Shown here: positions 1-64,000 of the stretch, one piece after another
Layout: each line of letters begins with the position of its first letter
Position numbering within the stretch: position 1 is the stretch's first letter
DNA from: Anaerolineae bacterium
GTDB taxonomy: Bacteria > Chloroflexota > Anaerolineae > Aggregatilineales > J027
Direction: 5' to 3'
Length of the DNA: 64,000 bases
NCBI GenBank assembly: GCA_021463865.1
Contig: JAJTXY010000017.1
Span: 20,635-84,634 of the forward strand
The notes under the pieces: generated by a model
What the model was told of the DNA's origin: nothing
What the model saw: only the letters and a program-made list of their open reading frames with translations
Databases searched by the model: none
Position numbers and translations under genes: made by a program

Positions 1-2
1 TG

Positions 3-293
3 GTCAATGCAATTGTACTCATCAATGTGGAACGTGGGCAGGTCAACCCCGTTGCCCAGCAAATTATTGACATTGATGGGGTTACGGATGTTTTTTCCAT
101 CGCGGGTCGTTACGATCTCGCCGCCATTTTGCGAACTGAATCTAATGAACACGTTGCAGAAATTGTCACGGTAACGATTCGGGGTATTAAGGGCATCCTT
201 GCCACTGAAACCCTGATTGCTTTCAAAGCCTATTCCAAGTCGGACCTTGATGCGGCCTTTAGTATCGGAAATGAAGAAATCAACAACAAGTAG
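3..293 (+). CDS. Lrp/AsnC-family regulator, C-terminal effector-binding domain only (5' end cut by window edge)
   Basis: The reading frame stays open back to nt 3 (VNAIVLINVERGQ...), so the listed GTG at 27 is probably internal. The pattern GVTDVFSIAGRYDLAAILRTES...ETLIAFKAY is typical of the Lrp/AsnC ligand-binding fold. Confidence 0.6.
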   Translation, partial: VNAIVLINVERGQVNPVAQQIIDIDGVTDVFSIAGRYDLAAILRTESNEHVAEIVTVTIRGIKGILATETLIAFKAYSKSDLDAAFSIGNEEINNK

Positions 294-301
294 GACACCA
301 A

Positions 302-661
302 ATGCGTATTCTGTATCTCGAAGATGACCCCGCCAACCTCGCACTCTTTGATCGTATTGCTCAACTCTATGGGGATGAAATTATCACCGTCGCCCACCCT
401 GAAGATGCCATTGCTGAATTACAATCTGACGCATTCGATCTGATCGTCGCCGATGTGTACTTGGGCACAGGTGTGATGGATGGCATTGAATTTGCCGAAT
501 ATCTACGAAGTGCTGGTCTGCAAACTCCCATTATTTCAATCACCGCCTACGATTTTGAAGAATATGAACGCCGTAGCGAAGAAGCAGGCACGGAATATCA
601 TATTGTCAAACCCATTGCGGTGAATGACCTCATCGCCGTTATTAACCAGTTTCGGGCCTAG
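302..661 (+). CDS. Stand-alone response-regulator receiver (CheY-like) protein
   Basis: 119 aa. All receiver signature residues are present: acidic pair in LEDDP, phospho-acceptor Asp in DLIVADVYL, Thr in ISITAY, Lys in IVKPI. There is no output domain. Confidence 0.85.
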   Translation: MRILYLEDDPANLALFDRIAQLYGDEIITVAHPEDAIAELQSDAFDLIVADVYLGTGVMDGIEFAEYLRSAGLQTPIISITAYDFEEYERRSEEAGTEYHIVKPIAVNDLIAVINQFRA

Positions 662-682
662 TCGCCTTCAGGATGATGACGG

Positions 683-2305
683 GTGTCCGCTGAAAATCCT
701 TCACCAAGTCGTCATCCCATTTTACAGTTTGCCTCTCAATTAACCCGCTCCGACCTCCTGCTCATCCTATTGATTGGGCTGGTGGCTTTTTCGGCGCGGG
801 TGATACCCGAACCCCGAACCGTTGACGATGCCTTTATTACTTTTCGCTACAGTCGCAATCTCGTCGAGGGGGAAGGCTTCGTTTATAACTCCGGCAGCAA
901 GGTATTGGGGACTACTACCCCGCTTTATGCCCTGCTGATGGCGGGTTTTGGTGGCATTATGGGCGATCATTATCAGTGGTACGCCCTATTCATCAATGCC
1001 CTTGCCGATACCCTTTCCGTTGTGCTGCTTTATCTGCTGGCCCGATATTTAACAGGCAGCCGTCTGGCGGGTGGGCTTCTGGGCCTGCTTTGGGCGCTTA
1101 TCTCGTACAGCGTCACCTTTGCGATTGGCGGCATGGAAACTAGTGTCCACAACCTGTTCATGATTGCCGCATGGGTCGCCTATCTGGATAAACGGCGCGG
1201 TTGGGTTGGGGCGTTGGTAGCGTTAGGTCTCCTGACCCGCCCTGATGCCTTACTATGGGCCGCCCCGCTGATGCTCCATCAATTATGGACAGCGTGGCGT
1301 GAGCGCACTCCCCATCAAAAACTATGGACATGGTTGCCCTTGCCGGACTACGTTGCTGGCTTAATCATTGGCCTCCCTTGGGTTATCTTTGCCACCCTCT
1401 ATTTTGGCAGTCCGCTCCCCCATACTATTGGCACAAAATCGGTGGTCTATCAAGTGGATGGCACGCAGGCCTTGATTAAGATGTTGCAACAATTCGCCAA
1501 CCCGATTGACCAATTTGAAATTTTGGGGCCAGTCGTCGGCACAGGTATCGGCTTGATTTTATTTCCCTTTCTGGCATTGGTCGGGATGCGGGCGATGTTA
1601 AAACCGCATCCCCGGACTCTGCCGATTTTTCTCCATGCGTGGCTATATCTCATCGTCTTTAGTACCACCAATCCCTTAATTTTCCGCTGGTATCTGACCC
1701 CGCCCATGCCCGCCTATTTATTGGCTATTGTCTGTGGAGCATATTCATTAGGCCAGTCGCTCACTCCGTCAATCGGAGCACAACGGCTCAAAATCGTCGC
1801 CTATACCCTGAGCGCGTTTGCCATATTGTGTGTGCTGGCAGGTTGGCAGCTAAAGCCCGACCATCGCCCCAATCGCCCCGCTCCCAAAATGGCTTTCCAC
1901 GAAATTGAGCTGAATTATCAAACCGTTGCCGAGCGCCTTGTCCGCGAAGAGAATATCGGGCCAGATACCCTCGTTGCGGCTGGGGATATTGGCGCAGTAG
2001 GCTTTTTCAGCCATGCCCATATTCTGGATACTATCGGCCTTGTCACCAGCGACTTAAATCGCTACTACGAAATAGAAGGCTATGACGACCTTATTCCTGA
2101 AGATGGCAATTATGCTATCCCGCCCCAGATGATTTTTGACCGCCAGCCCGATTACATCATTACAATGTTAGATTTTGTCAAACTTGGTTTACAACAAGAC
2201 CCGCGTTTTGCCGAGCAATATGAACTCCTCTACGAAATCAAAACGGATTATTATGGCGGCGCGATGCTGGTCTATAAGCGCATTAGCCCTGCCGCTGCCG
2301 AGTAG
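683..2305 (+). CDS. Polytopic membrane protein, putative GT-C-fold glycosyltransferase (DD motif type)
   Basis: 540 aa with a GTG start 21 nt after the receiver stop. About a dozen hydrophobic segments. An Asp-Asp motif (TVDDAFITFRY) lies directly after the first TM helix, the position of the catalytic acidic motif in GT-C enzymes. The C-terminal ~130 aa are soluble. The function is an inference. Confidence 0.55.
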   Translation: MSAENPSPSRHPILQFASQLTRSDLLLILLIGLVAFSARVIPEPRTVDDAFITFRYSRNLVEGEGFVYNSGSKVLGTTTPLYALLMAGFGGIMGDHYQWYALFINALADTLSVVLLYLLARYLTGSRLAGGLLGLLWALISYSVTFAIGGMETSVHNLFMIAAWVAYLDKRRGWVGALVALGLLTRPDALLWAAPLMLHQLWTAWRERTPHQKLWTWLPLPDYVAGLIIGLPWVIFATLYFGSPLPHTIGTKSVVYQVDGTQALIKMLQQFANPIDQFEILGPVVGTGIGLILFPFLALVGMRAMLKPHPRTLPIFLHAWLYLIVFSTTNPLIFRWYLTPPMPAYLLAIVCGAYSLGQSLTPSIGAQRLKIVAYTLSAFAILCVLAGWQLKPDHRPNRPAPKMAFHEIELNYQTVAERLVREENIGPDTLVAAGDIGAVGFFSHAHILDTIGLVTSDLNRYYEIEGYDDLIPEDGNYAIPPQMIFDRQPDYIITMLDFVKLGLQQDPRFAEQYELLYEIKTDYYGGAMLVYKRISPAAAE

Positions 2306-2373
2306 TGAGCCTACGTTTCCTCAACCGTGTAATTACATCACGTGGGCCTGCCGTGTAGATTTGTCCACCCCTC

Positions 2374-2382
2374 TGCTATAAT
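2374..2382 (+). promoter_or_regulatory. Candidate extended -10 promoter element (TGcTATAAT) upstream of the flippase-like gene
   Basis: TGCTATAAT lies 29 nt upstream of the TTG start at 2411, in the only >100-nt gap of the first 20 kb. No good -35 element is present. Confidence 0.35.
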
Positions 2383-2410
2383 GGCGCGGCGTTAAACTTT
2401 CTGGAACGAG

Positions 2411-3457
2411 TTGAGTGCGTTGAAAAAGTGGCTGACCTTTGGCCTCGGCGCGGTAGTCAGTATGGGGATTTTTGTCGCGTTGGTTGGCTCGGAACTGGAT
2501 GCAGTACAAAATGAATTGGCACGGGCGCGTTACATTTATCTGCTGCCGTGTGCTTTGCTGCTGTTTGCTGGGCTACTGACGCGGGCCATGCGCTGGCATA
2601 TCCTGTTGGATAAAAAAGTCAGTGTGTGGCACAGTTTTCATATCATGAATGTCGGCTACTTTGTCAGTTCCATTCTGCCTTTCCGCATTGGTGATTTCGC
2701 ACGGGCATGGCTGACTAGCCGCCTCAAATCACCTGTTTCTGGGTTTACCTCGCTTAGTACCATTGTGGTCGAGCGTTTAGTTGACCTGCTATTTGTTGTG
2801 TTGGTGTTGGGGGTCTGCCTTGCCGTTTTGGACGTCCCCCGCGAAGTTACCTCCGTCGGCGTGTTAATGGGCACTGCCGCGCTAGTCGCCCTGATGACCC
2901 TCAGCATTTTTTCTGCCCGACCCGCATTAGCCAAATCCATCTTAAATTGGGTCGAAAGCTGGCTGCCAATTTTGCGCCGCTTAAAATTAGATGAACGGCT
3001 TGACCATATCTTGATAGGCTTTGCACCGATTGGTCGCCCCAAAACTGCTTTGACCGTTTTTTTCTGGACGGCCTTTTCGTGGTTTTTTTCCATTTTGGCG
3101 GGTTACGCTCTTCTATTCATGCTCTTTGACAACCCCAGCATCGAAGCCGCCGCTCTGTTTGTCGTCTTGGGGTCGTTCTCCGTCGCCCTGCCCGCCGTCC
3201 CCGGCAATCTTGGCCCATTTGAAGGTGCTGTCGTGGGTGGATTATGGATTGCAGGGCTAATTGAGAAAGCCACCGCCCCCGAAAACGCTCCAGCGATTGC
3301 TTTTGCCGCGATTTTGCACGCCCTGTTGATTGCCCTGTATATTATTTTTGGGCTGATCGGACTGTATGTCGAACACACCTCGGTACGACAGGTGCGGCGC
3401 GGCGCATCTACTCTGACCGAACATGACATAAAAATATTGGCGGAGGGGGTATCGTGA
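2411..3457 (+). CDS. Flippase-like UPF0104 / lysyl-phosphatidylglycerol-synthase-TM-domain family membrane protein
   Basis: 348 aa with a TTG start and 8 or more TM segments. The RAMRWHILL motif after TM2 and the overall layout are typical of the UPF0104 (LPG_synthase_TM) family often found next to glycosyltransferases. Confidence 0.7.
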   Translation: MSALKKWLTFGLGAVVSMGIFVALVGSELDAVQNELARARYIYLLPCALLLFAGLLTRAMRWHILLDKKVSVWHSFHIMNVGYFVSSILPFRIGDFARAWLTSRLKSPVSGFTSLSTIVVERLVDLLFVVLVLGVCLAVLDVPREVTSVGVLMGTAALVALMTLSIFSARPALAKSILNWVESWLPILRRLKLDERLDHILIGFAPIGRPKTALTVFFWTAFSWFFSILAGYALLFMLFDNPSIEAAALFVVLGSFSVALPAVPGNLGPFEGAVVGGLWIAGLIEKATAPENAPAIAFAAILHALLIALYIIFGLIGLYVEHTSVRQVRRGASTLTEHDIKILAEGVS

Positions 3458-4689
3458 ACCACACTACACCCGCTGAAGAAATTGTGACTTTATTAGACAA
3501 TTATCGAGAGACAGACCGCCCTTTGCGAATTTTGGCGGCCCTGCAATTTTATCTACCTCATCGCACGGGCTATTCTCTGCACGTTCAGCGCGTCGCCGAG
3601 GGATTAGCCGCACGCGGTCATCACGTCACGGTCTTAACGGCCCGCCATCATATTGACCTGCCCCGCGATGAAACCATTAACGGCGTGCGGATTGTACGCC
3701 TTTGGGCACCCATCAAGGTCAGCCGGGGCATGGTGATGCCTGCGTATCCTTGGTCAATGTGGGGCTTTCTGCGCCAAAATGATGTCGTCTGGCTCAATTT
3801 GCCCATGTTGGAAACCGCCCTGACCGCTTTTTTGGCGCAACGGGCACGGCGCGGCCTGATCGCCACCCATCACGGCGATTTATTGTTGGGGCCGGGATTA
3901 AAAAACCAATTTATTCAATGGTTCACCTTCCAAAATTATCGTTATATGGCAAAACAAGCCAACCGCATCATCGCCTACAGCCACGATTACGCCGACCACA
4001 GCTATTATCTGGAAGATTATCGGGACAAGGTTTCAGTGATTTTCCCGCCCATTCAAATCCCCCATCCCGAACCGCAGCGGGCCGCCGAACTACGTGAACG
4101 CTGGCAGCATAATGGTGGCCCCATCATCGGCTATGCAGGTCGCTTTGTTAAAGAAAAACGCCCCGATCTGCTGATTCGCTCCCTTGAAATCATCAACGAA
4201 CATTATCCCAATGCGCGGGTCGTGTTTGCGGGGGAATATGACATTAAATACGAAAATACATGGGAAGAAAACCAACCGCTGGTACGCCGTTTCGAGGAGC
4301 AGTTGATTTTCCTCGGCCTCATTACCAGCGCCCAAGCCCTTGCCAATTTTTATGCCGCCTGTGATGTCATTGTCCTGCCCAGCGACACGGAATGTTTTGC
4401 ACTGGTACAGGTCGAGGCCATGATGTGTGGCACGCCCATCGTCGCCACCGATATTCCCGGCGCGCGGGTGCCGCTGCAAGAAACGGGCATGGGCAAAATT
4501 GTGCCGCGTGGCGATCATCAAGCCATCGGCGAGGCAGTGGTTGAAATTCTGCAAAATCCTGAGCGGTACCGGCACACCCGCGAAGAAATTGAGACCTTTT
4601 TTAATTACGATGAAACCATCAGCCGCTATGAAAAACACATGCGGAATGCTGCCCGCACCTCGATTTACCACAAAGATGAGGTGCGCTAA
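3454..4689 (+). CDS. Glycosyltransferase family 4 (GT-B, Glycos_transf_1)
   Basis: 411 aa. The GTG start overlaps the upstream stop (GTGA). C-terminal pattern GRFVKEKRPDLLI...VVFAGEY...LPSDTECFALVQVEAMMCGTPIVATDIPG. Confidence 0.85.
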   Translation: MNHTTPAEEIVTLLDNYRETDRPLRILAALQFYLPHRTGYSLHVQRVAEGLAARGHHVTVLTARHHIDLPRDETINGVRIVRLWAPIKVSRGMVMPAYPWSMWGFLRQNDVVWLNLPMLETALTAFLAQRARRGLIATHHGDLLLGPGLKNQFIQWFTFQNYRYMAKQANRIIAYSHDYADHSYYLEDYRDKVSVIFPPIQIPHPEPQRAAELRERWQHNGGPIIGYAGRFVKEKRPDLLIRSLEIINEHYPNARVVFAGEYDIKYENTWEENQPLVRRFEEQLIFLGLITSAQALANFYAACDVIVLPSDTECFALVQVEAMMCGTPIVATDIPGARVPLQETGMGKIVPRGDHQAIGEAVVEILQNPERYRHTREEIETFFNYDETISRYEKHMRNAARTSIYHKDEVR

Positions 4690-5541
4690 ATGGCGGTAGA
4701 TAGACAAACCATAACCCGGCTCACCCGTAATGAGGCAGATATGGCTTTCAAAAAGCGGGTCGAAACCATTTTTGAATGGCTTCCCCCCAGCGATGATCAG
4801 GTGATTTTGGATTGTGCCTGTGGGCGTGGTTTCTATTTGAATTACTATCGGCACATCAGCAGTGTGAAGTTGATTGGGTTGGAACTCGAAGGTGACATTA
4901 TCCGCAAGGCTCAAGGCAATATCGGCCACTTGCCCGATATTTTGTTGACCCAAGCCAATATTTATCACCTGCCCTTTGCCGACAGCAGTTTTGATGGCGT
5001 CATCCTCAGCGAAATTTTGGAGCATGTGGATAACGATGTCGCGGGCCTCAAAGAGGTCTACCGGGTACTGAAACCGGGCGGGGTCGCCGCCATTACCGTG
5101 CCCAACGCCAATTATCCGTTCCTGTGGGATCCCATCAATCGCACGCTGGAAAATGTCTTTCACACCAAAATACGGCGCGGGCCACTGGCAGGCATTTGGG
5201 CCAATCATGTCCGACTCTATACAATCGAGCAATTGCGGAAAGCGGTCTCTTCTGCTGGATTCATGATAGAACAGGAACGTGCCTTTACGCACTACAGCTT
5301 TCCCTTTATTCATAATCTGGTGTATGGTCTAGGCAAACCCTTGCTCGAAAGTGGCCTTATGCCTGATAATCTGGCGGCGGCGGCTGACCGGACAACTTTT
5401 GATCAAAATGATGGCAGTTGGCACAATCCGATTAATCTGGGTTTGGCGGTCTTGAATTTTTTTGACCGTCCCAACAAATTGGATGAGCCGCTGCATCGGA
5501 GTACGGTAAACTTGTGCATCAAAGCGCGTAAAAAAGCCTAA
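4690..5541 (+). CDS. Class I SAM-dependent methyltransferase
   Basis: 283 aa. The ATG immediately follows the upstream TAA. Motif I VILDCACGRGFY, then FDGVILSEILEHV and VLKPGGV. Confidence 0.85.
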   Translation: MAVDRQTITRLTRNEADMAFKKRVETIFEWLPPSDDQVILDCACGRGFYLNYYRHISSVKLIGLELEGDIIRKAQGNIGHLPDILLTQANIYHLPFADSSFDGVILSEILEHVDNDVAGLKEVYRVLKPGGVAAITVPNANYPFLWDPINRTLENVFHTKIRRGPLAGIWANHVRLYTIEQLRKAVSSAGFMIEQERAFTHYSFPFIHNLVYGLGKPLLESGLMPDNLAAAADRTTFDQNDGSWHNPINLGLAVLNFFDRPNKLDEPLHRSTVNLCIKARKKA

Positions 5542-5568
5542 TTTATCCTATGTCTTTTAACCGGACGC

Positions 5569-8310
5569 ATGACTGAATTTATTCCGAATTCCACCCCTGA
5601 AACCACGCCGCCAAGTGCCCCCATCTCTGCACCTGCACGGCCCGTTTTTGATTTCGAGTCACTGACGCTGTGGCAAGCCCTCTGGTTGTTTCTCTATCGG
5701 CCCGGACGGGTTGCCAACGAATTTTGGCGTGTCATTACGGAACCCGACCCAAAATCGCGTCGGCCCGATTCGCGGATTTTACAGGATACCCCGCTCGGTA
5801 GTGAATTTGTCTCCTCCGATATGCCCTATACCCCCGTCATTGACGAGGCGGGGACACTTTTGCCAGAGGAGCAGGCCGCCTTACAAGCCGCTGTCGCCCG
5901 TGCCGATGCCCGTTATCGCAGCAGCGACCTCACCTTACCCGAACCGCCGGAATGGGCCAAAAATCTGCGTTTTGGTCAATATCTGGTCATTGAGAAAAAC
6001 AGCGCCTTACAAGCAGGCATTTTGCTCGTTGGATTTTTCTTCTCGCTAATTGGTATGGGCCTGCTGCGTTCATCGGCTGTTGACCCTCTCAAGCGAGCGG
6101 CGGGTGATACCAATGGTGCATTTTTCTGGCTGTTCTTCGGCAGCATCATCGCCCTAGTTGCAGCGGGGTTGGGCTGGCGTGAAAAATCCAAGCCGACTCG
6201 AACCATCATTGTTGAAGATGAAACTAATGATGCCAGCGATGGTGATTTACTGCAATCCGCTCTCCGCTTTTTCAATCGCCATTCCTTGCGACTCGCCTTA
6301 GTACCCGTAGCCAGCCTATTTGCATGGTTCGCCTATGACAAAAATGTCGCCCTCATCCCGACGACAGGCGAAGTCGAAGCCATTTTTACGACCACTGGTG
6401 TCATTGCTTGGTTCATGGCGACCTTCTTATGGTTTCTTATTTTTGCCGTAGACCTCAATAAAATTGCCCTCAAGCTGCTGGTACGTCCCGATAACATCGC
6501 CCCGTCTACCCCTCCGTCCGCGCCGCACCGTCGCCGATTTCAATTCCGTTGGGCCTATGTCGCCTTAATGCTGATTTTCCTGCTGGCCTGCTATTTCCGT
6601 CTGCATAATCTCGATGGCGTACCCCCAGAGATGACCAGCGATCATATTGAAAAATTGCGAGATGCCTATCGCGTGGATCAAGGGTATCGCGGTATCTTTT
6701 TTGAAAATAACGAGGGCCGCGAAGGGTTTCAAATGTACTTTGCGGCGATTATTGGGGACTGGTTCGGCGTTGGTTTTAATTTCCGCACCCTCAAATATGC
6801 CACCATCGTCGAAGGCCTATTGACCATTTTGCTGGCCTATTGGTTTGGCAAAGAGATGATCGGACGCGAAACCCGCGAACGTCAAGAACTGGGAGATTGG
6901 GTTGGCCTAGCAATGGCGGCCCTCCTTGCCATTAGCTCATGGCACACCATGTTATCGCGCCTCGGTCTGCGGATTGCCCTTACCCCGTTGACCACCCTCA
7001 TCGTCGTGATTTTTTTGGTGCGGGCTGTTCGTTATAACCGCCGCATTGATTTTGTCTTGATGGGCGTAATGTTAGGTATCGGCACCTATTTTTATCAAGC
7101 CAACCGAATGCTGCCCCTTTTGGTTGTGCCGATTGTGCTACTAGCCGCGCTCGCCAAAGCCAAAATCAACTGGAAAATCACTGCCCGTTACATGGTCAAT
7201 TTGGCAATGGCTGGGTTGATCGCATGGGTGATTTATCTGCCCATGTATCGCTACTCGGTAGAAAATCCGGATGCCTTTTGGAAGCGCACCTATGGACGAC
7301 TTTTTGGCAATTACACCTTCGATTGCCGTAATGTTGAAGGCGAAACCCCCAGCTACTGCACCCCCTCAACGACTGTCGTATTGGAACACATTGTGGATCA
7401 CCATGACGTATTGTGGGATAACTATGTCCGTGCGTTTAAGATGTACTCATGGCAAGGCGACGGCATGTGGATTTTGAACGGCAGTGGCTATCCCGCGCTG
7501 GATACCATCACCAACGCCTTATTACTCATGGGGTTGGGCATGTGGGTAGTGCTCATCATCAAACGCCGCGACGTTGCCCTGCTGGCTATTCCTTTAGGGG
7601 TAATTGTGATGCTGCTGCCAAGCACATTGGCACTTACCCAAGTTACCGAAAATCCATCTTTCACCCGCACCAGTGGCACCATCCCGTTCATTTTCCTGAT
7701 GGCGGCCTATCCACTGGGTTTGATGGCCCATGAAGCGACCAGAGCAGGTTATTCACGTAAGCCCTTTGTCGCCAGTTCTGCCCTGCTTGTCACCCTTTTG
7801 GTTGGGCTAGCCATCCCGTCCAACTACGATACCTACTTCAACGTCTATCGGGAAGGTTATGAAATTTCATGGAAGCCCTATACGCAGATTGCCACCCCGC
7901 TGCGTGATTTTGCCGAAACACGTGGCAGTTATGGCAATGCGTTTTATGTACATTCTGAACACTGGCTAGATCATCGAATTTTGGGTACTGTAGCTGGCGA
8001 TTTTGCTTGGCCCAATGGTCTGCTCAAGGCCGAGGATGTTTACCAACACATCGCTGGCAATCAGGGTACAGTCCATCAATATGACCCCACCAAGCCGCTG
8101 TTGTTTATGGTAAACAAATCGAACGTTGCGGGCCTAGAGTGGTTGCAAACCTATTTCCCCGGTGGTGAAGTGCGGGAAATTCGAGTCAAATTCAACAACA
8201 ATTATTATGTCTATGAAGTGCCGGCAGGATGGCAATGGCTGATTATTCGGGTTACGGAGCAAACCGCCCGATGGTCATGTATCACTAACTGTCCCCCCGG
8301 CCCCAAGTGA
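5569..8310 (+). CDS. Large polytopic membrane protein, ArnT/PMT-like (GT39/GT83-type) putative GT-C glycosyltransferase
   Basis: 913 aa. A ~330-aa N-terminal extension carries several TM helices. An ArnT/PMT_2-like core then starts at FRWAYVALMLIFLLACYFRLHNLDGVPPEMTSDHIEKL, followed by many TM segments and a soluble C-terminal ~170 aa. The family assignment rests on pattern only. Confidence 0.55.
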   Translation: MTEFIPNSTPETTPPSAPISAPARPVFDFESLTLWQALWLFLYRPGRVANEFWRVITEPDPKSRRPDSRILQDTPLGSEFVSSDMPYTPVIDEAGTLLPEEQAALQAAVARADARYRSSDLTLPEPPEWAKNLRFGQYLVIEKNSALQAGILLVGFFFSLIGMGLLRSSAVDPLKRAAGDTNGAFFWLFFGSIIALVAAGLGWREKSKPTRTIIVEDETNDASDGDLLQSALRFFNRHSLRLALVPVASLFAWFAYDKNVALIPTTGEVEAIFTTTGVIAWFMATFLWFLIFAVDLNKIALKLLVRPDNIAPSTPPSAPHRRRFQFRWAYVALMLIFLLACYFRLHNLDGVPPEMTSDHIEKLRDAYRVDQGYRGIFFENNEGREGFQMYFAAIIGDWFGVGFNFRTLKYATIVEGLLTILLAYWFGKEMIGRETRERQELGDWVGLAMAALLAISSWHTMLSRLGLRIALTPLTTLIVVIFLVRAVRYNRRIDFVLMGVMLGIGTYFYQANRMLPLLVVPIVLLAALAKAKINWKITARYMVNLAMAGLIAWVIYLPMYRYSVENPDAFWKRTYGRLFGNYTFDCRNVEGETPSYCTPSTTVVLEHIVDHHDVLWDNYVRAFKMYSWQGDGMWILNGSGYPALDTITNALLLMGLGMWVVLIIKRRDVALLAIPLGVIVMLLPSTLALTQVTENPSFTRTSGTIPFIFLMAAYPLGLMAHEATRAGYSRKPFVASSALLVTLLVGLAIPSNYDTYFNVYREGYEISWKPYTQIATPLRDFAETRGSYGNAFYVHSEHWLDHRILGTVAGDFAWPNGLLKAEDVYQHIAGNQGTVHQYDPTKPLLFMVNKSNVAGLEWLQTYFPGGEVREIRVKFNNNYYVYEVPAGWQWLIIRVTEQTARWSCITNCPPGPK

Positions 8311-8317
8311 AACACCC

Positions 8318-11300
8318 ATGACTGACGCCGAGAACCGATTCCCAGAACCGATTGAGACATCCACCGGCCTCGAACCGGATTTAGAACCTGACACCCCATC
8401 GCCAGAATCCTTATCTGATGAGGGTGATGGTGCGTCTATAGCGACTCCCCAGTTTGACTACCGAGAAGCCTCTACTTCGGAAAAAGCCGCCCTTGCCCGT
8501 CGCTATGAATGGGGGATCGCAAAAATCCCTTGGGCAGATGTGTTCTGTGCGCTAGTTTTGGTCGCATTGATGGCAGGTGGCTATTGGATGCGTTCGGTTG
8601 GACGTAACTGGGACGACTATACCCACCTCCACCCCGATGAACGCTTCCTAACACAGGTCGCCAGCGAAATCCACTCCGATTCTCCCTTGCGCCTCAGTCA
8701 AGGCGATACGATTGCCGCCAAAGCCGCCTGCGACAAAAAATATCCTCTGCCCCCAGCAGATGTCTTAAATGCCATGTCCCCCGCCGATCAAGCCGAAGCC
8801 TATGCCGAAGCGGGCAAAGGGGGCTATTTCGATACCGCCTGTTCCAACCTCAACCCGCATAACGTCGGTTATGGTTTTTATGTCTATGGCGAATTCCCGA
8901 CCTTCAACACGCGCATTTGGGCCGAAATTTATAATGACCTCACTGGAGAGAGTTGGTGGACGAGTTATAACGCCGTCCAGTTGGTTGGAAGGGCGGCCAG
9001 TTCCGTCGCCGACACCTTAACGATCTTGCTCATCTTCTTGATCGGGACACGCCTATTTAATCGCTGGGTGGGTCTGTTTGCGGCGGGTTTTTATGCCTTT
9101 GCCGCCTTCCCTATTCAGCAAAGCCACTTCTGGACAGCCGATGTTTTCACGTCCTTCTGGGTGGTGCTGACCATCTATTTCGCCGTACTGGTCATGGACA
9201 ACAGCAGTGCCTATCGCCAGCGGTTTGCGGCACTCCCTTGGGTCGTTGGCGGAATTGCAATCTGGGTTTGGGAGATTGTCGCCCAACAAAGCGATTCCAA
9301 ATGGCTGCATAACCTTGCCAGCACCGATACGGAATTTTACGTCCCATTGTTGATCTATGGTGCAGTTCTGCTCACGATGGGATTTGTCACCAGTCTTGCC
9401 GCCGAACAGCGCCGCACGGGTCTTGAAACCGCCACCTTCGCTGTGAGTGTGGCGGGGCTGTTCATCTTAGCCATATCCGGGATAATCGGTTGGTTCGGGG
9501 CGATTGCAACAGCCTTTGTCGCCCTTGTCCTCATGCTGCTCTGGATTAGCGGAGTACAGACCTTAGGCGGCTATACGGGCTTTTGGACTTGGATAGCAGC
9601 AGCTTATGGTCTGTGGGTATTCGATGGCTTGGCCCATTATGACCAACCAACACTCACCCCACTCGCCGTTTATCTGGTCTTCTTCGTGATTCTAGCGTTT
9701 ATTAGCTCAATTATCCGTCAGCTAAAACCCGCCTCAACCCAATACCCCGCCCATCTCGTCATCATCATATTTCTGCTGGTTTTACTGGCGGTATGGAGTG
9801 CTGCCGCGCTGATTGATGGCACGATTTCCGTCGAGGGCTTTTTCGCCTGTCTGGTATTGGGCGCGATTATTGCCGGAGCGAATGTGGCCGGCTTGCAAGA
9901 TTATGCCGGGTTCGGGTTAGCGTTTGGGGCATCCCTAGCCGGACGTGTCAATGTTGCACCCCTGCTTGGTTTGGTATTGCTGGCCGTCATCATTCGGGGC
10001 TTGTTTACGATTGACCGTCGTGCCCTCCATTTTGAACGCCAACAGCAAATCGCCCGTTTGATGGTCGGTCTCATTATCGCCGCCGTATTGACTATTATGG
10101 CCTTCCGCGTCTTGCAACCTCATGCCTTTAACGGGCCACATATTTACAACCTGAGCATCAACAGCTATTGGCAAGATGACCTGTCCGAAGTCAGAGGTCA
10201 GGTATCGGGCAAAAGCGATTCGCCCCCTAATCACCAATGGGCCAATCGTGTGCCCTATCTATTCCCCCTGCAAAACATTGTCCTATATGGTCTAGGGGTA
10301 TTGCTTGGGGTATCCGCCGTTGTTGGGGTGATATGGGCGGTGGTCAATATATTGCGCCGTCAGCCCAATTGGACGCGGGTTGCCATTCCGGTTGCGTGGG
10401 CCGTCGTCTACTTTGCCTATTTTGGCAAAAATTGGGTCACGACCATGCGCTATTTCTTGCCCATTTACGCGGTCTTGACCCTGATGGCAAGCTGGGCACT
10501 GTGGGAAGCCATCACCATTTCCTATCGCCGCCTTAAAATCAAACCGACCACGCTGCGTCGTCTTGCCTTTGGCCTTTCGACCCTTACGCTTGCCATTGTC
10601 ACGGGCTACACTGCCGTCTATGGCTATGCCTTTACCAGCATTTATCGCCATCAACTCACCCGCGTTGCAGCCTCGCAGTATTTCCAAGAATTTGTCCCCG
10701 GCGATTTTGGCCTGTGGGTCAAACGCAGTGATGGCTCGGAGCGCATGATTAATGTGGGGATTTATCCAACCGCCCAATTCCCCCAAATTGCCCATATCGC
10801 CGATGGGGAATCTATGACAGTTGAAATCGCCCCCGAAACCAATTCGGAATTGGTGAGTGTGGTACTGCATCGTTTGGGCGACCCCAACCGTGACCCCGAC
10901 CTCGAATTGGTCTCGTTGCAAATTTGGTCAAAAGATACGGTGCAAGGCCGTGTCTTATTGGGCGAAAAGACCATCAATGCCGACCTGAACGCGGCGGGGG
11001 GTGATTTTGGAACAGAGTACAGCTTGGAATTTAACCCGCCCCTCATCCTAGCCGCCACGTTGGATTCCGTCACTCCCATTACCTATGAGGTGGTGATTAC
11101 GGCGGAACAGGGCGGCCCGATTATGCTTTCGGCCAACATTTCCGATCCCATCCTGCCGATCAATCCATCGCATATTTCGATGTACCTGCGCGATCCTATT
11201 GCGGACAGTCTCAATATCCAAGAACTCGATTTGCCCGTGTTGGATGAGCTTTCCAACATGGCCTATTTCACTGCCGGTTCACGTCAGGAATACAGCTTCA

Positions 11301-14300
11301 TCTCCAATTCGAACGGTGTGATTGACCGTATTGAGATGCCGCATGTCGGCGACCCAATAGCCGACCCCGACCCCGAAACCATGCGCGTGCTGCTGGTGGA
11401 TGATTTGACAGGCCTACAAACGGGTGGGCAGGTCACAGGCGATTTCAACATGGTGCAAGACGGCCTCCGCACCTTTGGCGTCCCCGCCACCATCGAATTT
11501 GCCGAACCCTTCCCGGTAATTAAAGGCAATGTCTATAAACTGGTGGTCATGCCGGATGATTTCTTAGGCATATTCGGTCAGGTCGTCGTAACTGAACTCC
11601 CGTGGGACGACCCCGTGCCCACCAAAGTCTGCCCCCTGCCGTCTGACATAGAGTTCTCAAAAAACAACGCTTCCGGGTTGTGTGACATTACCGACGCGGG
11701 TATTGACCCCTATGGCTCCCATTATCTCGGTGTCGAAACCCATATCGGCGAATGGGACGATGTTGAACAAAAACGGGACTTGCTGCTGCACTACCTCAAC
11801 ATCGGGGATTATTTCACCATTTCCAGCAACCGTTTCTATGACACCCTATCCCGCATCCCGTCCCGCTGGCCCATGACCAACCGCTACTATGAGGCATTGT
11901 TCTCCGGCGAACTGGGCTTGGAACTGGTTGAGTCGTTTACGTCCTATGCCAAAGTTGGCCCGTTTGAATGGCCCGACGAGGTATTGCCCACTGAAAACAC
12001 TTGGCCCCCCAATTGGCGCAATGAATTTGAGGCCGAAGAAGCCTTCCATGTCTATGACCATCCCGCCGTTTTCATTTTCCGCAAGACGCCGGAGTATTCA
12101 CCGGAAAAAGCCGCTGAAATCTTGGATGTCGAACTGCGCCGCGCCGACCAAGCCTATGGTGCATTACTGACTGATGCCGAACCGATCAATATCATCAAAT
12201 GGGACGCCTTCGACGCCACCCAAAGCCCAACTGCCCTGCAAATTCCGCAGTTCCAACAGGAGACCCAGCGCGAGGGCGGCACATGGTCGGAGATGTTTAA
12301 CCATAACTCCATTCTGAACAAATATCAGGTGGTCGGGTTAATCGTCTGGTGGCTGTTGATGGTCGCCGTTGGGTGGATGATTCTGCCTATGCTGGCTCTG
12401 CTGTTCCCCGGCCTGCCAGATCGTGGCTTTGGTGCGGGCAAACTGCTCGGTTGGATTTTGGTGGCGTGGGCCTCATGGTTTACCAGTTCGCTTGGCATCA
12501 GAATGTGGAATCAAAGCGGCCTGCTCGCCCTGTTGCTCATTTTGGCACTCATCAACGCAGGAATTGCCTTTTGGAAACGGCGTGACCTGCTGGAATTCAT
12601 TCGGGAACGCCGCCGCCACCTGCTGATTATTGAAGGCATCTCGCTGGCACTTTTCCTACTGCTGATTGGGGTACGCCTCGGCAACCCTGACCTATGGCAT
12701 CAAAATCTCGGTGGCGAAAAGCCGATGGACTTTGCCTACCTTAATGGCATCCTCCGCAGTACCACCTTCCCCCCGATTGACCCTTGGTTCACGGGTGGCT
12801 ACATCAACTACTACTATTGGGGCTGGGTGCTGGTCGGTGCGCCAATTAAAGCGCTCGGCATCGTCCCCACCATCGGCTATAACTTCGCCGTCCCCACCAT
12901 CTTTGCCATGACGGGTATCGGCGCGTTCAGTGTCGCCTACAATCTTGTGCAGTGGAACAACGAACGCCATCGTCAAGAACCCAAATCACGCGAACCGCAT
13001 GGCCCGTTAGGCAATGCCTACATCGCCGGGGTCGCCGCCTTGACGCTGACGGTGCTGGTGGGCAATCTTGATACGGTGCGTGTGTTTGGCAACGCTGTGG
13101 CCCAGCAAGGCGGTTGGAAAGGCCCGCAAATCCTCAGTACCGTGCGTTATAACAAGGCCGTCAGCGAATTTGAGGAGGAAAATGGCCGTCTCCCCGACCC
13201 CGAAGAAGACAAAGACCTGCGGGAAGCCGCCGAAAATTACAATTTGCTAGATGAGATTAAATTTGAATTTGACAAAGCCTCCGCGTGGCTAGATGGCTTC
13301 CAAGAGGGCCTACCCGATATACTTGATGGCAAGCCGCTCCCAATGGCATCCAACCGCTGGTATTGGGGGCCAACCCGTGTGATAGGTGATCTTCCTGAAC
13401 AGCGCGGCCACAACGCCATCAACGAAATGCCCTATTTCACCTTCCTTTACGCCGACCTGCACGCCCATATGGTCGCCATGCCCATGACATTGTTGGTGTT
13501 GCTGCTGGTCTTAGGTGAGATTTTCGGCGCAGGGCGTGGGTTACGCGGGCCGATCACCTCAGTTTTTGCCATGTTGTTGCTTGGCCTTGTCGTCGGCCTA
13601 CTAAAGCCCACCAACACATGGGACTGGCCCACTTATATGGGGATTACCGTCGCGGGTCTGACCTTTGCGACATGGTTAGGGCAGGGTCGTCTGCGTGGTG
13701 AAGGTGAACCTGTCGCATTCTATTATCGCCTGCGTCGCCTGCTCGATTTACGCAATATTTTATCGCTGTGGCCTCTGCTCTTGGTCATCCCAATGGGCAT
13801 GATGCTCCGCAGCGGCTTATATCTCTATCAAAATCGCAGTTACGAAAATAAACTGCACCAAAACCTCATCCCGACCTATTGTCAGAACCTGCCCGAAGAT
13901 ATTCTCCAATCCCAAATCCCGCCAGCCTGTGACGGCCTCTTGAAGCCAGAGATTACCATCAACAGTATTGCCATGTGGGGAGTTGGGGCGGTAGGTCTTG
14001 TCATCGTGCTCTATATCGCCGCGATGGTCTTGATGGGCAACCGCTTTGATCGGCGGGGCATCCTCGGTTGGATCGGGTCATTGGTGGCTTTTGGCTCATT
14101 CAGCCTGATTGCCATCTACCCCTATGAACGTTTCTTCGCCACCGCCTATGGCAAAATCCTGCCGTGGGAAAGTGATAAAACGCCGCTGTGGGCCTATGTG
14201 GATATTCACGGCGTATTCCTATTTATCATCTTTTCCTTGCTGCTGTGGCAGACCATCCGCTGGCTCAAATCTTATAAAGTCGGCGAACTGCGCCAGTATG

Positions 14301-15430
14301 GGTTGGCAGCACTCGGAGGTTTGTTATTCCTGCCTACCGTTCTATTGGTAACATTGGTCATGGGGGTCTTTGGGGAATATCGTGTCTTGATTGCCGCCCT
14401 GCCCCTCTTTGCGTGGTGCATTTTCCTATTCCTGCTCCCCGGCCAAAGTGCCGTCGAACGTGCCATCTACACCATTGCCGCCCTCGCCCTTGCCTTAACG
14501 ATGGCCGTCGAACTCGTGGTACTCGAAGGCGATATTGGCCGTCAAAACACCGTCTTTAAATTCTATATTCAGGCATGGCTATTATTCAGCATCGCCTGTG
14601 GTGTCGGATTGGCATGGCTCGTCCGGGCCGCCGAACAATGGAGCATTCCGACACGCGGGGTTTGGCAAACCGCTACCGCCATTTTGCTCAGTATCGCCCT
14701 GCTCTATCCCATTATGGCAACCCAAGCCCGTTTCCTTGACCGCATGAACGCAAGGGAAACCCCGCTGACCCTTGACGGCATGGCCTATATGGAAGTCGCC
14801 CCACATGGCGAATATGCCGACCCACAAGATCAAACCACCAGCGTTTGGTTTAATCTCAGCGGTGATTACAAATTGATTCGCTGGATGCAGGACAATGTAC
14901 AGGGCACGCCCACCATTATTGAAGCGCAACTCAGCGAATATCGTTGGGGTAGTCGTGTCAGCATCTACACGGGCCTGCCAACGATTTTGGGCTGGAATTT
15001 CCACCAGCGGCAGCAGCGTAATATCAATCTGCTCAATAATATGGTCTGGAATCGCGCCAACAATGTGCAGGCATTTTATACCACTACCGACATTCAAACC
15101 GCGTGGGATTTAATTCGCTTCTATAAAGCCGAGTATATTGTGGTCGGCACGTTGGAGCGTATTCAATACCGCGACTTCCGCAGCGACCCTGATGGCACCT
15201 TCCAGCAGCATCAAGTGCCGGGGATTGCCAAGTTTGACACAATGGTCGAGATGGGCCTGCTCGAAGTCGTTTATGAAAATCCGGTGTGTGTCATGCCCGA
15301 TATTCGAGACGTTGAAAAATGCCCGCCGGAACGCATCAGCACTGACAAAATCTATCGCGTCATATCCGACGTTCGCACTGTTTTGGATTTACCCGCCAAT
15401 CAACAAATTTTTGGCAAGGTCACACCCTAA
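8318..15430 (+). CDS. Giant (2370 aa) tandem Chlor_Arch_YYY / DUF2298-type integral membrane protein
   Basis: One uninterrupted ORF starting 7 nt after the upstream stop. Module 1 has HLHPDERF (Asp codon at 8636) and a degenerate GFYVYG (8876-8890). Module 2 has GEKPMDFAYLNG and the canonical INYYYWG (YYYWG at 12809-12823). A ~550-aa non-hydrophobic insert lies at roughly nt 10650-12320. The C-terminal soluble domain contains GLPTILGWNFHQRQQR. Confidence 0.75.
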   Translation: MTDAENRFPEPIETSTGLEPDLEPDTPSPESLSDEGDGASIATPQFDYREASTSEKAALARRYEWGIAKIPWADVFCALVLVALMAGGYWMRSVGRNWDDYTHLHPDERFLTQVASEIHSDSPLRLSQGDTIAAKAACDKKYPLPPADVLNAMSPADQAEAYAEAGKGGYFDTACSNLNPHNVGYGFYVYGEFPTFNTRIWAEIYNDLTGESWWTSYNAVQLVGRAASSVADTLTILLIFLIGTRLFNRWVGLFAAGFYAFAAFPIQQSHFWTADVFTSFWVVLTIYFAVLVMDNSSAYRQRFAALPWVVGGIAIWVWEIVAQQSDSKWLHNLASTDTEFYVPLLIYGAVLLTMGFVTSLAAEQRRTGLETATFAVSVAGLFILAISGIIGWFGAIATAFVALVLMLLWISGVQTLGGYTGFWTWIAAAYGLWVFDGLAHYDQPTLTPLAVYLVFFVILAFISSIIRQLKPASTQYPAHLVIIIFLLVLLAVWSAAALIDGTISVEGFFACLVLGAIIAGANVAGLQDYAGFGLAFGASLAGRVNVAPLLGLVLLAVIIRGLFTIDRRALHFERQQQIARLMVGLIIAAVLTIMAFRVLQPHAFNGPHIYNLSINSYWQDDLSEVRGQVSGKSDSPPNHQWANRVPYLFPLQNIVLYGLGVLLGVSAVVGVIWAVVNILRRQPNWTRVAIPVAWAVVYFAYFGKNWVTTMRYFLPIYAVLTLMASWALWEAITISYRRLKIKPTTLRRLAFGLSTLTLAIVTGYTAVYGYAFTSIYRHQLTRVAASQYFQEFVPGDFGLWVKRSDGSERMINVGIYPTAQFPQIAHIADGESMTVEIAPETNSELVSVVLHRLGDPNRDPDLELVSLQIWSKDTVQGRVLLGEKTINADLNAAGGDFGTEYSLEFNPPLILAATLDSVTPITYEVVITAEQGGPIMLSANISDPILPINPSHISMYLRDPIADSLNIQELDLPVLDELSNMAYFTAGSRQEYSFISNSNGVIDRIEMPHVGDPIADPDPETMRVLLVDDLTGLQTGGQVTGDFNMVQDGLRTFGVPATIEFAEPFPVIKGNVYKLVVMPDDFLGIFGQVVVTELPWDDPVPTKVCPLPSDIEFSKNNASGLCDITDAGIDPYGSHYLGVETHIGEWDDVEQKRDLLLHYLNIGDYFTISSNRFYDTLSRIPSRWPMTNRYYEALFSGELGLELVESFTSYAKVGPFEWPDEVLPTENTWPPNWRNEFEAEEAFHVYDHPAVFIFRKTPEYSPEKAAEILDVELRRADQAYGALLTDAEPINIIKWDAFDATQSPTALQIPQFQQETQREGGTWSEMFNHNSILNKYQVVGLIVWWLLMVAVGWMILPMLALLFPGLPDRGFGAGKLLGWILVAWASWFTSSLGIRMWNQSGLLALLLILALINAGIAFWKRRDLLEFIRERRRHLLIIEGISLALFLLLIGVRLGNPDLWHQNLGGEKPMDFAYLNGILRSTTFPPIDPWFTGGYINYYYWGWVLVGAPIKALGIVPTIGYNFAVPTIFAMTGIGAFSVAYNLVQWNNERHRQEPKSREPHGPLGNAYIAGVAALTLTVLVGNLDTVRVFGNAVAQQGGWKGPQILSTVRYNKAVSEFEEENGRLPDPEEDKDLREAAENYNLLDEIKFEFDKASAWLDGFQEGLPDILDGKPLPMASNRWYWGPTRVIGDLPEQRGHNAINEMPYFTFLYADLHAHMVAMPMTLLVLLLVLGEIFGAGRGLRGPITSVFAMLLLGLVVGLLKPTNTWDWPTYMGITVAGLTFATWLGQGRLRGEGEPVAFYYRLRRLLDLRNILSLWPLLLVIPMGMMLRSGLYLYQNRSYENKLHQNLIPTYCQNLPEDILQSQIPPACDGLLKPEITINSIAMWGVGAVGLVIVLYIAAMVLMGNRFDRRGILGWIGSLVAFGSFSLIAIYPYERFFATAYGKILPWESDKTPLWAYVDIHGVFLFIIFSLLLWQTIRWLKSYKVGELRQYGLAALGGLLFLPTVLLVTLVMGVFGEYRVLIAALPLFAWCIFLFLLPGQSAVERAIYTIAALALALTMAVELVVLEGDIGRQNTVFKFYIQAWLLFSIACGVGLAWLVRAAEQWSIPTRGVWQTATAILLSIALLYPIMATQARFLDRMNARETPLTLDGMAYMEVAPHGEYADPQDQTTSVWFNLSGDYKLIRWMQDNVQGTPTIIEAQLSEYRWGSRVSIYTGLPTILGWNFHQRQQRNINLLNNMVWNRANNVQAFYTTTDIQTAWDLIRFYKAEYIVVGTLERIQYRDFRSDPDGTFQQHQVPGIAKFDTMVEMGLLEVVYENPVCVMPDIRDVEKCPPERISTDKIYRVISDVRTVLDLPANQQIFGKVTP

Positions 15431-15432
15431 AA

Positions 15433-18400
15433 ATGGCACAAATTCAGCAATCAACTTCATCGCGCCGCAATTCCAGCGCCTTCAATCCACTTTGGCTGTT
15501 ATGGCTCGTCCCGGCAGCAGCAGTGGTCGTGTCTATCGCCAACTATTTTGGCTGGTTCTATTTCGATGGCGTCATTCCCAAATTTGACAGCCTGCGCTGG
15601 GAATTATTCACCAATTGGACTGGACGTGAATTGGGGGATGTACTGGTCTGGTGGCTACTGGTGACATTAGCTGGCGCGGCGGTGTTCCCCTTGATGTTCC
15701 GCCTCATGTCCGGCCTCTCCGATAGGGGTTACACATTGGCGCGGGCCGCTGGTTTGATGCTGATCGGTTATATTTTCTGGTTTCTTGCCAGTATCGGCGT
15801 CCTGCGTAATGAAGTTGGCGGGATAGTTTTTGCATGGATTGTGGTCATTATCTTAAGTTTGGTTGCATGGTTTCGCGGGTCAGATTGGCCTGCGAGGGCG
15901 GAATTCCGCGCATGGCTACGCGAACATCTGCCCCTAATTGTTTTCACCGAAGTATTGTTCCTCGGCGCGATGATTATTTGGGCCTTTGTCCAAGCCCATA
16001 ACCCCGAAATTACCTCCACCGAAAAACCGATGGAGATGGCTTTTATCAACGGCGTCCGCAACTCTGCCACCTTCCCACCCAAAGACCCTTGGATGGCAGG
16101 CTACGCCATCAGCTATTACTATTTTGGTTATGTCATCACCGCCTCGCTTGCCGATTTAAGTGGTGTGACTACGGGAATCGCCTTCAAATTGGTCAATCCG
16201 TTGCTGTTCGCCATGACCCTCACGGGCATTTTGGGCATTACCTATAATCTCGTTCGGGCGGGTGGACGCACATGGCGCGTGGGCAATCGTCATGCCGCCC
16301 TTGCCACAGGCCTATTAGCCGCGTTTTTCATCACCATTATGGGCAATCTAGGCACGCTGTTGGTCGAAATGCCCTATCGCGGATACACCGCCGAAACTCC
16401 GCTTATCAAAGATGTAGTAAACGCGGATTACTTCGATTTTTGGGATGTGCGGGATCGTACCGGGCCATTTATGGTGCAAAATGTCACCGATCCCCAAACA
16501 GGCCTGCCCGCCGTACATCTGCTGGATACCGATACCTATGTCAGCCCTGAAGACCCAATAACGCAGAATTACGTGTTTGCCCCGGATGAAGACCGCGACG
16601 GCATTCCCAATTGGGATGACACCGACGATACCGAATTAGAAGAAGCAGGCAATCACTGGGATTACTGGTGGTGGTTTAAACAAAGCCGCCTTGTTTATGA
16701 CAAAAAATTCAGCGGTGGCTATGAGGAAGCCATTACCGAATTTCCCCAATTCAGTTTTATCTTGGGTGACAATCACCCCCACGTGTTGGCCCTGCCCTTC
16801 ACCCTCCTAATCATTGGCCTAGCCGCCAGCCTTGCTATGCGACCCACCAAACTCGCTAATTGGGAAATCATCGTGTATGGCGTATTTTTCGGCGGCATCA
16901 TCTTTATGAATGCGTGGGATGCCCTCTATCTAGGTCTGCTAGTTGGGGCGGAGGCCTTGCGCCGCTTGATGCACAATGGCGGTTTGAATGGCTTTGGGGA
17001 ATTAGGCCGCGTCATTACCCTTGAGACCCGCCGCAGACAAAATCTCTATCTACTTGGGCCAGTGTTCATCGTCCTGCTGTTGTTTTTCGCCACCTCCGAT
17101 ACCTTAGGTGATGGCTTATCCATTGGTGAAATCCTTATTGGCCTGATACTGGTCGCCCCCGTCACCCTGATCGTCAATTGGGCCTTAGATGACAACGATT
17201 GGGGATCCGTCGTTCGGCTCGGTGGGTCGCTGGCGATTCTATTTGTCATGCTGTACCTGCCGTGGCTGGTCAGCTTCACCAGCCAATCGCAGGGCATGTC
17301 CGTCAATTTGATTTACCCTACCCGCTCCCAACAGTTATTTTTGCAGTTCGGCATTTTCGGTCTGCTGATTTTGCCCTTCATTTTCCAGCAAATGGGACGA
17401 GCGGGGCGGCGTATTCGGTACGGTGCGGTGATCGGGTTAATCTTGCTCGGTTTGATCTTTGCCATCGGTGTCCCGTTGTTCTCTGCCGCTATTGTGGACA
17501 GTCGAACCTGCCCTCTGCAAAAAGGTCAAGAAGGGTTAATCGGAACACTCGCTGAACCCGCACGTTCCAATTGCCAAGCACGTTTTCGGCTGTTTAGTGA
17601 ACTACGCGACGACAATGAAATCCGCCAAGTCAAACTTTTGGGGCAGGACTTAGGCGAACTCTCCAAGACACGCTTGACCCTCTATACCGTCTATCAACGC
17701 CGCCTCGGAGCCTTGATTGGTCAAATAGTGCTGCTGACCATCGCCACCATTATCATGATGCGCCTGTTTGCCCGCAATCTGAACTCCCATGACACCGATA
17801 AACCTACCCCGATTATTGATTACAGCCCCGGAACTGGGGTCGCCCTCTTGCTCATTGCGATGGGCGTGGTCACGACTTTTGTTCCCGATGTCATCTACCT
17901 GATTGACAACTTCGGCAACCGCATGAACACCATCTTTAAGCTCTATTATCAAAGTTGGACGTTATTCAGCATCGGCGCGGCCTATGCCGTCTTTGCCATT
18001 TTAAACGGTGCTCCCAATCGAGCCGATGAGGAAAATCGCATCGCCCCGGTATCCGTTTTTGTGCTGCGCGGGGTCTATGTGGTGGGCCTGCTCTATCTTT
18101 TGTGGGCCGGCGCATTGTATCCTTATTATGCGGTGCGTTCGCGGGCACTATACGAAACCAATCTAGATAATCAGTTAGCGATGATAGAGGCTTGCCAATC
18201 CACAGGTGCAACCGACTGCCCCGGCATCCCCGAAATTTCACTAGATGCTGGCCCGACCATCATACAGGCGATAGGTACAGACGAATGGAAACTCATCAAC
18301 GAATGTTTTATGAAGCTAGAACCCCGCAAAAATGATGCGATTTTGGTCGAAACCCCCGGTGGCGGTTATACAGCCCATCTAGGCCGAGTCAGCATGTTGA

Positions 18401-18696
18401 CAGGGATTCCCACCCTGCTCGGTTGGGACAATCATGAGCGGCAGTGGCGCGGCGATACCTACAACGATGTGGCAGGAAATCGTGAAGGCGATATTTTTAC
18501 CCTCTACACCACTGAGGATTGGAACACCGCGCAGGATATTATAGATAAATACGGCATTGATTATGTCATGGTCGGCAATTCGGAGTTTAATGCCTATGGC
18601 GGTCAAGACTCCGACGGCCTCAGCAAATTTAGCGAACTTTTAGACCCGGTTTGTCATGAAGGCAGTGTGGCCCTCTATCGGGTCAGTGCGGAATAG
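15433..18696 (+). CDS. Chlor_Arch_YYY / DUF2298 family integral membrane protein (single module)
   Basis: 1087 aa with the ATG 2 nt after the upstream stop. TEKPMEMAFINGVRNSATFPPKDPWMAGYAISYYYFGY (YYYFG at 16114-16128). It is colinear with module 2 of the upstream gene: DNHPHV vs DLHAHM, FKLYYQSW vs FKFYIQAW, GIPTLLGWDNHERQWR vs GLPTILGWNFHQRQQR. Confidence 0.8.
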   Translation: MAQIQQSTSSRRNSSAFNPLWLLWLVPAAAVVVSIANYFGWFYFDGVIPKFDSLRWELFTNWTGRELGDVLVWWLLVTLAGAAVFPLMFRLMSGLSDRGYTLARAAGLMLIGYIFWFLASIGVLRNEVGGIVFAWIVVIILSLVAWFRGSDWPARAEFRAWLREHLPLIVFTEVLFLGAMIIWAFVQAHNPEITSTEKPMEMAFINGVRNSATFPPKDPWMAGYAISYYYFGYVITASLADLSGVTTGIAFKLVNPLLFAMTLTGILGITYNLVRAGGRTWRVGNRHAALATGLLAAFFITIMGNLGTLLVEMPYRGYTAETPLIKDVVNADYFDFWDVRDRTGPFMVQNVTDPQTGLPAVHLLDTDTYVSPEDPITQNYVFAPDEDRDGIPNWDDTDDTELEEAGNHWDYWWWFKQSRLVYDKKFSGGYEEAITEFPQFSFILGDNHPHVLALPFTLLIIGLAASLAMRPTKLANWEIIVYGVFFGGIIFMNAWDALYLGLLVGAEALRRLMHNGGLNGFGELGRVITLETRRRQNLYLLGPVFIVLLLFFATSDTLGDGLSIGEILIGLILVAPVTLIVNWALDDNDWGSVVRLGGSLAILFVMLYLPWLVSFTSQSQGMSVNLIYPTRSQQLFLQFGIFGLLILPFIFQQMGRAGRRIRYGAVIGLILLGLIFAIGVPLFSAAIVDSRTCPLQKGQEGLIGTLAEPARSNCQARFRLFSELRDDNEIRQVKLLGQDLGELSKTRLTLYTVYQRRLGALIGQIVLLTIATIIMMRLFARNLNSHDTDKPTPIIDYSPGTGVALLLIAMGVVTTFVPDVIYLIDNFGNRMNTIFKLYYQSWTLFSIGAAYAVFAILNGAPNRADEENRIAPVSVFVLRGVYVVGLLYLLWAGALYPYYAVRSRALYETNLDNQLAMIEACQSTGATDCPGIPEISLDAGPTIIQAIGTDEWKLINECFMKLEPRKNDAILVETPGGGYTAHLGRVSMLTGIPTLLGWDNHERQWRGDTYNDVAGNREGDIFTLYTTEDWNTAQDIIDKYGIDYVMVGNSEFNAYGGQDSDGLSKFSELLDPVCHEGSVALYRVSAE

Positions 18697-18707
18697 GATT
18701 ATTTTGC

Positions 18708-20996
18708 ATGGAAGTACCCATGAATTTAGAATCCCGTCCTACCGTCAGCGGAATACGGCTCAATATTTCCGGCGAAGTGCTGGCCTATCTTGTCTTGCTG
18801 CTTTTGGCGGGTGCGTTACGCCTGATCTCGCTCGATCACGCCCCCCTAACCAACCGCGAGGCCCATGAAGCCCTTGCCGCCTTGCGTTTGGTCAATACTC
18901 GTGTGCCGGGGGATGCGATGGTCGCCGACAGCCCTATGATGGCCTTTGTCAACATGCTCCTATTTGTTTTCTTGGGCAATGCCGACAGCGTGGCACGCTT
19001 GGGTACAGCGATAGTTGGCACATTATTGGTCTTAGGCCCACTGCTGTGGCGGGGTTTTTTGGGGCGCGTCACGGCCCTAAGTTTCGCCTTACTGCTGACC
19101 TTTTCGCCGGTAGCAATGGCGGCTTCCCGCACAATGGGCGCGGCAACATGGACGATGGCGGTGGTGTTTATCGGTGGCTGGTGTCTCTGGCAGTATATCC
19201 AGACCCGCAGCAAAGCCTATGCCATCAGCACGACAATGGCCGCCGCCGCCATTTTGTTATTGACCGAAACGACGGGCATCATCACCGTCATCGGCCTTGC
19301 CTGTGGTTTGGCGCTGGCCTTGTGGTCATCCCGCAACCTGATTTCTGAAGCTGACGCCAAATCCCCCGCCGATACCCTGCGCGAGATTTCCAAATCATGG
19401 CCTTTAGTCGAAGGCCTGATGGGTGCATTAGGCTTGGTATTGGTGGTTGGCACGGCCCTATTCTTCGCCCCATCTGGTCTCACCGCTGTGGGTAACACCA
19501 TCAGCCAATTTATTGATGGCATCAACGAGCGCACGCCGGGTGTCCCCTACCCTTACGCTTTTGTCGTCAGCCTGCGTTACGATCTCGGCCTTGTGTTGTT
19601 TGGGTTGGTTGGCCTCTACTTTGCCTTGAGTGAGGGCAATTTCCTAACCCGCTTTTTTGCTGGTTGGTTTATCTGGGCCATTCTCGCCGCCATCCTTTAC
19701 CCCGGCGCGACGCCTGATGCCGCCCTATGGATTACCATGCCTGCCGCTGGTTTGGGGGCGTTTATCATCACCCGCATGTGCCACAGCGCCCAAACGGGTT
19801 ATTGGATTGTGCCAAATTGGGGCATCCCGGCTCATGCTATCGGGGTAGCGCTCTTACTAACGGCCCTCTCAGTGAATGGCTTGGTCGTGGGGCGTGCCTT
19901 ACAGCGCGAAGCCTTCCCCGGCAATTACAAGCCCATCAATTTTACTGCCACCGAAAAATCACAGGGGACACTGACTTCTGGCGCACGCATTGGATCATTT
20001 TACGATCCGCAAAACTCTCTCAGCACTTTCCCGCTGTATGTCACCGTTCAGCCAACCGCGCTGGTAGTGCAGATTTGGCGTCTCGATGGCAACATCGCCC
20101 CCCAACTAACCGTTCTCGACGAAAACCAGCAGGTCATCTATGGCCCATTCGCCTACCCCGCCGACAGCGGCAAGGGCATTGTGGAACGCTTAGATTTACC
20201 AACAGGCAATTATTTCCTAAATGTCACGCCTTCCGCTGAGACCTTAAACGAACGTGGGCAATATCTGGTTATGACCTATCCCGCCGATTACAAAGAACGG
20301 GACAGCTTCTACTTGGATATTCCCTATATCCTTGCCACGTTCCGCATTTTGCAGGCTAATCCCCCCTTGCCTGTCACCGCACCACTGGTGTTGTTGTTCT
20401 CTCTCCTCCTACTGATTATTCTATTTTTCTTGGTGGGCAGTCTATGGGGCAGCCGGGCCGCGTGGCGTGGATTGGGTTTTGGTATGTTGGCCTATTTCAG
20501 TTTGTATGGTATTGGATTGGGCTGGCAAGCAAGCGTGACCTTTGCCGATGACCCACGTGAACTTTGGCAGAGCCGCGACACCGCCGAGAATTATGATGCG
20601 CTAGTGGACACCTTGAAATTTATGTCGCGTCAGGACAACGGTGAAGAATATCGTATTGACATCACCGCCCAAGCGCCGGATGATGGTGCATTAGCATGGG
20701 CACTGCGTAATTTTGAGCGCACCCAGTTCGTCGAAGGGATAGGCATCGAAATCAACTCCGCCGTTGTCATCGCGCCCCCCACTCCAACCGGGCAACCGTT
20801 GGACATCGGCGCGGATTATGTGGGTCAAGACGTCATCCTGACCCGTCATTACGAACTCAGTTGGCTCAATTGGGTGGATGCCCTCGGTTGGCTGACCCTG
20901 CGCGAAACTCGTTATCCAACCGTGCCAGATCAACAGATGATGTTATGGGTACGTAAAGATGTGTATGGGGTGGATGAAGTCCCCCTCGGCCAGTGA
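18708..20996 (+). CDS. Polytopic membrane protein, divergent TIGR03663-like paralogue lacking the family's conserved DE/HGP motifs
   Basis: 762 aa. The N-terminal ~170 aa align by eye with the 1754-aa protein (LGNADSVARLGTAIVGTLLVLGPLLWRGFLGR vs FGPSDFSARVYPAVLGVLLVMFPLLFKRWIGR). Where the larger protein has HDESLH, HGP and SRYIRED, this one has NREAHE, DSP and SRTMGAA. A soluble beta-rich insert is present (LPTGNYFLNVTPS, possibly PPC-like). Confidence 0.6.
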   Translation: MEVPMNLESRPTVSGIRLNISGEVLAYLVLLLLAGALRLISLDHAPLTNREAHEALAALRLVNTRVPGDAMVADSPMMAFVNMLLFVFLGNADSVARLGTAIVGTLLVLGPLLWRGFLGRVTALSFALLLTFSPVAMAASRTMGAATWTMAVVFIGGWCLWQYIQTRSKAYAISTTMAAAAILLLTETTGIITVIGLACGLALALWSSRNLISEADAKSPADTLREISKSWPLVEGLMGALGLVLVVGTALFFAPSGLTAVGNTISQFIDGINERTPGVPYPYAFVVSLRYDLGLVLFGLVGLYFALSEGNFLTRFFAGWFIWAILAAILYPGATPDAALWITMPAAGLGAFIITRMCHSAQTGYWIVPNWGIPAHAIGVALLLTALSVNGLVVGRALQREAFPGNYKPINFTATEKSQGTLTSGARIGSFYDPQNSLSTFPLYVTVQPTALVVQIWRLDGNIAPQLTVLDENQQVIYGPFAYPADSGKGIVERLDLPTGNYFLNVTPSAETLNERGQYLVMTYPADYKERDSFYLDIPYILATFRILQANPPLPVTAPLVLLFSLLLLIILFFLVGSLWGSRAAWRGLGFGMLAYFSLYGIGLGWQASVTFADDPRELWQSRDTAENYDALVDTLKFMSRQDNGEEYRIDITAQAPDDGALAWALRNFERTQFVEGIGIEINSAVVIAPPTPTGQPLDIGADYVGQDVILTRHYELSWLNWVDALGWLTLRETRYPTVPDQQMMLWVRKDVYGVDEVPLGQ

Positions 20997-21030
20997 GGGA
21001 TTTCGCCCTCCACTGTGTAGTATAGGATTT

Positions 21031-21630
21031 ATGGACACAAAACACGACGACCCAATGCTCAATCCGTTGATAACCCGCATTCAACGCGGCGATCAAACGG
21101 CCTGCACCGACCTGTATGACCTATATGCGCCGGGTGTCTATCGCTTGGCCTATAGCGTCTTGCTGCATCGTCAGGATGCGGAAGATGTAGTACAAGAAGT
21201 GTTTGTCTATGTCTTTCGCAATCTCAAATTGTATGATCCCAATCGGGGTCAATTCCGCACATGGCTTTATACGATTACCATCAGTCGCTGCCGCAATGCC
21301 CGCCGCCGCAAGATGCTGCCCACCGTCGCCCTAAGCGATTTATTATTACTCGGCCTTGAACCGCACGGGCCAGAAAGTGAAAATCCGGAGGCCGCCAGTC
21401 TGCGTGAGGATGCCAACCGCGTCTTGGCCCAAGCCCTCAAAACGCTTTCATCCCGTCTGCGTGAAGCCGTCGCCTTGCGTTATGGGCAGGGGTTGACCTA
21501 TCGTGAAATGGGGGAGATTTTGAACATCCCACCCAAAACCGCTGAGTCGCGCATTCGGCTGGCCCATGAAGCCCTCCGCAGTGCGATGCAGCCCCATGAT
21601 ATTGCCTTACTAGAGGAATTTTTAGGATAG
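21031..21630 (+). CDS. ECF (sigma-70 family, group 4) RNA polymerase sigma factor
   Basis: I place the start at ATG 21031 (MDTKHDD...), not the listed 20959, which overlaps the upstream gene. Region 2: DAEDVVQEVFVYVFRNLKLYDPNRGQFRTWLYTITISRCRNARRRK. Region 4: LREAVALRYGQGLTYREMGEILNIPPKTAESRIRLAHEALR. Confidence 0.85.
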   Translation: MDTKHDDPMLNPLITRIQRGDQTACTDLYDLYAPGVYRLAYSVLLHRQDAEDVVQEVFVYVFRNLKLYDPNRGQFRTWLYTITISRCRNARRRKMLPTVALSDLLLLGLEPHGPESENPEAASLREDANRVLAQALKTLSSRLREAVALRYGQGLTYREMGEILNIPPKTAESRIRLAHEALRSAMQPHDIALLEEFLG

Positions 21631-21632
21631 CT

Positions 21633-22268
21633 GTGGACATCAAGGAGCAACTTTTAGCCTATCTGGAAGGGACTCTCACCTCGGCTCAACGGCGCGAGGT
21701 CGTGCGGCGTTTGGCTACCTCGCGTCAATGGCAGGCCGAGCTGGAGGCCATCCAATATTCCCAATCCCAACTCAAGCGCGAAATGCCTGCGTTTGGCTGT
21801 CCTACCCACAAGCAGTTAACCGCGTTGCTGCCGGATATATTGGAAAAATCCAAACAGCCTTCCCGCCTCCATGAAAAGATGGATTGGACACAAGGCGGGA
21901 TGCTGTTGTGCATGATCGCCGTAATGTTGATGATGGTTCCCATCTTGATTAAGGCCCAAACAGCAGTTTTGGCTTCGACCAATCTTAAAAATATTCCGGC
22001 GACCACCAATACGCCTGCCGCCATTCGGGTCAACACGCTCGAAGTGCCCCGCGCAGTGGTAGCGTCGTCCAGCGGGGCGAATGTGGTCGAAGCGGTGGCC
22101 TATCGCATCCAAGCGGATTTCCAATATTGTGATCTAAGCACGGGCCTCTTTTTACCCATTTCATCCCGCACCCGCTCGGATGTCCGGGTTGTTGGGTTGA
22201 CCCCTGCTCCTGTACCCGGTTCGACACTTGAACCAAGCCGCGAGGCCGCCCTTGAAACTCGTCAGTAA
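21633..22268 (+). CDS. Putative membrane-spanning anti-sigma factor (non-zinc type)
   Basis: 211 aa with a GTG start 2 nt after the sigma-factor stop. The N-terminal helix LLAYLEGTLTSAQRREVVRRLATSRQWQAELEAI resembles an anti-sigma domain but lacks the HxxxCxxC zinc ligands. One TM segment (GGMLLCMIAVMLMMVPILI) and a ~100-aa extracytoplasmic tail. Confidence 0.5.
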   Translation: MDIKEQLLAYLEGTLTSAQRREVVRRLATSRQWQAELEAIQYSQSQLKREMPAFGCPTHKQLTALLPDILEKSKQPSRLHEKMDWTQGGMLLCMIAVMLMMVPILIKAQTAVLASTNLKNIPATTNTPAAIRVNTLEVPRAVVASSSGANVVEAVAYRIQADFQYCDLSTGLFLPISSRTRSDVRVVGLTPAPVPGSTLEPSREAALETRQ

Positions 22269-22281
22269 TTCGTCTTAAATC

Positions 22282-22290
22282 TGCTATACT
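22282..22290 (+). promoter_or_regulatory. Candidate extended -10 element (TGcTATACT) upstream of the 1754-aa gene
   Basis: CTGCTATACT sits in the 68-nt gap before ATG 22337. It shares the string CTGCTATA with the element at 2373-2382. No convincing -35 element is present. Confidence 0.3.
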
Positions 22291-22336
22291 TGGACGACCA
22301 TCTTATACCAGACCAGAGAAGAACAATTTTCGACTT

Positions 22337-25300
22337 ATGGCAACATTAAACCCAACGGCCCAAAACGACGGGCCACCCGTCTTAGAAAAAGCGCTTCAGC
22401 GACTCTATACGCTCAACTTTGAAACCATTGCCTACCTCATCATCTTTGCGGTGGCGGTCATCAGTCGGTTTTGGGATGTCGGCGCACGTGTCATGAGCCA
22501 CGACGAAAGTCTCCACACCTACTATTCGTGGAAGCTCTATGACGCAGGCGATTTTCAACATACCCCCCTGATGCACGGGCCAGTGATTTTCCATATGGTC
22601 GCGTTTTTCTATTGGCTGTTCGGCCCCAGCGATTTTAGTGCCCGGGTCTACCCGGCGGTGCTGGGGGTGTTGCTGGTCATGTTCCCGCTGTTGTTTAAGC
22701 GTTGGATCGGCAGAACCGGGGCGATCATCGCCAGCATCGGCCTGATTATCTCACCAATGATCTTGTTTCACAGCCGCTATATCCGTGAAGACGTCCCGTC
22801 CGTTTTCTTCACGCTGGTCATGTTCTACGGCATTATGCAATACATAGATGGCGAAAAACCGCGTCGTCCGGTCTGGCTGGCGGTGATTGGCGGCGGTATG
22901 CTGCTTTCGCTTGCCAGTAAAGAAGTCGCCTTTATGTATATTGCCATTATTGGCAGCTTCTTCACCCTCTATTGGATTTTGCGGATCATCCAAGACCTGA
23001 ACTTCAAACGCCAAATTCCGGTTGATGATGTTTATGTACCCAACCCAACCATTGACGATGAACAAGAGGGAGTCAAAGCTACCCCCGTTGAAGCCCCTAC
23101 CCCGCTTTGGCAATTGCTGTTTGGGCATCTTGTCACGCTCGCCTTTGCAGGCATTTTGGGGTATCTGGCAGGTCATCTATTGGGCATCTTTACCGAAGCA
23201 CTGCAACCGGGGAATATGATGCTTGGCCCACTCAGTCTCACTCAAGGCCGATTTTTCACACTGGTTTTTGCTGCCGTCTTTTTTATCTTGGCAGAATTGT
23301 TTGGCCCAACACGCGGGCTATTAGTCTTCTTCCTCGGTCGTGGCGCACGCCTCGTCAAAACCCGCCCCGAACCCAGCGTCGCCCAAATGGTTGTCAATTT
23401 GCTGGCCGATGCTCGTAGCACCATTATTTTGATTACGGCGGGGTTGGTGATTGGTGGGGTTTCGGCGTTGTGGGCCTTCAGCATTTTGGACATCATCAAG
23501 CCCGCAACCGTCTTTGAAGAATTCACCTTTGCCCAACGCATCCAAGAGCAGGCCGCCACTAACCCCAATATTATCAATGAGCTACCCGGCCCCGGCCAAA
23601 AAATGGAGGCCATTGATGTTCGTGTCAATGAAACCGAACTCGGTCACGCGGCAACATGGTTGCTCGTCCCCATCGGCGTGATATGTTTCTTGACAGTTTT
23701 GATTGCTGCCCTCAAAACCCCGACCTCTTTGCGATTTACACCGGGGGATGCGGCTGTTGTGATCGGCGGGGTAGCGCTCAACGTTATCGTGCTATTTTTG
23801 AATGTCGTCGGGCCAGATTTTGGTCTACCCAAAGCCGCCCTATGGATTCTGCTGCCCATTGACCTGATGGTGGTGGCCTTCCTGCTGCGCCCCCCTTGGC
23901 AAGATGTCTTAATTATCTTCCTTGTAGCCACGATCTTTTTTGGGGTGCTCTTGGTAGCTGAACGGCGCAGTTTGAAGACCGAAGAAGGCGAACAGCAGTC
24001 CCAATTTGCCGCCGACCCCAACGCCGCTGAGATTCAGCAGGATGTTCAACACGACAACAAATATATATGGTTCACATGGCTGGCCGGGACAATGATTACC
24101 GCAGCCGTACTATTGACCCGCATGTTCACCAACTGGTGGGATTTCCTGAATCGCCAACCCGTTTTTGATGTCTTGATTGTGATTGGCACATTAGCCTTTC
24201 CGTGGTTGGCGGCCTTCCCGCTGTTTTGGGCCGGCTATACATTGGACGCCGCTCCACTCCCGGATGACACCTTTAAAGCTGCCATATTAGTCGTCATTCC
24301 ATTTTTCTTGGTGAGTGCTTCTGTCGGCTTGGCATGGAATTATCGCCTCTGGCCCATCCCACTAGCAGTATTTGCCTTGTTGTTTGTCGTCTTCTTTACA
24401 ACCTTTTTTACCAATGGCAATGGCGTCGGAACAGGTTTGATCGGCTCACTGGGTTATTGGCTAGAACAACAAGGGGTGCGACGCGGCAGTCAACCGCAGT
24501 ATTATTACACCTTCCTTGAAATCCCGGTCTATGAATTTTTGCCGACCATCATTGCCAGCATCGCGGGGTTTGCGGGTCTATCAGGTCTCTTTGAGTTCCG
24601 CCAAAAAGCCAACCGCTATATTCGTGAGGTCGCCTATCGCCAAAACGCCCAATCTGTCGGGGAAACAAGTAGCGTTGAAGCCGCCCTCACTCCCGAACAA
24701 TCGCGTTCCCTTTATGAAATGATGGGTAGCGAAGGCGAAACACTCACCAGCATCTCAACTGAAATGATTGAGATGGCCGAACGCAGCTATTCTGCTGGCG
24801 AGACACAACTAGGGTCTCCCACCGTCGCAACCAATGTAGCAAGTCCAGCCTCCCCAACCGAAGCAGTAGCTACAGATGAAAATGGAAACAATCCCGCCCT
24901 GCCCGATTTAAGCGATTGGTTGGCCGAGCATGGTGAAAATGGCAATTATAGCCTACCCAATTGGGCACGCCCCTATGACCATGACGAAGAAATGGCTAAA
25001 CGCACTAATGGCGACCCGACCTATTTAGGCGGCTTCCCCTTCCTGCAATTCATGGGCTATTGGAGCGTGATGATTATCGTTGCCCTCACGATGGCAGGCG
25101 AAAAGATGCCTTGGTTGACCACCCATATCAGCGTGCCATTGATCTTTGTGGGCGGCGCTTATCTGGGAACGGTTATTGATAAAATCCGCTGGTCAAGTGT
25201 CAAAGCCAGTGGTTGGGTATTGTTGGCCCTCGTCGTACCCGTATTCCTAATTGCCCTTGAACAACTATTGATGCCAGCCTTCACAGGTGGGACTGACCTG

Positions 25301-27601
25301 CCGTTTCAAGGCCGTTCTCAAATGGAATTGGAAGCTACCGGGCAGTGGATCGCCGCGCTTATTGGCGTCATCATTACAGGCTATTTCATTGTACAGTTGA
25401 CCATCCACACTGGGTTTGCACAGGCCCGTAAACTCATCTTCGTTTCGGCGACCATTTTGCTGGCGGTTCTGACCGCACGGGTGGCGTGGCTCGCAGCCTA
25501 CATCAATTACGACTACCCCACCGAATTTATGGTCTATGCCCACTCCGGCCCAGCGGTCAAGACGGTCATGGAAGATGTCTACTACCTAGCCGAACGCCAC
25601 CCCGACGGCATGAACATGCGCATTGTCTATGATGATGAGTCGTCATGGCCCTTCACATGGTATCTACGCGATTTCCGCAATTACGGCTTTATGGTAGGCG
25701 AGGCCACCACTGTCAGCAGCAACCCTGCCCAGTTAGACGGCGCGGAAGTGGTCATCGTTGGCAACAAGAAAAACGCCGAAGTCGAACGCATCCTCGGCAA
25801 AGATTACTATCGCTTCGACTATATCCGGTTGTGGTGGCCCATGCAGGCCTATTTCAATCTGGATTACAACCGTATCGCCAATCTTTTTGAATCCGACACC
25901 ACCAACCCTGCCGCCAGCTATTATCGGCGGGCCATTTGGGACATCTGGTGGGCACGCGACTACAAAGGCTATGGGCAGGCTGAATGTATTGAGCGGGATA
26001 TGCGCCAATGTCTGATTGAAGGCAGCGAAGACGCCTATGACCCAACCTGTATCCAGCGCGTCACCAGTGAATGTGCTACTGACAGCCGCTATAACGTTGA
26101 AAACTGGCCCGTCTCCGATGCCCTGTATGTCTATGTCCGCAAAGATTTTGTTGCCACCATTTGGGACAGCGGTCTTGATGGACAAAGTGTCACCGAACGT
26201 TTGGTTCCCGATCCCGAAAACGTGGTACAGCGCGAAGTTGTCCCCAGTGTCGCATTTGGTCAAGGCGAAATAACCGAGCCACGTGATATTGAAGTAGACG
26301 CCGAGGGCAACCTGGTCGTGGCGGATAACAAGAACCGCCGTATTGCCATCTACTCCCCCGACGGCACCTTCCTACGAGAAATGGGGGTTGGTCAACTGAA
26401 TGAACTATGGGGTGTCGCGGTCAGTCCGGTGGATGGCAACATCTATGCCGCCGACACGTGGAATCATCGCGTTGTCGTCTTTAACCCCGCAGGCGAATTG
26501 ATTGATACCTATGGCCGTAATGGGGTCATTGTCGATGGCACGGACTCAATCGAAGGTTTCTATGGCCCACGCGATGTCGCGGTTGATAAGAACGGGTTCA
26601 TCTATGTGGCCGACACAGGCAACCATCGTATCCGCGTCTATGACCAAAATTGGAACTATATCCGCGACATTGGGTCACGGGGCACAGGCGCAGGGCAGCT
26701 TCAAGAACCTGTGGGCATCGCCATCCACCCGATTTCTGGCGAACTCTACATCGCCGAAACGTGGAATCAGCGTGTTTCTGTCTTCAAGCGCGACGGCATC
26801 TATGTCCGTAGTTGGGATGTCAATATGTGGGAAGGAACCCAGTTCTCGCCCAATCGTCCCTATCTAACCATTTCACCAGATGGCACCCTCATTTTTGTCG
26901 GCGATATGGACAGCAGCGGCGGCAACAGTGGGCCGCGCATCGTCGGTTATGATCTCAGTGGTCAAGCGATGATTGCCTTCAATGGGGGTCTCGCCGTAGA
27001 CGCGAATAATCTCGACCAAAACGGCAATATCGCAGGCGTTTTGATTGTAGGAGGTCTGGCCTTCGGTCAAAACGGGCAACTATATGTGGCCGACGCAGGC
27101 ACATCGCGCATTGTCGTCTTTCCGCCGACGGGTATCACTGGCAACCTCGCCCCCATCCAAGACCCCAGTTATGGCACGGGCGAGAACACCTCCACAGGCA
27201 GTGATACCACGCAGGGTGAAACCTTCCTGACCACCGCCGACATGGAATTTTTGGATGCGTTTGGCCTATCCTATTGGCGTATCCTCAGCACAGGTGATTA
27301 CGAAGGTTACAAAACCCTCTTCTGCCCGGAAGTGCTCAGTTATATTCCAAATCGAGATACCTTCCTCAACACCATCGCCAAGAATTATTTAGGTGTGAAC
27401 GTAGATCAGACCGTCTCGGTGCCTGAAATCGTGGATGGCAAAGTCGTCATCCGGTGGAGCGGCTACATCGTGCGGGGTGTTGGTTCCGGCAATGAACAGG
27501 TCGAAACCATCAACACCGTCGCGCCCCTTGAGATGCAGCGCAGTGGTGCGGGTTGGTATATCTGTCCCGAACGACCCGTTTTCCGTCCCGGTGGCGGTTA
27601 A
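22337..27601 (+). CDS. Giant (1754 aa) TIGR03663-like GT-C-type membrane protein fused to a six-blade NHL beta-propeller
   Basis: N-terminal region: RFWDVGARVMSHDESLHTYY (DE at 22502-22507) and PLMHGPVIFH (HGP at 22574-22582), the invariant dipeptide and tripeptide I recall for TIGR03663. Many TM segments. An S/T/E-rich linker lies at about nt 24660-24920, followed by a second TM block, a soluble region (IVYDDESSWPFTWYLRDF), six NHL repeats and a ~130-aa C-terminal domain. Confidence 0.7.
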   Translation: MATLNPTAQNDGPPVLEKALQRLYTLNFETIAYLIIFAVAVISRFWDVGARVMSHDESLHTYYSWKLYDAGDFQHTPLMHGPVIFHMVAFFYWLFGPSDFSARVYPAVLGVLLVMFPLLFKRWIGRTGAIIASIGLIISPMILFHSRYIREDVPSVFFTLVMFYGIMQYIDGEKPRRPVWLAVIGGGMLLSLASKEVAFMYIAIIGSFFTLYWILRIIQDLNFKRQIPVDDVYVPNPTIDDEQEGVKATPVEAPTPLWQLLFGHLVTLAFAGILGYLAGHLLGIFTEALQPGNMMLGPLSLTQGRFFTLVFAAVFFILAELFGPTRGLLVFFLGRGARLVKTRPEPSVAQMVVNLLADARSTIILITAGLVIGGVSALWAFSILDIIKPATVFEEFTFAQRIQEQAATNPNIINELPGPGQKMEAIDVRVNETELGHAATWLLVPIGVICFLTVLIAALKTPTSLRFTPGDAAVVIGGVALNVIVLFLNVVGPDFGLPKAALWILLPIDLMVVAFLLRPPWQDVLIIFLVATIFFGVLLVAERRSLKTEEGEQQSQFAADPNAAEIQQDVQHDNKYIWFTWLAGTMITAAVLLTRMFTNWWDFLNRQPVFDVLIVIGTLAFPWLAAFPLFWAGYTLDAAPLPDDTFKAAILVVIPFFLVSASVGLAWNYRLWPIPLAVFALLFVVFFTTFFTNGNGVGTGLIGSLGYWLEQQGVRRGSQPQYYYTFLEIPVYEFLPTIIASIAGFAGLSGLFEFRQKANRYIREVAYRQNAQSVGETSSVEAALTPEQSRSLYEMMGSEGETLTSISTEMIEMAERSYSAGETQLGSPTVATNVASPASPTEAVATDENGNNPALPDLSDWLAEHGENGNYSLPNWARPYDHDEEMAKRTNGDPTYLGGFPFLQFMGYWSVMIIVALTMAGEKMPWLTTHISVPLIFVGGAYLGTVIDKIRWSSVKASGWVLLALVVPVFLIALEQLLMPAFTGGTDLPFQGRSQMELEATGQWIAALIGVIITGYFIVQLTIHTGFAQARKLIFVSATILLAVLTARVAWLAAYINYDYPTEFMVYAHSGPAVKTVMEDVYYLAERHPDGMNMRIVYDDESSWPFTWYLRDFRNYGFMVGEATTVSSNPAQLDGAEVVIVGNKKNAEVERILGKDYYRFDYIRLWWPMQAYFNLDYNRIANLFESDTTNPAASYYRRAIWDIWWARDYKGYGQAECIERDMRQCLIEGSEDAYDPTCIQRVTSECATDSRYNVENWPVSDALYVYVRKDFVATIWDSGLDGQSVTERLVPDPENVVQREVVPSVAFGQGEITEPRDIEVDAEGNLVVADNKNRRIAIYSPDGTFLREMGVGQLNELWGVAVSPVDGNIYAADTWNHRVVVFNPAGELIDTYGRNGVIVDGTDSIEGFYGPRDVAVDKNGFIYVADTGNHRIRVYDQNWNYIRDIGSRGTGAGQLQEPVGIAIHPISGELYIAETWNQRVSVFKRDGIYVRSWDVNMWEGTQFSPNRPYLTISPDGTLIFVGDMDSSGGNSGPRIVGYDLSGQAMIAFNGGLAVDANNLDQNGNIAGVLIVGGLAFGQNGQLYVADAGTSRIVVFPPTGITGNLAPIQDPSYGTGENTSTGSDTTQGETFLTTADMEFLDAFGLSYWRILSTGDYEGYKTLFCPEVLSYIPNRDTFLNTIAKNYLGVNVDQTVSVPEIVDGKVVIRWSGYIVRGVGSGNEQVETINTVAPLEMQRSGAGWYICPERPVFRPGGG
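26279..27127 (+). repeat. Six tandem NHL repeats (predicted six-blade beta-propeller) inside the 1754-aa ORF
   Basis: The blades are recognisable by eye: NLVVADNKNRRIAIYSPDG, NIYAADTWNHRVVVFNPAG, FIYVADTGNHRIRVYDQNW, ELYIAETWNQRVSVFKRDG, LIFVGDMDSSGGNSGPRIVGYDLSG, QLYVADAGTSRIVVFPP. Confidence 0.8.
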
Positions 27602-27608
27602 ATTTGGT

Positions 27609-27639
27609 AAGGACGAGGCTTCCAACCGCGTCCTTTTTT
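27609..27639 (+). terminator. Rho-independent terminator closing the 27-kb gene train
   Basis: Stem AAGGACG (27609-27615) pairs with CGTCCTT (27629-27635). The loop is 13 nt and a run of six T follows. It starts 8 nt after the stop codon. Confidence 0.75.
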
Positions 27640-27679
27640 ATGCAAACATAAAATTTGCACAAAAATTTCCGCCACCTGC

Positions 27680-27708
27680 TTGATTACATCTCAATAGAAT
27701 TGTAGAAT
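27680..27708 (+). promoter_or_regulatory. Sigma-70-type promoter candidate for the FmdB-like gene
   Basis: TTGATT (27680-27685), a 17-nt spacer, then TAGAAT (27703-27708), 64 nt upstream of ATG 27772. Confidence 0.45.
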
Positions 27709-27771
27709 TTTATGGTGTATCATGTGCATGTGATCTCTCGTCAGGTTATTTAGAGTGATGGTGAAACGCCT

Positions 27772-28071
27772 ATGCCCCTATATGCCTATCAGTGTCGCAC
27801 TTGCGGCCATGAATTTGAAACCCGCCAAAGTTTTCATGATGCTCCGTTGACGGATTGCCCCAACTGCCAGACCGAAAACACCGTCTTCCGCGTCATTCAA
27901 GCCGCTGGAGTGGTCTTCAAAGGTTCTGGTTGGTATGTCACGGATAGCAAAGGCAAAAAAGACAGCGTGTTGGGCAGCGCGAAGTCTTCTAATAACAATG
28001 CTTCGACGACAACTGAGACCAGCACCCCCCCCGAGACCAAAGCCAAGCCCGCCGAGGCTGCCGCCGACTAA
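27772..28071 (+). CDS. FmdB-family zinc-ribbon protein
   Basis: 99 aa. MPLYAYQCRTCGHEFETRQSFHDAPLTDCPNCQ carries two CxxC pairs and matches the FmdB/CxxC_CxxC_SSSS pattern. The C-terminal tail is low-complexity. Confidence 0.8.
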   Translation: MPLYAYQCRTCGHEFETRQSFHDAPLTDCPNCQTENTVFRVIQAAGVVFKGSGWYVTDSKGKKDSVLGSAKSSNNNASTTTETSTPPETKAKPAEAAAD

Positions 28072-28130
28072 CCCGATTCATTATCGTGTCGAATTTTCCT
28101 GCCTGAGGACTGTTTCTCAGGCGTTTTCGT

Positions 28131-29303
28131 TTATGCTCGAAATTGCAGTACCACTGACTTCCCCAAGCGAATCATATCGCCATTCTCAATTGGCACAACT
28201 TCACCTTGCAGCAACGGCTTATCATAAAACACTGTGCGTTCGCGCACATCTAAATTTTCCAGATAATAGCGCCCTGTCTCGTCATCTAAAAACACCATAC
28301 ACTGACGTCTAGCAATCGCCCTGTCCCGCAGCGGCACATCCACCTTTACCCCCCGTCCAACCGTCAGCGCAAAATCATCCATCGGCCAAATCTGCCCCAC
28401 ATCACGTTTAGCCTTGCTTTGAATGACCTCCAAATAAACTTCCGGTGTTTGGGCGGCCTCCTCAGCCTCAATTTTGGCACGGGTCTGAGCCATCTGACGC
28501 CGCTGTTCAAGTCTCCATTGTCGGCGCTGTCGTTGAGTCACAATTCGCCCAATCAATGCAACGGCCACTACGACAATCAACAAGCTGACCAGCCACGCTT
28601 CGGCAGAAATTCCACCAGTCGTGGAGTCGCCCGATTCCGAGGCGGCAAAAAGCAGCAATACCACCAGCATCAACCCAATCAATACCCCAATCGTATTAAG
28701 AATCATTCGCAAAAACGTGGGTTTTGGGCGAGGGGGTAAAGGCTCTTCTGCTGGCTTCGGCTTAGAGGGGGTTGGAGGTCGCCGGGGGGGTGCAGCGATC
28801 GGGCGTGGTGTTGGTTCGGGACGTGCTGCCCGACTTGCCGCATCTGCCCGCGAGAACATTGGCTCAGAAATTGGCTGGCCCTCATTAGCAGCACTCGGCG
28901 CAGGCCCAATCCATTTCTGCAATTGTGCCATACCATCCGGCTCTCGAAAATCGGCCCGTCGCTGACGGAGTAAATCAAATGGCATCCAATGTTCTGCGCC
29001 GGGGGGTGCATCAGGGGCTATGCAAGCAATAACCGGACGCCCTGTCCGTAAAAAAGGTCGCCACCACGCCTCAAATGCAGCGGCGGATTCCCCCAATGCG
29101 CTTTCTTTGGAGACCACTGCCAGCAAATGGGTAGCTTTTTGTAACGCGGCGGTGGTTTTGCGCTGCAATATGGCATCCTCAGGGTCGCTCTCCGGCGGCT
29201 CCATATACAGCGTATATCCCGCCTCACGCAGTTGTTGATAAAACCCTTGCGCCCATTCCGCGTCAATCGGCGCGTAAAGGAGAAATAATTTTGGACTGGT
29301 CAT
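28131..29303 (-). CDS. TIR-like domain / proline-rich linker / 2 TM / FHA-like domain protein
   Basis: 390 aa. The N-terminus KLFLLYAPIDAEWAQGFYQQLREAGYTLYM...ATHLLAVVSKES fits a TIR_2-like pattern. The linker is P/K/R-rich and is followed by two TM helices. The C-terminus FALTVGRGVKVDVPLRDRAIARRQCMVFLDD...LENLDVRERTVFYDKPL...GDMIRLGKSVVLQF fits an FHA pattern with substituted pThr-binding positions. Confidence 0.6.
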   Translation of the reverse strand: MTSPKLFLLYAPIDAEWAQGFYQQLREAGYTLYMEPPESDPEDAILQRKTTAALQKATHLLAVVSKESALGESAAAFEAWWRPFLRTGRPVIACIAPDAPPGAEHWMPFDLLRQRRADFREPDGMAQLQKWIGPAPSAANEGQPISEPMFSRADAASRAARPEPTPRPIAAPPRRPPTPSKPKPAEEPLPPRPKPTFLRMILNTIGVLIGLMLVVLLLFAASESGDSTTGGISAEAWLVSLLIVVVAVALIGRIVTQRQRRQWRLEQRRQMAQTRAKIEAEEAAQTPEVYLEVIQSKAKRDVGQIWPMDDFALTVGRGVKVDVPLRDRAIARRQCMVFLDDETGRYYLENLDVRERTVFYDKPLLQGEVVPIENGDMIRLGKSVVLQFRA

Positions 29304-30220
29304 GTAATCAAACGTCCCACGACCAATGCAGGGGTATCAGCGCGGCGCAAGGTTTGGGCAATTTTGTTGACCGGATTCCCCATCGGCGTCACTCGTCGGC
29401 GCTCCACCTCAAGACCCACCTCGCGCAGCACCTTCTCCGCTAGGCTAACCAAATCTGGCTTGCCATTCAACTCGTCATCTAACAGATCTAGCATAACCAC
29501 CAGATGTCCCCCCGGTTGCAGCAGTTCAGCCGCCTCCCGTAATGTCCGTTCAGGTTGAGCATACTTCTCTAGGCTAAAACTGAACACCACCAGATCAAAT
29601 ACCCCCGTTTTAAATGGCAGGCTTTCCCACGCCGTCTGCACACGCAGATACCGTGCATACGGATAGGCCGTCAACCCATATGGCCCAATGTGCTGACTCA
29701 TCCCAATGGTATTAAAACCCGACACATCAAGACAGTAGGCGAACCAGCCCGTACTATCCGAAATATCCAGCGCATAGCCCATTGAACCAATCGGCAGCAT
29801 TTCAGCATCCCGCCGCGCTGCTTCCAAAATACGCCAAAATTCCGCCGTGACATTCGCCCGCCGCTGCCAATAGAGTACAGGCCACCCCGCCAATCCTGTT
29901 TGGGGTAACTGCCGAAACGTATCCACATCGGGTGGCAACCATCCCTTCGACTGAAACTGCTGCGCCATCGCCGAAGATTGCTGATTAAAAACGACGGTCT
30001 GCTCGGGTGTCACCAAACGATACACCCCCTCTTGGAGTGGATAGACATGCCCCGCATCTTGTTCGCATACTAGGCCACTAACCGTCTGAGTTAATGCACT
30101 TCCATCCACCGGGCAGCGTAAAAAGGAGAGATGAATACCCCCGCGCTTTTTGAGTCGTTCTTGGGTCAACTGGTGTGGGGTTGACCCATTACCATTCCCA
30201 TATGAATATGAATCACCCAT
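29300..30220 (-). CDS. Methyltransferase-fold protein with N-terminal Trm112-like segment and atypical motif I
   Basis: 306 aa. LRCPVDGSALTQTVSGLVCEQDAGHVYPLQEGVYRLV is Trm112-like. At the motif I position the sequence is YALDISDSTGW instead of the usual G-rich loop. Later motifs are FDLVVFSFSLEKY and LLQPGGHLVVMLD. The stop overlaps the next gene's start by 4 nt. Confidence 0.6.
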   Translation of the reverse strand: MGDSYSYGNGNGSTPHQLTQERLKKRGGIHLSFLRCPVDGSALTQTVSGLVCEQDAGHVYPLQEGVYRLVTPEQTVVFNQQSSAMAQQFQSKGWLPPDVDTFRQLPQTGLAGWPVLYWQRRANVTAEFWRILEAARRDAEMLPIGSMGYALDISDSTGWFAYCLDVSGFNTIGMSQHIGPYGLTAYPYARYLRVQTAWESLPFKTGVFDLVVFSFSLEKYAQPERTLREAAELLQPGGHLVVMLDLLDDELNGKPDLVSLAEKVLREVGLEVERRRVTPMGNPVNKIAQTLRRADTPALVVGRLIT

Positions 30221-30509
30221 GCGCTGACTTGCCTCGCTGTATCAATACCCACGCCCCAAAGGCCGCCAAACCCAACAGCGGCCCCACACACATGGCCGAG
30301 ATAATCCGGATAGAATCATTATCCCAGCCCACCGCCCCTGTCAGCAAATAAACCAAGACGGCCCCAATCACAAACAACACCAGCAGCACCCCACCCAACA
30401 TGCTGCCTTTAATCACGGCCTGCTGCACAATGACCTGTGGTGGTGGATTGGTCTCAGCTACTTGGCCTTGAGTTACATCTTGAGTTTGGCCCTGATCAAT
30501 TTCACTCAC
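30213..30509 (-). CDS. Small two-TM membrane protein (hypothetical)
   Basis: 98 aa with two clear hydrophobic helices. It overlaps both operon neighbours (4 nt and 8 nt). Confidence 0.5.
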   Translation of the reverse strand: MSEIDQGQTQDVTQGQVAETNPPPQVIVQQAVIKGSMLGGVLLVLFVIGAVLVYLLTGAVGWDNDSIRIISAMCVGPLLGLAAFGAWVLIQRGKSAHG

Positions 30510-31204
30510 CCTGACTTCTCCTCATGCGGAATATCTGGAAATAAAAGAACCCCACAGTTAACACAGCGCCGCGCTTTAGGGTCATTTGGCGACAAGCAAT
30601 TAGGACAGGCCCGATAGTACCCGCTCAAGATTCGCTCCGGGTGATTCGGCGGCAACCGCGACAATCGCTGAAGTATCGGGTCTTCTTTGGGGATAATCCG
30701 CTCCAAAATAAGCACCACCACCAGCATCAGCAGCGACGAAGCCGTAAGCCAATAGCCCACACGTAAATGACTGACCTGCGTCCACGCCATGTCGTCGTCT
30801 ACACCAAACGCCGCATAAAACCACGCCATCGAAATAATGGCAAATAAGCCCAATCGCCATGCCAATTTGTACCACAACACCTCATCATAAAACATCATCC
30901 CCATCACCCCGCGTACCATGCTGACAATCGCGGTGATCGGCAGTATCGCCAACAAAGCCCAAGGCGAAACCAAGCTGTAGGGGAAGTAAAAATTGTCAAA
31001 TATTCGCTCAATTAAATCAATAGCCGTTCCACCACGCACATGCCATGGCAAAAATAGCGCCACCAACAAACTCAGCGCCGCCACAAATTGCATCGCATAG
31101 GTCGCCCGAAAATACTTACGCATGGCCGGAATGCCTCCATATCTCAAGTATACCGCAGGCGGGTTTAACCAAATTGCCCATATTGCAAGGTTGCCTTTTT
31201 TCAT
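30506..31204 (-). CDS. Five-TM membrane protein with C-terminal zinc ribbon (hypothetical)
   Basis: 232 aa with about five hydrophobic segments. The C-terminus is CPNCLSPNDPKARRCVNCG (CxxC...CxxC). It is the first gene of the minus-strand operon. Confidence 0.55.
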   Translation of the reverse strand: MKKGNLAIWAIWLNPPAVYLRYGGIPAMRKYFRATYAMQFVAALSLLVALFLPWHVRGGTAIDLIERIFDNFYFPYSLVSPWALLAILPITAIVSMVRGVMGMMFYDEVLWYKLAWRLGLFAIISMAWFYAAFGVDDDMAWTQVSHLRVGYWLTASSLLMLVVVLILERIIPKEDPILQRLSRLPPNHPERILSGYYRACPNCLSPNDPKARRCVNCGVLLFPDIPHEEKSG

Positions 31205-31274
31205 GGCGCGGCTTATGCTGGTGAGTGACGCCTATTTTCTCTGCGTCTTTTGTGTCTCTAGCATCTTGGTAGCT

Positions 31275-31303
31275 TTGCAGCTTTATTGAACAGGTTCTAT
31301 TAT
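31275..31303 (+). promoter_or_regulatory. Sigma-70-type promoter candidate for glgP
   Basis: TTGCAG (31275-31280), a 17-nt spacer, then TATTAT (31298-31303). AGGAG at 31317-31321 and ATG 31334 follow. This argues against the listed TTG start at 31286. Confidence 0.5.
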
Positions 31304-31333
31304 GCAAATAAAACACAGGAGTTCCTCACGACG

Positions 31334-33907
31334 ATGATTCGCCCTGTTACAACAGTAGAAGTCTCTCCTAAACTCCCGCCCGAACTGAAACCCCTCCTTG
31401 ATTTAGCATACAATTTACGTTGGTCTTGGGATCATGAATCTGTAGAACTTTTCCGTCGCCTTGATGGTGAACTATGGATTCGTTCTAACTACAACCCGGT
31501 CTGGATGTTGGGCCTGATTCCCCAACAAACCCTTGATGCGGTTGCCCGCGACACCTCATTCCTGAATCAACTCAAGCGGGTCGTTGAGGGTTTTAATGAG
31601 TACATGACAAGCGCCGATACATGGTACGAGCGCACGCATGGCAAACCCGAAAAACCCCATATCGCCTATTTCAGTATGGAATTTGGTCTAACCACCGCCC
31701 TCCAAACCTATTCTGGCGGTCTCGGTGTCTTGGCAGGCGACCACCTCAAGAGTGCCTCAGACTTAGGGTTGCCATTGGTCGGCATTGGAATGCTCTATCA
31801 AGAGGGCTATTTCCAACAGTATCTCAATCAAGATGGTTATCAGCAAGAATCCTATCCCATCAATGACTACGCCAATTTGCCCATTCGACCCGTGATGGGG
31901 GCCGATGGTAAACGCCTTGAAATTTCCGTACCGTTGGGCAAAGTCAACGTCTACGCCTACGTCTGGAAAGTAGCGGTAGGTCGCGTCAATCTCTACCTGC
32001 TCGACGCCAACCATCCCTTAAATTCAGGCGACCTCTATAACCTGACTGACCGCCTCTATGGGGGAGATCGCCGCACCCGTATCCAGCAGGAAATCCTGTT
32101 TGGCATCGGCGGCATCCGTATGTTAGAAGCCCTCAATCTACGGCCCCAAGTCATCCACATGAACGAAGGCCACAGTGCCTTTAGCGCCCTCGAACGCATC
32201 CGCATTTTCATGAAAGAAAATCCCGGCATCACATTTGATGAAGCCCGCAATATTTTGGCAACCGCCAGCGTCTACACCATCCATACCCCTGTGTCGGCGG
32301 GTCTGGAACGCTTCGGTTACGACCTGATTGACGAATATCTGACATGGCTGTGGCAGGAATTAGGCCTCACCCGTGACCAATTCCACGATCTAGGCCGCGA
32401 ACGCATGGGGACTTATACCCTGTTCTCGATGCCCGTCATGGCCCTCAAGATGTCTGCCGCCACCAACGCCGTCAGTAAATTGCATGGAGATGTCTCCCAA
32501 CAAATGTGGCAGTGGCTTTTCCCCGAAGTGCCCCAGTCCGAAGTCCCGATTCAACACGTCACCAATGGGGTACACGTCAAGACATGGGTCAGCCGCGACA
32601 TGGCGAGCCTCTTTGACCGCTACCTTGACCCCTCATGGCGCACTAACGCCGCCGAAGAAAGCGTCTGGAATGAGGTTGATCGTATCCCCGACACCGAAAT
32701 CTGGCGTGTCCATGAGCGTCGTCGTGCTCGTCTGGTCGCCTTTGCCCGCACCCGTCTAAAAGAACAACTGGTGCGGCGTGGTATGTCACAGGCCGAGGTG
32801 GAATCCGCCGAAGAAGTGCTGAACCCCGAAGCCTTGACCATCGGCTTTGCCCGCCGTTTTGCCACCTACAAACGGGCCACTCTCTTGTTCCGTGACCCGG
32901 TGCGTTTGGAACGGATGCTCAACAATTTTGACCGTCCGGTGCAGTTCATCTTCGCTGGCAAAGCCCACCCGCATGACCAACCCGGCAAAGAATTTATCCG
33001 TCAGGTCGTCAAGTTCGCCAGCGCCCCCGAATTCCGCCATTCCGTCATTTTCCTTGAAAATTATGACATGAACGTCGCGCACTATCTGGTTCAAGGCGTG
33101 GACGTGTGGCTGAATAACCCCCGTCGCCCCCAAGAAGCCAGCGGCACCAGTGGCATGAAGGTGATTTATAACGCGGGTCTGAACTGTAGTATTTTGGATG
33201 GCTGGTGGGCCGAAGCCTACAGCCCTGAAGTTGGCTGGGCCATCGGCAATGGGGAGGAGTACAACACCGAACAAGAGGAGCTTCAAGACTACATCGAAAG
33301 CCAAGCCCTCTACAATATGTTGGAGAAAGACCTGATTCCGCTGTTTTATGATCGAGGGCGCGATAATCTCCCGCGTGAGTGGATGCGTAAGGTCAAAGCC
33401 AGCATGAAAACCCTCTCCCCCTTCTTTAACACGGATCGCATGGTTGAAGAATACACTACCAAATTCTATCTCCCCTCTCGTGACCGCATCCAAGCCCTGA
33501 CCAAAGACAGCCTCAAAGATGGTAAGCAGTACGCTGACTGGCTGATTGATGTCCGCCGCGCTTGGCCCAATATCAGCATTCAAAAAGTGCAGACCTCAGC
33601 CGAGCATGTGACCGTTGGCGAAGCGCTTAAGGTCGAAGCATGGGTGAATCTAGGGGCACTCAAACCCAATGACGTGGTAGTGCAACTCTATTCCGGCTCA
33701 CTCGACAGCAAGGGCATGTTGCAAAGTGGTAGCGCCGTTGATATGGAAGCCAATGGCAAACCTCAAGGCTCACTCTATCATTTCGAGGCTACCCTCAACT
33801 ACACCCAAACGGGCGAGCAGGGGATTTCTGTCCGTGTGCTGCCCAAGCACACCTATCTCGCTGACCCCATTCTGACCGGCCTGATCCACTGGGCTGACAG
33901 CGAATAA
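31334..33907 (+). CDS. glgP: Alpha-glucan (glycogen/maltodextrin) phosphorylase, GT35
   Basis: About 857 aa from ATG 31334. Matches the alpha-glucan-phosphorylase family pattern (LAYNLRWSWD, GGLGVLAGDHLKSASDLGLP) and the pyridoxal-phosphate Lys motif EASGTSGMKV. Confidence 0.9.
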   Translation: MIRPVTTVEVSPKLPPELKPLLDLAYNLRWSWDHESVELFRRLDGELWIRSNYNPVWMLGLIPQQTLDAVARDTSFLNQLKRVVEGFNEYMTSADTWYERTHGKPEKPHIAYFSMEFGLTTALQTYSGGLGVLAGDHLKSASDLGLPLVGIGMLYQEGYFQQYLNQDGYQQESYPINDYANLPIRPVMGADGKRLEISVPLGKVNVYAYVWKVAVGRVNLYLLDANHPLNSGDLYNLTDRLYGGDRRTRIQQEILFGIGGIRMLEALNLRPQVIHMNEGHSAFSALERIRIFMKENPGITFDEARNILATASVYTIHTPVSAGLERFGYDLIDEYLTWLWQELGLTRDQFHDLGRERMGTYTLFSMPVMALKMSAATNAVSKLHGDVSQQMWQWLFPEVPQSEVPIQHVTNGVHVKTWVSRDMASLFDRYLDPSWRTNAAEESVWNEVDRIPDTEIWRVHERRRARLVAFARTRLKEQLVRRGMSQAEVESAEEVLNPEALTIGFARRFATYKRATLLFRDPVRLERMLNNFDRPVQFIFAGKAHPHDQPGKEFIRQVVKFASAPEFRHSVIFLENYDMNVAHYLVQGVDVWLNNPRRPQEASGTSGMKVIYNAGLNCSILDGWWAEAYSPEVGWAIGNGEEYNTEQEELQDYIESQALYNMLEKDLIPLFYDRGRDNLPREWMRKVKASMKTLSPFFNTDRMVEEYTTKFYLPSRDRIQALTKDSLKDGKQYADWLIDVRRAWPNISIQKVQTSAEHVTVGEALKVEAWVNLGALKPNDVVVQLYSGSLDSKGMLQSGSAVDMEANGKPQGSLYHFEATLNYTQTGEQGISVRVLPKHTYLADPILTGLIHWADSE

Positions 33908-33915
33908 AAATCAAA

Positions 33916-33938
33916 AAGGAGGGTTGATGGCCCTCCTT
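33916..33938. terminator. Hairpin between convergent glgP and yceI-like genes (T-run on the minus strand)
   Basis: AAGGAGGG (33916-33923) pairs with CCCTCCTT (33931-33938), with a 7-nt loop. On the minus strand the hairpin is followed by TTTTTGATTTTTATT. Confidence 0.6.
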
Positions 33939-33981
33939 CTGATCTACCCATTTTTACCAATACATCTCAACGAGGATAACA

Positions 33982-34530
33982 CTACATATTAGCCGCTACG
34001 GGTTCAACCACTAAGGCCGCTTCGACATCCAATTCAATCTTGATTTCCTTGCCGACCAGCACGCCACCCGTTTCCAGTGCGACGTTCCAAGTCAGGCCGA
34101 AATCTTCACGGTTAATCTTGGTGGTGGCATTAAACCCAATGACCTTCGCCCCCCAAGGATTCGTGTTCTCGCCCAAAAATTCCGTCTCCAAAACAACCTG
34201 CCGGGTCACACCATGAATGGTCAAATCGCCGTAGATTTTGCCCACATTGTCACCCTTGACTTCAACTTTGCTGCTCTTAAAGGTGATATTGGGATGATTA
34301 GCCACATCAAAGAAATCGGCACTCCGCAGGTGGTTATCGCGGTCATTCGCCCCAGTGTTGATGCTGTTGGTATCAATCGTGACTTCTACCGACCCCGCCG
34401 CCGGATTGGCCGGATCAAAATCAATCGTGCCGCTGAAATTTTGGAATGAGCCGCGCACGGTAGTTACCATCATGTGGCGGACAGAAAAATTGACGCCGCT
34501 GTGTGAATTATCAATGTTCCATTTAGCCAT
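33982..34530 (-). CDS. YceI-family periplasmic/lipid-binding protein
   Basis: I place the start at MAKWNIDNSHSGVNFSVRHMMVTTVRGSFQNFSGTIDFDP (ATG at 34530). This is the typical YceI N-terminal signature. The listed 5' extension to 34608 is unlikely. Confidence 0.8.
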   Translation of the reverse strand: MAKWNIDNSHSGVNFSVRHMMVTTVRGSFQNFSGTIDFDPANPAAGSVEVTIDTNSINTGANDRDNHLRSADFFDVANHPNITFKSSKVEVKGDNVGKIYGDLTIHGVTRQVVLETEFLGENTNPWGAKVIGFNATTKINREDFGLTWNVALETGGVLVGKEIKIELDVEAALVVEPVAANM

Positions 34531-34660
34531 CGGAAAGGTCTCCCCAGTTGTTCTCTCGATATTGTCATCATCAAACGGACTATAGTCCGAATAAATAAAG
34601 AGTAACACACGACTGGGGAGTTGTAAATTAGAATCGCATTAGAAAGGGACTGGTGTCCGT

Positions 34661-35245
34661 TTATGCCAAGAGTCGCATCACGGTACTGAGGAGACCATTG
34701 AGAATCTGGGTCGAGCCGTACCCCATGACCTTACGTTGAAAATAAGCCACATGGACATCCAGCATGACATACAGCATGTCCGCCACATAATCCACATCCA
34801 CCGGACGGCCTGTTTGAACGAGGAGTGCGCGGATAGTCTGCCGCCACCACAGATGGGCCGGGTGTCCCAAGCCCATCGCTTCCATTTGGCCCATTCCCTC
34901 ACACAATAGCGAACCGTTGTCCTCGACAAATTGCGCTACCTCGACCAGAAACCAGCACAACGCCTCAACCGGATCGCCACCCTCACTCAATCGAATCAGG
35001 GTACGTTCTTGCAATTCACGCTGTTCATGATCCAGCAGCGCATGACACAAATCTGCCTTATCGGTAAAATGGCGATAGAGCGTGCCCTTGCCTACCCCGG
35101 CAGCATCCGCGATAGCTGACATCGAAACATGTTCAACGCCTTGTTCCGCAAATAACTGACGGGCGGTTTTAAGCAGTAGTTCTCGATTTTTTACTGCGTC
35201 GGCACGGGTCGGACGTACTTCTTCCTGAAGCAGTAGGTTATTCAT
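34661..35245 (-). CDS. TetR/AcrR-family transcriptional regulator
   Basis: 194 aa. HTH region: RELLLKTARQLFAEQGVEHVSMSAIADAAGVGKGTLYRHFTDKADL. Confidence 0.9.
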   Translation of the reverse strand: MNNLLLQEEVRPTRADAVKNRELLLKTARQLFAEQGVEHVSMSAIADAAGVGKGTLYRHFTDKADLCHALLDHEQRELQERTLIRLSEGGDPVEALCWFLVEVAQFVEDNGSLLCEGMGQMEAMGLGHPAHLWWRQTIRALLVQTGRPVDVDYVADMLYVMLDVHVAYFQRKVMGYGSTQILNGLLSTVMRLLA

Positions 35246-35322
35246 AGGGGTGTTTCACGTTGTTATTGCTAGTCTGCCGTTATGGAATCATTCTATCATT
35301 ATAAGTCAACGTCATAAGAGTC

Positions 35323-37734
35323 TTATTTGTTCCGTTCTATTTTTTCGACCTTATCCGCTTTTTCAGCCATACTCCATTTTTTAAGCAATTCGATCTCACG
35401 AGTTTCCAATTTGATCTTACCAGTTTCTTCTGCCACATCCGGCATTTCAAGGGTCACAGGTGAGGTCAGCGGCAGCGACATTTCCACAATCGTGCCCTGC
35501 CCTGCAATGCTTTCGAGCGTCATTTCACCGCCATGTGTCCGCACAATTTTGCGCGAAAGATAAAGTCCTTGTCCCGTCCCCGGCGTTTCAATCACTTTGC
35601 CATCCGGCAGGGTCGGGGTTCCACGATAAAACCGTTGGAAGATATTCGGCAGGTCTTGTGCCAAAATACCGACCCCTTGATCTTCCACTCGAATCAGCGC
35701 GGTGCTTTTTTCAGCCTGTTCAATCGCCGTGATCTGAATGGTGCTGTTGGGTGGGGAATACTTAATCGCATTATCCACCACATTTCCGATGGCCCAACGC
35801 AGTCGGCGCTCATCCCCCAAGACATAACATGCCTCAGTCGGTAGTTTAACTTCTAGCAATACCTCGGCTGCGGCTGCGGACTTCTTCCATTGTGCCGCCA
35901 CCCGCCAGATCAAATCACTCAACAAAATAGCCTTTTGCCCACGCTCCAAATCCTGCCGATTAATCGTATTCAACTCACGTAGTTCGGCAATAATTCGCTG
36001 CATAGCCCGAGCGTTCCGTGCAATTTCACGCGCAAACAACATCAGGGAATCACTGGTCGGGGTTCCGCGCAAATCCACCGCTCGCAAAGCCGCATCTTGG
36101 GCCACATGGGATACGGGCAGATGAATTTCATCGGATAATTTCTCAACCAATTCTTCATGCCGCTGTTCACGCCGTACCGTCTCGGTAATATCCCGTAGCG
36201 TAACCAATTTTCCAAGCCGCCCCCCGGTCACCGTCACAATCGCCGCGACTTGAGCCTCCAAAATGCGGTCTTGATGCAGCACAGGGACGGGCTGCCCCAT
36301 CGCATATAATCCCGGTGCAAGGGCAGGCCCCAGCGTTTCGGTGGTTGCCGCCGTCAATTGCTGAAACGATGCCGAGCGTAACGTTCGGATGCCGCCAATC
36401 AGATTACGTGCCTGCGTATTCATCATCAACACCCGACCATCACTATCTAAGACGATCAGGCCATCCGGCAAACTTTCCAAAATCGCGGCCAGTCGATAAT
36501 TTTCACGTCGTTCGCGCCGCAGACTCTTGACCATCAAATCGTTCTGCTGCCCCATCACATCCGCAAAATGGTCGAGCGCCCCACCCAACACCCCGATTTC
36601 ATCATTGGCACGCAAACGGCTTCGGGCATCCAATTGACCTGCCGCCAACGCCTCTGCTGTCCGCCGAACGCGATTGACACGGCTCAACAGACGCACGGTA
36701 AATAGATAGAAAATAATCAAAATCGCTGCCGTCAAGGTTGCAAAGGTTAGGCTGGTCAATTGACGGGCCATATCACCGTTGTATGCCACATAGGTCGGTT
36801 GATAAATCCCCAGTACCCCAATCGGTTGTGTATCTACGGTAAAGGGGATATACGCCACCTGATAACGCTCGCCATCAAGCGTGATATTTTCTGTTGGCAC
36901 TTGCCCCACCAAGCCCAATGTCTGGTTCACCGTTTCCAGTGGCAAATGAAGCGCATTCAAAACCGCCTCATTATCTGGCAAGGTAGTACGCAGCAAACGA
37001 CCATCCCCTGCGAACACCGTCAAGTTCTCGGTTGAGGGGTTATCCAGCAAAGCCAACACATGGTCAAGCCGTCGCCCCACCGTCACAATCCCCATCATCT
37101 GGTCAGTCGGGCTAAAAATCGGCCCACTCGTCACCAGCATCACGCCTTGCCCGGTCTGTACAAAACCACTGCGCGGCTGCTGGCTCATGGCTTGAAAAAT
37201 GGGTTCAAGGCTGGAAACATCGCTCTTTTCCGCAACAGTATAATCCACCAGCCCGTCCATTTCGACGCGCTGTAGGCTGAGGATTTCTTGGGAATCTGCT
37301 CCGGTCACGATCACGAGGTCTAAAGCTGCCAGTTCGGCAAGGGGTTCAATCAAGGTTTGTAATATTGGGCCATTCTGTGCGGCGACATTTTCCCGTACCC
37401 CGCTGGTAAACGTGATACGGCGGATTTCTTCTCGCATCTCCACCCCAATTTGGGCGGTTTGGGCGGAGAGGGTCTGGCTTCGCACCAGCACATCCCGCAC
37501 CTCGTCGTCCTCCTGTGTGCGCATGAGATTTTGTGATACCAGATAAGCTCCGGTGGTCACAATGACCAGCATCACGGCAAACAGGGGGACGAGCAAACGG
37601 GTGCGTAAACTCACATAATCGGCAGATGGCTGGATCGGCTTGGCGCGAAAAGGAATAATGGGCGTGGTCGTTTCATTCTCAAAATCACGCGCGACCACGA
37701 TTGATTTATTTTTTCGCCCCATAGATTGCCCCAC
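35323..37734 (-). CDS. Membrane sensor histidine-kinase-like protein (extracytoplasmic sensor, HAMP, PAS, HATPase_c) with atypical H-box
   Basis: 803 aa. Two TM helices flank a ~280-aa sensor domain. HAMP-like region RVRRTAEALAAGQLDARS. The N box VVDNAIKYS, G1 box EDQGVGI and G2 box GTGQGLYLSRKIV are intact. The H-box position reads KLSDEIHLPVSHV. Confidence 0.8.
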   Translation of the reverse strand: MGQSMGRKNKSIVVARDFENETTTPIIPFRAKPIQPSADYVSLRTRLLVPLFAVMLVIVTTGAYLVSQNLMRTQEDDEVRDVLVRSQTLSAQTAQIGVEMREEIRRITFTSGVRENVAAQNGPILQTLIEPLAELAALDLVIVTGADSQEILSLQRVEMDGLVDYTVAEKSDVSSLEPIFQAMSQQPRSGFVQTGQGVMLVTSGPIFSPTDQMMGIVTVGRRLDHVLALLDNPSTENLTVFAGDGRLLRTTLPDNEAVLNALHLPLETVNQTLGLVGQVPTENITLDGERYQVAYIPFTVDTQPIGVLGIYQPTYVAYNGDMARQLTSLTFATLTAAILIIFYLFTVRLLSRVNRVRRTAEALAAGQLDARSRLRANDEIGVLGGALDHFADVMGQQNDLMVKSLRRERRENYRLAAILESLPDGLIVLDSDGRVLMMNTQARNLIGGIRTLRSASFQQLTAATTETLGPALAPGLYAMGQPVPVLHQDRILEAQVAAIVTVTGGRLGKLVTLRDITETVRREQRHEELVEKLSDEIHLPVSHVAQDAALRAVDLRGTPTSDSLMLFAREIARNARAMQRIIAELRELNTINRQDLERGQKAILLSDLIWRVAAQWKKSAAAAEVLLEVKLPTEACYVLGDERRLRWAIGNVVDNAIKYSPPNSTIQITAIEQAEKSTALIRVEDQGVGILAQDLPNIFQRFYRGTPTLPDGKVIETPGTGQGLYLSRKIVRTHGGEMTLESIAGQGTIVEMSLPLTSPVTLEMPDVAEETGKIKLETREIELLKKWSMAEKADKVEKIERNK

Positions 37735-37803
37735 AGAACAATTGTGCTTACCTTAAAGAATGCCCCAAGAGGCATCGGATTGCAAGTCACCCAACAACAT
37801 TCT

Positions 37804-37837
37804 AACCAATAGGTTTCCCATATGAAACTAATTGGTT
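37804..37837. promoter_or_regulatory. 34-bp imperfect palindrome in the divergent kinase/peptidase intergenic region
   Basis: AACCAATAGGTTTCCCATATGAAACTAATTGGTT. The outer arms AACCAAT/ATTGGTT and inner arms GTTTC/GAAAC pair. It could be an operator or an RNA hairpin. Confidence 0.3.
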
Positions 37838-37897
37838 ACTCTCTACGTCCTTTATAGTGAGAAATGCAATGGATAGAGTTTTCAAACAAGGATCATT

Positions 37898-39241
37898 ATG
37901 CGCTCAAATCAACTCCCTACACGTTTCGGTCTTATCGCCATTACCCTGAGTGTGGTATTGGTGACAATTATGCTCAGTACCGTCGGTCTACAAGCGACGG
38001 CTCAATCTGGCCCAACTTCTACTCCTACCCCCAGCGGCGCTGGAACAACCGCCCTCATCGCGGATGATGCCAATCCGTATGATGAACCCGCCGAATATAC
38101 TGGCGACGCGGAATGGACACTCACCGATCTGACCTTCCAAAGCAATTATCCCAATGGCTTTGAATTCCACGCCAAACCCACCAGCACCAAAGGTACAGTC
38201 GTATCCGCCTCCGTCCAGTGGTCACACAATCCCCATGCAGATCGGGCACGCGCCATCGGTGAGGTAGACGCCAATGGCATCGCCACCGCCATCTGGGACG
38301 CCACCAGCAACCGCGTTCCCCCATGGGTCGCCGTCAATTATCGCTGGTCATTTACCGATAGCGCAGGCAATAGCTATCAAACCGAGTGGATTTTGGGCGC
38401 GGAATATGAAGACACCACCCGCCAATGGACACGCGCCGAGTCTGAGGACATTATCGTGTTTATTGAAGACGGCCTCACTCAAGAAGTGATTGATATGACC
38501 TTCGACGCAATGGAGCAGCGCCGTCCCGATTTTATCGCCCTATTTGGTCGTCAACTCGCCTACAAACCGCGTGCTATCCTCTTCTTCGATTACGACACAT
38601 TCCTAGAATGGCGCGGCGTCACGGTCAACACCAACAACACCATCCTCGCAGGTCAGACCACCGATTATTGGGGCGCGACGGTGCAAGCCTTCCTGTTTGG
38701 GGATTTGGAAGAAACGACCTATGGCACTGTCCCGCACGAAATCGCCCATCTCTATCAGGCCGACCTCTATGATTTCCGTGCGCCGGGGTGGTGGATTGAA
38801 GGCAACGCGACCTACTTTGAAATCTCCAAAGGCTACGATTATGAGCAGCGGGTGCGTGACCTTGCCTTCTTCTATGACATCCCCCCACTGCTGCAAGGAC
38901 TTGGCCCCGTCCCCAACGACCTCGGCCCGGATGAACGTGGACGCTTGGGCTATGACATGGGTTACACCTTCAACGAGTGGCTGATTGATAACTATGGCCC
39001 GGAAGCCCATTTGAAAATCGTGCAATTGCTCGAAGAAGGCGTCTATCGCAATGAATCCGACGAATTTAATGTGATCTTGGAGCAGGTAACGGGTCTGTCC
39101 ATTGCCGAAATTGAACGACGTTGGCGCACATGGCTCGGTGCATCTCCCGAAGCCCCCACTCTGATTCCAACACCCACCATCGAGATGCGCTTCCCACCCA
39201 CTGTGACACCCTTTATCTTCCCCACCGCTGCAAGCCAGTAA
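37898..39241 (+). CDS. Secreted or membrane-anchored gluzincin-type (peptidase MA-like) metalloprotease candidate
   Basis: 447 aa with an N-terminal TM/signal segment (LIAITLSVVLVTIMLSTVGL). HEIAHLYQADLYDFRAPGWWIEGNATYFE is an HExxH motif with a downstream Glu in a WxxEG context, as in MA-clan enzymes. Confidence 0.55.
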   Translation: MRSNQLPTRFGLIAITLSVVLVTIMLSTVGLQATAQSGPTSTPTPSGAGTTALIADDANPYDEPAEYTGDAEWTLTDLTFQSNYPNGFEFHAKPTSTKGTVVSASVQWSHNPHADRARAIGEVDANGIATAIWDATSNRVPPWVAVNYRWSFTDSAGNSYQTEWILGAEYEDTTRQWTRAESEDIIVFIEDGLTQEVIDMTFDAMEQRRPDFIALFGRQLAYKPRAILFFDYDTFLEWRGVTVNTNNTILAGQTTDYWGATVQAFLFGDLEETTYGTVPHEIAHLYQADLYDFRAPGWWIEGNATYFEISKGYDYEQRVRDLAFFYDIPPLLQGLGPVPNDLGPDERGRLGYDMGYTFNEWLIDNYGPEAHLKIVQLLEEGVYRNESDEFNVILEQVTGLSIAEIERRWRTWLGASPEAPTLIPTPTIEMRFPPTVTPFIFPTAASQ

Positions 39242-39277
39242 TTTCCACTAGGGGTGTAGCATCGCGGTGATATACCC

Positions 39278-39817
39278 CTATCCCAATTCATTCTCATCGT
39301 CATATTCGTCAGACTCTTCATCAAATTCCTCGAGCGGGGACTTCTGTAAATTGTAAGTTCCCAGTAATGCCGCCAGCAACATGACAAACGCACCACCAAA
39401 CAACAAATACCATCCCCAGCTGGGAACCACTCGAAAGCCAACGTTGTCATCTTTATAGTTAAATTGATAAAGATAAAAATATACGTTTGCCACCAACCCG
39501 ATGTTTGTGAGTGCAACAATCCAAAGGCTCATTGCTTCCTTTGGCCTCGCAATCAGAACAATGAGGGTAACTATTCCACCAACTAATATATTCACCCCCA
39601 TGAAATTCAGCGCGATCCCCTCCGCAAAACTATGCCGTGTATCTTTCTCATATACCCAAAAATCAAACAAGGCACCCTCGTTTATGTCACCTTTACAGGT
39701 ATCTACTTCCCTATAACCAGACTGAGGTTCAAATTCATAACAGCTTGAAGAAATAAAAACCCCTGTCACCATAATCACGAGTCCGATAAACAAAATGATG
39801 AAAGGCCATTTGCCCAT
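39278..39817 (-). CDS. Hypothetical multi-TM membrane protein with acidic C-terminal tail
   Basis: Start taken at MGKWPFIILFIGLVIM (ATG at 39817). Four to five TM segments. The tail is EEFDEESDEYDDENELG. The gene is visibly more AT-rich than its neighbours. Confidence 0.5.
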   Translation of the reverse strand: MGKWPFIILFIGLVIMVTGVFISSSCYEFEPQSGYREVDTCKGDINEGALFDFWVYEKDTRHSFAEGIALNFMGVNILVGGIVTLIVLIARPKEAMSLWIVALTNIGLVANVYFYLYQFNYKDDNVGFRVVPSWGWYLLFGGAFVMLLAALLGTYNLQKSPLEEFDEESDEYDDENELG

Positions 39818-39979
39818 TGCAATCCCTCCAAAAGTTTTACTTGAGACGAGTATATTACGATTCTGCGAATCCCACTTGGAATTTGCATTCCGCGCCAATC
39901 TGATGCACTATATCCCCTGCCGTAGAGCATTACTATCAAAAAATTACCCGCTAGGATTTTTAGGAGCTTTTGACGCGCC

Positions 39980-41881
39980 ATGAGCGACTTTAACATCAAC
40001 ACCCATGAGTGGTATCATCCTGCCCCTTCTATCGTTGAAAACGCCCATATTCGTGATTACGAAGAAGTCTATAAACGTGCTGCCGCCGACCCTGAAGCGT
40101 TTTGGGCCGAACGCGCCAGTGAACTCCATTGGTTCGCCCCATGGGAAAAAGTCCTCGACACCACCAATGCTCCCTTTTTTAAATGGTTCGTGGGTGGCAA
40201 AACCAATATTGCCTATAACGCGCTTGATCGCCACGTCAAAACATGGCGCAAAAATAAACTGGCCCTCATTTGGGAAGGCGAACCCGGCGACCAGCATACC
40301 TACAGCTATTGGCGCTTGTGGCAAGAAACCAATAAATTCGCCAATGTCCTCCGCAGCATGGGCGTTCGCAAAGGGGATCGGGTCACCATTTACATGGGGC
40401 GTGTGCCCGAATTGGTCATAGCGATGCTTGCCTGTGCCAAAATCGGCGCGATTCACTCGGTCGTCTATGGCGGTTTCAGCGAACATGCCCTTGCGGATCG
40501 TATCGAAGACGCCCAAAGCCGCGTGGTCGTGACCCAAGATGGCTCATGGCTGCGCGGTCAAATTGTCGAACTGAAAAAAGTGGTGGATGAAGCGGTTCAT
40601 CGTCAGCCCATTGTCGAAACGGTGATTGTCTTTAAGCGCACCGGACACGGCGTCAAAATGGAGCAGGGCCGCGATTATTGGTGGCATGACCTGATGGGCC
40701 TGCCCATCGCCAGCCCTCAATGTGAAACCGAAGTCATGGACGCCGAAGACCCCCTGTTTATCCTCTACACCAGTGGTACAACGGGCAAACCTAAAGGCGT
40801 CTTACACACACATGGCGGCTATCAGGTCTATACCAGCACGACGCTTAAATGGGTTTTTGACGTGAATGATGATGATCGTTATTGGTGCGCCGCCGACCCC
40901 GGTTGGATTACCGGACACAGTTATATCGTCTATGCCCCACTGATTTTAGGCGCGACAGGTTTCCTGTACGAAGGCGCTCCCAATCATCCCTATCCCAATC
41001 GTTGGTGGAAGATGATTGAATATTACGGCATCAGCATCCTCTACACCGCCCCCACCGCCATTCGGGGGTTGATGCGTTTTGGTGAAGCATGGCCCAATCG
41101 CCATAACCTCAGTAGTTTGCGTTTGCTTGGCTCGGTGGGTGAACCCATCAACCCCGAAGCGTGGAAATGGTATCATCGTGTCATCGGCAAGGAACGCTGC
41201 CCCATTATGGATACATGGTGGCAGACCGAAACAGGTGGTTTTATGATTACCCCCTTACCATCGGTTGGTCTCAAACCCGGTAGCGCCACCCGCCCCTTCC
41301 CCGGTATCGAAATTGATATTGTGGATGATAACGGTAATCCTTGTCCGCCCGGTGTGGACGGTAAGCTGGTTATCAAGAAACCGTGGCCCAGCATGTTGCG
41401 TACCGTTTATGGCGATGACCAGCGTTACGTGGATCAATATTGGAAAGCCTATGCCAAACAGGGTTGGTATCTGGCAGGTGATTCGGCCCGTTTTGACGAA
41501 GATGGCTATGTCTGGATTATTGGCCGCATTGACGACGTGATCAAAGTCAGTGGTTATCGTCTAGGCACTGCCGAAATTGAATCAGGCTTGGTCAGTCACG
41601 CCGCCGTATCCGAAGCCGCTGTTATTGGTGTACCCGATGAAATTAAAGGCAGCGTCATTTATGCCTATTGCATTCTGCGGCAGGGCTGGGAAGCCAACGC
41701 CGAATTGGTGGATAAACTAAAAGAACATATCCGTCACGAAGTTGGCCCGATTGCTGTCCCAAGCAAAATCGAATTTGTGGATAAACTTCCCAAGACCCGC
41801 AGCGGTAAAATTATGCGGCGTGTGTTAAAAGCACAGGCACAAGGTTTGCCGTTAGGCGATTTGAGTACACTTGAGGAATAA
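39980..41881 (+). CDS. acs: Acetyl-CoA synthetase (acetate--CoA ligase)
   Basis: 633 aa. Motifs [56 protein letters not shown] and [12 protein letters not shown]. Confidence 0.92.
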
Positions 41882-41887
41882 ACCAAC

Positions 41888-42448
41888 ATGCAAGACCCAA
41901 ATCGGGGACGGCGAACAACCCGTTCCCCCAAATCTTCTCCACCAGCCAAACAGTCGTATCGTGACCCACGCCGCGACGAAGCACCAGACGAATATGACGA
42001 TCCGCGCTATGAACGTTATAGCGACAGTGAGCCAAGCCCAGCTCGTAAGAGAGGTGGTTTCAGCATCAATTGGCAGGATATTCTGTTTGTTGGGCTACTC
42101 GTTTTGGCAGCGGCACGCGGGGCAAGAAACAAGGACGGCGATGGTTGCCTCCCCGGTAAGGGCTGCCAACGGGTAACACTTTTGCTCGTCACCAGTGCCG
42201 CACTTATCGGCGGTGCGATCTACCTTTCCAGCATTGACCAAAACACCTTTAGCAATCAGTTCATCGGCGGGATGGCCTGCGTTGGCACGTTGTTATGTTT
42301 TGCAAGTGCGGGCGCCATGTTACTTGTCCTATTTGGCATCGTGCGTCTCGTCAATCTTGACCTCACACCAGACAATGCCATGAATGAAGCGGGTGGACTC
42401 TTGGGCAATATCTTTGGCGGCATTTTGGGTGATGGCAGAAAACGTTAA
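41888..42448 (+). CDS. Hypothetical membrane protein with disordered basic/acidic N-terminus
   Basis: 186 aa starting 6 nt after the acs stop. Three hydrophobic helices follow a ~60-aa R/D/P-rich region. I recognise no family. Confidence 0.4.
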   Translation: MQDPNRGRRTTRSPKSSPPAKQSYRDPRRDEAPDEYDDPRYERYSDSEPSPARKRGGFSINWQDILFVGLLVLAAARGARNKDGDGCLPGKGCQRVTLLLVTSAALIGGAIYLSSIDQNTFSNQFIGGMACVGTLLCFASAGAMLLVLFGIVRLVNLDLTPDNAMNEAGGLLGNIFGGILGDGRKR

Positions 42449-42548
42449 TCTGTGATTTTGGAACACAATACCAAAAGAAGCGACGGATTTCCTTGCATCA
42501 GTTTCTTGCAGGTGAATTGCCTCTTGCGTGCGTTTTTCCACTCCTTAA

Positions 42549-43874
42549 GTGGAAAAATACGAGATGCCTCGCCAACTTGAGGAGTCACAGCTAGTGGAAG
42601 ATAATCCAGCTACTGCCCTGTTTCTCGTACTCGGTATCATGATTATCGCCTCCCGTATTGGGGGTACACTGACTCGCCGATTCCGTCAACCCCGTGTCTT
42701 GGGCGAGTTGATTGTCGGCATTTTGCTTGGCCCGACCCTGCTCGACCTCCTCCATCTAAATCTATTCGGTCTAAAACAGGCCGAACTCAGCGAGACTATT
42801 CATCAACTCGCTGAGTTGGGTGTACTACTGCTAATGTTCAAAGTGGGCTTAGATGTCCATTTAAAGGAACTTGCCATAGTTGGTAATGTGGCAACTGTGG
42901 CGGGTTTGGTTGGCGCAATTCTCCCTGTTTTGATGACTCTACCATTAGCAATGGCATTTGGTGAAAAATGGCAAGTTGCCCTACTTGCGGGGGTTGTGTT
43001 ATCCGCCACTTCGGTGAGCATTTCAGCACAGGTACTGCTCGAAATCGGCATCCTACGTACCAAAGAAGGTAATGCCCTGCTTGCGGCAGCATTGGTAGAT
43101 GATATAGTCGCTATTCTGCTGGTATCATTGGCAATCCCCATCACCAGTGGCGGGCAAATCCATGCGGTAGAATTGGCCGAAATCATACTACGCATGGTGC
43201 TTTATCTAGTGAGTGCTTTGGTCGTAGCATGGTTCAGTATCGCCCGTCTCATCAACTGGCTCAATCAATGGCCGGACATCAAAGCGTCGTATGGGATACC
43301 AGCTATCGCATTGGTTTTGGCACTCTTTTTTGGCTGGTCAGCGGCCTATTGGGGGGGAGTCGCAAGCATCACCGGGGCATTTATCGCTGGTTTAGGCCTT
43401 AGTCGCGCCCATGAAAGCATCAAGCATCAGATAGATGTCGCTATCACCAACATCGCCTATGCCTTTTTAGTACCCGTCTTTTTTATCAGCGTTGGCCTTC
43501 AAACCGATCTCAGCGCCTTTCCATTGAGCGCCCTCCCCTTTGCCATCCTACTTTTAATCGTAGCTGTTGCCTCCAAAGTCTTGGGTTGCGGCGTCGGGGC
43601 GAACCGGACAGGGTTCACACGCAAAGAATCTCTGCGATTAGGGGTATGCATGGTTTCACGTGGCGAGGTCGGCCTGATTATCGCTTCACTAGGTCTAAGC
43701 AGTGGGGTTTTTATCGCTGATGATCCACTGTTTGCATCGCTATTTTTGGTAATTATACTGACAACTATCATGACGCCCCCGCTGGTGCGTCGCTCTTTTC
43801 ACGAATCCGCACCCGTTCGAGAGGTCAATCGAAAATATGTCCAAACTGGTAGTTCTGATTACCGCCCGGATTGA
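42549..43874 (+). CDS. Cation:proton antiporter (CPA2-type Na+/H+ or K+/H+ exchanger), no fused KTN/TrkA domain
   Basis: 441 aa with a GTG start (an alternative ATG lies at 42564). It has the typical Na_H_Exchanger layout (RQPRVLGELIVGILLGPTLL...) and about 12 TM segments. It ends shortly after the last TM. Confidence 0.8.
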   Translation: MEKYEMPRQLEESQLVEDNPATALFLVLGIMIIASRIGGTLTRRFRQPRVLGELIVGILLGPTLLDLLHLNLFGLKQAELSETIHQLAELGVLLLMFKVGLDVHLKELAIVGNVATVAGLVGAILPVLMTLPLAMAFGEKWQVALLAGVVLSATSVSISAQVLLEIGILRTKEGNALLAAALVDDIVAILLVSLAIPITSGGQIHAVELAEIILRMVLYLVSALVVAWFSIARLINWLNQWPDIKASYGIPAIALVLALFFGWSAAYWGGVASITGAFIAGLGLSRAHESIKHQIDVAITNIAYAFLVPVFFISVGLQTDLSAFPLSALPFAILLLIVAVASKVLGCGVGANRTGFTRKESLRLGVCMVSRGEVGLIIASLGLSSGVFIADDPLFASLFLVIILTTIMTPPLVRRSFHESAPVREVNRKYVQTGSSDYRPD

Positions 43875-44190
43875 AGCAGGTCACACGGTTGGGGAGGCAT
43901 GGCAACAAGCAGGTGCGCCGGGCGTGACACTCATCGAGGGTCACGGTTTGCGCCGACTCCAAGAAGCCACCCAGCACACCGAAATTCTATCTGGTACATT
44001 TGCACTCCTAGAGGTCTTTAAACAGGTAGACATCAGCAGCCTGATTATTTTTACAGTGCTGGATGAGGATGAGTTTGTAGATCGTATCCTTGACGCCACC
44101 GAAAAAATTCTTGGTGATCTGCGTCAGGCCAATAATGGTATCGCCTTCGTTATCAATTTGGAACGCACTGTCGGGATCAATCGCTACTGA
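43837..44190 (+). CDS. PII-like (GlnB-fold) small signalling protein candidate
   Basis: 117 aa. The ATG lies 38 nt inside the antiporter's 3' end. The pattern KLVVLITA-(helix)-GAPGVTLIEGHGL...SLIIFTVLDEDEFVDRILDATEKIL...GIAFVINLE fits the beta-alpha-beta x2 PII architecture. Confidence 0.5.
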   Translation: MSKLVVLITARIEAGHTVGEAWQQAGAPGVTLIEGHGLRRLQEATQHTEILSGTFALLEVFKQVDISSLIIFTVLDEDEFVDRILDATEKILGDLRQANNGIAFVINLERTVGINRY

Positions 44191-44242
44191 AAATGGGAAT
44201 CGTAAATTAGTTATATAACCCACCCTTATGATCCGATCACAG

Positions 44243-44270
44243 ACAACCTCTCACTAGGTTGTTTTTATTT
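44243..44270 (+). terminator. Rho-independent terminator after the antiporter/PII-like pair
   Basis: ACAACCT (44243-44249) pairs with AGGTTGT (44256-44262), followed by TTTTTATTT. Confidence 0.7.
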
Positions 44271-44414
44271 CCCCTGCCCATTGATATGCATCACAAATAG
44301 CAAAATCCTTTAATTCCACACCCAAAGAGCCTATTGTCTTAAAAATTGAATCTGAAACCTCCCATATCTTTACAAATAAAAGTACACTGTTACCTTTTCA
44401 ATCGCATGATCTTC

Positions 44415-44430
44415 AATGTTGATCAACATT
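44415..44430. promoter_or_regulatory. Perfect 16-bp palindrome (candidate operator) in the AT-rich leader of the ArsB/NhaD-type permease gene
   Basis: AATGTTGATCAACATT equals its own reverse complement and is centred on GATC. A TTGACA hexamer lies at 44442-44447. Confidence 0.4.
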
Positions 44431-44660
44431 ATTTGTGTATATTGACAAATCAAGTATAGGCCATTTGTGCATCTTGCCAAACAATGATTTTTTAAATTTC
44501 TTTACCATGTTTCTATCAAAAAAAATTAACACCTTGAGCCATCAGCGCCAAACAAAGTTATTTGGTTGAAAGATCATTTTAGGCGCTCACCCAAAGCTAT
44601 ACTGTCGTACCCATTCCTCTGTGAAATTGCTGACCGATCAACATAGTAAGGTGGAGCCAT

Positions 44661-46220
44661 ATGTCAAACTATTTAGAACCTGAAAAAGTACCATCCGCCA
44701 ATCTCTTGATGGGTTATATCCAATCCATCCCAACTGAAACCCTTACCAAGTGGCTCCCCGACAACCCCTACGCTAGAAAATTAACCATCTGGGCAACCAG
44801 CGTGATTATCACGGGGCTGTTCGCGGCGATGATGCTCCCTAGTGGGGAAATGACCGTTGCCTTTACCGCTTTGATTACTGCCGTCGTCGGTACCATTCTG
44901 TTTGGCGAAGAGCGGATGCCGTTGGTTGTTGTAGGTCTAATGATGCTCCCATTAGGTGGCCTCGGCGATTTTCACGGTATTGTCGAAAACATGGAGTGGG
45001 TGCTGTTCATTAAACTGGTTGCCCTGCTGACTTGGGTAGATTTTTTGAACCACACGAAATATTTTGAACATCTAATTGAACGCTATTTGCCGCGTCAATT
45101 GCATGGCTTCCCCCTGATTGCCCTTTTATGTGTACTAGCCGCCTTCTCCGCCGCTTTGATTGATGAAGTCAACTCCATTGTGCTGTGGTACTTTGTAACC
45201 AAAGCGATTATTGGCTTCACCCCGAAAGGAAAGCTAAGATTAAAGGCCGCTTCGTGGACAGCAATTGTGATTTTGTTGGTGAGCGCGACCAACATCGGTT
45301 CGCAATTTTTACCATTGGGGAATCCCGTAGGTATTGCCATTTCGGTCATTTCCGGCTTATCGGCAGTAGATTTTATTACCTACGCTTGGCTACCGGGAAT
45401 CGTAACTCTCATCTATTTCAACTTGCGAGTTCGCTATAAATTCCGAAGCCTCATCTGGGAATTTAAATCCGTCACCGTTGAAGACTCCGATTTTGAAGTA
45501 TTAGAAGAACACATGGATCAGTACGAAGTCATCGAATATGAGGAAACGCCGACGAGCAATGCAACCCATCCTGTCGAACACAAAGCCGTACCGATTCCAA
45601 TTCTGCACAGTTTATTCGGCATCGGGGTCATCGGTTTGGTGCTGGCAACTCCAGTCTCTAATCTACTCAACTACAGCCCAGAGACTGGCTTAGGTATTTT
45701 TGTTCTAGCCCTCTTCGCTGGCACGCTGTCTGTTGGCAGTAGCTTCGGGCGGCATACCGAGCTTGTTCTGCGCGAACTCCCGTGGAATACCTTGTTCTTC
45801 ATTGTCTTTCTATTCGGAATCGCACACGGCTTAGAAACCAGCGGTCTAACCGAATCAGCCGCCGAGCAAATTTATTCCACTTTTGGGACCAATGAGATCG
45901 CCGTCAGAATTGTCATCGTGTTGGTCGCCGCATTGGTGACAGCCTTTATGGACAACGTAATCGCCGTCGCTGTCATTGCACCAATCATTATTGCACTCGG
46001 AGATCGGGGTTTTGAAACGCACGGCTTGTGGTTCTCGTTGCTCTCAGCAGCAGTCGTGGCGGGCAATCTGACCCCCATCGGCAGCACCGCCAACATTATC
46101 GCCAATGCCAAAGTGAAATCAAGCTGGGGTAGCTGGTGGAAAACCGGTGGCATATTGGCGGTGGAGTGTCTAATCGTCAATCAAGTGCTGCTTTATCTAT
46201 GGGAACAGGTCATCCGCTGA
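44661..46220 (+). CDS. ArsB/NhaD-superfamily (SLC13/CitMHS-like) ion/anion permease
   Basis: 519 aa and highly hydrophobic, with a central ~60-aa acidic loop. The C-terminal motif VVAGNLTPIGSTANIIANA resembles the conserved GN(L)TxIGSxAN motif of this superfamily. RBS: AAGGTGGAG. Confidence 0.6.
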   Translation: MSNYLEPEKVPSANLLMGYIQSIPTETLTKWLPDNPYARKLTIWATSVIITGLFAAMMLPSGEMTVAFTALITAVVGTILFGEERMPLVVVGLMMLPLGGLGDFHGIVENMEWVLFIKLVALLTWVDFLNHTKYFEHLIERYLPRQLHGFPLIALLCVLAAFSAALIDEVNSIVLWYFVTKAIIGFTPKGKLRLKAASWTAIVILLVSATNIGSQFLPLGNPVGIAISVISGLSAVDFITYAWLPGIVTLIYFNLRVRYKFRSLIWEFKSVTVEDSDFEVLEEHMDQYEVIEYEETPTSNATHPVEHKAVPIPILHSLFGIGVIGLVLATPVSNLLNYSPETGLGIFVLALFAGTLSVGSSFGRHTELVLRELPWNTLFFIVFLFGIAHGLETSGLTESAAEQIYSTFGTNEIAVRIVIVLVAALVTAFMDNVIAVAVIAPIIIALGDRGFETHGLWFSLLSAAVVAGNLTPIGSTANIIANAKVKSSWGSWWKTGGILAVECLIVNQVLLYLWEQVIR

Positions 46221-46239
46221 TTAATCCGCCTGAAACAAG

Positions 46240-46272
46240 CCCATCTTAGCAAAGGTGGGTTTCATTCATTTC
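46240..46272 (+). terminator. Weak terminator-like hairpin after the permease gene
   Basis: CCCATC (46240-46245) pairs with GGTGGG (46254-46259, one G-U pair), followed by the T-rich TTTCATTCATTTC. Confidence 0.3.
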
Positions 46273-46410
46273 TCCTGCCAACTTCCATACGAATGCGAAT
46301 TCACACGATAATTGATGGGTTAGCAAATCCAATACGCTTAAAGATTATCGCTGGGTCAAAGTTGCTGAAAAATTGGGGGTTTCTGGATTTTGGGGAGGGG
46401 ATTATGGGTA

Positions 46411-46440
46411 GAGCAGATAAATGCTCTGCTCCTTTTGTTT
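46411..46440 (+). terminator. Plus-strand terminator-like hairpin abutting the tRNA 3' end
   Basis: GAGCAG (46411-46416) pairs with CTGCTC (46426-46431), followed by CTTTTGTTT. No annotated plus-strand gene ends here. Confidence 0.3.
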
Positions 46441-46442
46441 AG

Positions 46443-46514
46443 CTGTGGGACCTGGACTCGAACCAGGACTAATGGATCCAGAGTCCACTGTTCTGCCGAT
46501 TAAACTATCCCACA
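46443..46514 (-). tRNA. tRNA-Gln (anticodon CUG)
   Basis: Folded by hand as a 72-nt cloverleaf. Acceptor UGUGGGA/UCCCACA with a U1-A72 pair, discriminator G. D stem GUUU/GAAC. Anticodon stem GUGGA/UCCAU with loop CU-CUG-GA. T arm CCUGG-UUCGAGU-CCAGG. CCA is not encoded. Confidence 0.85.
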
Positions 46515-46577
46515 CTATTTGGTTGTAAACCGCATTGTAGCATGGTCAGACCCCACTGACAAGGGTGTTCACGCTGG

Positions 46578-47360
46578 CTATTCAGGCCGATACACGAAAC
46601 CGGGACTACCCAAATACATCCCCCCATCCATATTGATGCACAACCCTTCCGCATAAATATACGGGGTAGAGATCACCTCCGATGGTTGGCCCGACATCTT
46701 GGTAATGGGAGTGTGCCCATGAATAATTTGTCGGGTGCGGCTGTCTCCATACCGCTGCATGAACTCGGCGGCTCGGCTGAAATCCCGAAAGGTGAAACGC
46801 TCGGCAAAATCTTCTAACAGCCGATCTAGGCCTTCGGTAGCTTTGTCTTCAAACAACTGGTGAAAAACAAAATTAACTTCATCAATCGTTCGACCATAGC
46901 GGGTATAAAACCACGCGTCGGCGTGAACTACCAGCAGCTTGCCCAGCGTCAGCATGGCGGGCAACTGCATCAACCAATCAATATGTGAAACCTTTAGCCG
47001 TTCCAGATCAGAGGTCTTGCCGCCGTTACGCCGCCAATTCGCCAAAAACGTTGAGCCATCATACGCCAGCACCGCTTGTGGAAAAAAATGAACGGCTACC
47101 ATAATGAGGTCATGGTTGCCTAATACAGCCAATACTTGGCCGCCTGCATCAGACGCCTCATGCTGCAAGCGCATGACAAAATCAATTGCCCCAATGCCAT
47201 CCGGCCCGCGATCTACAAAATCCCCCATAAAACATAGGGTCGCCTCTTGGCCTATCCAATGCAACTTTTCATCCACCAATTTCGCATTGCGCAGCAGTGT
47301 TGTAAGTTTGTCCAAATGTCCATGCACATCCCCGACAAAATAAGTATTCCCCATATCCAC
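46578..47360 (-). CDS. Metallophosphoesterase (PPP-family Ser/Thr phosphatase / ApaH-like)
   Basis: 260 aa. Motifs YFVGDVHGHLDKL, GDFVDRGPDG, GNHD and a later GHTP. Confidence 0.8.
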   Translation of the reverse strand: MDMGNTYFVGDVHGHLDKLTTLLRNAKLVDEKLHWIGQEATLCFMGDFVDRGPDGIGAIDFVMRLQHEASDAGGQVLAVLGNHDLIMVAVHFFPQAVLAYDGSTFLANWRRNGGKTSDLERLKVSHIDWLMQLPAMLTLGKLLVVHADAWFYTRYGRTIDEVNFVFHQLFEDKATEGLDRLLEDFAERFTFRDFSRAAEFMQRYGDSRTRQIIHGHTPITKMSGQPSEVISTPYIYAEGLCINMDGGMYLGSPGFVYRPE

Positions 47361-47369
47361 CTCAACATA

Positions 47370-48467
47370 TTATGCCAATACTGGTGACTGTCCCTCTTTG
47401 TGTCGTTCATAGGCTTGAATTTCGGCCTCCAAACTCGGCGGAAACAGGCGCTTCCGAAAAATCAACGCCAGAACCATCCCAACCATCACCCCAAACCACA
47501 CTTGGAAAATGCCAATCATCAAGACGGCGGCACCTGTTGCGCTTTTTTCCATCGCCACAATGCCTGACAGCATCGCACCAACCGTCAGTTCGCGTCCACC
47601 TGCCCCACCCGGCAACGCGCTCAACGCCGAAACGACCACTGAAAAGCCGAGAATAAACACCGCTTGTACAAACAACACTGTCGAAGCTGTTTCACCCAGC
47701 CCCAGCAACATCAAGTAAAATCCCACGCAGTCGCAAAAATAAGCTCCGATGCCAAACCCAACCGTCCGGGCGATATGGCGTAGACGGGCCATTTCATAGC
47801 TGCTCTCATAAATAACATGTAACGGCTGCTGGAACCGGCCTATGAAGGGCAAATAGGCTATCCATTTGATAAGGGTCAACGCTAAAGGGCGCACCTGCAC
47901 CACTGCAATCACCAACGTCATAAACACGATCGCAAATACGATGAGGCCCTGCACGTAACCCTGACTGATGGCATCCGACTCGAATAATTCACTGCCACCA
48001 ATCAAGCCCGAAACCATTACCAACAGCACTACCGCGAGTCCATCTACCAGCCGTTCCGCGATGATAATGGGGACTGTCCGGGTGGCGGGTACTCCCGTCA
48101 TATTTTTAAACACCAGTGCCTTGATGACCTCGGCGGCCTTACCCGGACTCAATGCGAGGGGCAGACTTGCCAGCCACAAAATGAAACTGTCCTGTACCTT
48201 TACCGTCGCAGGTTGGGTTTCGGTTGCGGGTCGTGTTTCCCCGCGCAACGTCGCCTTAACACCAATCACGCGCAAAAAATACTGCCATTCACAATAGCGC
48301 AGCACCCAATTGACAAATTTGAGGCCAATAACGGGCAGGAATATCCACAATGGAAATTCACCCAATTTTTTTGCTAGGTCACGGGCATTGAAGAAAACAA
48401 TCACTCCAACCACCACTGCCAGCATAAAAATGAGGCTGCCAATGATTTGATTTCGATATTTTCGCAT
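47370..48467 (-). CDS. Second flippase-like UPF0104 / LPG_synthase_TM family membrane protein
   Basis: Start taken at MRKYRNQIIGS (48467). Eight or more TM segments. FVNWVLRYCEWQYFLRVIG occupies the position of the RxxRWxxLL motif. The layout matches the gene at 2411-3457. Confidence 0.6.
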   Translation of the reverse strand: MRKYRNQIIGSLIFMLAVVVGVIVFFNARDLAKKLGEFPLWIFLPVIGLKFVNWVLRYCEWQYFLRVIGVKATLRGETRPATETQPATVKVQDSFILWLASLPLALSPGKAAEVIKALVFKNMTGVPATRTVPIIIAERLVDGLAVVLLVMVSGLIGGSELFESDAISQGYVQGLIVFAIVFMTLVIAVVQVRPLALTLIKWIAYLPFIGRFQQPLHVIYESSYEMARLRHIARTVGFGIGAYFCDCVGFYLMLLGLGETASTVLFVQAVFILGFSVVVSALSALPGGAGGRELTVGAMLSGIVAMEKSATGAAVLMIGIFQVWFGVMVGMVLALIFRKRLFPPSLEAEIQAYERHKEGQSPVLA

Positions 48468-48656
48468 TTTTGCATACTCGCATATTTGCCTATAGATGCC
48501 TTTATCAGCATAGACGACCTTGCACATAAGCGTCAATGTCTAAACTTCTCAGGCGGGTAGATAGAAAGTTGCGAAAAGGCCCATTTCTCGCCATACTAGA
48601 CATCCAATGAGTGTTATCCTTATATTATTTTTCTTTGGTAAGGAGTCAGGTCATTC

Positions 48657-49538
48657 ATGGCAAGTCGCCCTATTACAGTCGGCACGTATAACGTCAATAA
48701 CCTGTTTGACCGTTTTGACGATCCCTATAGTTATAGTGATGACACATGGAGTCCACGTGCCACCAAAGCCAAAGACCTTGACCAGCTATTCCAATTAGGT
48801 CAGCGCCTACGTGAAGATGCGCCAGACGTATTGGCGATGCAAGAAGTAGAAGACAAAGGCGTCCTGTATGAATTTAACGTCTCCCAGTTAGGACGGCACT
48901 TTAAGGATTTGGCACTGATTCCGGGCAACGACCCGCGCGGCATTGACGTGGCCCTTGCCAGCACCCTGCCCCTCGGCCAAGTGGTGTCCTATCAATTTAT
49001 CCGTGACAAAGACACTGGACGCAAGCTGTTTTCACGGGACCTGCTCGAAGTCGAAGTGATGCACCCGGATAACCCTTATCAGCGGTTATTCACCATTTTT
49101 GTCAACCATTTCAAAAGCAAATTTATTGACCCCAAGGTCAAAGCGGCAGATCGTCCGGCAGAACAGGCCGAAAATGACCGCTTGCGTTGGAAACAAGCCA
49201 CCGCCGTCGCCCAAATTGTCAAAGCACGTTTCCCCAACCCCAACGACTTTTTTATCATCGCAGGTGATCTAAACGACACTCCCGATGCGGCGACCCTTGC
49301 GCCCCTGCTGCGCGACCCCCAACTGCGTTTATTTAACGTGCTGGATTTGGTTCAAGATACTTCCAAACGCTGGACACATTATTGGAAAGCCCAAAAGGAA
49401 TATAGCCAGCTAGACTATTTGCTGCTTTCGCCTGCCCTTGCCCAATACATTGTGCCGGGGTCAGTACAGGTCGTTCAAAAAGGATCTATCGGGGGATCAG
49501 ATCACCGCCCAGTGTATGTCAAACTACAACTCTTTTGA
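48657..49538 (+). CDS. Endonuclease/exonuclease/phosphatase (EEP) family protein
   Basis: 293 aa. Motifs TYNVNNLF, LAMQEVED, IIAGDLNDTPD and GSDHRPVYVKL. Confidence 0.8.
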   Translation: MASRPITVGTYNVNNLFDRFDDPYSYSDDTWSPRATKAKDLDQLFQLGQRLREDAPDVLAMQEVEDKGVLYEFNVSQLGRHFKDLALIPGNDPRGIDVALASTLPLGQVVSYQFIRDKDTGRKLFSRDLLEVEVMHPDNPYQRLFTIFVNHFKSKFIDPKVKAADRPAEQAENDRLRWKQATAVAQIVKARFPNPNDFFIIAGDLNDTPDAATLAPLLRDPQLRLFNVLDLVQDTSKRWTHYWKAQKEYSQLDYLLLSPALAQYIVPGSVQVVQKGSIGGSDHRPVYVKLQLF

Positions 49539-49583
49539 TTGCTTCTTTTTTATGTCGTCTTCGAGCTTGGGAGATTCTGAAAC

Positions 49584-50861
49584 ATGAGAACTCGCGCTGT
49601 ATTGTTGGCTGGTGGTGAAGGCACACGTTTGGGGGTATTGACAGCAAAACGCGCCAAACCTGCCGTACCTTTTGCCGGAAAATATCGTATTTTAGACTTT
49701 GTGCTCTCCAACTGCGTTAATTCCAATATTTTTGACGTTTTGGTGCTGACCCAATATCGCCCCCACTCTCTCAACGAACACATCGCACGCGGCGAGCCGT
49801 GGGACTTAGACCGATCTTTCTCCGGTGGGGTGCAGTTACTTCAACCCTACAAAGGGCGCAAATCCACCGACTGGTACAAAGGCACAGCCGACGCGGTAAC
49901 ACAAAACCTGAATTTTGTACGTCGTGGCGCACCCGATAACATCTTGATTTTGTCGGGCGACCACATCTACAAAATGGATTATTTCGAACTGATTGACTAT
50001 CACGAATCCAACGACGCCGATTTGACCATCTGTGTCATCGAAGTACCCATGCACGAAGCCAGCCGCTACGGGATTATATTTACCGACGACAAAATGAATG
50101 TGCTAGAATTTTATGAAAAACCCAAGAATCCCCCCGGCAATCTCGCCAATATGGGTGTGTATGTCTTTAAAACCCCAGTGCTAGATTATTATTTGCAGCA
50201 GGACGACGCCGATGAAAATTCCGATCACGACTTTGGCAAAAACATTATCCCCAAGATGATTAGCGACAAACTCCGGGTCATCGCCTACCCCTTTAAAGAT
50301 TATTGGGTAGACGTAGGGACGTTGGGTGCTTACTGGGAAGCCCATATGGACTTACTGCGTAATCCCCCGCTGCTCGACTTGAATGACCGCAGTTGGGTCA
50401 TCCACACCCGGTCTGAAGAACGCCCCCCCGTCAAGGTCGAACGCGGCGTCGAACTCATTGACAGTATGGTCACGAGTGGTTCAATAATTTCCAGCCGCGC
50501 CTATGTTGAACGCAGCGTACTTTCGCCGGGAGTGGTGGTTGGGCCGGGAGCAATTATCCGCGAAAGCATCATTTTGACCGATGCCTATATTGAAGCGGGT
50601 GCGGTGGTCGAACGCTGCATTATTGATAAGCAGGCCGTCATCGGCGAAAATACCCGGATTGGTCGCCGCAGCGAAGAAACCAACCCGGAAAAATTGCAGC
50701 TCACCAGCGTGGGCAAAAGTGCCCGTGTGCCCGCCAATTTCACCATTGGCGCAAATGTCATTATCGGCAGTGAGGTGGACATTGAAGATTTCGATAAATT
50801 CCCTGACCGAATTGTGCCAGACGGCGCACGAGTAGGCTATCTGGGGCCAGATAAATCGTAA
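49584..50861 (+). CDS. glgC: Glucose-1-phosphate adenylyltransferase
   Basis: 425 aa. [45 protein letters not shown], with a left-handed beta-helix C-terminus. Confidence 0.9.
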
Positions 50862-52675
50862 TGATGAGACAGATTTCGAAATACCTGCTGATGGGTGTCG
50901 TTTTGCTGGCGCTCGTCAGCAGTCCCTTTACCAATCTTTCCAACCACCCCACTCCGCACACGGCCCACGCCGATGATCCCATTGAACAGCGGGTAGACAA
51001 CCTGATCCGCAAGATGACGCTGGAGCAAAAGGTTGGGCAGATGTTCATGGTCAGCATCTATGGCACCCGCATGTCTGACCCCAACGAGCGTTTTCTGCGC
51101 CAATATCAACCCGGCGCGATTGCATTGTTTGGCTCGAACCTCGACTATCAATCCACCACCGAAACCACCGACTACATCAATGTCTTGCAGCAAATCGCCA
51201 TCGAAACCAGCGGAATCCCGATGTTGGTCGCGGTAGATCAAGAAGGTGGACGGGTATGGCGGCTGGTCAATGGTTTTACCCATTTCCCCGAACCGCTTTA
51301 TCTTGGCGCGGCGGCTGATCCCAATATCGCCTATGCCGTTGGACAAGCGTTGGGCCGCGAAATTAAAGGCGTTGGTGTCAATATGAATCTTGCCCCGGTG
51401 GTAGATTTGACTACCCGCTTTGATAACCTCACCCCCACCAGCGTGCTGTTTCAGCGCACGATGGGCGAAGACCCGGTTGTAGTGGGTGAACTTTCCGGGA
51501 TGCTGGCACGTGGCATGGCCGATGCTGGCGTGATTGGCGTCGTCAAACATTTCCCCGGTCACAGCCCCACCCGCACCGACAGCCATACCGATTTAGCGGT
51601 GGTAGATATTGACCGCCAAACCTTTGAGGAGCGAAATCTATGGGCGTTTCGGCTGGCAATTGAATACGGCGCGGAAGTCGTGATGGTCGGGCATCTGTAT
51701 TATCCAGCGATTGAACCCGTCGAAAATCTACCTGCCTCGCTGTCTCCTACCATGATGAGCATTCTCCGCCACGATTTAGGCTTTGATGGCGTCATCATGA
51801 CCGACGCCCTCGGCATGGGTGCGATTCTCAATCATCATAATGCTGAGGATGCGGCACTTTTGGCAATTGACGCTGGGGCAGATATGCTAGCAATGGGGCC
51901 AAACATGGCTTTTGCTAAACAAAAATCCTCAATGGAGGCAGTCGTTGCGGCTGTCAACAATGGGGAATTATCCGAACGGCGCATTGATGAATCAGTAAGG
52001 CGCATTTTATTGCTAAAGGCCCGCCACAATTTATTGGACTGGGAACCCCTCGATTCCTCCGACCCTGCCACCCGTATCCAGCAAGAATTAACCTCCCCAG
52101 TCATGACACAGGCGTTTGAGTCAGCGGTGACGGTGTTGCAAGATAAAAACGGTCTGCTGCCCCTCCGTCCCGCCGATAACGTTGCGCTGATCTTCCCCGC
52201 TATCTACAGTGACATCGGCAAAACGTGTAGCCAATATCTGCCCGATGCCGAAATTTTAGGCTATACCTATTTTGTTGCCGATTGGGAATATGTCAGCACC
52301 CGTAAATTGGGCGAGTCGGCGGATAAAATCATCATTTTTGTGGAGACGCTCTATGTCAACACCGAGCAAGCGGCCTTGATTGAGCGCCTGCCGCCTGAAA
52401 AAACAGTGGTGGTTTCACTAGCGACTCCCTATGATTGGGAATTTATCACACCGGAGTTCAGGCCAAGTGGCTATGTAGCAGCCTATGCCAACATCCCCGA
52501 AGCCCAACAAGCGGCCTGCCGGGTATTGGTGGGTGTCGTGCCGACACGCGGAATGCTGCCCTTGACCATGACCGATTTTAATATCGGCTCAGGCTTGGTC
52601 TATGATGCCCAATCTGTCAGCACGGCCTCCAATCCGACACCGCAAAGTGATATGATTGTGACCCCTACACCATAA
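50861..52675 (+). CDS. Glycoside hydrolase family 3 protein (NagZ/BglX-like), probably exported
   Basis: 604 aa. The start overlaps the glgC stop (TAATG). N-terminal hydrophobic signal YLLMGVVLLALVSS. Motifs KHFPGHS and GVIMTDALGMGA. Confidence 0.8.
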   Translation: MMRQISKYLLMGVVLLALVSSPFTNLSNHPTPHTAHADDPIEQRVDNLIRKMTLEQKVGQMFMVSIYGTRMSDPNERFLRQYQPGAIALFGSNLDYQSTTETTDYINVLQQIAIETSGIPMLVAVDQEGGRVWRLVNGFTHFPEPLYLGAAADPNIAYAVGQALGREIKGVGVNMNLAPVVDLTTRFDNLTPTSVLFQRTMGEDPVVVGELSGMLARGMADAGVIGVVKHFPGHSPTRTDSHTDLAVVDIDRQTFEERNLWAFRLAIEYGAEVVMVGHLYYPAIEPVENLPASLSPTMMSILRHDLGFDGVIMTDALGMGAILNHHNAEDAALLAIDAGADMLAMGPNMAFAKQKSSMEAVVAAVNNGELSERRIDESVRRILLLKARHNLLDWEPLDSSDPATRIQQELTSPVMTQAFESAVTVLQDKNGLLPLRPADNVALIFPAIYSDIGKTCSQYLPDAEILGYTYFVADWEYVSTRKLGESADKIIIFVETLYVNTEQAALIERLPPEKTVVVSLATPYDWEFITPEFRPSGYVAAYANIPEAQQAACRVLVGVVPTRGMLPLTMTDFNIGSGLVYDAQSVSTASNPTPQSDMIVTPTP

Positions 52676-52680
52676 TTCAA

Positions 52681-52706
52681 AGGGGCGATTTTTCACTATC
52701 GCCCCT
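52681..52706. terminator. 9-bp-stem hairpin between convergent GH3 and thiolase genes
   Basis: AGGGGCGAT (52681-52689) pairs with ATCGCCCCT (52698-52706), with an 8-nt loop. There is no strong T-run on either side. Confidence 0.45.
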
Positions 52707-52718
52707 CCTAAATATTCA

Positions 52719-53882
52719 TCAACTTAATCTTTCAATAATCGTCCCCGTGCCCAAACCGCCGCCACAACACATGGTTTGCAGGCCATAGCGTTTATCATGG
52801 GTCTCCAATGCGTGCAGCAGTGTCGTCATCAATCGCGCCCCGGACGCCCCCAACGGATGCCCCAATGCAATCGCCCCGCCATGTGCATTCACCCTGCTCA
52901 TATTGGGGTGATATTCCTTCTCCCACGCCAGCACGACGGTTGCAAACGCCTCGTTAATTTCAATCAAGTCAATATCATTCAGCGTCAATCCGGCCCGATC
53001 CAATACCTTGCGTGTCGCGGGTATAGGCCCACTCAGCATCAACACCGGGTCAACCCCCACCAGCGTTTGGGCCACGATTCGGGCGCGGGGTTTAAGGCCG
53101 AATTTTTTAGCCGACTCCGCATCCATCACCAGTAATGCCGCCGCGCCATCTGAAATCTGGCTGGAATTTCCAGCGGTCACAATGCCATTTTCCTTAAAGG
53201 CGGGTTTCAGGGTTGCCATTTTTTCGAGTGAGGCATTAGCGCGGAAGCCCTCATCATTACAGATGGTCACACGGTTGCCATTTTCATCTACGGTTTCGAC
53301 GGGCACAATCTCGTGTGAAAACCATCCCTGTTGTGTGGCATTTGCGGCACGTTGATGACTTTGTAGGCTGAATTGATCAGCCTCAGCGCGGCTGATGTGC
53401 CATTTTTCCGCCATCATCTCGGCTGAATCCCCTTGATGGGTAATCGGGTAGACATTCAAAATTTCGGGCGTATAGGGAAATCCCGGCCCATTTTTGATGG
53501 TCGAGAGCATCGGCACACGCGACATGCTTTCCACCCCGCCGACCACCATCACATCGGCCTGTCCGCTGGCAATCATGCCATGCGCCAAATGGAGCGCCTC
53601 TTGGCTCGATCCGCATTGGGTATCAAGCGTCGTAGCGGGAACATCTATTGGTAATCCGGCGTGCAGCCACACCTGTCGGCCCACATTGACGGCCTGTTCG
53701 CCTGCCTGTGAGACACACCCCCATAGCACCAACTCAATTTTTAATGGGTCAAGCCCCGTGCGGTCAAAGATTGCCTTAACCGGAATCGCCCCCAACGCCA
53801 CCGCGTGGAGCCGACTTAGCCCACCGTCCCGCTTGCCTGTCGGGGTACGAGCTGCCTCAACAATCACCACTTCCCGTGCCAT
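52719..53882 (-). CDS. Acetyl-CoA C-acetyl/acyltransferase (thiolase II-like)
   Basis: Start at MAREVVIVEAARTPTGKR (ATG at 53882). Active-site contexts LDTQCGSSQEAL, NAHGGAIALGHPLGASGAR and CCGGGLGTG. The listed 5' extension to 54002 is unlikely. Confidence 0.9.
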   Translation of the reverse strand: MAREVVIVEAARTPTGKRDGGLSRLHAVALGAIPVKAIFDRTGLDPLKIELVLWGCVSQAGEQAVNVGRQVWLHAGLPIDVPATTLDTQCGSSQEALHLAHGMIASGQADVMVVGGVESMSRVPMLSTIKNGPGFPYTPEILNVYPITHQGDSAEMMAEKWHISRAEADQFSLQSHQRAANATQQGWFSHEIVPVETVDENGNRVTICNDEGFRANASLEKMATLKPAFKENGIVTAGNSSQISDGAAALLVMDAESAKKFGLKPRARIVAQTLVGVDPVLMLSGPIPATRKVLDRAGLTLNDIDLIEINEAFATVVLAWEKEYHPNMSRVNAHGGAIALGHPLGASGARLMTTLLHALETHDKRYGLQTMCCGGGLGTGTIIERLS

Positions 53883-53986
53883 AAAATTCACTTCCTTTGC
53901 TTGCTCTACCTTGTCAGGGATAATAACCGATGTACTATAGTGGTCGCCAAAAATAGTGGATTTTCCGAGAGGTTTCTCTCCCACCG

Positions 53987-54655
53987 ATGAAAAACAAAAC
54001 ACCTATGCCCACTCTAGACGAAGAACGTGCCCTCTATGCCGAAGGATACCAACGAATTGCCGGAGTAGATGAAGCCGGACGTGGCAGCATCTTTGGCCCG
54101 GTCTGTGTCGGAATAGTCGTCCTGCCCTCGCAGAATTTGGATGAATTAGTGCAAGAACTAAACGAGGTACGCGATTCCAAAAAAATCTCGCGGCGCAAGG
54201 TCTATCGGCTGTCGGATAAAATCAAAGAGGTCGCGGTCAGTTGGGGTGTAGGAGCGGCTTCGGCCCAAGAGGTAGACAAAATCCGTATCACAGCGGCAGT
54301 TTCGGAGGCAGGGTATCGTGCCCATGAGGACTTACAGAACCGCGCGTCGCTAAAAATTGATTATTTGTTGACCGACAGTCGCATGAATTTATCGAAACTC
54401 GCACTCCCCACTAAAGCGATTGTCAAAGGCGATATGCTGTGCCTCTCGATTGCCTGTGCTGCTATTCTTGCCAAGACTCAACATGATATTTTGGTGCGGC
54501 AGCTTGCCGAGCAATATGACGAGGTGTATCAGCTACAAAACAATGTTGGCTATGGCACAGCCGCCCATATTTATGCGGTTCGGAAATATGGTCACACCAA
54601 CGACCACCGCAAAACGTTTATTCTAAAGGCCCGTCAACTACCACTGCCTGAATAG
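53987..54655 (+). CDS. rnhB: Ribonuclease HII
   Basis: 222 aa. Contains the GVDEAGRGSIFGPVCVG motif. The start could instead be ATG 54005. Confidence 0.85.
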   Translation: MKNKTPMPTLDEERALYAEGYQRIAGVDEAGRGSIFGPVCVGIVVLPSQNLDELVQELNEVRDSKKISRRKVYRLSDKIKEVAVSWGVGAASAQEVDKIRITAAVSEAGYRAHEDLQNRASLKIDYLLTDSRMNLSKLALPTKAIVKGDMLCLSIACAAILAKTQHDILVRQLAEQYDEVYQLQNNVGYGTAAHIYAVRKYGHTNDHRKTFILKARQLPLPE

Positions 54656-55452
54656 GGTTTATTTAAGTCCAGCGCCAATTCAATCCCCACCGGGCAGTGA
54701 TCCGATCCCATCACATCCGCCAAAATGACGGCATCTTTGAGGGCGGGTTTCAGTTCAGGCGACATGATGAAATAATCCAACCGCCAGCCGATGTTCTTTT
54801 CGCGTGCGCCAGATCGCACCGTCCACCATGAATAACGTCCGGTCATGTCGGGATAGAGATGGCGGAAGGTGTCTATATAGCCCATTGTGCCAATCACTTT
54901 GTCCAGCCACGCCCGTTCTTCTGGCAAAAACCCTGAATTCTTCTCATTCTGCTTGGCATTAGTTAGATCAATGGCTTGATGGGCGATATTGACATCTCCG
55001 CAAAAAATCACGGGCTTCCCTTTGCTGCGGCAGTTTTCGCAATAACCAATAAATGCCTCGCTGAACGCCAACTTAAAGGCCACACGCTCCGGGCCAGTCG
55101 TACCACTAGGGAAATAAGCATTGATGAACGTAAAGGCCGGATATTCAACCGTCAGTACCCGCCCCTCAATATCGAACTCAGACAGACCCATTCCATATGA
55201 CACTTCCAACGGCTCGACCCTGCTATAGACCGCTAGGCCACTATAACCTTTTTTCTCCGCTGCGACCCAATAGGATTTATAGCCTGTGACCTCGCGCAGA
55301 GCAGCCTCTAATTGGTCAGGATGGGCTTTGGTTTCTTGCAGTGCCAAAATATCCGGGGATACCGAGGTGAACCAATCTAAAAAGCCTTTTTTGTAGACGG
55401 CGCGAATGCCATTTACATTCCACGAAAGCAGTTTCGTCGTTGGGCTAGTCAT
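54634..55452 (-). CDS. xth: Exodeoxyribonuclease III (AP endonuclease)
   Basis: Start at MTSPTTKLLSWNVNGIRA (ATG at 55452). Motifs LALQETK, GDVNIAHQAIDL and SDHCPVGIEL. Confidence 0.88.
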   Translation of the reverse strand: MTSPTTKLLSWNVNGIRAVYKKGFLDWFTSVSPDILALQETKAHPDQLEAALREVTGYKSYWVAAEKKGYSGLAVYSRVEPLEVSYGMGLSEFDIEGRVLTVEYPAFTFINAYFPSGTTGPERVAFKLAFSEAFIGYCENCRSKGKPVIFCGDVNIAHQAIDLTNAKQNEKNSGFLPEERAWLDKVIGTMGYIDTFRHLYPDMTGRYSWWTVRSGAREKNIGWRLDYFIMSPELKPALKDAVILADVMGSDHCPVGIELALDLNKPYSGSGS

Positions 55453-55588
55453 TGAATTTTCTCCTTCAAATAGGGACTGTCGCATTTTAGCACAAATTTG
55501 CGGAAAATCGAACACCTGTTTGCTTGCATATTGCTTAGGGTGGGATGGGTTCGCTACAATGTGGCACGCATCAGAAATGGAAGAATCA

Positions 55589-56500
55589 ATGACGAACACA
55601 ACTTGGCAAAAGCATTTGACAACTTGGTATCAAGCCGCCCGTCCGCGCAGTCTGACGGCGACCTATATCCCGGTAGCACTCGGCGGCGTGATGGCATGGG
55701 AACACGATCAATTTAATCTATTTCGCTTTTTATTGGCGTTAATCGGGGTGCTGTTTCTGCAAATCAGCGCCAACCTGCTCAATGAATATTTTGACCACAA
55801 AAAAGGGGCGGATGAAGGCAAAACACACGGCCTCGGTATGATTATCGCACGCGGCGTCCTCACCCCCCGCCAAGTTTTAATCGGCGGTGTGGTCACACTG
55901 GCGCTTGGCTGCTTGATCGGCCTCTATTTTGTCGCCATCACCGGGCCGTTGGTGTTATGGATTGGCGTTGCCGGAGCAGTCGTCGTGATTTTATATACGG
56001 CTGGCCCACTGCCATTGGCCTATATTGGATTAGGCGAACTGGCCGTCTTTATTTTCATGGGGCCACTCATTGTATTGGGCACGTACTATGTGCTGGCGGA
56101 GGAGGTCAATAATGACACCATTTGGGCCTCCCTACCCATCGCGTTTTTAGTCGCTAACATTCTGCACGCCAATAATCTGCGTGATTTGGACGCCGACCAA
56201 GCTAGAAACAAACGCACGCTGGCGGTTATTTTTGGACGGCGTTTCGCGGTCTTGGAATATCAATTCCTGATGGCGGGGGCGTTTATTTCAACACTGATTC
56301 TGGTCATTTTAAATATCGCGCCTGTGACAACACTGATTGTTATTTTTCTGCTGGCAGAAACATGGGTACTCGGCGTGATGGCCCAACACAAAGATAATCC
56401 CGCCGAACTGCATCAAGTATTTGTGCGTACCGCTCGGTTACACCGCTGGTTTGGCATCGCGTATGTCATCGGGTGGCTGATTGGTGTTGTTTTAGATTAA
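55589..56500 (+). CDS. menA: 1,4-dihydroxy-2-naphthoate polyprenyltransferase (UbiA superfamily)
   Basis: Start taken at MTNTTWQKHL (ATG 55589; 55559 and 55577 are also possible). Asp-rich motifs NLLNEYFDHKKGAD and NNLRDLDADQARNKRTLAV. Confidence 0.8.
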   Translation: MTNTTWQKHLTTWYQAARPRSLTATYIPVALGGVMAWEHDQFNLFRFLLALIGVLFLQISANLLNEYFDHKKGADEGKTHGLGMIIARGVLTPRQVLIGGVVTLALGCLIGLYFVAITGPLVLWIGVAGAVVVILYTAGPLPLAYIGLGELAVFIFMGPLIVLGTYYVLAEEVNNDTIWASLPIAFLVANILHANNLRDLDADQARNKRTLAVIFGRRFAVLEYQFLMAGAFISTLILVILNIAPVTTLIVIFLLAETWVLGVMAQHKDNPAELHQVFVRTARLHRWFGIAYVIGWLIGVVLD

Positions 56501-56513
56501 GGGCAGTATCAAA

Positions 56514-57587
56514 ATGCAAAATCCCACCTCCCGCCAGCCCTCGCTTTTCCCGGAATATACTACCAAATTCCCCTCGACTCGGTATCAAGGAAGCAAAGCA
56601 AAGTTGGCAGATTGGATTTGGCAGCAAATCGAGCATTTGCCATTTACCACCTGTTTAGATGCCTTCGGCGGGACAGGAGCAGTTGCCTATCGCTTGAAGC
56701 AGGCCAATAAACAAGTGACTTATAATGATCTTTTGCGCTTCAATTATTACTTTGGCCTTGCCCTCGTCGAAAACAGCCATACTTTCCTAGAACCATCTGA
56801 TATCGAATGGATACTCACCCCCCATACCAATATCGAATATCCAAGTTTCATCAGCCAAAACTTTTCGGGCATCTACTTCACCGACGATGAAAACGTTTGG
56901 CTTGACCAGACAATCAGCAACATTCGACAACTGCAAAACCCATATAAATTCGCGTTGGCCTTTTTTGCCCTATGCCAAGCCTGTATTGTAAAACGGCCCT
57001 ATAAGCTGTTCCATCGCAAAAATTTGTATGTCCGGTTGGCAGAAGTTGAGCGCACCTTTGGCAACAAAACCAGTTGGGATAAGCCGTTTGAAGAATGGTT
57101 TAGGATATTTGCCGCAGAAGCCAACCAAGCCATCTTCGACAATTCCCGGCAGAATTCTGCGATTAATTACGACGCTAGTCAGATTCCGGGTGATTTTGAC
57201 CTTGTTTACATTGACCCGCCTTATACTCACCCCAACGGAACAGGGACAGATTATCTAGGGTTCTACCATTTTTTGGAGGGCCTAACCCTATATAATGAAT
57301 GGGAGCAGTATATTAACCGTAAATCCAAACACCTGCGCCTCAAAACACGGCCTAATAAGTGGGTCAACAAAAACACGGTGACAGCAGCGTTTGAGGAGGT
57401 ATTTAAACGTTTTCAAAACAGCATTCTTGTGGTCTCCTATCGCAGCGATGGCATTCCATCCGAGTCTGTTTTGGTGGATTTATTGAAACAGTATAAGTCC
57501 GATGTGTCGGTGAGACGCTTCGGGCAATATCAATATGCGCTCTCTAACAACCCCTTATCTGAGGAAATCCTCTTGATTGGAATTTGA
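56514..57587 (+). CDS. Dam-like (D12 class) N6-adenine DNA methyltransferase, no adjacent restriction gene
   Basis: 357 aa. RYQGSKAKLADWI, the FGGTGAV SAM loop, and the DLVYIDPPY catalytic motif. The motif order (FxGxG before DPPY) matches alpha-class Dam. Confidence 0.75.
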   Translation: MQNPTSRQPSLFPEYTTKFPSTRYQGSKAKLADWIWQQIEHLPFTTCLDAFGGTGAVAYRLKQANKQVTYNDLLRFNYYFGLALVENSHTFLEPSDIEWILTPHTNIEYPSFISQNFSGIYFTDDENVWLDQTISNIRQLQNPYKFALAFFALCQACIVKRPYKLFHRKNLYVRLAEVERTFGNKTSWDKPFEEWFRIFAAEANQAIFDNSRQNSAINYDASQIPGDFDLVYIDPPYTHPNGTGTDYLGFYHFLEGLTLYNEWEQYINRKSKHLRLKTRPNKWVNKNTVTAAFEEVFKRFQNSILVVSYRSDGIPSESVLVDLLKQYKSDVSVRRFGQYQYALSNNPLSEEILLIGI

Positions 57588-57594
57588 TGACATA

Positions 57595-59568
57595 ATGGCA
57601 CCTCTTGCATACTCAGAGCAACCATTTGAAGGGACAAAGACAATTTCAACTCATTCCAAGATTTGGAGTATTTTCAAAAATATTCTGCTCGTTTTACTGG
57701 TGCTGATTTTTGCCGGACATCTCTTCATCTATCTTGCCTTTGGCATCAACCTCATCCAATTCCCGTTTGACTATGACCAAGCGGAGGGCATGGAACTCAA
57801 CAATGCCATATTGATCGCGGACGGCCAATGCCCTTACTGCGATAACGATCCCTTCCCCTTTTATGCCAGCGGCTACCCACCCTTTTATCATGTGGTAATG
57901 GTACCCTTCGTGTGGATTTTTGGGGCAGAATACTGGTACGGGCGGCTGATTGTGTTTGTGGGAACATTGGTCACGGCGGGGGCAATCGGATGGGCCGTAC
58001 ACCACCAAACGCGCCATAAAACCGTTGGTCTCATCGCAGGGTTAGTATTCTTAGCCTCCAACTACGTCTACCACATTGCTCCCTTGCTCCGCCAGCATTT
58101 ATTTATGGTCATGCTAGAAACCATAGCCGTTGTGCTGATAACAGTAGCGCACGAATACGCCGATGCAGAAAAACATAAACGGCGGCGATTGCTCATTCTC
58201 GGATGTGGGCTTCTCCTCGCAGCGGGTTATACCAAACAACTGGCCTATGCAACCGTCGTGGCGGCCTTTTTATGGATGTTCCTGCGTAATCCCCGCCGAG
58301 CCATTGTCTATGGGATGGGGGTGATTGCGGCAGCAGGGGCGATTTTTGCTGTTCTCTATCTCATCACGGATGGTTACTGGTACACCAACATCATCGCATC
58401 GAACGTCAATCCCTTTGTGCCGGGGCAGTTTTCTGGCTTGATGAAACAATATCTCCGGCTACACTGGCCTATATTGACTTTAGCGGGGTTGATGGTCGTC
58501 TACGAACTCTATTTCACGCGCCTATCGCTGTACAGCCTATGGTTTTTGGCGGCGACGGCGAATACGGCTCTTGCTGGCAAATGGGGAGCAGGCGACAGTT
58601 ATTTTGTAACCAGTTTGGCGTCGGCCTGCATCCTTGCGGGGATTTTTGTCGCTAAGACGTTGCACAGCGATTGGCAATTCCCCGAAAATTATCTGACCCG
58701 TCTGTTGGGGTTCTTGAAAAAACCGCTCACCAATAATCGCGCCCGTGTGACCTCGGCAGCCGGGTTTTTGTCGCTTGGTTTGGTGTTGATTTACAGCCTG
58801 ACCGTGCTTAAGCTGCCGACCAGTGGCCCAATTTTCGGAAAGTTGAGCGATATACTTGGCATCGAACCGAAATTTGGACACCGCTATCCCCTCTATGATT
58901 CGGCGGGCTGGACAGTTGGGTATGCCGTAACAGGTCATTTCACAAGTGACGAAGATGAGGCGAATGGCTGGAAAATCGTAGATCGTATCCGGCAGACCGA
59001 GGGGCTTGTCATTTCGGAGGATGCCGGGTTTACCATTCAGGCCGGTCGGGAAGTCATCACCAATGGCGTGCAGCTAAAAAATCTGTATGAACAGGGCAAG
59101 TATGATCCCACTGAACTGATTACTATGCTGGAAAATCACGAATTTGGCTTAATCGTGCTACGGGCGGGTTTCTATCCTCCCCCCATCCTCGAAACGATCT
59201 ATGATGCCTATACCGTCACCGAGGCCATCCCTATGAACGGCTTTAATTATGAACTTTGGACACCCAGTCCGATATGGAACGAACGCCGCGCCCTCCGCGA
59301 TTATCTTAAATCTGCCAATCCCGATGCCGAGCCATTTGCGGTGCAATTCAATATCCCCGAAAATGAAAGGGTCTCAACGTGGCTGCAAAAACAAATGAAT
59401 CGGTGGGGGTGGCAGCCAGAAAATTTGCCCGAAACTGCCGAGAATCCTTGTGCGGACTATCCCTTTATCCGTCAAAATCGCCGCGCCATTTTACATATCT
59501 GCCAAAATTCAACAGGCGACGGAATGCAGCAGCTAGAGCTTGAGGTTTCGCCACCCAGCCCTTATTGA
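57595..59568 (+). CDS. Polytopic membrane protein, putative GT-C-type glycosyltransferase (fourth type in the window)
   Basis: About 657 aa from ATG 57595 (the listed TTG at 57577 overlaps the methyltransferase stop). The acidic motif FDYDQAEGMELNN follows TM1. About 11 TM segments and a ~230-aa soluble C-terminus. Confidence 0.5.
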   Translation: MAPLAYSEQPFEGTKTISTHSKIWSIFKNILLVLLVLIFAGHLFIYLAFGINLIQFPFDYDQAEGMELNNAILIADGQCPYCDNDPFPFYASGYPPFYHVVMVPFVWIFGAEYWYGRLIVFVGTLVTAGAIGWAVHHQTRHKTVGLIAGLVFLASNYVYHIAPLLRQHLFMVMLETIAVVLITVAHEYADAEKHKRRRLLILGCGLLLAAGYTKQLAYATVVAAFLWMFLRNPRRAIVYGMGVIAAAGAIFAVLYLITDGYWYTNIIASNVNPFVPGQFSGLMKQYLRLHWPILTLAGLMVVYELYFTRLSLYSLWFLAATANTALAGKWGAGDSYFVTSLASACILAGIFVAKTLHSDWQFPENYLTRLLGFLKKPLTNNRARVTSAAGFLSLGLVLIYSLTVLKLPTSGPIFGKLSDILGIEPKFGHRYPLYDSAGWTVGYAVTGHFTSDEDEANGWKIVDRIRQTEGLVISEDAGFTIQAGREVITNGVQLKNLYEQGKYDPTELITMLENHEFGLIVLRAGFYPPPILETIYDAYTVTEAIPMNGFNYELWTPSPIWNERRALRDYLKSANPDAEPFAVQFNIPENERVSTWLQKQMNRWGWQPENLPETAENPCADYPFIRQNRRAILHICQNSTGDGMQQLELEVSPPSPY

Positions 59569-59581
59569 TTGGAGCAAAAAG

Positions 59582-61060
59582 ATGAATGTTCTTTTTATCG
59601 CCGCCGAAGCCGACCCCTTTGCTAAAACAGGTGGTCTAGGCGATGTGGTGGGCAGTCTACCCAGCGCACTCCGCAAATTAGGCATTGATGCGCGGGTGCT
59701 GATTCCGCATTATGGCACCATTGATGGCGAAAAATACGGTCTCACCTACAATTTTCAATTCCGCCATACCCGCACAGTGGGGACAGCCGACGTGCTGGTC
59801 AGCAAAACCGACTATAACGGTGTGCCGATTTATTTCCTGCGGAGTTGGCCCTTCTTTGGCGAGCGTTATGTCTACACCGATACCAATTGGGACAATCAGC
59901 GGTTTATCTTTTTCTCACAGGCGGCAATGGGAGTAGTGTGGGAATTGGCGAATGGGGCGGATGGCGACAATTGGTGGCCGGATGTTATCCATGTGCATGA
60001 TTGGCACACAGGACTCATCCCCTTTTTGCTGCATACCACCCGTTTCGTGGATGGCTGGAACAAGGTTGCCTCGGTCATTTCGATTCACAATATGGCCTAT
60101 CAGGGCAAAATGGCAGGTGTCTGGCTGGATACCGTTGGAGTGCCGCCACGCGACCATTGGGCCTTAGAAATGACCAATCACGGCGGGGATTTGCTGGCAA
60201 TTGGCTTGGCCTATGCTGAAAAATTGAATACGGTCAGCCCGAATCATGCCACCGAACTACATTATCCACGCTTTGGCGAAGGGCTTGAGACCTTAATCTG
60301 GGTACGTGACCGCGATTTCTCCGGCATTTTGAACGGGTTGGACATGGAACTTTATAATCCCGCCACTGACCCGCGTATCTTCCGAAAATTTGACGCCGCT
60401 AATTTCCGCACGGAGCGCATTCATAATAAGCGCAGTTTGCAAGAATTGGTTGGCCTGCCTGTCAGTGATGATATTCCAGTGATCGGCTTGGTATCGCGGT
60501 TGGTAGATCAAAAAGGCATAGACTTGGCGGTTGATGCCCTGCGCTGGCTATGTGTGGATTCGGATGTGCAGGTCATCGCGTTGGGGTCGGGGGAGGACAA
60601 GTTACAATTTGCGCTATGGAAGCTGAGTAATGATTTTCATTGGAAAGTGCGGGCCTACACAACTTATGACCCGATTCTGGCGCAGCGCATCTATGCAGGG
60701 AGCGACTTTTTGTTGATGCCAAGCCGCTATGAGCCGTGTGGTACGTCACAGATGATTGCCCTGCGCTATGGCTGTCTGCCGATTGTGCGAGAAACGGGTG
60801 GGCTAAAAGATACGGTGACGAATTATGACAATGGGTCTGGCAGCGTGGGGACAGGGTTTTCATTTTTGTGGGAGACACCGGAAGCTGTCTTGGGGACGAT
60901 GCGTTGGGCGATTGACACTTATCGGCATAAACGCAAGGCTTTTGAACGGATGCAGGAGCGCGGAATGCGGATAGATTGGGCGTGGGACAAGAGTGCCCAA
61001 CAGTACATTGACTTGTATGAGAGCGCCATCCGCGTCAAACGCAGTTGGCTGAAGGGCTAG
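59582..61060 (+). CDS. glgA: Glycogen (starch) synthase, GT5
   Basis: Start at MNVLFIAAEADPFAKTGGLGDVVGSLP (ATG 59582, KTGGL motif). C-terminus: LMPSRYEPCGTSQMIALRYGCLPIVRETGGLKDTV. Confidence 0.9.
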   Translation: MNVLFIAAEADPFAKTGGLGDVVGSLPSALRKLGIDARVLIPHYGTIDGEKYGLTYNFQFRHTRTVGTADVLVSKTDYNGVPIYFLRSWPFFGERYVYTDTNWDNQRFIFFSQAAMGVVWELANGADGDNWWPDVIHVHDWHTGLIPFLLHTTRFVDGWNKVASVISIHNMAYQGKMAGVWLDTVGVPPRDHWALEMTNHGGDLLAIGLAYAEKLNTVSPNHATELHYPRFGEGLETLIWVRDRDFSGILNGLDMELYNPATDPRIFRKFDAANFRTERIHNKRSLQELVGLPVSDDIPVIGLVSRLVDQKGIDLAVDALRWLCVDSDVQVIALGSGEDKLQFALWKLSNDFHWKVRAYTTYDPILAQRIYAGSDFLLMPSRYEPCGTSQMIALRYGCLPIVRETGGLKDTVTNYDNGSGSVGTGFSFLWETPEAVLGTMRWAIDTYRHKRKAFERMQERGMRIDWAWDKSAQQYIDLYESAIRVKRSWLKG

Positions 61061-61588
61061 GCATCTATCCGGGACATCTTGGCTTAAAATCAGGAGTTCC
61101 AGAAAATATATTTAAAAACAGAATACGTACTCTATGATTGTGAATTATATAAGCCAAAGGTGAAATTCGTAATGGCATAGTCTGTTGAAAAAGTCCGGGT
61201 CCAACAATTTTGATACGGATTTTCGCCCCTAAACTAGGCAATTTACTCTTGAAATGGAGTAGAGAGGCTTGATTTTGGCCCCCTTGTAGCTCTCTTGTCG
61301 ACTTTTTCAACACGCTGGGCAGTTACGCTTTCGGTGAGTTTTGGGCATGAAAGAAGGTAAAAGGGGTTAGGTGGTTTCATAGCGGTTAATAAACGGAGGC
61401 GGGAGTAGGCGTTGTGAAACGGTATGAACTTGTCAAGTGGTGACACTTGATATGGACGCAGGTTATATTTGGCCGTAAACCTCAAGAAAATGTGCTAAGG
61501 TCGCTCACCCTAATTTCTAGGATTATTCTAACGTCCATCGAACAGTATTATGTTAGGATACTTAGAAGAATGTTGAAATGGATGAACG

Positions 61589-62176
61589 ATGCTCTCTACT
61601 AATAAATCAAATCCCCCAACAAATGCCATTGACTTCTTTGTAGTTGGCCCATTTGCGTCTGGTAGAACACAGTTTATAAACACATTATGTGGACGAATAG
61701 AAAACTATTATCTAGATACAATGCCCGACGGCAAATCCCTTATGTTGCCCTTCAACCCGACTTTCAGCATAACCGATGACAAATTTTTCTACTTTTTTGA
61801 TAATCCTAGTGCAAAGCGACTCTCAAGTGAATGGCTAACAGAGCAAACACAGAATATCCCACCATCTATACCCTGTATAATTGTTCTGTTTGATCCCTCT
61901 TTCCCTCCAGCCTTTCGAGACGCTAAATCTCAAATTGATGTAGTGGCAAACACCCAAATCCCATTCTTAGTGGTCGCTAAGGTAAGAGAAAACGAAGATA
62001 TTGCTTTTCAATATGAGTCTATCGAGGCTATACAGAAACGTTGGGGGATAGACAAAATAAATGTATGCAACGCATTGGACAAAGAAAGCGTAAAAAAGGT
62101 AGTGGTAGAATTGTTGCAGATGCTTCCAGCCGAGCCATTGACTGAACAGGCCATTTTGCGCGTGCAGTCGTTATAG
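61589..62176 (+). CDS. Small P-loop NTPase-fold protein with degenerate GTPase motifs (pseudo-GTPase candidate)
   Basis: 195 aa in a low-GC stretch. The G1-like motif is GPFASGRT (Arg where the P-loop Lys is expected). The G3 position reads FDNPS, the G4 position AKVR, and the G5 position CNAL. Confidence 0.45.
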   Translation: MLSTNKSNPPTNAIDFFVVGPFASGRTQFINTLCGRIENYYLDTMPDGKSLMLPFNPTFSITDDKFFYFFDNPSAKRLSSEWLTEQTQNIPPSIPCIIVLFDPSFPPAFRDAKSQIDVVANTQIPFLVVAKVRENEDIAFQYESIEAIQKRWGIDKINVCNALDKESVKKVVVELLQMLPAEPLTEQAILRVQSL

Positions 62177-62192
62177 AGGGATAAAACAATCA

Positions 62193-62396
62193 TTGGATAG
62201 CTTCCCCATTGGCATATTTCTTTTTTTCACCCTCGTGGTAGTCGGGCTGTGTATTGGTGTCAGTTTGCTGATTATGGCCCGTATTTCGGATGATAAAGAA
62301 ACCAGTGTACTTAAACAAGTTTGGCAGACTTTTTTTGGCAAGCCCACTCCCCCACATGAAATACCGGATGATTTAGGGAAACACGATCACGAATAG
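62193..62396 (+). CDS. Small single-TM hypothetical protein
   Basis: 67 aa with a TTG start and one hydrophobic helix (IGIFLFFTLVVVGLCIGVSLLIM). Coding status is uncertain. Confidence 0.3.
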   Translation: MDSFPIGIFLFFTLVVVGLCIGVSLLIMARISDDKETSVLKQVWQTFFGKPTPPHEIPDDLGKHDHE

Positions 62397-62426
62397 GGTA
62401 AGGGTTCTAACAAAGGTGGTATTGGG

Positions 62427-63545
62427 ATGACATCTTCTTCGATACGGTTAGGGAAATTTCTGGGGATTGAAGTTGGCTTAAACTACAGCCTCTTGCTGAT
62501 TGCTGCATTGGTCACATTCCAAATTTCGAGTCTGGTCTTGCCCAATGAAGCCCCCGGCTACAGCGAAGTGTTCTATTGGACAATCGGGATGGCGACGGCG
62601 GTGGTCTTTTTCCTTTCCATCCTCTGGCATGAATTCGCCCACGCGCTGATGGCTCGATTCTTCAAAGTGCGTGTCCGTCGAATTGTGCTGTTTTTTATGG
62701 GTGGGGTCGCAGAAATTGAGGACGAACCGCGCACACCGGCACAGGAATTTTGGATTGCGCTAGTTGGGCCATTGAGTAGCCTATTTTTAGGTGGTATTTT
62801 TATTGCGCTCTTTTTGCCATTGGGGCACCATGATATTTATGGTGAGGTGTTTTTCTGGCTGGGTGAGATCAATATCGTGTTGGCAGTTTTCAACATGATT
62901 CCGGCTTTTCCATTGGATGGAGGGCGAGTATTCCGGGCCATTTTCTGGTTCTTCAGCAAGAACTATCTACGCGCCACCCGCTTGGCAAGCTATCTGAGTC
63001 AGGGAATCGCTTATCTTGCCATTCTCAGCGGCCTGCTTTCGATGTTTACGGGGCGAGTGTTGATGGGCAGCGGCTTGTGGGGCATCCTGTTAGGCTGGTT
63101 TTTGTTAGGGGCAGCCAAGAGCCATTTGCAGACCGCTCAGGTGCGTGAGAGCCTGCGGGGAATTCCATTGGGGCGTTTGGTGCGACAAGGGCAACCGCTC
63201 AATCCTGATTGGCCGCTGGCGTATGCGATTGACCGGATGGCAATCGGTGGCTCGGCCACTTCCTCCCCGGTGATCCGGGATGGGCATACGATTGGCTATC
63301 TGTCGTTGGATGTCCTACGGCGTATTCCCCGGATTGGTTGGGGCGGGGTGCGGGTTGAAAACGTGATGACGCCGATTAACACGGTACGGTCAGTGGATGC
63401 CTATCAAGATTTATATGATACCCTGCGGAATGAGGATTTGCAGCGTGAACCTTATTTGCTCATCACCGCCAATCAACAGCCGATTGGGTTACTGTCACAG
63501 CGAGAATTGATCGCATTCGCCGAACAGCAAGCACGCGGGATTTAA
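62427..63545 (+). CDS. Site-2 protease (peptidase M50) with C-terminal CBS pair
   Basis: 372 aa. Zinc site HEFAH ([10 protein letters not shown]), the second motif [14 protein letters not shown], and C-terminal CBS-like repeats. Confidence 0.85.
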
Positions 63546-63654
63546 CATTTAAAGATGCGCTTTAACAATATAAGGCGGGTCGCCGTGCTGCCTGTTTTTA
63601 GGATGGCACAGGGCCATCTCCTACACACCCGATCTTTGCCTGCATATTAAAACG

Positions 63655-63691
63655 CAGACCGGACACAGGTTGTTTTCCCGGTCTGTTTTTT
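63655..63691 (+). terminator. Rho-independent terminator
   Basis: CAGACCGG (63655-63662) pairs with CCGGTCTG (63678-63685), followed by TTTTTT. Confidence 0.7.
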
Positions 63692-63750
63692 GTATAGTTC
63701 AAGTCGCTTGGAATTAATTGAAAATTGAAAGAATAGTGGGCAAGTCCCTT

Positions 63751-64000
63751 ATGCGATTTTCACGGAAAGTCAGAGTCCTTTTGGCGATTCTGGCAGTGAT
63801 TGTTCTAGTATCAGGCGCGTTGGCGGGGTATGCCACTTACTCCTTTTACTTTAGCCCCATCCCCAAAACCGACGGCTCACTTGGGGTTGCCGGATTACAA
63901 AGTGAAGTCGTTATCTACCGCGATAATTGGGCAGTGCCGCATATTTATGCGGATAACACCCATGACCTGTTTTTTGCACAGGGGTATGTTCATGCCCAAG
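63751..64000 (+). CDS. Penicillin acylase (peptidase S45) family protein, N-terminal fragment (runs off window)
   Basis: My own translation from ATG 63751: MRFSRKVRVLLAILAVIVLVSG... (signal anchor) ...VVIYRDNWAVPHIYADNTHDLFFAQGYVHAQ. This is the characteristic start of the S45 alpha-subunit. It is absent from the supplied ORF track because it has no stop in the window. Confidence 0.75.
   Translation, partial: MRFSRKVRVLLAILAVIVLVSGALAGYATYSFYFSPIPKTDGSLGVAGLQSEVVIYRDNWAVPHIYADNTHDLFFAQGYVHAQ

What the first reader, a model, noticed from the sequence alone, without database searches (positions are those of the whole stretch)
28131..31204. Translationally coupled four-gene operon: zinc-ribbon membrane protein, small membrane protein, atypical Trm112-like methyltransferase, and a TIR-like/2TM/FHA-like protein
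Seen in sequence:
- Four minus-strand genes overlap at every junction (4, 8 and 4 nt).
- The last protein pairs an N-terminal TIR_2-like pattern (LFLLYAPIDAEWAQGFYQQLREAGYTLYM...HLLAVVSKES) with a Pro/Lys/Arg-rich linker, two TM helices, a charged helix and a C-terminal FHA-like domain.
- In that FHA-like domain the GR is kept, but the usual S-R-x-H reads A-R-R-Q and the N-G position reads E-R.
- The methyltransferase has a Trm112-like N-terminus. Its motif I reads LDISDSTGW instead of the Gly-rich loop.

Established knowledge: bacterial TIR domains are often NADases in antiphage systems such as Thoeris, and FHA domains normally bind phosphothreonine.

Inference: this could be a membrane-associated signalling or defence module, in which degenerate FHA and methyltransferase domains act as sensors or adaptors rather than canonical enzymes. 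I do not recognise the combination as a described system.
Basis: partly seen in the sequence, partly recalled or inferred. Interest (0 to 1): 0.6.

Follow-up and report, generated by a model that had tools for sequence, protein, structure and literature searches.

The report
Degenerate TIR–FHA membrane adaptor operon
The four overlapping genes are real, but they are an inherited core-genome cluster of one group of Anaerolineae whose TIR, FHA and methyltransferase domains keep their folds and have lost the residues needed for their usual chemistry, so a membrane scaffold is more likely than an anti-phage NADase system.

Summary
Every sequence observation checks out. There are four minus-strand ORFs with overlaps of 4, 8 and 4 nt. 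The last protein has a TIR fold, a disordered Pro-rich linker, a 2-TM hairpin, a charged helix and an FHA fold. The methyltransferase has a Trm112-like N-terminus and a degenerate motif I.

The defence reading is not supported.
- Two independent alignments put the TIR catalytic-Glu column on Trp80 (W in 32 of 33 family members). The conserved Glu78 sits two residues upstream, in a variable column.
- The FHA phosphothreonine-binding residues are missing across the whole family.
- The methyltransferase of this clade has lost GxGxG and the acidic residue at the end of beta-2. An outgroup clade keeps both.
- The genes lie at a fixed place in a collinear block of about 17 kb in all 10 species-level Anaerolineae genomes found.
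- dN/dS is about 0.1, in the range of the neighbouring regulatory genes (histidine kinase, ECF sigma).
- There are no PADLOC, phage, plasmid or viral-contig hits for the TIR-FHA protein.

The four-gene coupling is derived. Deeper lineages carry an opposite-strand peroxiredoxin gene between the methyltransferase and the TIR-FHA gene, and three lack the zinc-ribbon gene. Only the pair of small membrane protein and methyltransferase is universal.

Best reading: a lineage-specific, non-enzymatic membrane adaptor placed next to a membrane-tethered pseudo-methyltransferase. It is a new variant of known domain families. Its function is unknown and interest is modest.

The parts
30506..31123 (-). Gene A. 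Multi-pass membrane protein with a C-terminal CPNC...CVNC zinc ribbon. Probably 205 aa.
   Evidence: ORF. Weak Pfam DZR/zinc-ribbon hits at residues 198-220. GGAGG upstream of ATG 31123. The NCBI orthologue is 205 aa. Present in 7 of 10 species loci and absent in L015, L016 and L017.
30213..30509 (-). Gene B. Small protein of 98 aa with two hydrophobic helices and a GTG start that overlaps the stop of A (GTGA).
   Evidence: No family hit. Orthologues of 82-104 aa sit directly upstream of C in every locus, including the outgroup loci L005-L007.
29300..30220 (-). Gene C. Trm112-like N-terminus (residues 30-65, 30026-30133), an invariant F..LPQT motif (residues 102-108; LPQTG in the window), and a class I methyltransferase fold (residues 147-253, 29462-29782). 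Motif I is degenerate (LDISDSTGW) and there is no acidic residue at the end of beta-2 (GMSQ).
   Evidence: Pfam Methyltransf_11 at 37.9 bits and Trm112p at 17.8 bits. Family alignment. Profile against solved methyltransferases and Trm112-like proteins. Coordinates checked.
28899..29303 (-). Gene D, residues 1-135. TIR-fold domain. Trp80 (29064-29066) occupies the canonical catalytic Glu column. The conserved Glu78 (29070-29072) lies two residues upstream.
   Evidence: Pfam TIR_2 at 32.3 bits. AlphaFold pLDDT 87. Foldseek matches to SARM1, SPARTA, MyD88 and ThsB. MAFFT and hhalign column mapping.
28719..28898 (-). Gene D, residues 136-195. Pro/Lys/Arg-rich linker, predicted disordered.
   Evidence: pLDDT below 50 for residues 139-198. 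Sequence. Length and sequence vary among relatives.
28530..28718 (-). Gene D, residues 196-258. Two-helix membrane hairpin with a short acidic loop. Basic residues flank both ends, so the TIR and FHA domains should both face the cytoplasm (inferred from the positive-inside rule).
   Evidence: Helices 196-224 and 234-276 in the model. Sequence. A weak match to CrgA was not confirmed.
28443..28529 (-). Gene D, residues 259-287. Arg/Gln/Glu-rich helix that continues from TM2.
28131..28442 (-). Gene D, residues 288-390 plus the stop codon. FHA-fold domain without the phosphothreonine-binding set. It reads G316-R317, A331-R-R-Q334 and V353-R-E-R356, and ends in the family-specific motif LQFR.
   Evidence: Pfam FHA at 38.7 bits. 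Foldseek TM-score on the target 0.75-0.89. PDB profile hits to CHFR and Rv0020c FHA domains. hhalign against 108 canonical FHA domains, probability 99.5%. Family conservation.

Best explanation
This is a vertically inherited, lineage-specific membrane cluster made of two adjacent modules that have merged into one operon in the window's clade.

Module 1 is the small 2-TM protein B with the Trm112-like methyltransferase-fold protein C. In most lineages it also includes the zinc-ribbon membrane protein A. In this clade C has lost the SAM-binding signature and most likely acts as a pseudo-enzyme or binding subunit held at the membrane.

Module 2 is D, a hairpin-anchored protein that presents a TIR-fold domain and an FHA-fold domain on the cytoplasmic face.
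- The TIR domain has Trp in place of the catalytic Glu.
- The FHA domain lacks the phosphothreonine-binding residues.
- D therefore most likely works as a non-enzymatic adaptor. The TIR domain would mediate self-association or scaffolding, as in MyD88/TLR-type TIRs. The FHA-like domain would bind a partner without phosphorylation, as in the FHA-like domains of T3SS YscD and T7SS EssC.
- D appears to descend from soluble TIR+FHA proteins that carry the canonical residues.

What is shown: the folds, the residue losses, the synteny, the selection regime and the absence from mobile elements.

What is inferred: the topology, the scaffolding role, any physical link between D and A-C, and a possible link to the neighbouring cell-envelope genes (ECF sigma factor, PMT_2/NHL, DUF2298).
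For: - Folds.
- TIR catalytic column: E in 21 of 30 canonical TIR_2 domains against W in 32 of 33 family members. The flanking columns match without gaps, and hhalign probability is 99.1%.
- FHA: the Ser of SxxH and the S/N/G of SxNG fall on variable columns. The Arg of GR is replaced by S, Y, H, T or K in several members.
- Methyltransferase: the window clade reads SDSTG...GMSQ. The outgroup reads GAGMG...ALD, which aligns with GVGTG...ALDA of the solved TTHA0223.
- Synteny: the order HK - GlgP - [A] - B - C - [AhpC] - D - Zn_ribbon_8 holds in all 10 species loci. The continuation PMT_2/NHL - unknown - ECF sigma - PMT is seen in the 8 loci that extend that far and is replaced by transposases in L014. 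D identity falls to 33%.
- Selection: dN/dS for D is 0.08-0.15, similar to the histidine kinase and the ECF sigma factor.
- No PADLOC hit for A, B or D. No relatives of D in viral contigs, plasmids or phages. No flanking repeats and no Rfam hit.
- Module independence: the B-C pair occurs without A or D in outgroup loci. A sister of D sits among cytochrome oxidase and ATP synthase genes without A, B or C.
- Canonical soluble TIR+FHA relatives exist.
Against: - Glu78 is nearly invariant (E in 31 and D in 2 of 33). I could not inspect model coordinates, so a shifted catalytic residue cannot be excluded.
- Many other TIR positions are invariant (P12, D14, W17, W81, the WMPFDL motif). This could reflect a ligand or catalytic site rather than an interface.
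- No partner for the FHA-like domain is identified.
- Conserved adjacency of D with B-C across lineages that share only about 35% identity, and its fusion into one operon here, could mean a real functional link that I am underweighting.
- Nothing here is experimental.
Confidence: 0.5

Rival explanations
1. The four proteins form one membrane signalling complex, which is the reader's reading without the defence claim. A, B and D would assemble in the membrane and recruit C, and the degenerate domains would act together as sensor and adaptor.
For: - Translational coupling at all three junctions in the window's clade.
- C and D are neighbours in every locus that has D.
- All four proteins show similar evolutionary rates and selection.
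- All four have predicted cytoplasm-facing parts.
Against: - The whole block of about 17 kb is collinear, so adjacency alone is weak evidence.
- An opposite-strand AhpC-like gene splits C from D in six lineages.
- A is missing in three lineages.
- B-C occur without D in the outgroup, and D's sister family occurs without A-C.
Confidence: 0.25
2. D is an active TIR NADase, and the cluster is a chromosomally fixed abortive-infection or programmed-cell-death module of filamentous Anaerolineae. Glu78 would serve as a displaced catalytic residue, and the FHA-like domain would gate activation.
For: - The best structural matches of the TIR fold are NADase TIRs, namely SARM1 and SPARTA.
- Glu78 is nearly invariant.
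- TIR and FHA domains are listed among effector and adaptor domains of conflict systems in multicellular bacteria (PMC7159879 and PMC8195603).
Against: - The catalytic column is Trp, and Glu78 aligns with a variable column two residues upstream, about 200 degrees around the helix.
- No PADLOC hit.
- No sensor or partner genes of known TIR systems in the neighbourhood.
- Fixed position, vertical inheritance and dN/dS of about 0.1.
- Absent from phages, plasmids and viral contigs.
Confidence: 0.12
3. D is a divisome or cell-wall regulator analogous to the actinobacterial membrane FHA protein FipA/FhaB (Rv0019c), with a CrgA-like 2-TM hairpin.
For: - NCBIfam FhaB_Rv0019c matches residues 241-385 across nearly the whole model, E = 3.5e-7.
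- A profile of the 2-TM region has M. tuberculosis CrgA as its best solved match, E = 7e-4.
- The flanking genes are cell-envelope genes.
Against: - The FhaB score is 30 bits against a cut-off of 125.
- None of 16 family members hits Pfam CrgA. Only scattered transmembrane noise appears.
- FipA function depends on phosphothreonine signalling, and the residues for that are absent here.
- No Ser/Thr kinase or phosphatase was seen in the ORFs of at least 150 aa scanned in the window or in the gene tables of the related loci.
Confidence: 0.08

Closest known systems
Scaffolding (non-NADase) TIR domains such as MyD88/TLR TIRs
   Same: TIR fold, with Foldseek matches to MyD88 TIR filaments at TM-score 0.67-0.68. 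No Glu at the catalytic column. The inferred role is homotypic assembly.
   Different: This is a bacterial, membrane-hairpin-anchored protein fused to an FHA-like domain. It carries a family-specific WW-R-P-F motif and an A-P-x-G-x-x-x-W-M-P-F-D-L insert. Assembly was not tested.
Bacterial and eukaryotic TIR NADases (SARM1, SPARTA TIR-APAZ, Thoeris ThsB)
   Same: These are the best structural matches (E = 1.7e-4 and weaker, TM-score on the query 0.62-0.76). Pfam TIR_2 membership.
   Different: The catalytic Glu column is Trp. No partner genes, no PADLOC hit and a fixed core-genome location.
Soluble bacterial TIR_2 + FHA proteins (for example clusters P0135, P0123, P0137 and P0097), apparently not described in the searched literature
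   Same: The same two domains occur in one polypeptide, in either order. These proteins were the nearest hits outside the family in a search of 1.84 billion representative proteins.
   Different: In 23 of 25 of these proteins the FHA domain keeps the GR...SRxH...SxNG motif, and they are mostly soluble. Their TIR domains belong to a set of 30 canonical TIR_2 domains, of which 21 keep the catalytic Glu. The window's family has a 2-TM insertion and has lost both sets of residues.
Phospho-independent FHA-like membrane scaffolds (T3SS YscD/EscD cytoplasmic domain, T7SS EssC)
   Same: An FHA fold next to a transmembrane segment that lacks the phosphothreonine-binding residues. Weak Pfam Yop-YscD_cpl hit at 17.4 bits.
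   Different: No secretion-system genes are nearby. The domain is C-terminal to the membrane segment. The comparison with EssC rests on general knowledge and was not tested here.
Class I SAM methyltransferases with an N-terminal Trm112-like domain
   Same: Methyltransf_11 above the Pfam cut-off. Profile hits to solved methyltransferases and to the Trm112-like proteins 2jr6 and 2kpi.
   Different: Motif I and the acidic residue of beta-2 are lost in the window's clade and kept in the outgroup. The gene is always coupled to a small 2-TM protein by an 8-nt overlap where D is present.

Membership tests
TIR domain (Pfam PF13676 TIR_2) | Profile score above the curated cut-off | tested here: met
   32.3 bits against a cut-off of 28, residues 7-114 on model positions 2-111 of 122. 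Precomputed TIR_2 hits are on record for all 19 homologue clusters.
TIR domain (Pfam PF13676 TIR_2) | Flavodoxin-like alternation of five strands and five helices that superposes on solved TIR domains | tested here: met
   The model (pLDDT 87) has strands and helices A to E in the expected order. Foldseek matches SARM1, SPARTA, TIR-1, MyD88 and ThsB at TM-score on the query 0.62-0.76.
TIR NADase / TIR-based defence systems (Thoeris, SPARTA, CBASS or Pycsar TIR effectors) | Catalytic Glu in helix alpha-C (SARM1 E642 column) | tested here: not met
   By MAFFT with SARM1 and five canonical TIR_2 domains, and by hhalign against 30 canonical domains at probability 99.1%, the column is W80. W is present in 32 of 33 family members, against E in 21 of 30 canonical domains. 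E78 lies at position -2. The 3-D orientation could not be inspected.
TIR NADase / TIR-based defence systems (Thoeris, SPARTA, CBASS or Pycsar TIR effectors) | Match to defence-system models and presence of partner genes (ThsA, Argonaute, cyclase) | tested here: not met
   PADLOC gives 0 families for D, A and B. The neighbours are GlgP, a histidine kinase, Zn_ribbon_8, PMT_2/NHL and an ECF sigma factor.
TIR NADase / TIR-based defence systems (Thoeris, SPARTA, CBASS or Pycsar TIR effectors) | Patchy, mobile or island-like distribution | tested here: not met
   Same chromosomal position in all 10 species loci. No hits in viral contigs, plasmids or phages. GC content is like the surroundings.
TIR NADase / TIR-based defence systems (Thoeris, SPARTA, CBASS or Pycsar TIR effectors) | NAD+ cleavage activity | not testable with these tools
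   Needs an enzyme assay.
FHA domain (Pfam PF00498) | Profile score above the cut-off and the beta-sandwich fold | tested here: met
   38.7 bits against 20.7. Foldseek TM-score on the target 0.75-0.89, rmsd 1.6-2.5 Å, to ArnA, DgcB, GarA and Rv0020c FHA domains. Profile hits to CHFR and Rv0020c.
FHA domain (Pfam PF00498) | Phosphothreonine-binding residues: Arg of GR, Ser of SxxH, and Ser/Thr-x-Asn of SxNG | tested here: not met
   The window reads GR, ARRQ and VRER. Across the family the Arg varies (S, Y, H, T, K), and the Ser and Asn-Gly columns are never canonical.
Class I SAM-dependent methyltransferase | Profile score above the cut-off | tested here: met
   Methyltransf_11 at 37.9 bits against 21.2, but the match covers only model positions 47-95. 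Profile hits to solved methyltransferases at E = 2e-6 and weaker.
Class I SAM-dependent methyltransferase | Gly-rich motif I (GxGxG) and an acidic residue at the end of beta-2 | tested here: not met
   The window reads SDSTG and GMSQ. Relatives in the D-linked clade read TDGMG or TDDMG, with no Asp in most. The outgroup clade keeps GAGMG and ALD.
Class I SAM-dependent methyltransferase | SAM binding and methyl transfer | not testable with these tools
   Needs a binding or activity assay.
Trm112-like zinc-ribbon domain (PF03966) | Profile match | tested here: inconclusive
   Pfam gives 17.8 bits, below the cut-off of 22. The family profile hits solved Trm112-like proteins 2jr6 (E = 2e-4) and 2kpi (E = 6e-4). 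Only C36-P37 are invariant, so a full zinc site is not conserved.
FipA/FhaB (Rv0019c) membrane FHA protein | Equivalog model score | tested here: not met
   30.4 bits against a cut-off of 125.
CrgA cell-division protein | Family profile match for the 2-TM hairpin | tested here: not met
   PDB profile hit at E = 7e-4 with compositional bias. None of 16 members hits Pfam CrgA.

The most novel reading that the evidence does not exclude
A conflict-system domain pair (TIR+FHA) was domesticated in one clade of filamentous Anaerolineae into a core-genome membrane complex. In that complex three classic functional domains (TIR, FHA, SAM methyltransferase) have all become pseudo-enzymes or pseudo-readers. 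They would work together with two small membrane proteins as a new kind of housekeeping signalling scaffold, possibly tied to cell-envelope glycosylation.
Probability: 0.2. Interest if true: 0.55.

Novelty: new variant of a known kind. Interest (0 to 1): 0.3.

Why it matters
- It is a clean example of a bacterial TIR domain that keeps the fold but has the catalytic Glu replaced. The domain is fixed by vertical inheritance and evolves under purifying selection. This warns against reading every prokaryotic TIR as an NADase defence effector.
- It points to a wider group of canonical TIR+FHA proteins that does not appear in the searched literature. That group may be the more interesting target for work on phospho-regulated TIR signalling.
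- For this locus the practical consequence is modest. It defines a small family of about 20 clusters at 50% identity, restricted to Anaerolineae, with unknown function.

Tried and rejected
1. hhalign of the TIR family against a single SARM1 TIR sequence aligned only residues 18-67 at 1.3% probability, which was not informative. I replaced it with a MAFFT alignment that included canonical TIR_2 domains and with hhalign against 30 such domains.
2. CrgA-like hairpin. The PDB hit at E = 7e-4 was not backed by Pfam in any of 16 members, so I treat it as transmembrane compositional similarity.
3. I tested whether the canonical methyltransferase next to C-like genes in the outgroup is an orthologue of the window's methyltransferase at 4690-5541. 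It is not (E = 5e-4 over the generic motif I region only).
4. I tested whether C arose by duplication of that neighbouring methyltransferase. There is no significant similarity.
5. The PADLOC 'mad2' hit for C (16.5 bits) is only generic methyltransferase similarity.
6. Word-index searches with A found only close relatives. More distant A orthologues were found only by tblastn in syntenic loci.
8. Rfam, repeat and promoter/terminator scans of 27-32 kb showed nothing that bears on the question. The one exception is a hairpin with a T-run at 28100-28123 between the convergent D and Zn_ribbon_8 genes.
9. Literature searches for TIR-FHA combinations returned nothing specific.

Full report
**Observation**

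The region holds four minus-strand ORFs:
- A: 30506-31204
- B: 30213-30509, GTG start
- C: 29300-30220
- D: 28131-29303

The junctions read GTGA, ATGGGTGA and ATGA, giving the stated overlaps of 4, 8 and 4 nt.

A probably starts at ATG 31123 rather than 31204. A GGAGG precedes that ATG. The NCBI-annotated orthologue is 205 aa. Distant orthologues align only from residue 20-28 onward.

All four genes are real coding genes. Against three relatives, dN/dS is 0.10-0.14 for A, 0.22-0.30 for B, 0.08-0.12 for C and 0.08-0.15 for D. The neighbouring histidine kinase gives 0.06-0.08 and the ECF sigma factor 0.08-0.09.

**Protein D: folds**

- Pfam calls TIR_2 at 32.3 bits (cut-off 28) over residues 7-114, and FHA at 38.7 bits (cut-off 20.7) over residues 314-381.
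- An AlphaFold model built on 17 family sequences is confident for residues 1-135 and 288-390. It is disordered for residues 139-198, and it has helices at 196-224 and 234-276.
- A TIR-only model reaches pLDDT 87 and pTM 0.84.
- Foldseek against the PDB gives FHA domains for the C-terminus: ArnA, DgcB, GarA and Rv0020c, with TM-score on the target 0.75-0.89.
- For the N-terminus it gives SARM1, SPARTA TIR-APAZ, TIR-1, MyD88 and ThsB, with TM-score on the query 0.62-0.76. The related DNPH1 and nucleoside deoxyribosyltransferase folds rank lower.
- Basic residues flank both ends of the hairpin and its loop is acidic. By the positive-inside rule both globular domains should be cytoplasmic. This is an inference.

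**Protein D: functional residues**

- A MAFFT alignment of family members with five canonical TIR_2 domains and the SARM1 TIR puts SARM1 E642 and the 'EW' Glu of TIR_2 in the same column as W80. E78 lies two residues earlier. The SARM1 sequence was recalled from memory, and its numbering agrees with the known G601, E642 and H685 positions.
- An hhalign comparison of 33 family sequences with 30 canonical TIR_2 domains gives the same register at 99.1% probability, with no gap between residues 74 and 95.
- Column by column, the catalytic column is E in 21 of 30 canonical domains and W in 32 of 33 family members. E78 (E in 31, D in 2) aligns with a variable polar column. The flanking columns agree well: F77 with V, W81 with W/Y/I, R82 with R, F84 with F, R89 with K, P90 with P.
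- The canonical catalytic Glu is therefore replaced by Trp. I could not inspect coordinates, so a displaced catalytic role for E78 is not strictly excluded.

For the FHA domain, hhalign against 108 canonical FHA domains (99.5% probability) and the family alignments show three things.
- G316 is invariant.
- The Arg of GR varies (S, Y, H, T, K).
- The Ser of SxxH and the S-x-N-G turn are never canonical.

**Protein C**

- It has a class I methyltransferase fold: Methyltransf_11 at 37.9 bits, with profile hits to solved methyltransferases.
- It has a Trm112-like N-terminus. Pfam is below its cut-off, but the profile hits 2jr6 and 2kpi at E = 2e-4 and 6e-4.
- In the alignment of 23 relatives, the window's clade reads LDISDSTGW...GMSQ at motif I and the end of beta-2. 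The intermediate clade reads TDGMG or TDDMG, with no Asp in most members.
- A more distant clade keeps IGAGMGW...ALD. This aligns with GVGTG...ALDA of the solved TTHA0223.
- SAM binding is therefore probably lost in the lineages that carry D.
- A motif F..LPQT (LPQTG in 21 of 23 sequences, including the window) is invariant and unexplained.

**Distribution and context**

- D has 19 clusters at 90% identity in the word-indexed search. It has about 20 full-length clusters at 50% identity among 1.84 billion representatives.
- The 10 species-level genome hits are all Anaerolineae or Chloroflexota MAGs, and one is labelled Aggregatilineales.
- In every locus the order is histidine kinase - GlgP-like phosphorylase - [A] - B - C - [AhpC-like, opposite strand] - D - Zn_ribbon_8. 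Where the contig extends far enough it continues with the 1,600-1,750-aa PMT_2/NHL protein, an unknown protein, the ECF sigma factor and a PMT-like protein.
- Across these loci D identity falls to 33%, while GlgP stays at 66-70%.
- The AhpC-like gene lies between C and D in L014, L016, L017, L018, L003/L004 and L008. It is absent in the window's clade (L009-L013) and in L015.
- A is absent in L015, L016 and L017, although B is present there.
- The 8-nt B/C overlap holds in every D-bearing locus whose gene calls were listed.
- In an outgroup without D or A, a B-like 2-TM protein, a canonical methyltransferase and a C-like protein are adjacent.
- A sister family of D has a TIR-like domain, with or without a TM segment, and an FHA-like domain ending in LQFR. 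One member sits among cytochrome oxidase and ATP synthase genes, with no A, B or C.
- The four-gene coupled operon is therefore a derived arrangement of the window's clade. The ancient units are B-C on one side and D on the other.

**Defence test**

- PADLOC models give nothing for A, B or D, and only a generic 16.5-bit methyltransferase hit for C.
- Relatives of D are absent from IMG/VR viral contigs, PLSDB plasmids and phage records.
- GC content is unremarkable.
- No flanking repeats and no Rfam element were found.
- The rest of the window is housekeeping. It holds a long cluster of envelope glycosyltransferase, DUF2298 and PMT genes, glycogen genes, transporters and a thiolase.

**Origin**

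Among the top 150 representative hits, at least 25 clusters combine a TIR_2 domain with an FHA match, in either order (TIR-FHA or FHA-FHA-TIR).
- In 23 of them the FHA reads GR...SRxH...SxNG, and they are mostly soluble.
- The TIR+FHA combination is therefore not new as an architecture. I found no paper that describes it. Two eLife surveys only list TIR and FHA separately among conflict-system domains.
- The window's family looks like a membrane-inserted, catalytically degenerate offshoot.

**Interpretation**

The best-supported reading is a vertically inherited membrane cluster made of two modules.
- D most likely acts as a non-enzymatic adaptor. Its TIR domain would scaffold and its FHA-like domain would bind a partner without phosphorylation.
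- C most likely acts as a pseudo-methyltransferase tethered by B, and by A where A is present.
- A role in cell-envelope homeostasis is suggested only by the neighbours.

The rivals are listed with their tests:
- one four-protein complex;
- an active NADase or cell-death module that uses E78;
- a FipA/CrgA-like divisome regulator. Its evidence is a 30-bit FhaB hit against a cut-off of 125, and a CrgA hit that Pfam did not confirm.

**Limits**

- There is no residue-level structural superposition.
- There is no experimental evidence.

**Verdict**

This is a new variant of known domain families, and interest is modest.

Noticed in passing
window 56514-59568: A D12-class N6-adenine DNA methyltransferase at 56514-57587 (PADLOC MTase_II, 208 bits) overlaps by 11 nt a 663-aa ORF at 57577-59568 that has no Pfam or PADLOC hit. 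The region has lower GC (about 0.47) and lies between a UbiA prenyltransferase and a glycogen synthase. It may be a type II restriction-modification pair with an unrecognised nuclease.
   Followed up: partly
window 683-27601: A single plus-strand run of very large envelope genes: PMT_2, an LPG_synthase_TM-like protein, a GT4 glycosyltransferase, a methyltransferase, a 913-aa protein with no hit, DUF2298 proteins of 2,370 aa and 1,087 aa, a 762-aa PMT-like protein, an ECF sigma factor, a 211-aa protein with no hit (possibly an anti-sigma factor), and a 1,754-aa PMT_2 + NHL-repeat protein. The last five are collinear in 8 of the 10 related species loci.
   Followed up: partly
window 29897-29917 (protein C residues 102-108): An F..LPQT motif is invariant across 23 relatives, including the outgroup clade. 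It reads LPQTG in 21 of them, including the window. It resembles a sortase LPxTG signal but lies inside a cytoplasmic protein, between the Trm112-like and methyltransferase parts. Its role is unexplained.
   Followed up: no
proteins P0135, P0123, P0137, P0178-P0180, P0115, P0097, P0141 and others (not in the window): At least 25 clusters at 50% identity combine a TIR_2 domain with an FHA match (TIR-FHA or FHA-FHA-TIR), and 23 of them show the full GR...SRxH...SxNG motif. I found no paper describing this architecture. These proteins are better candidates for phospho-regulated TIR signalling than the window's protein.
   Followed up: partly
L014/L001 7318-7863; also L003, L004, L008, L016, L017, L018: An AhpC/TSA-family peroxiredoxin-like gene on the opposite strand lies between the methyltransferase gene and the TIR-FHA gene in six lineages. 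It is missing in the window's clade, and the window has no copy of it.
   Followed up: yes
L001 9952-14211 (same contig as L014): In the Aggregatilineales genome the block downstream of Zn_ribbon_8 is replaced by two DDE transposases and a group II intron reverse transcriptase (RVT_1 + GIIM). The genes from HK through D to Zn_ribbon_8 stay together.
   Followed up: no
window 27772-28071 and 28100-28123: A Zn_ribbon_8 (FmdB-type) gene lies convergent to D in every related locus, and stays there even where the rest of the downstream block is lost. A 10-bp hairpin with a T-run lies between the two stop codons.
   Followed up: partly
L019 6001-6924: A sister family of D (P0065/P0066 with transmembrane helices, P0068/P0069 without) shares the TIR-like N-terminus and the FHA-like C-terminus ending in LQFR. 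It lacks the stretch between strand B and helix B of the TIR domain. One member sits among COX3/COX4 and ATP synthase genes.
   Followed up: partly
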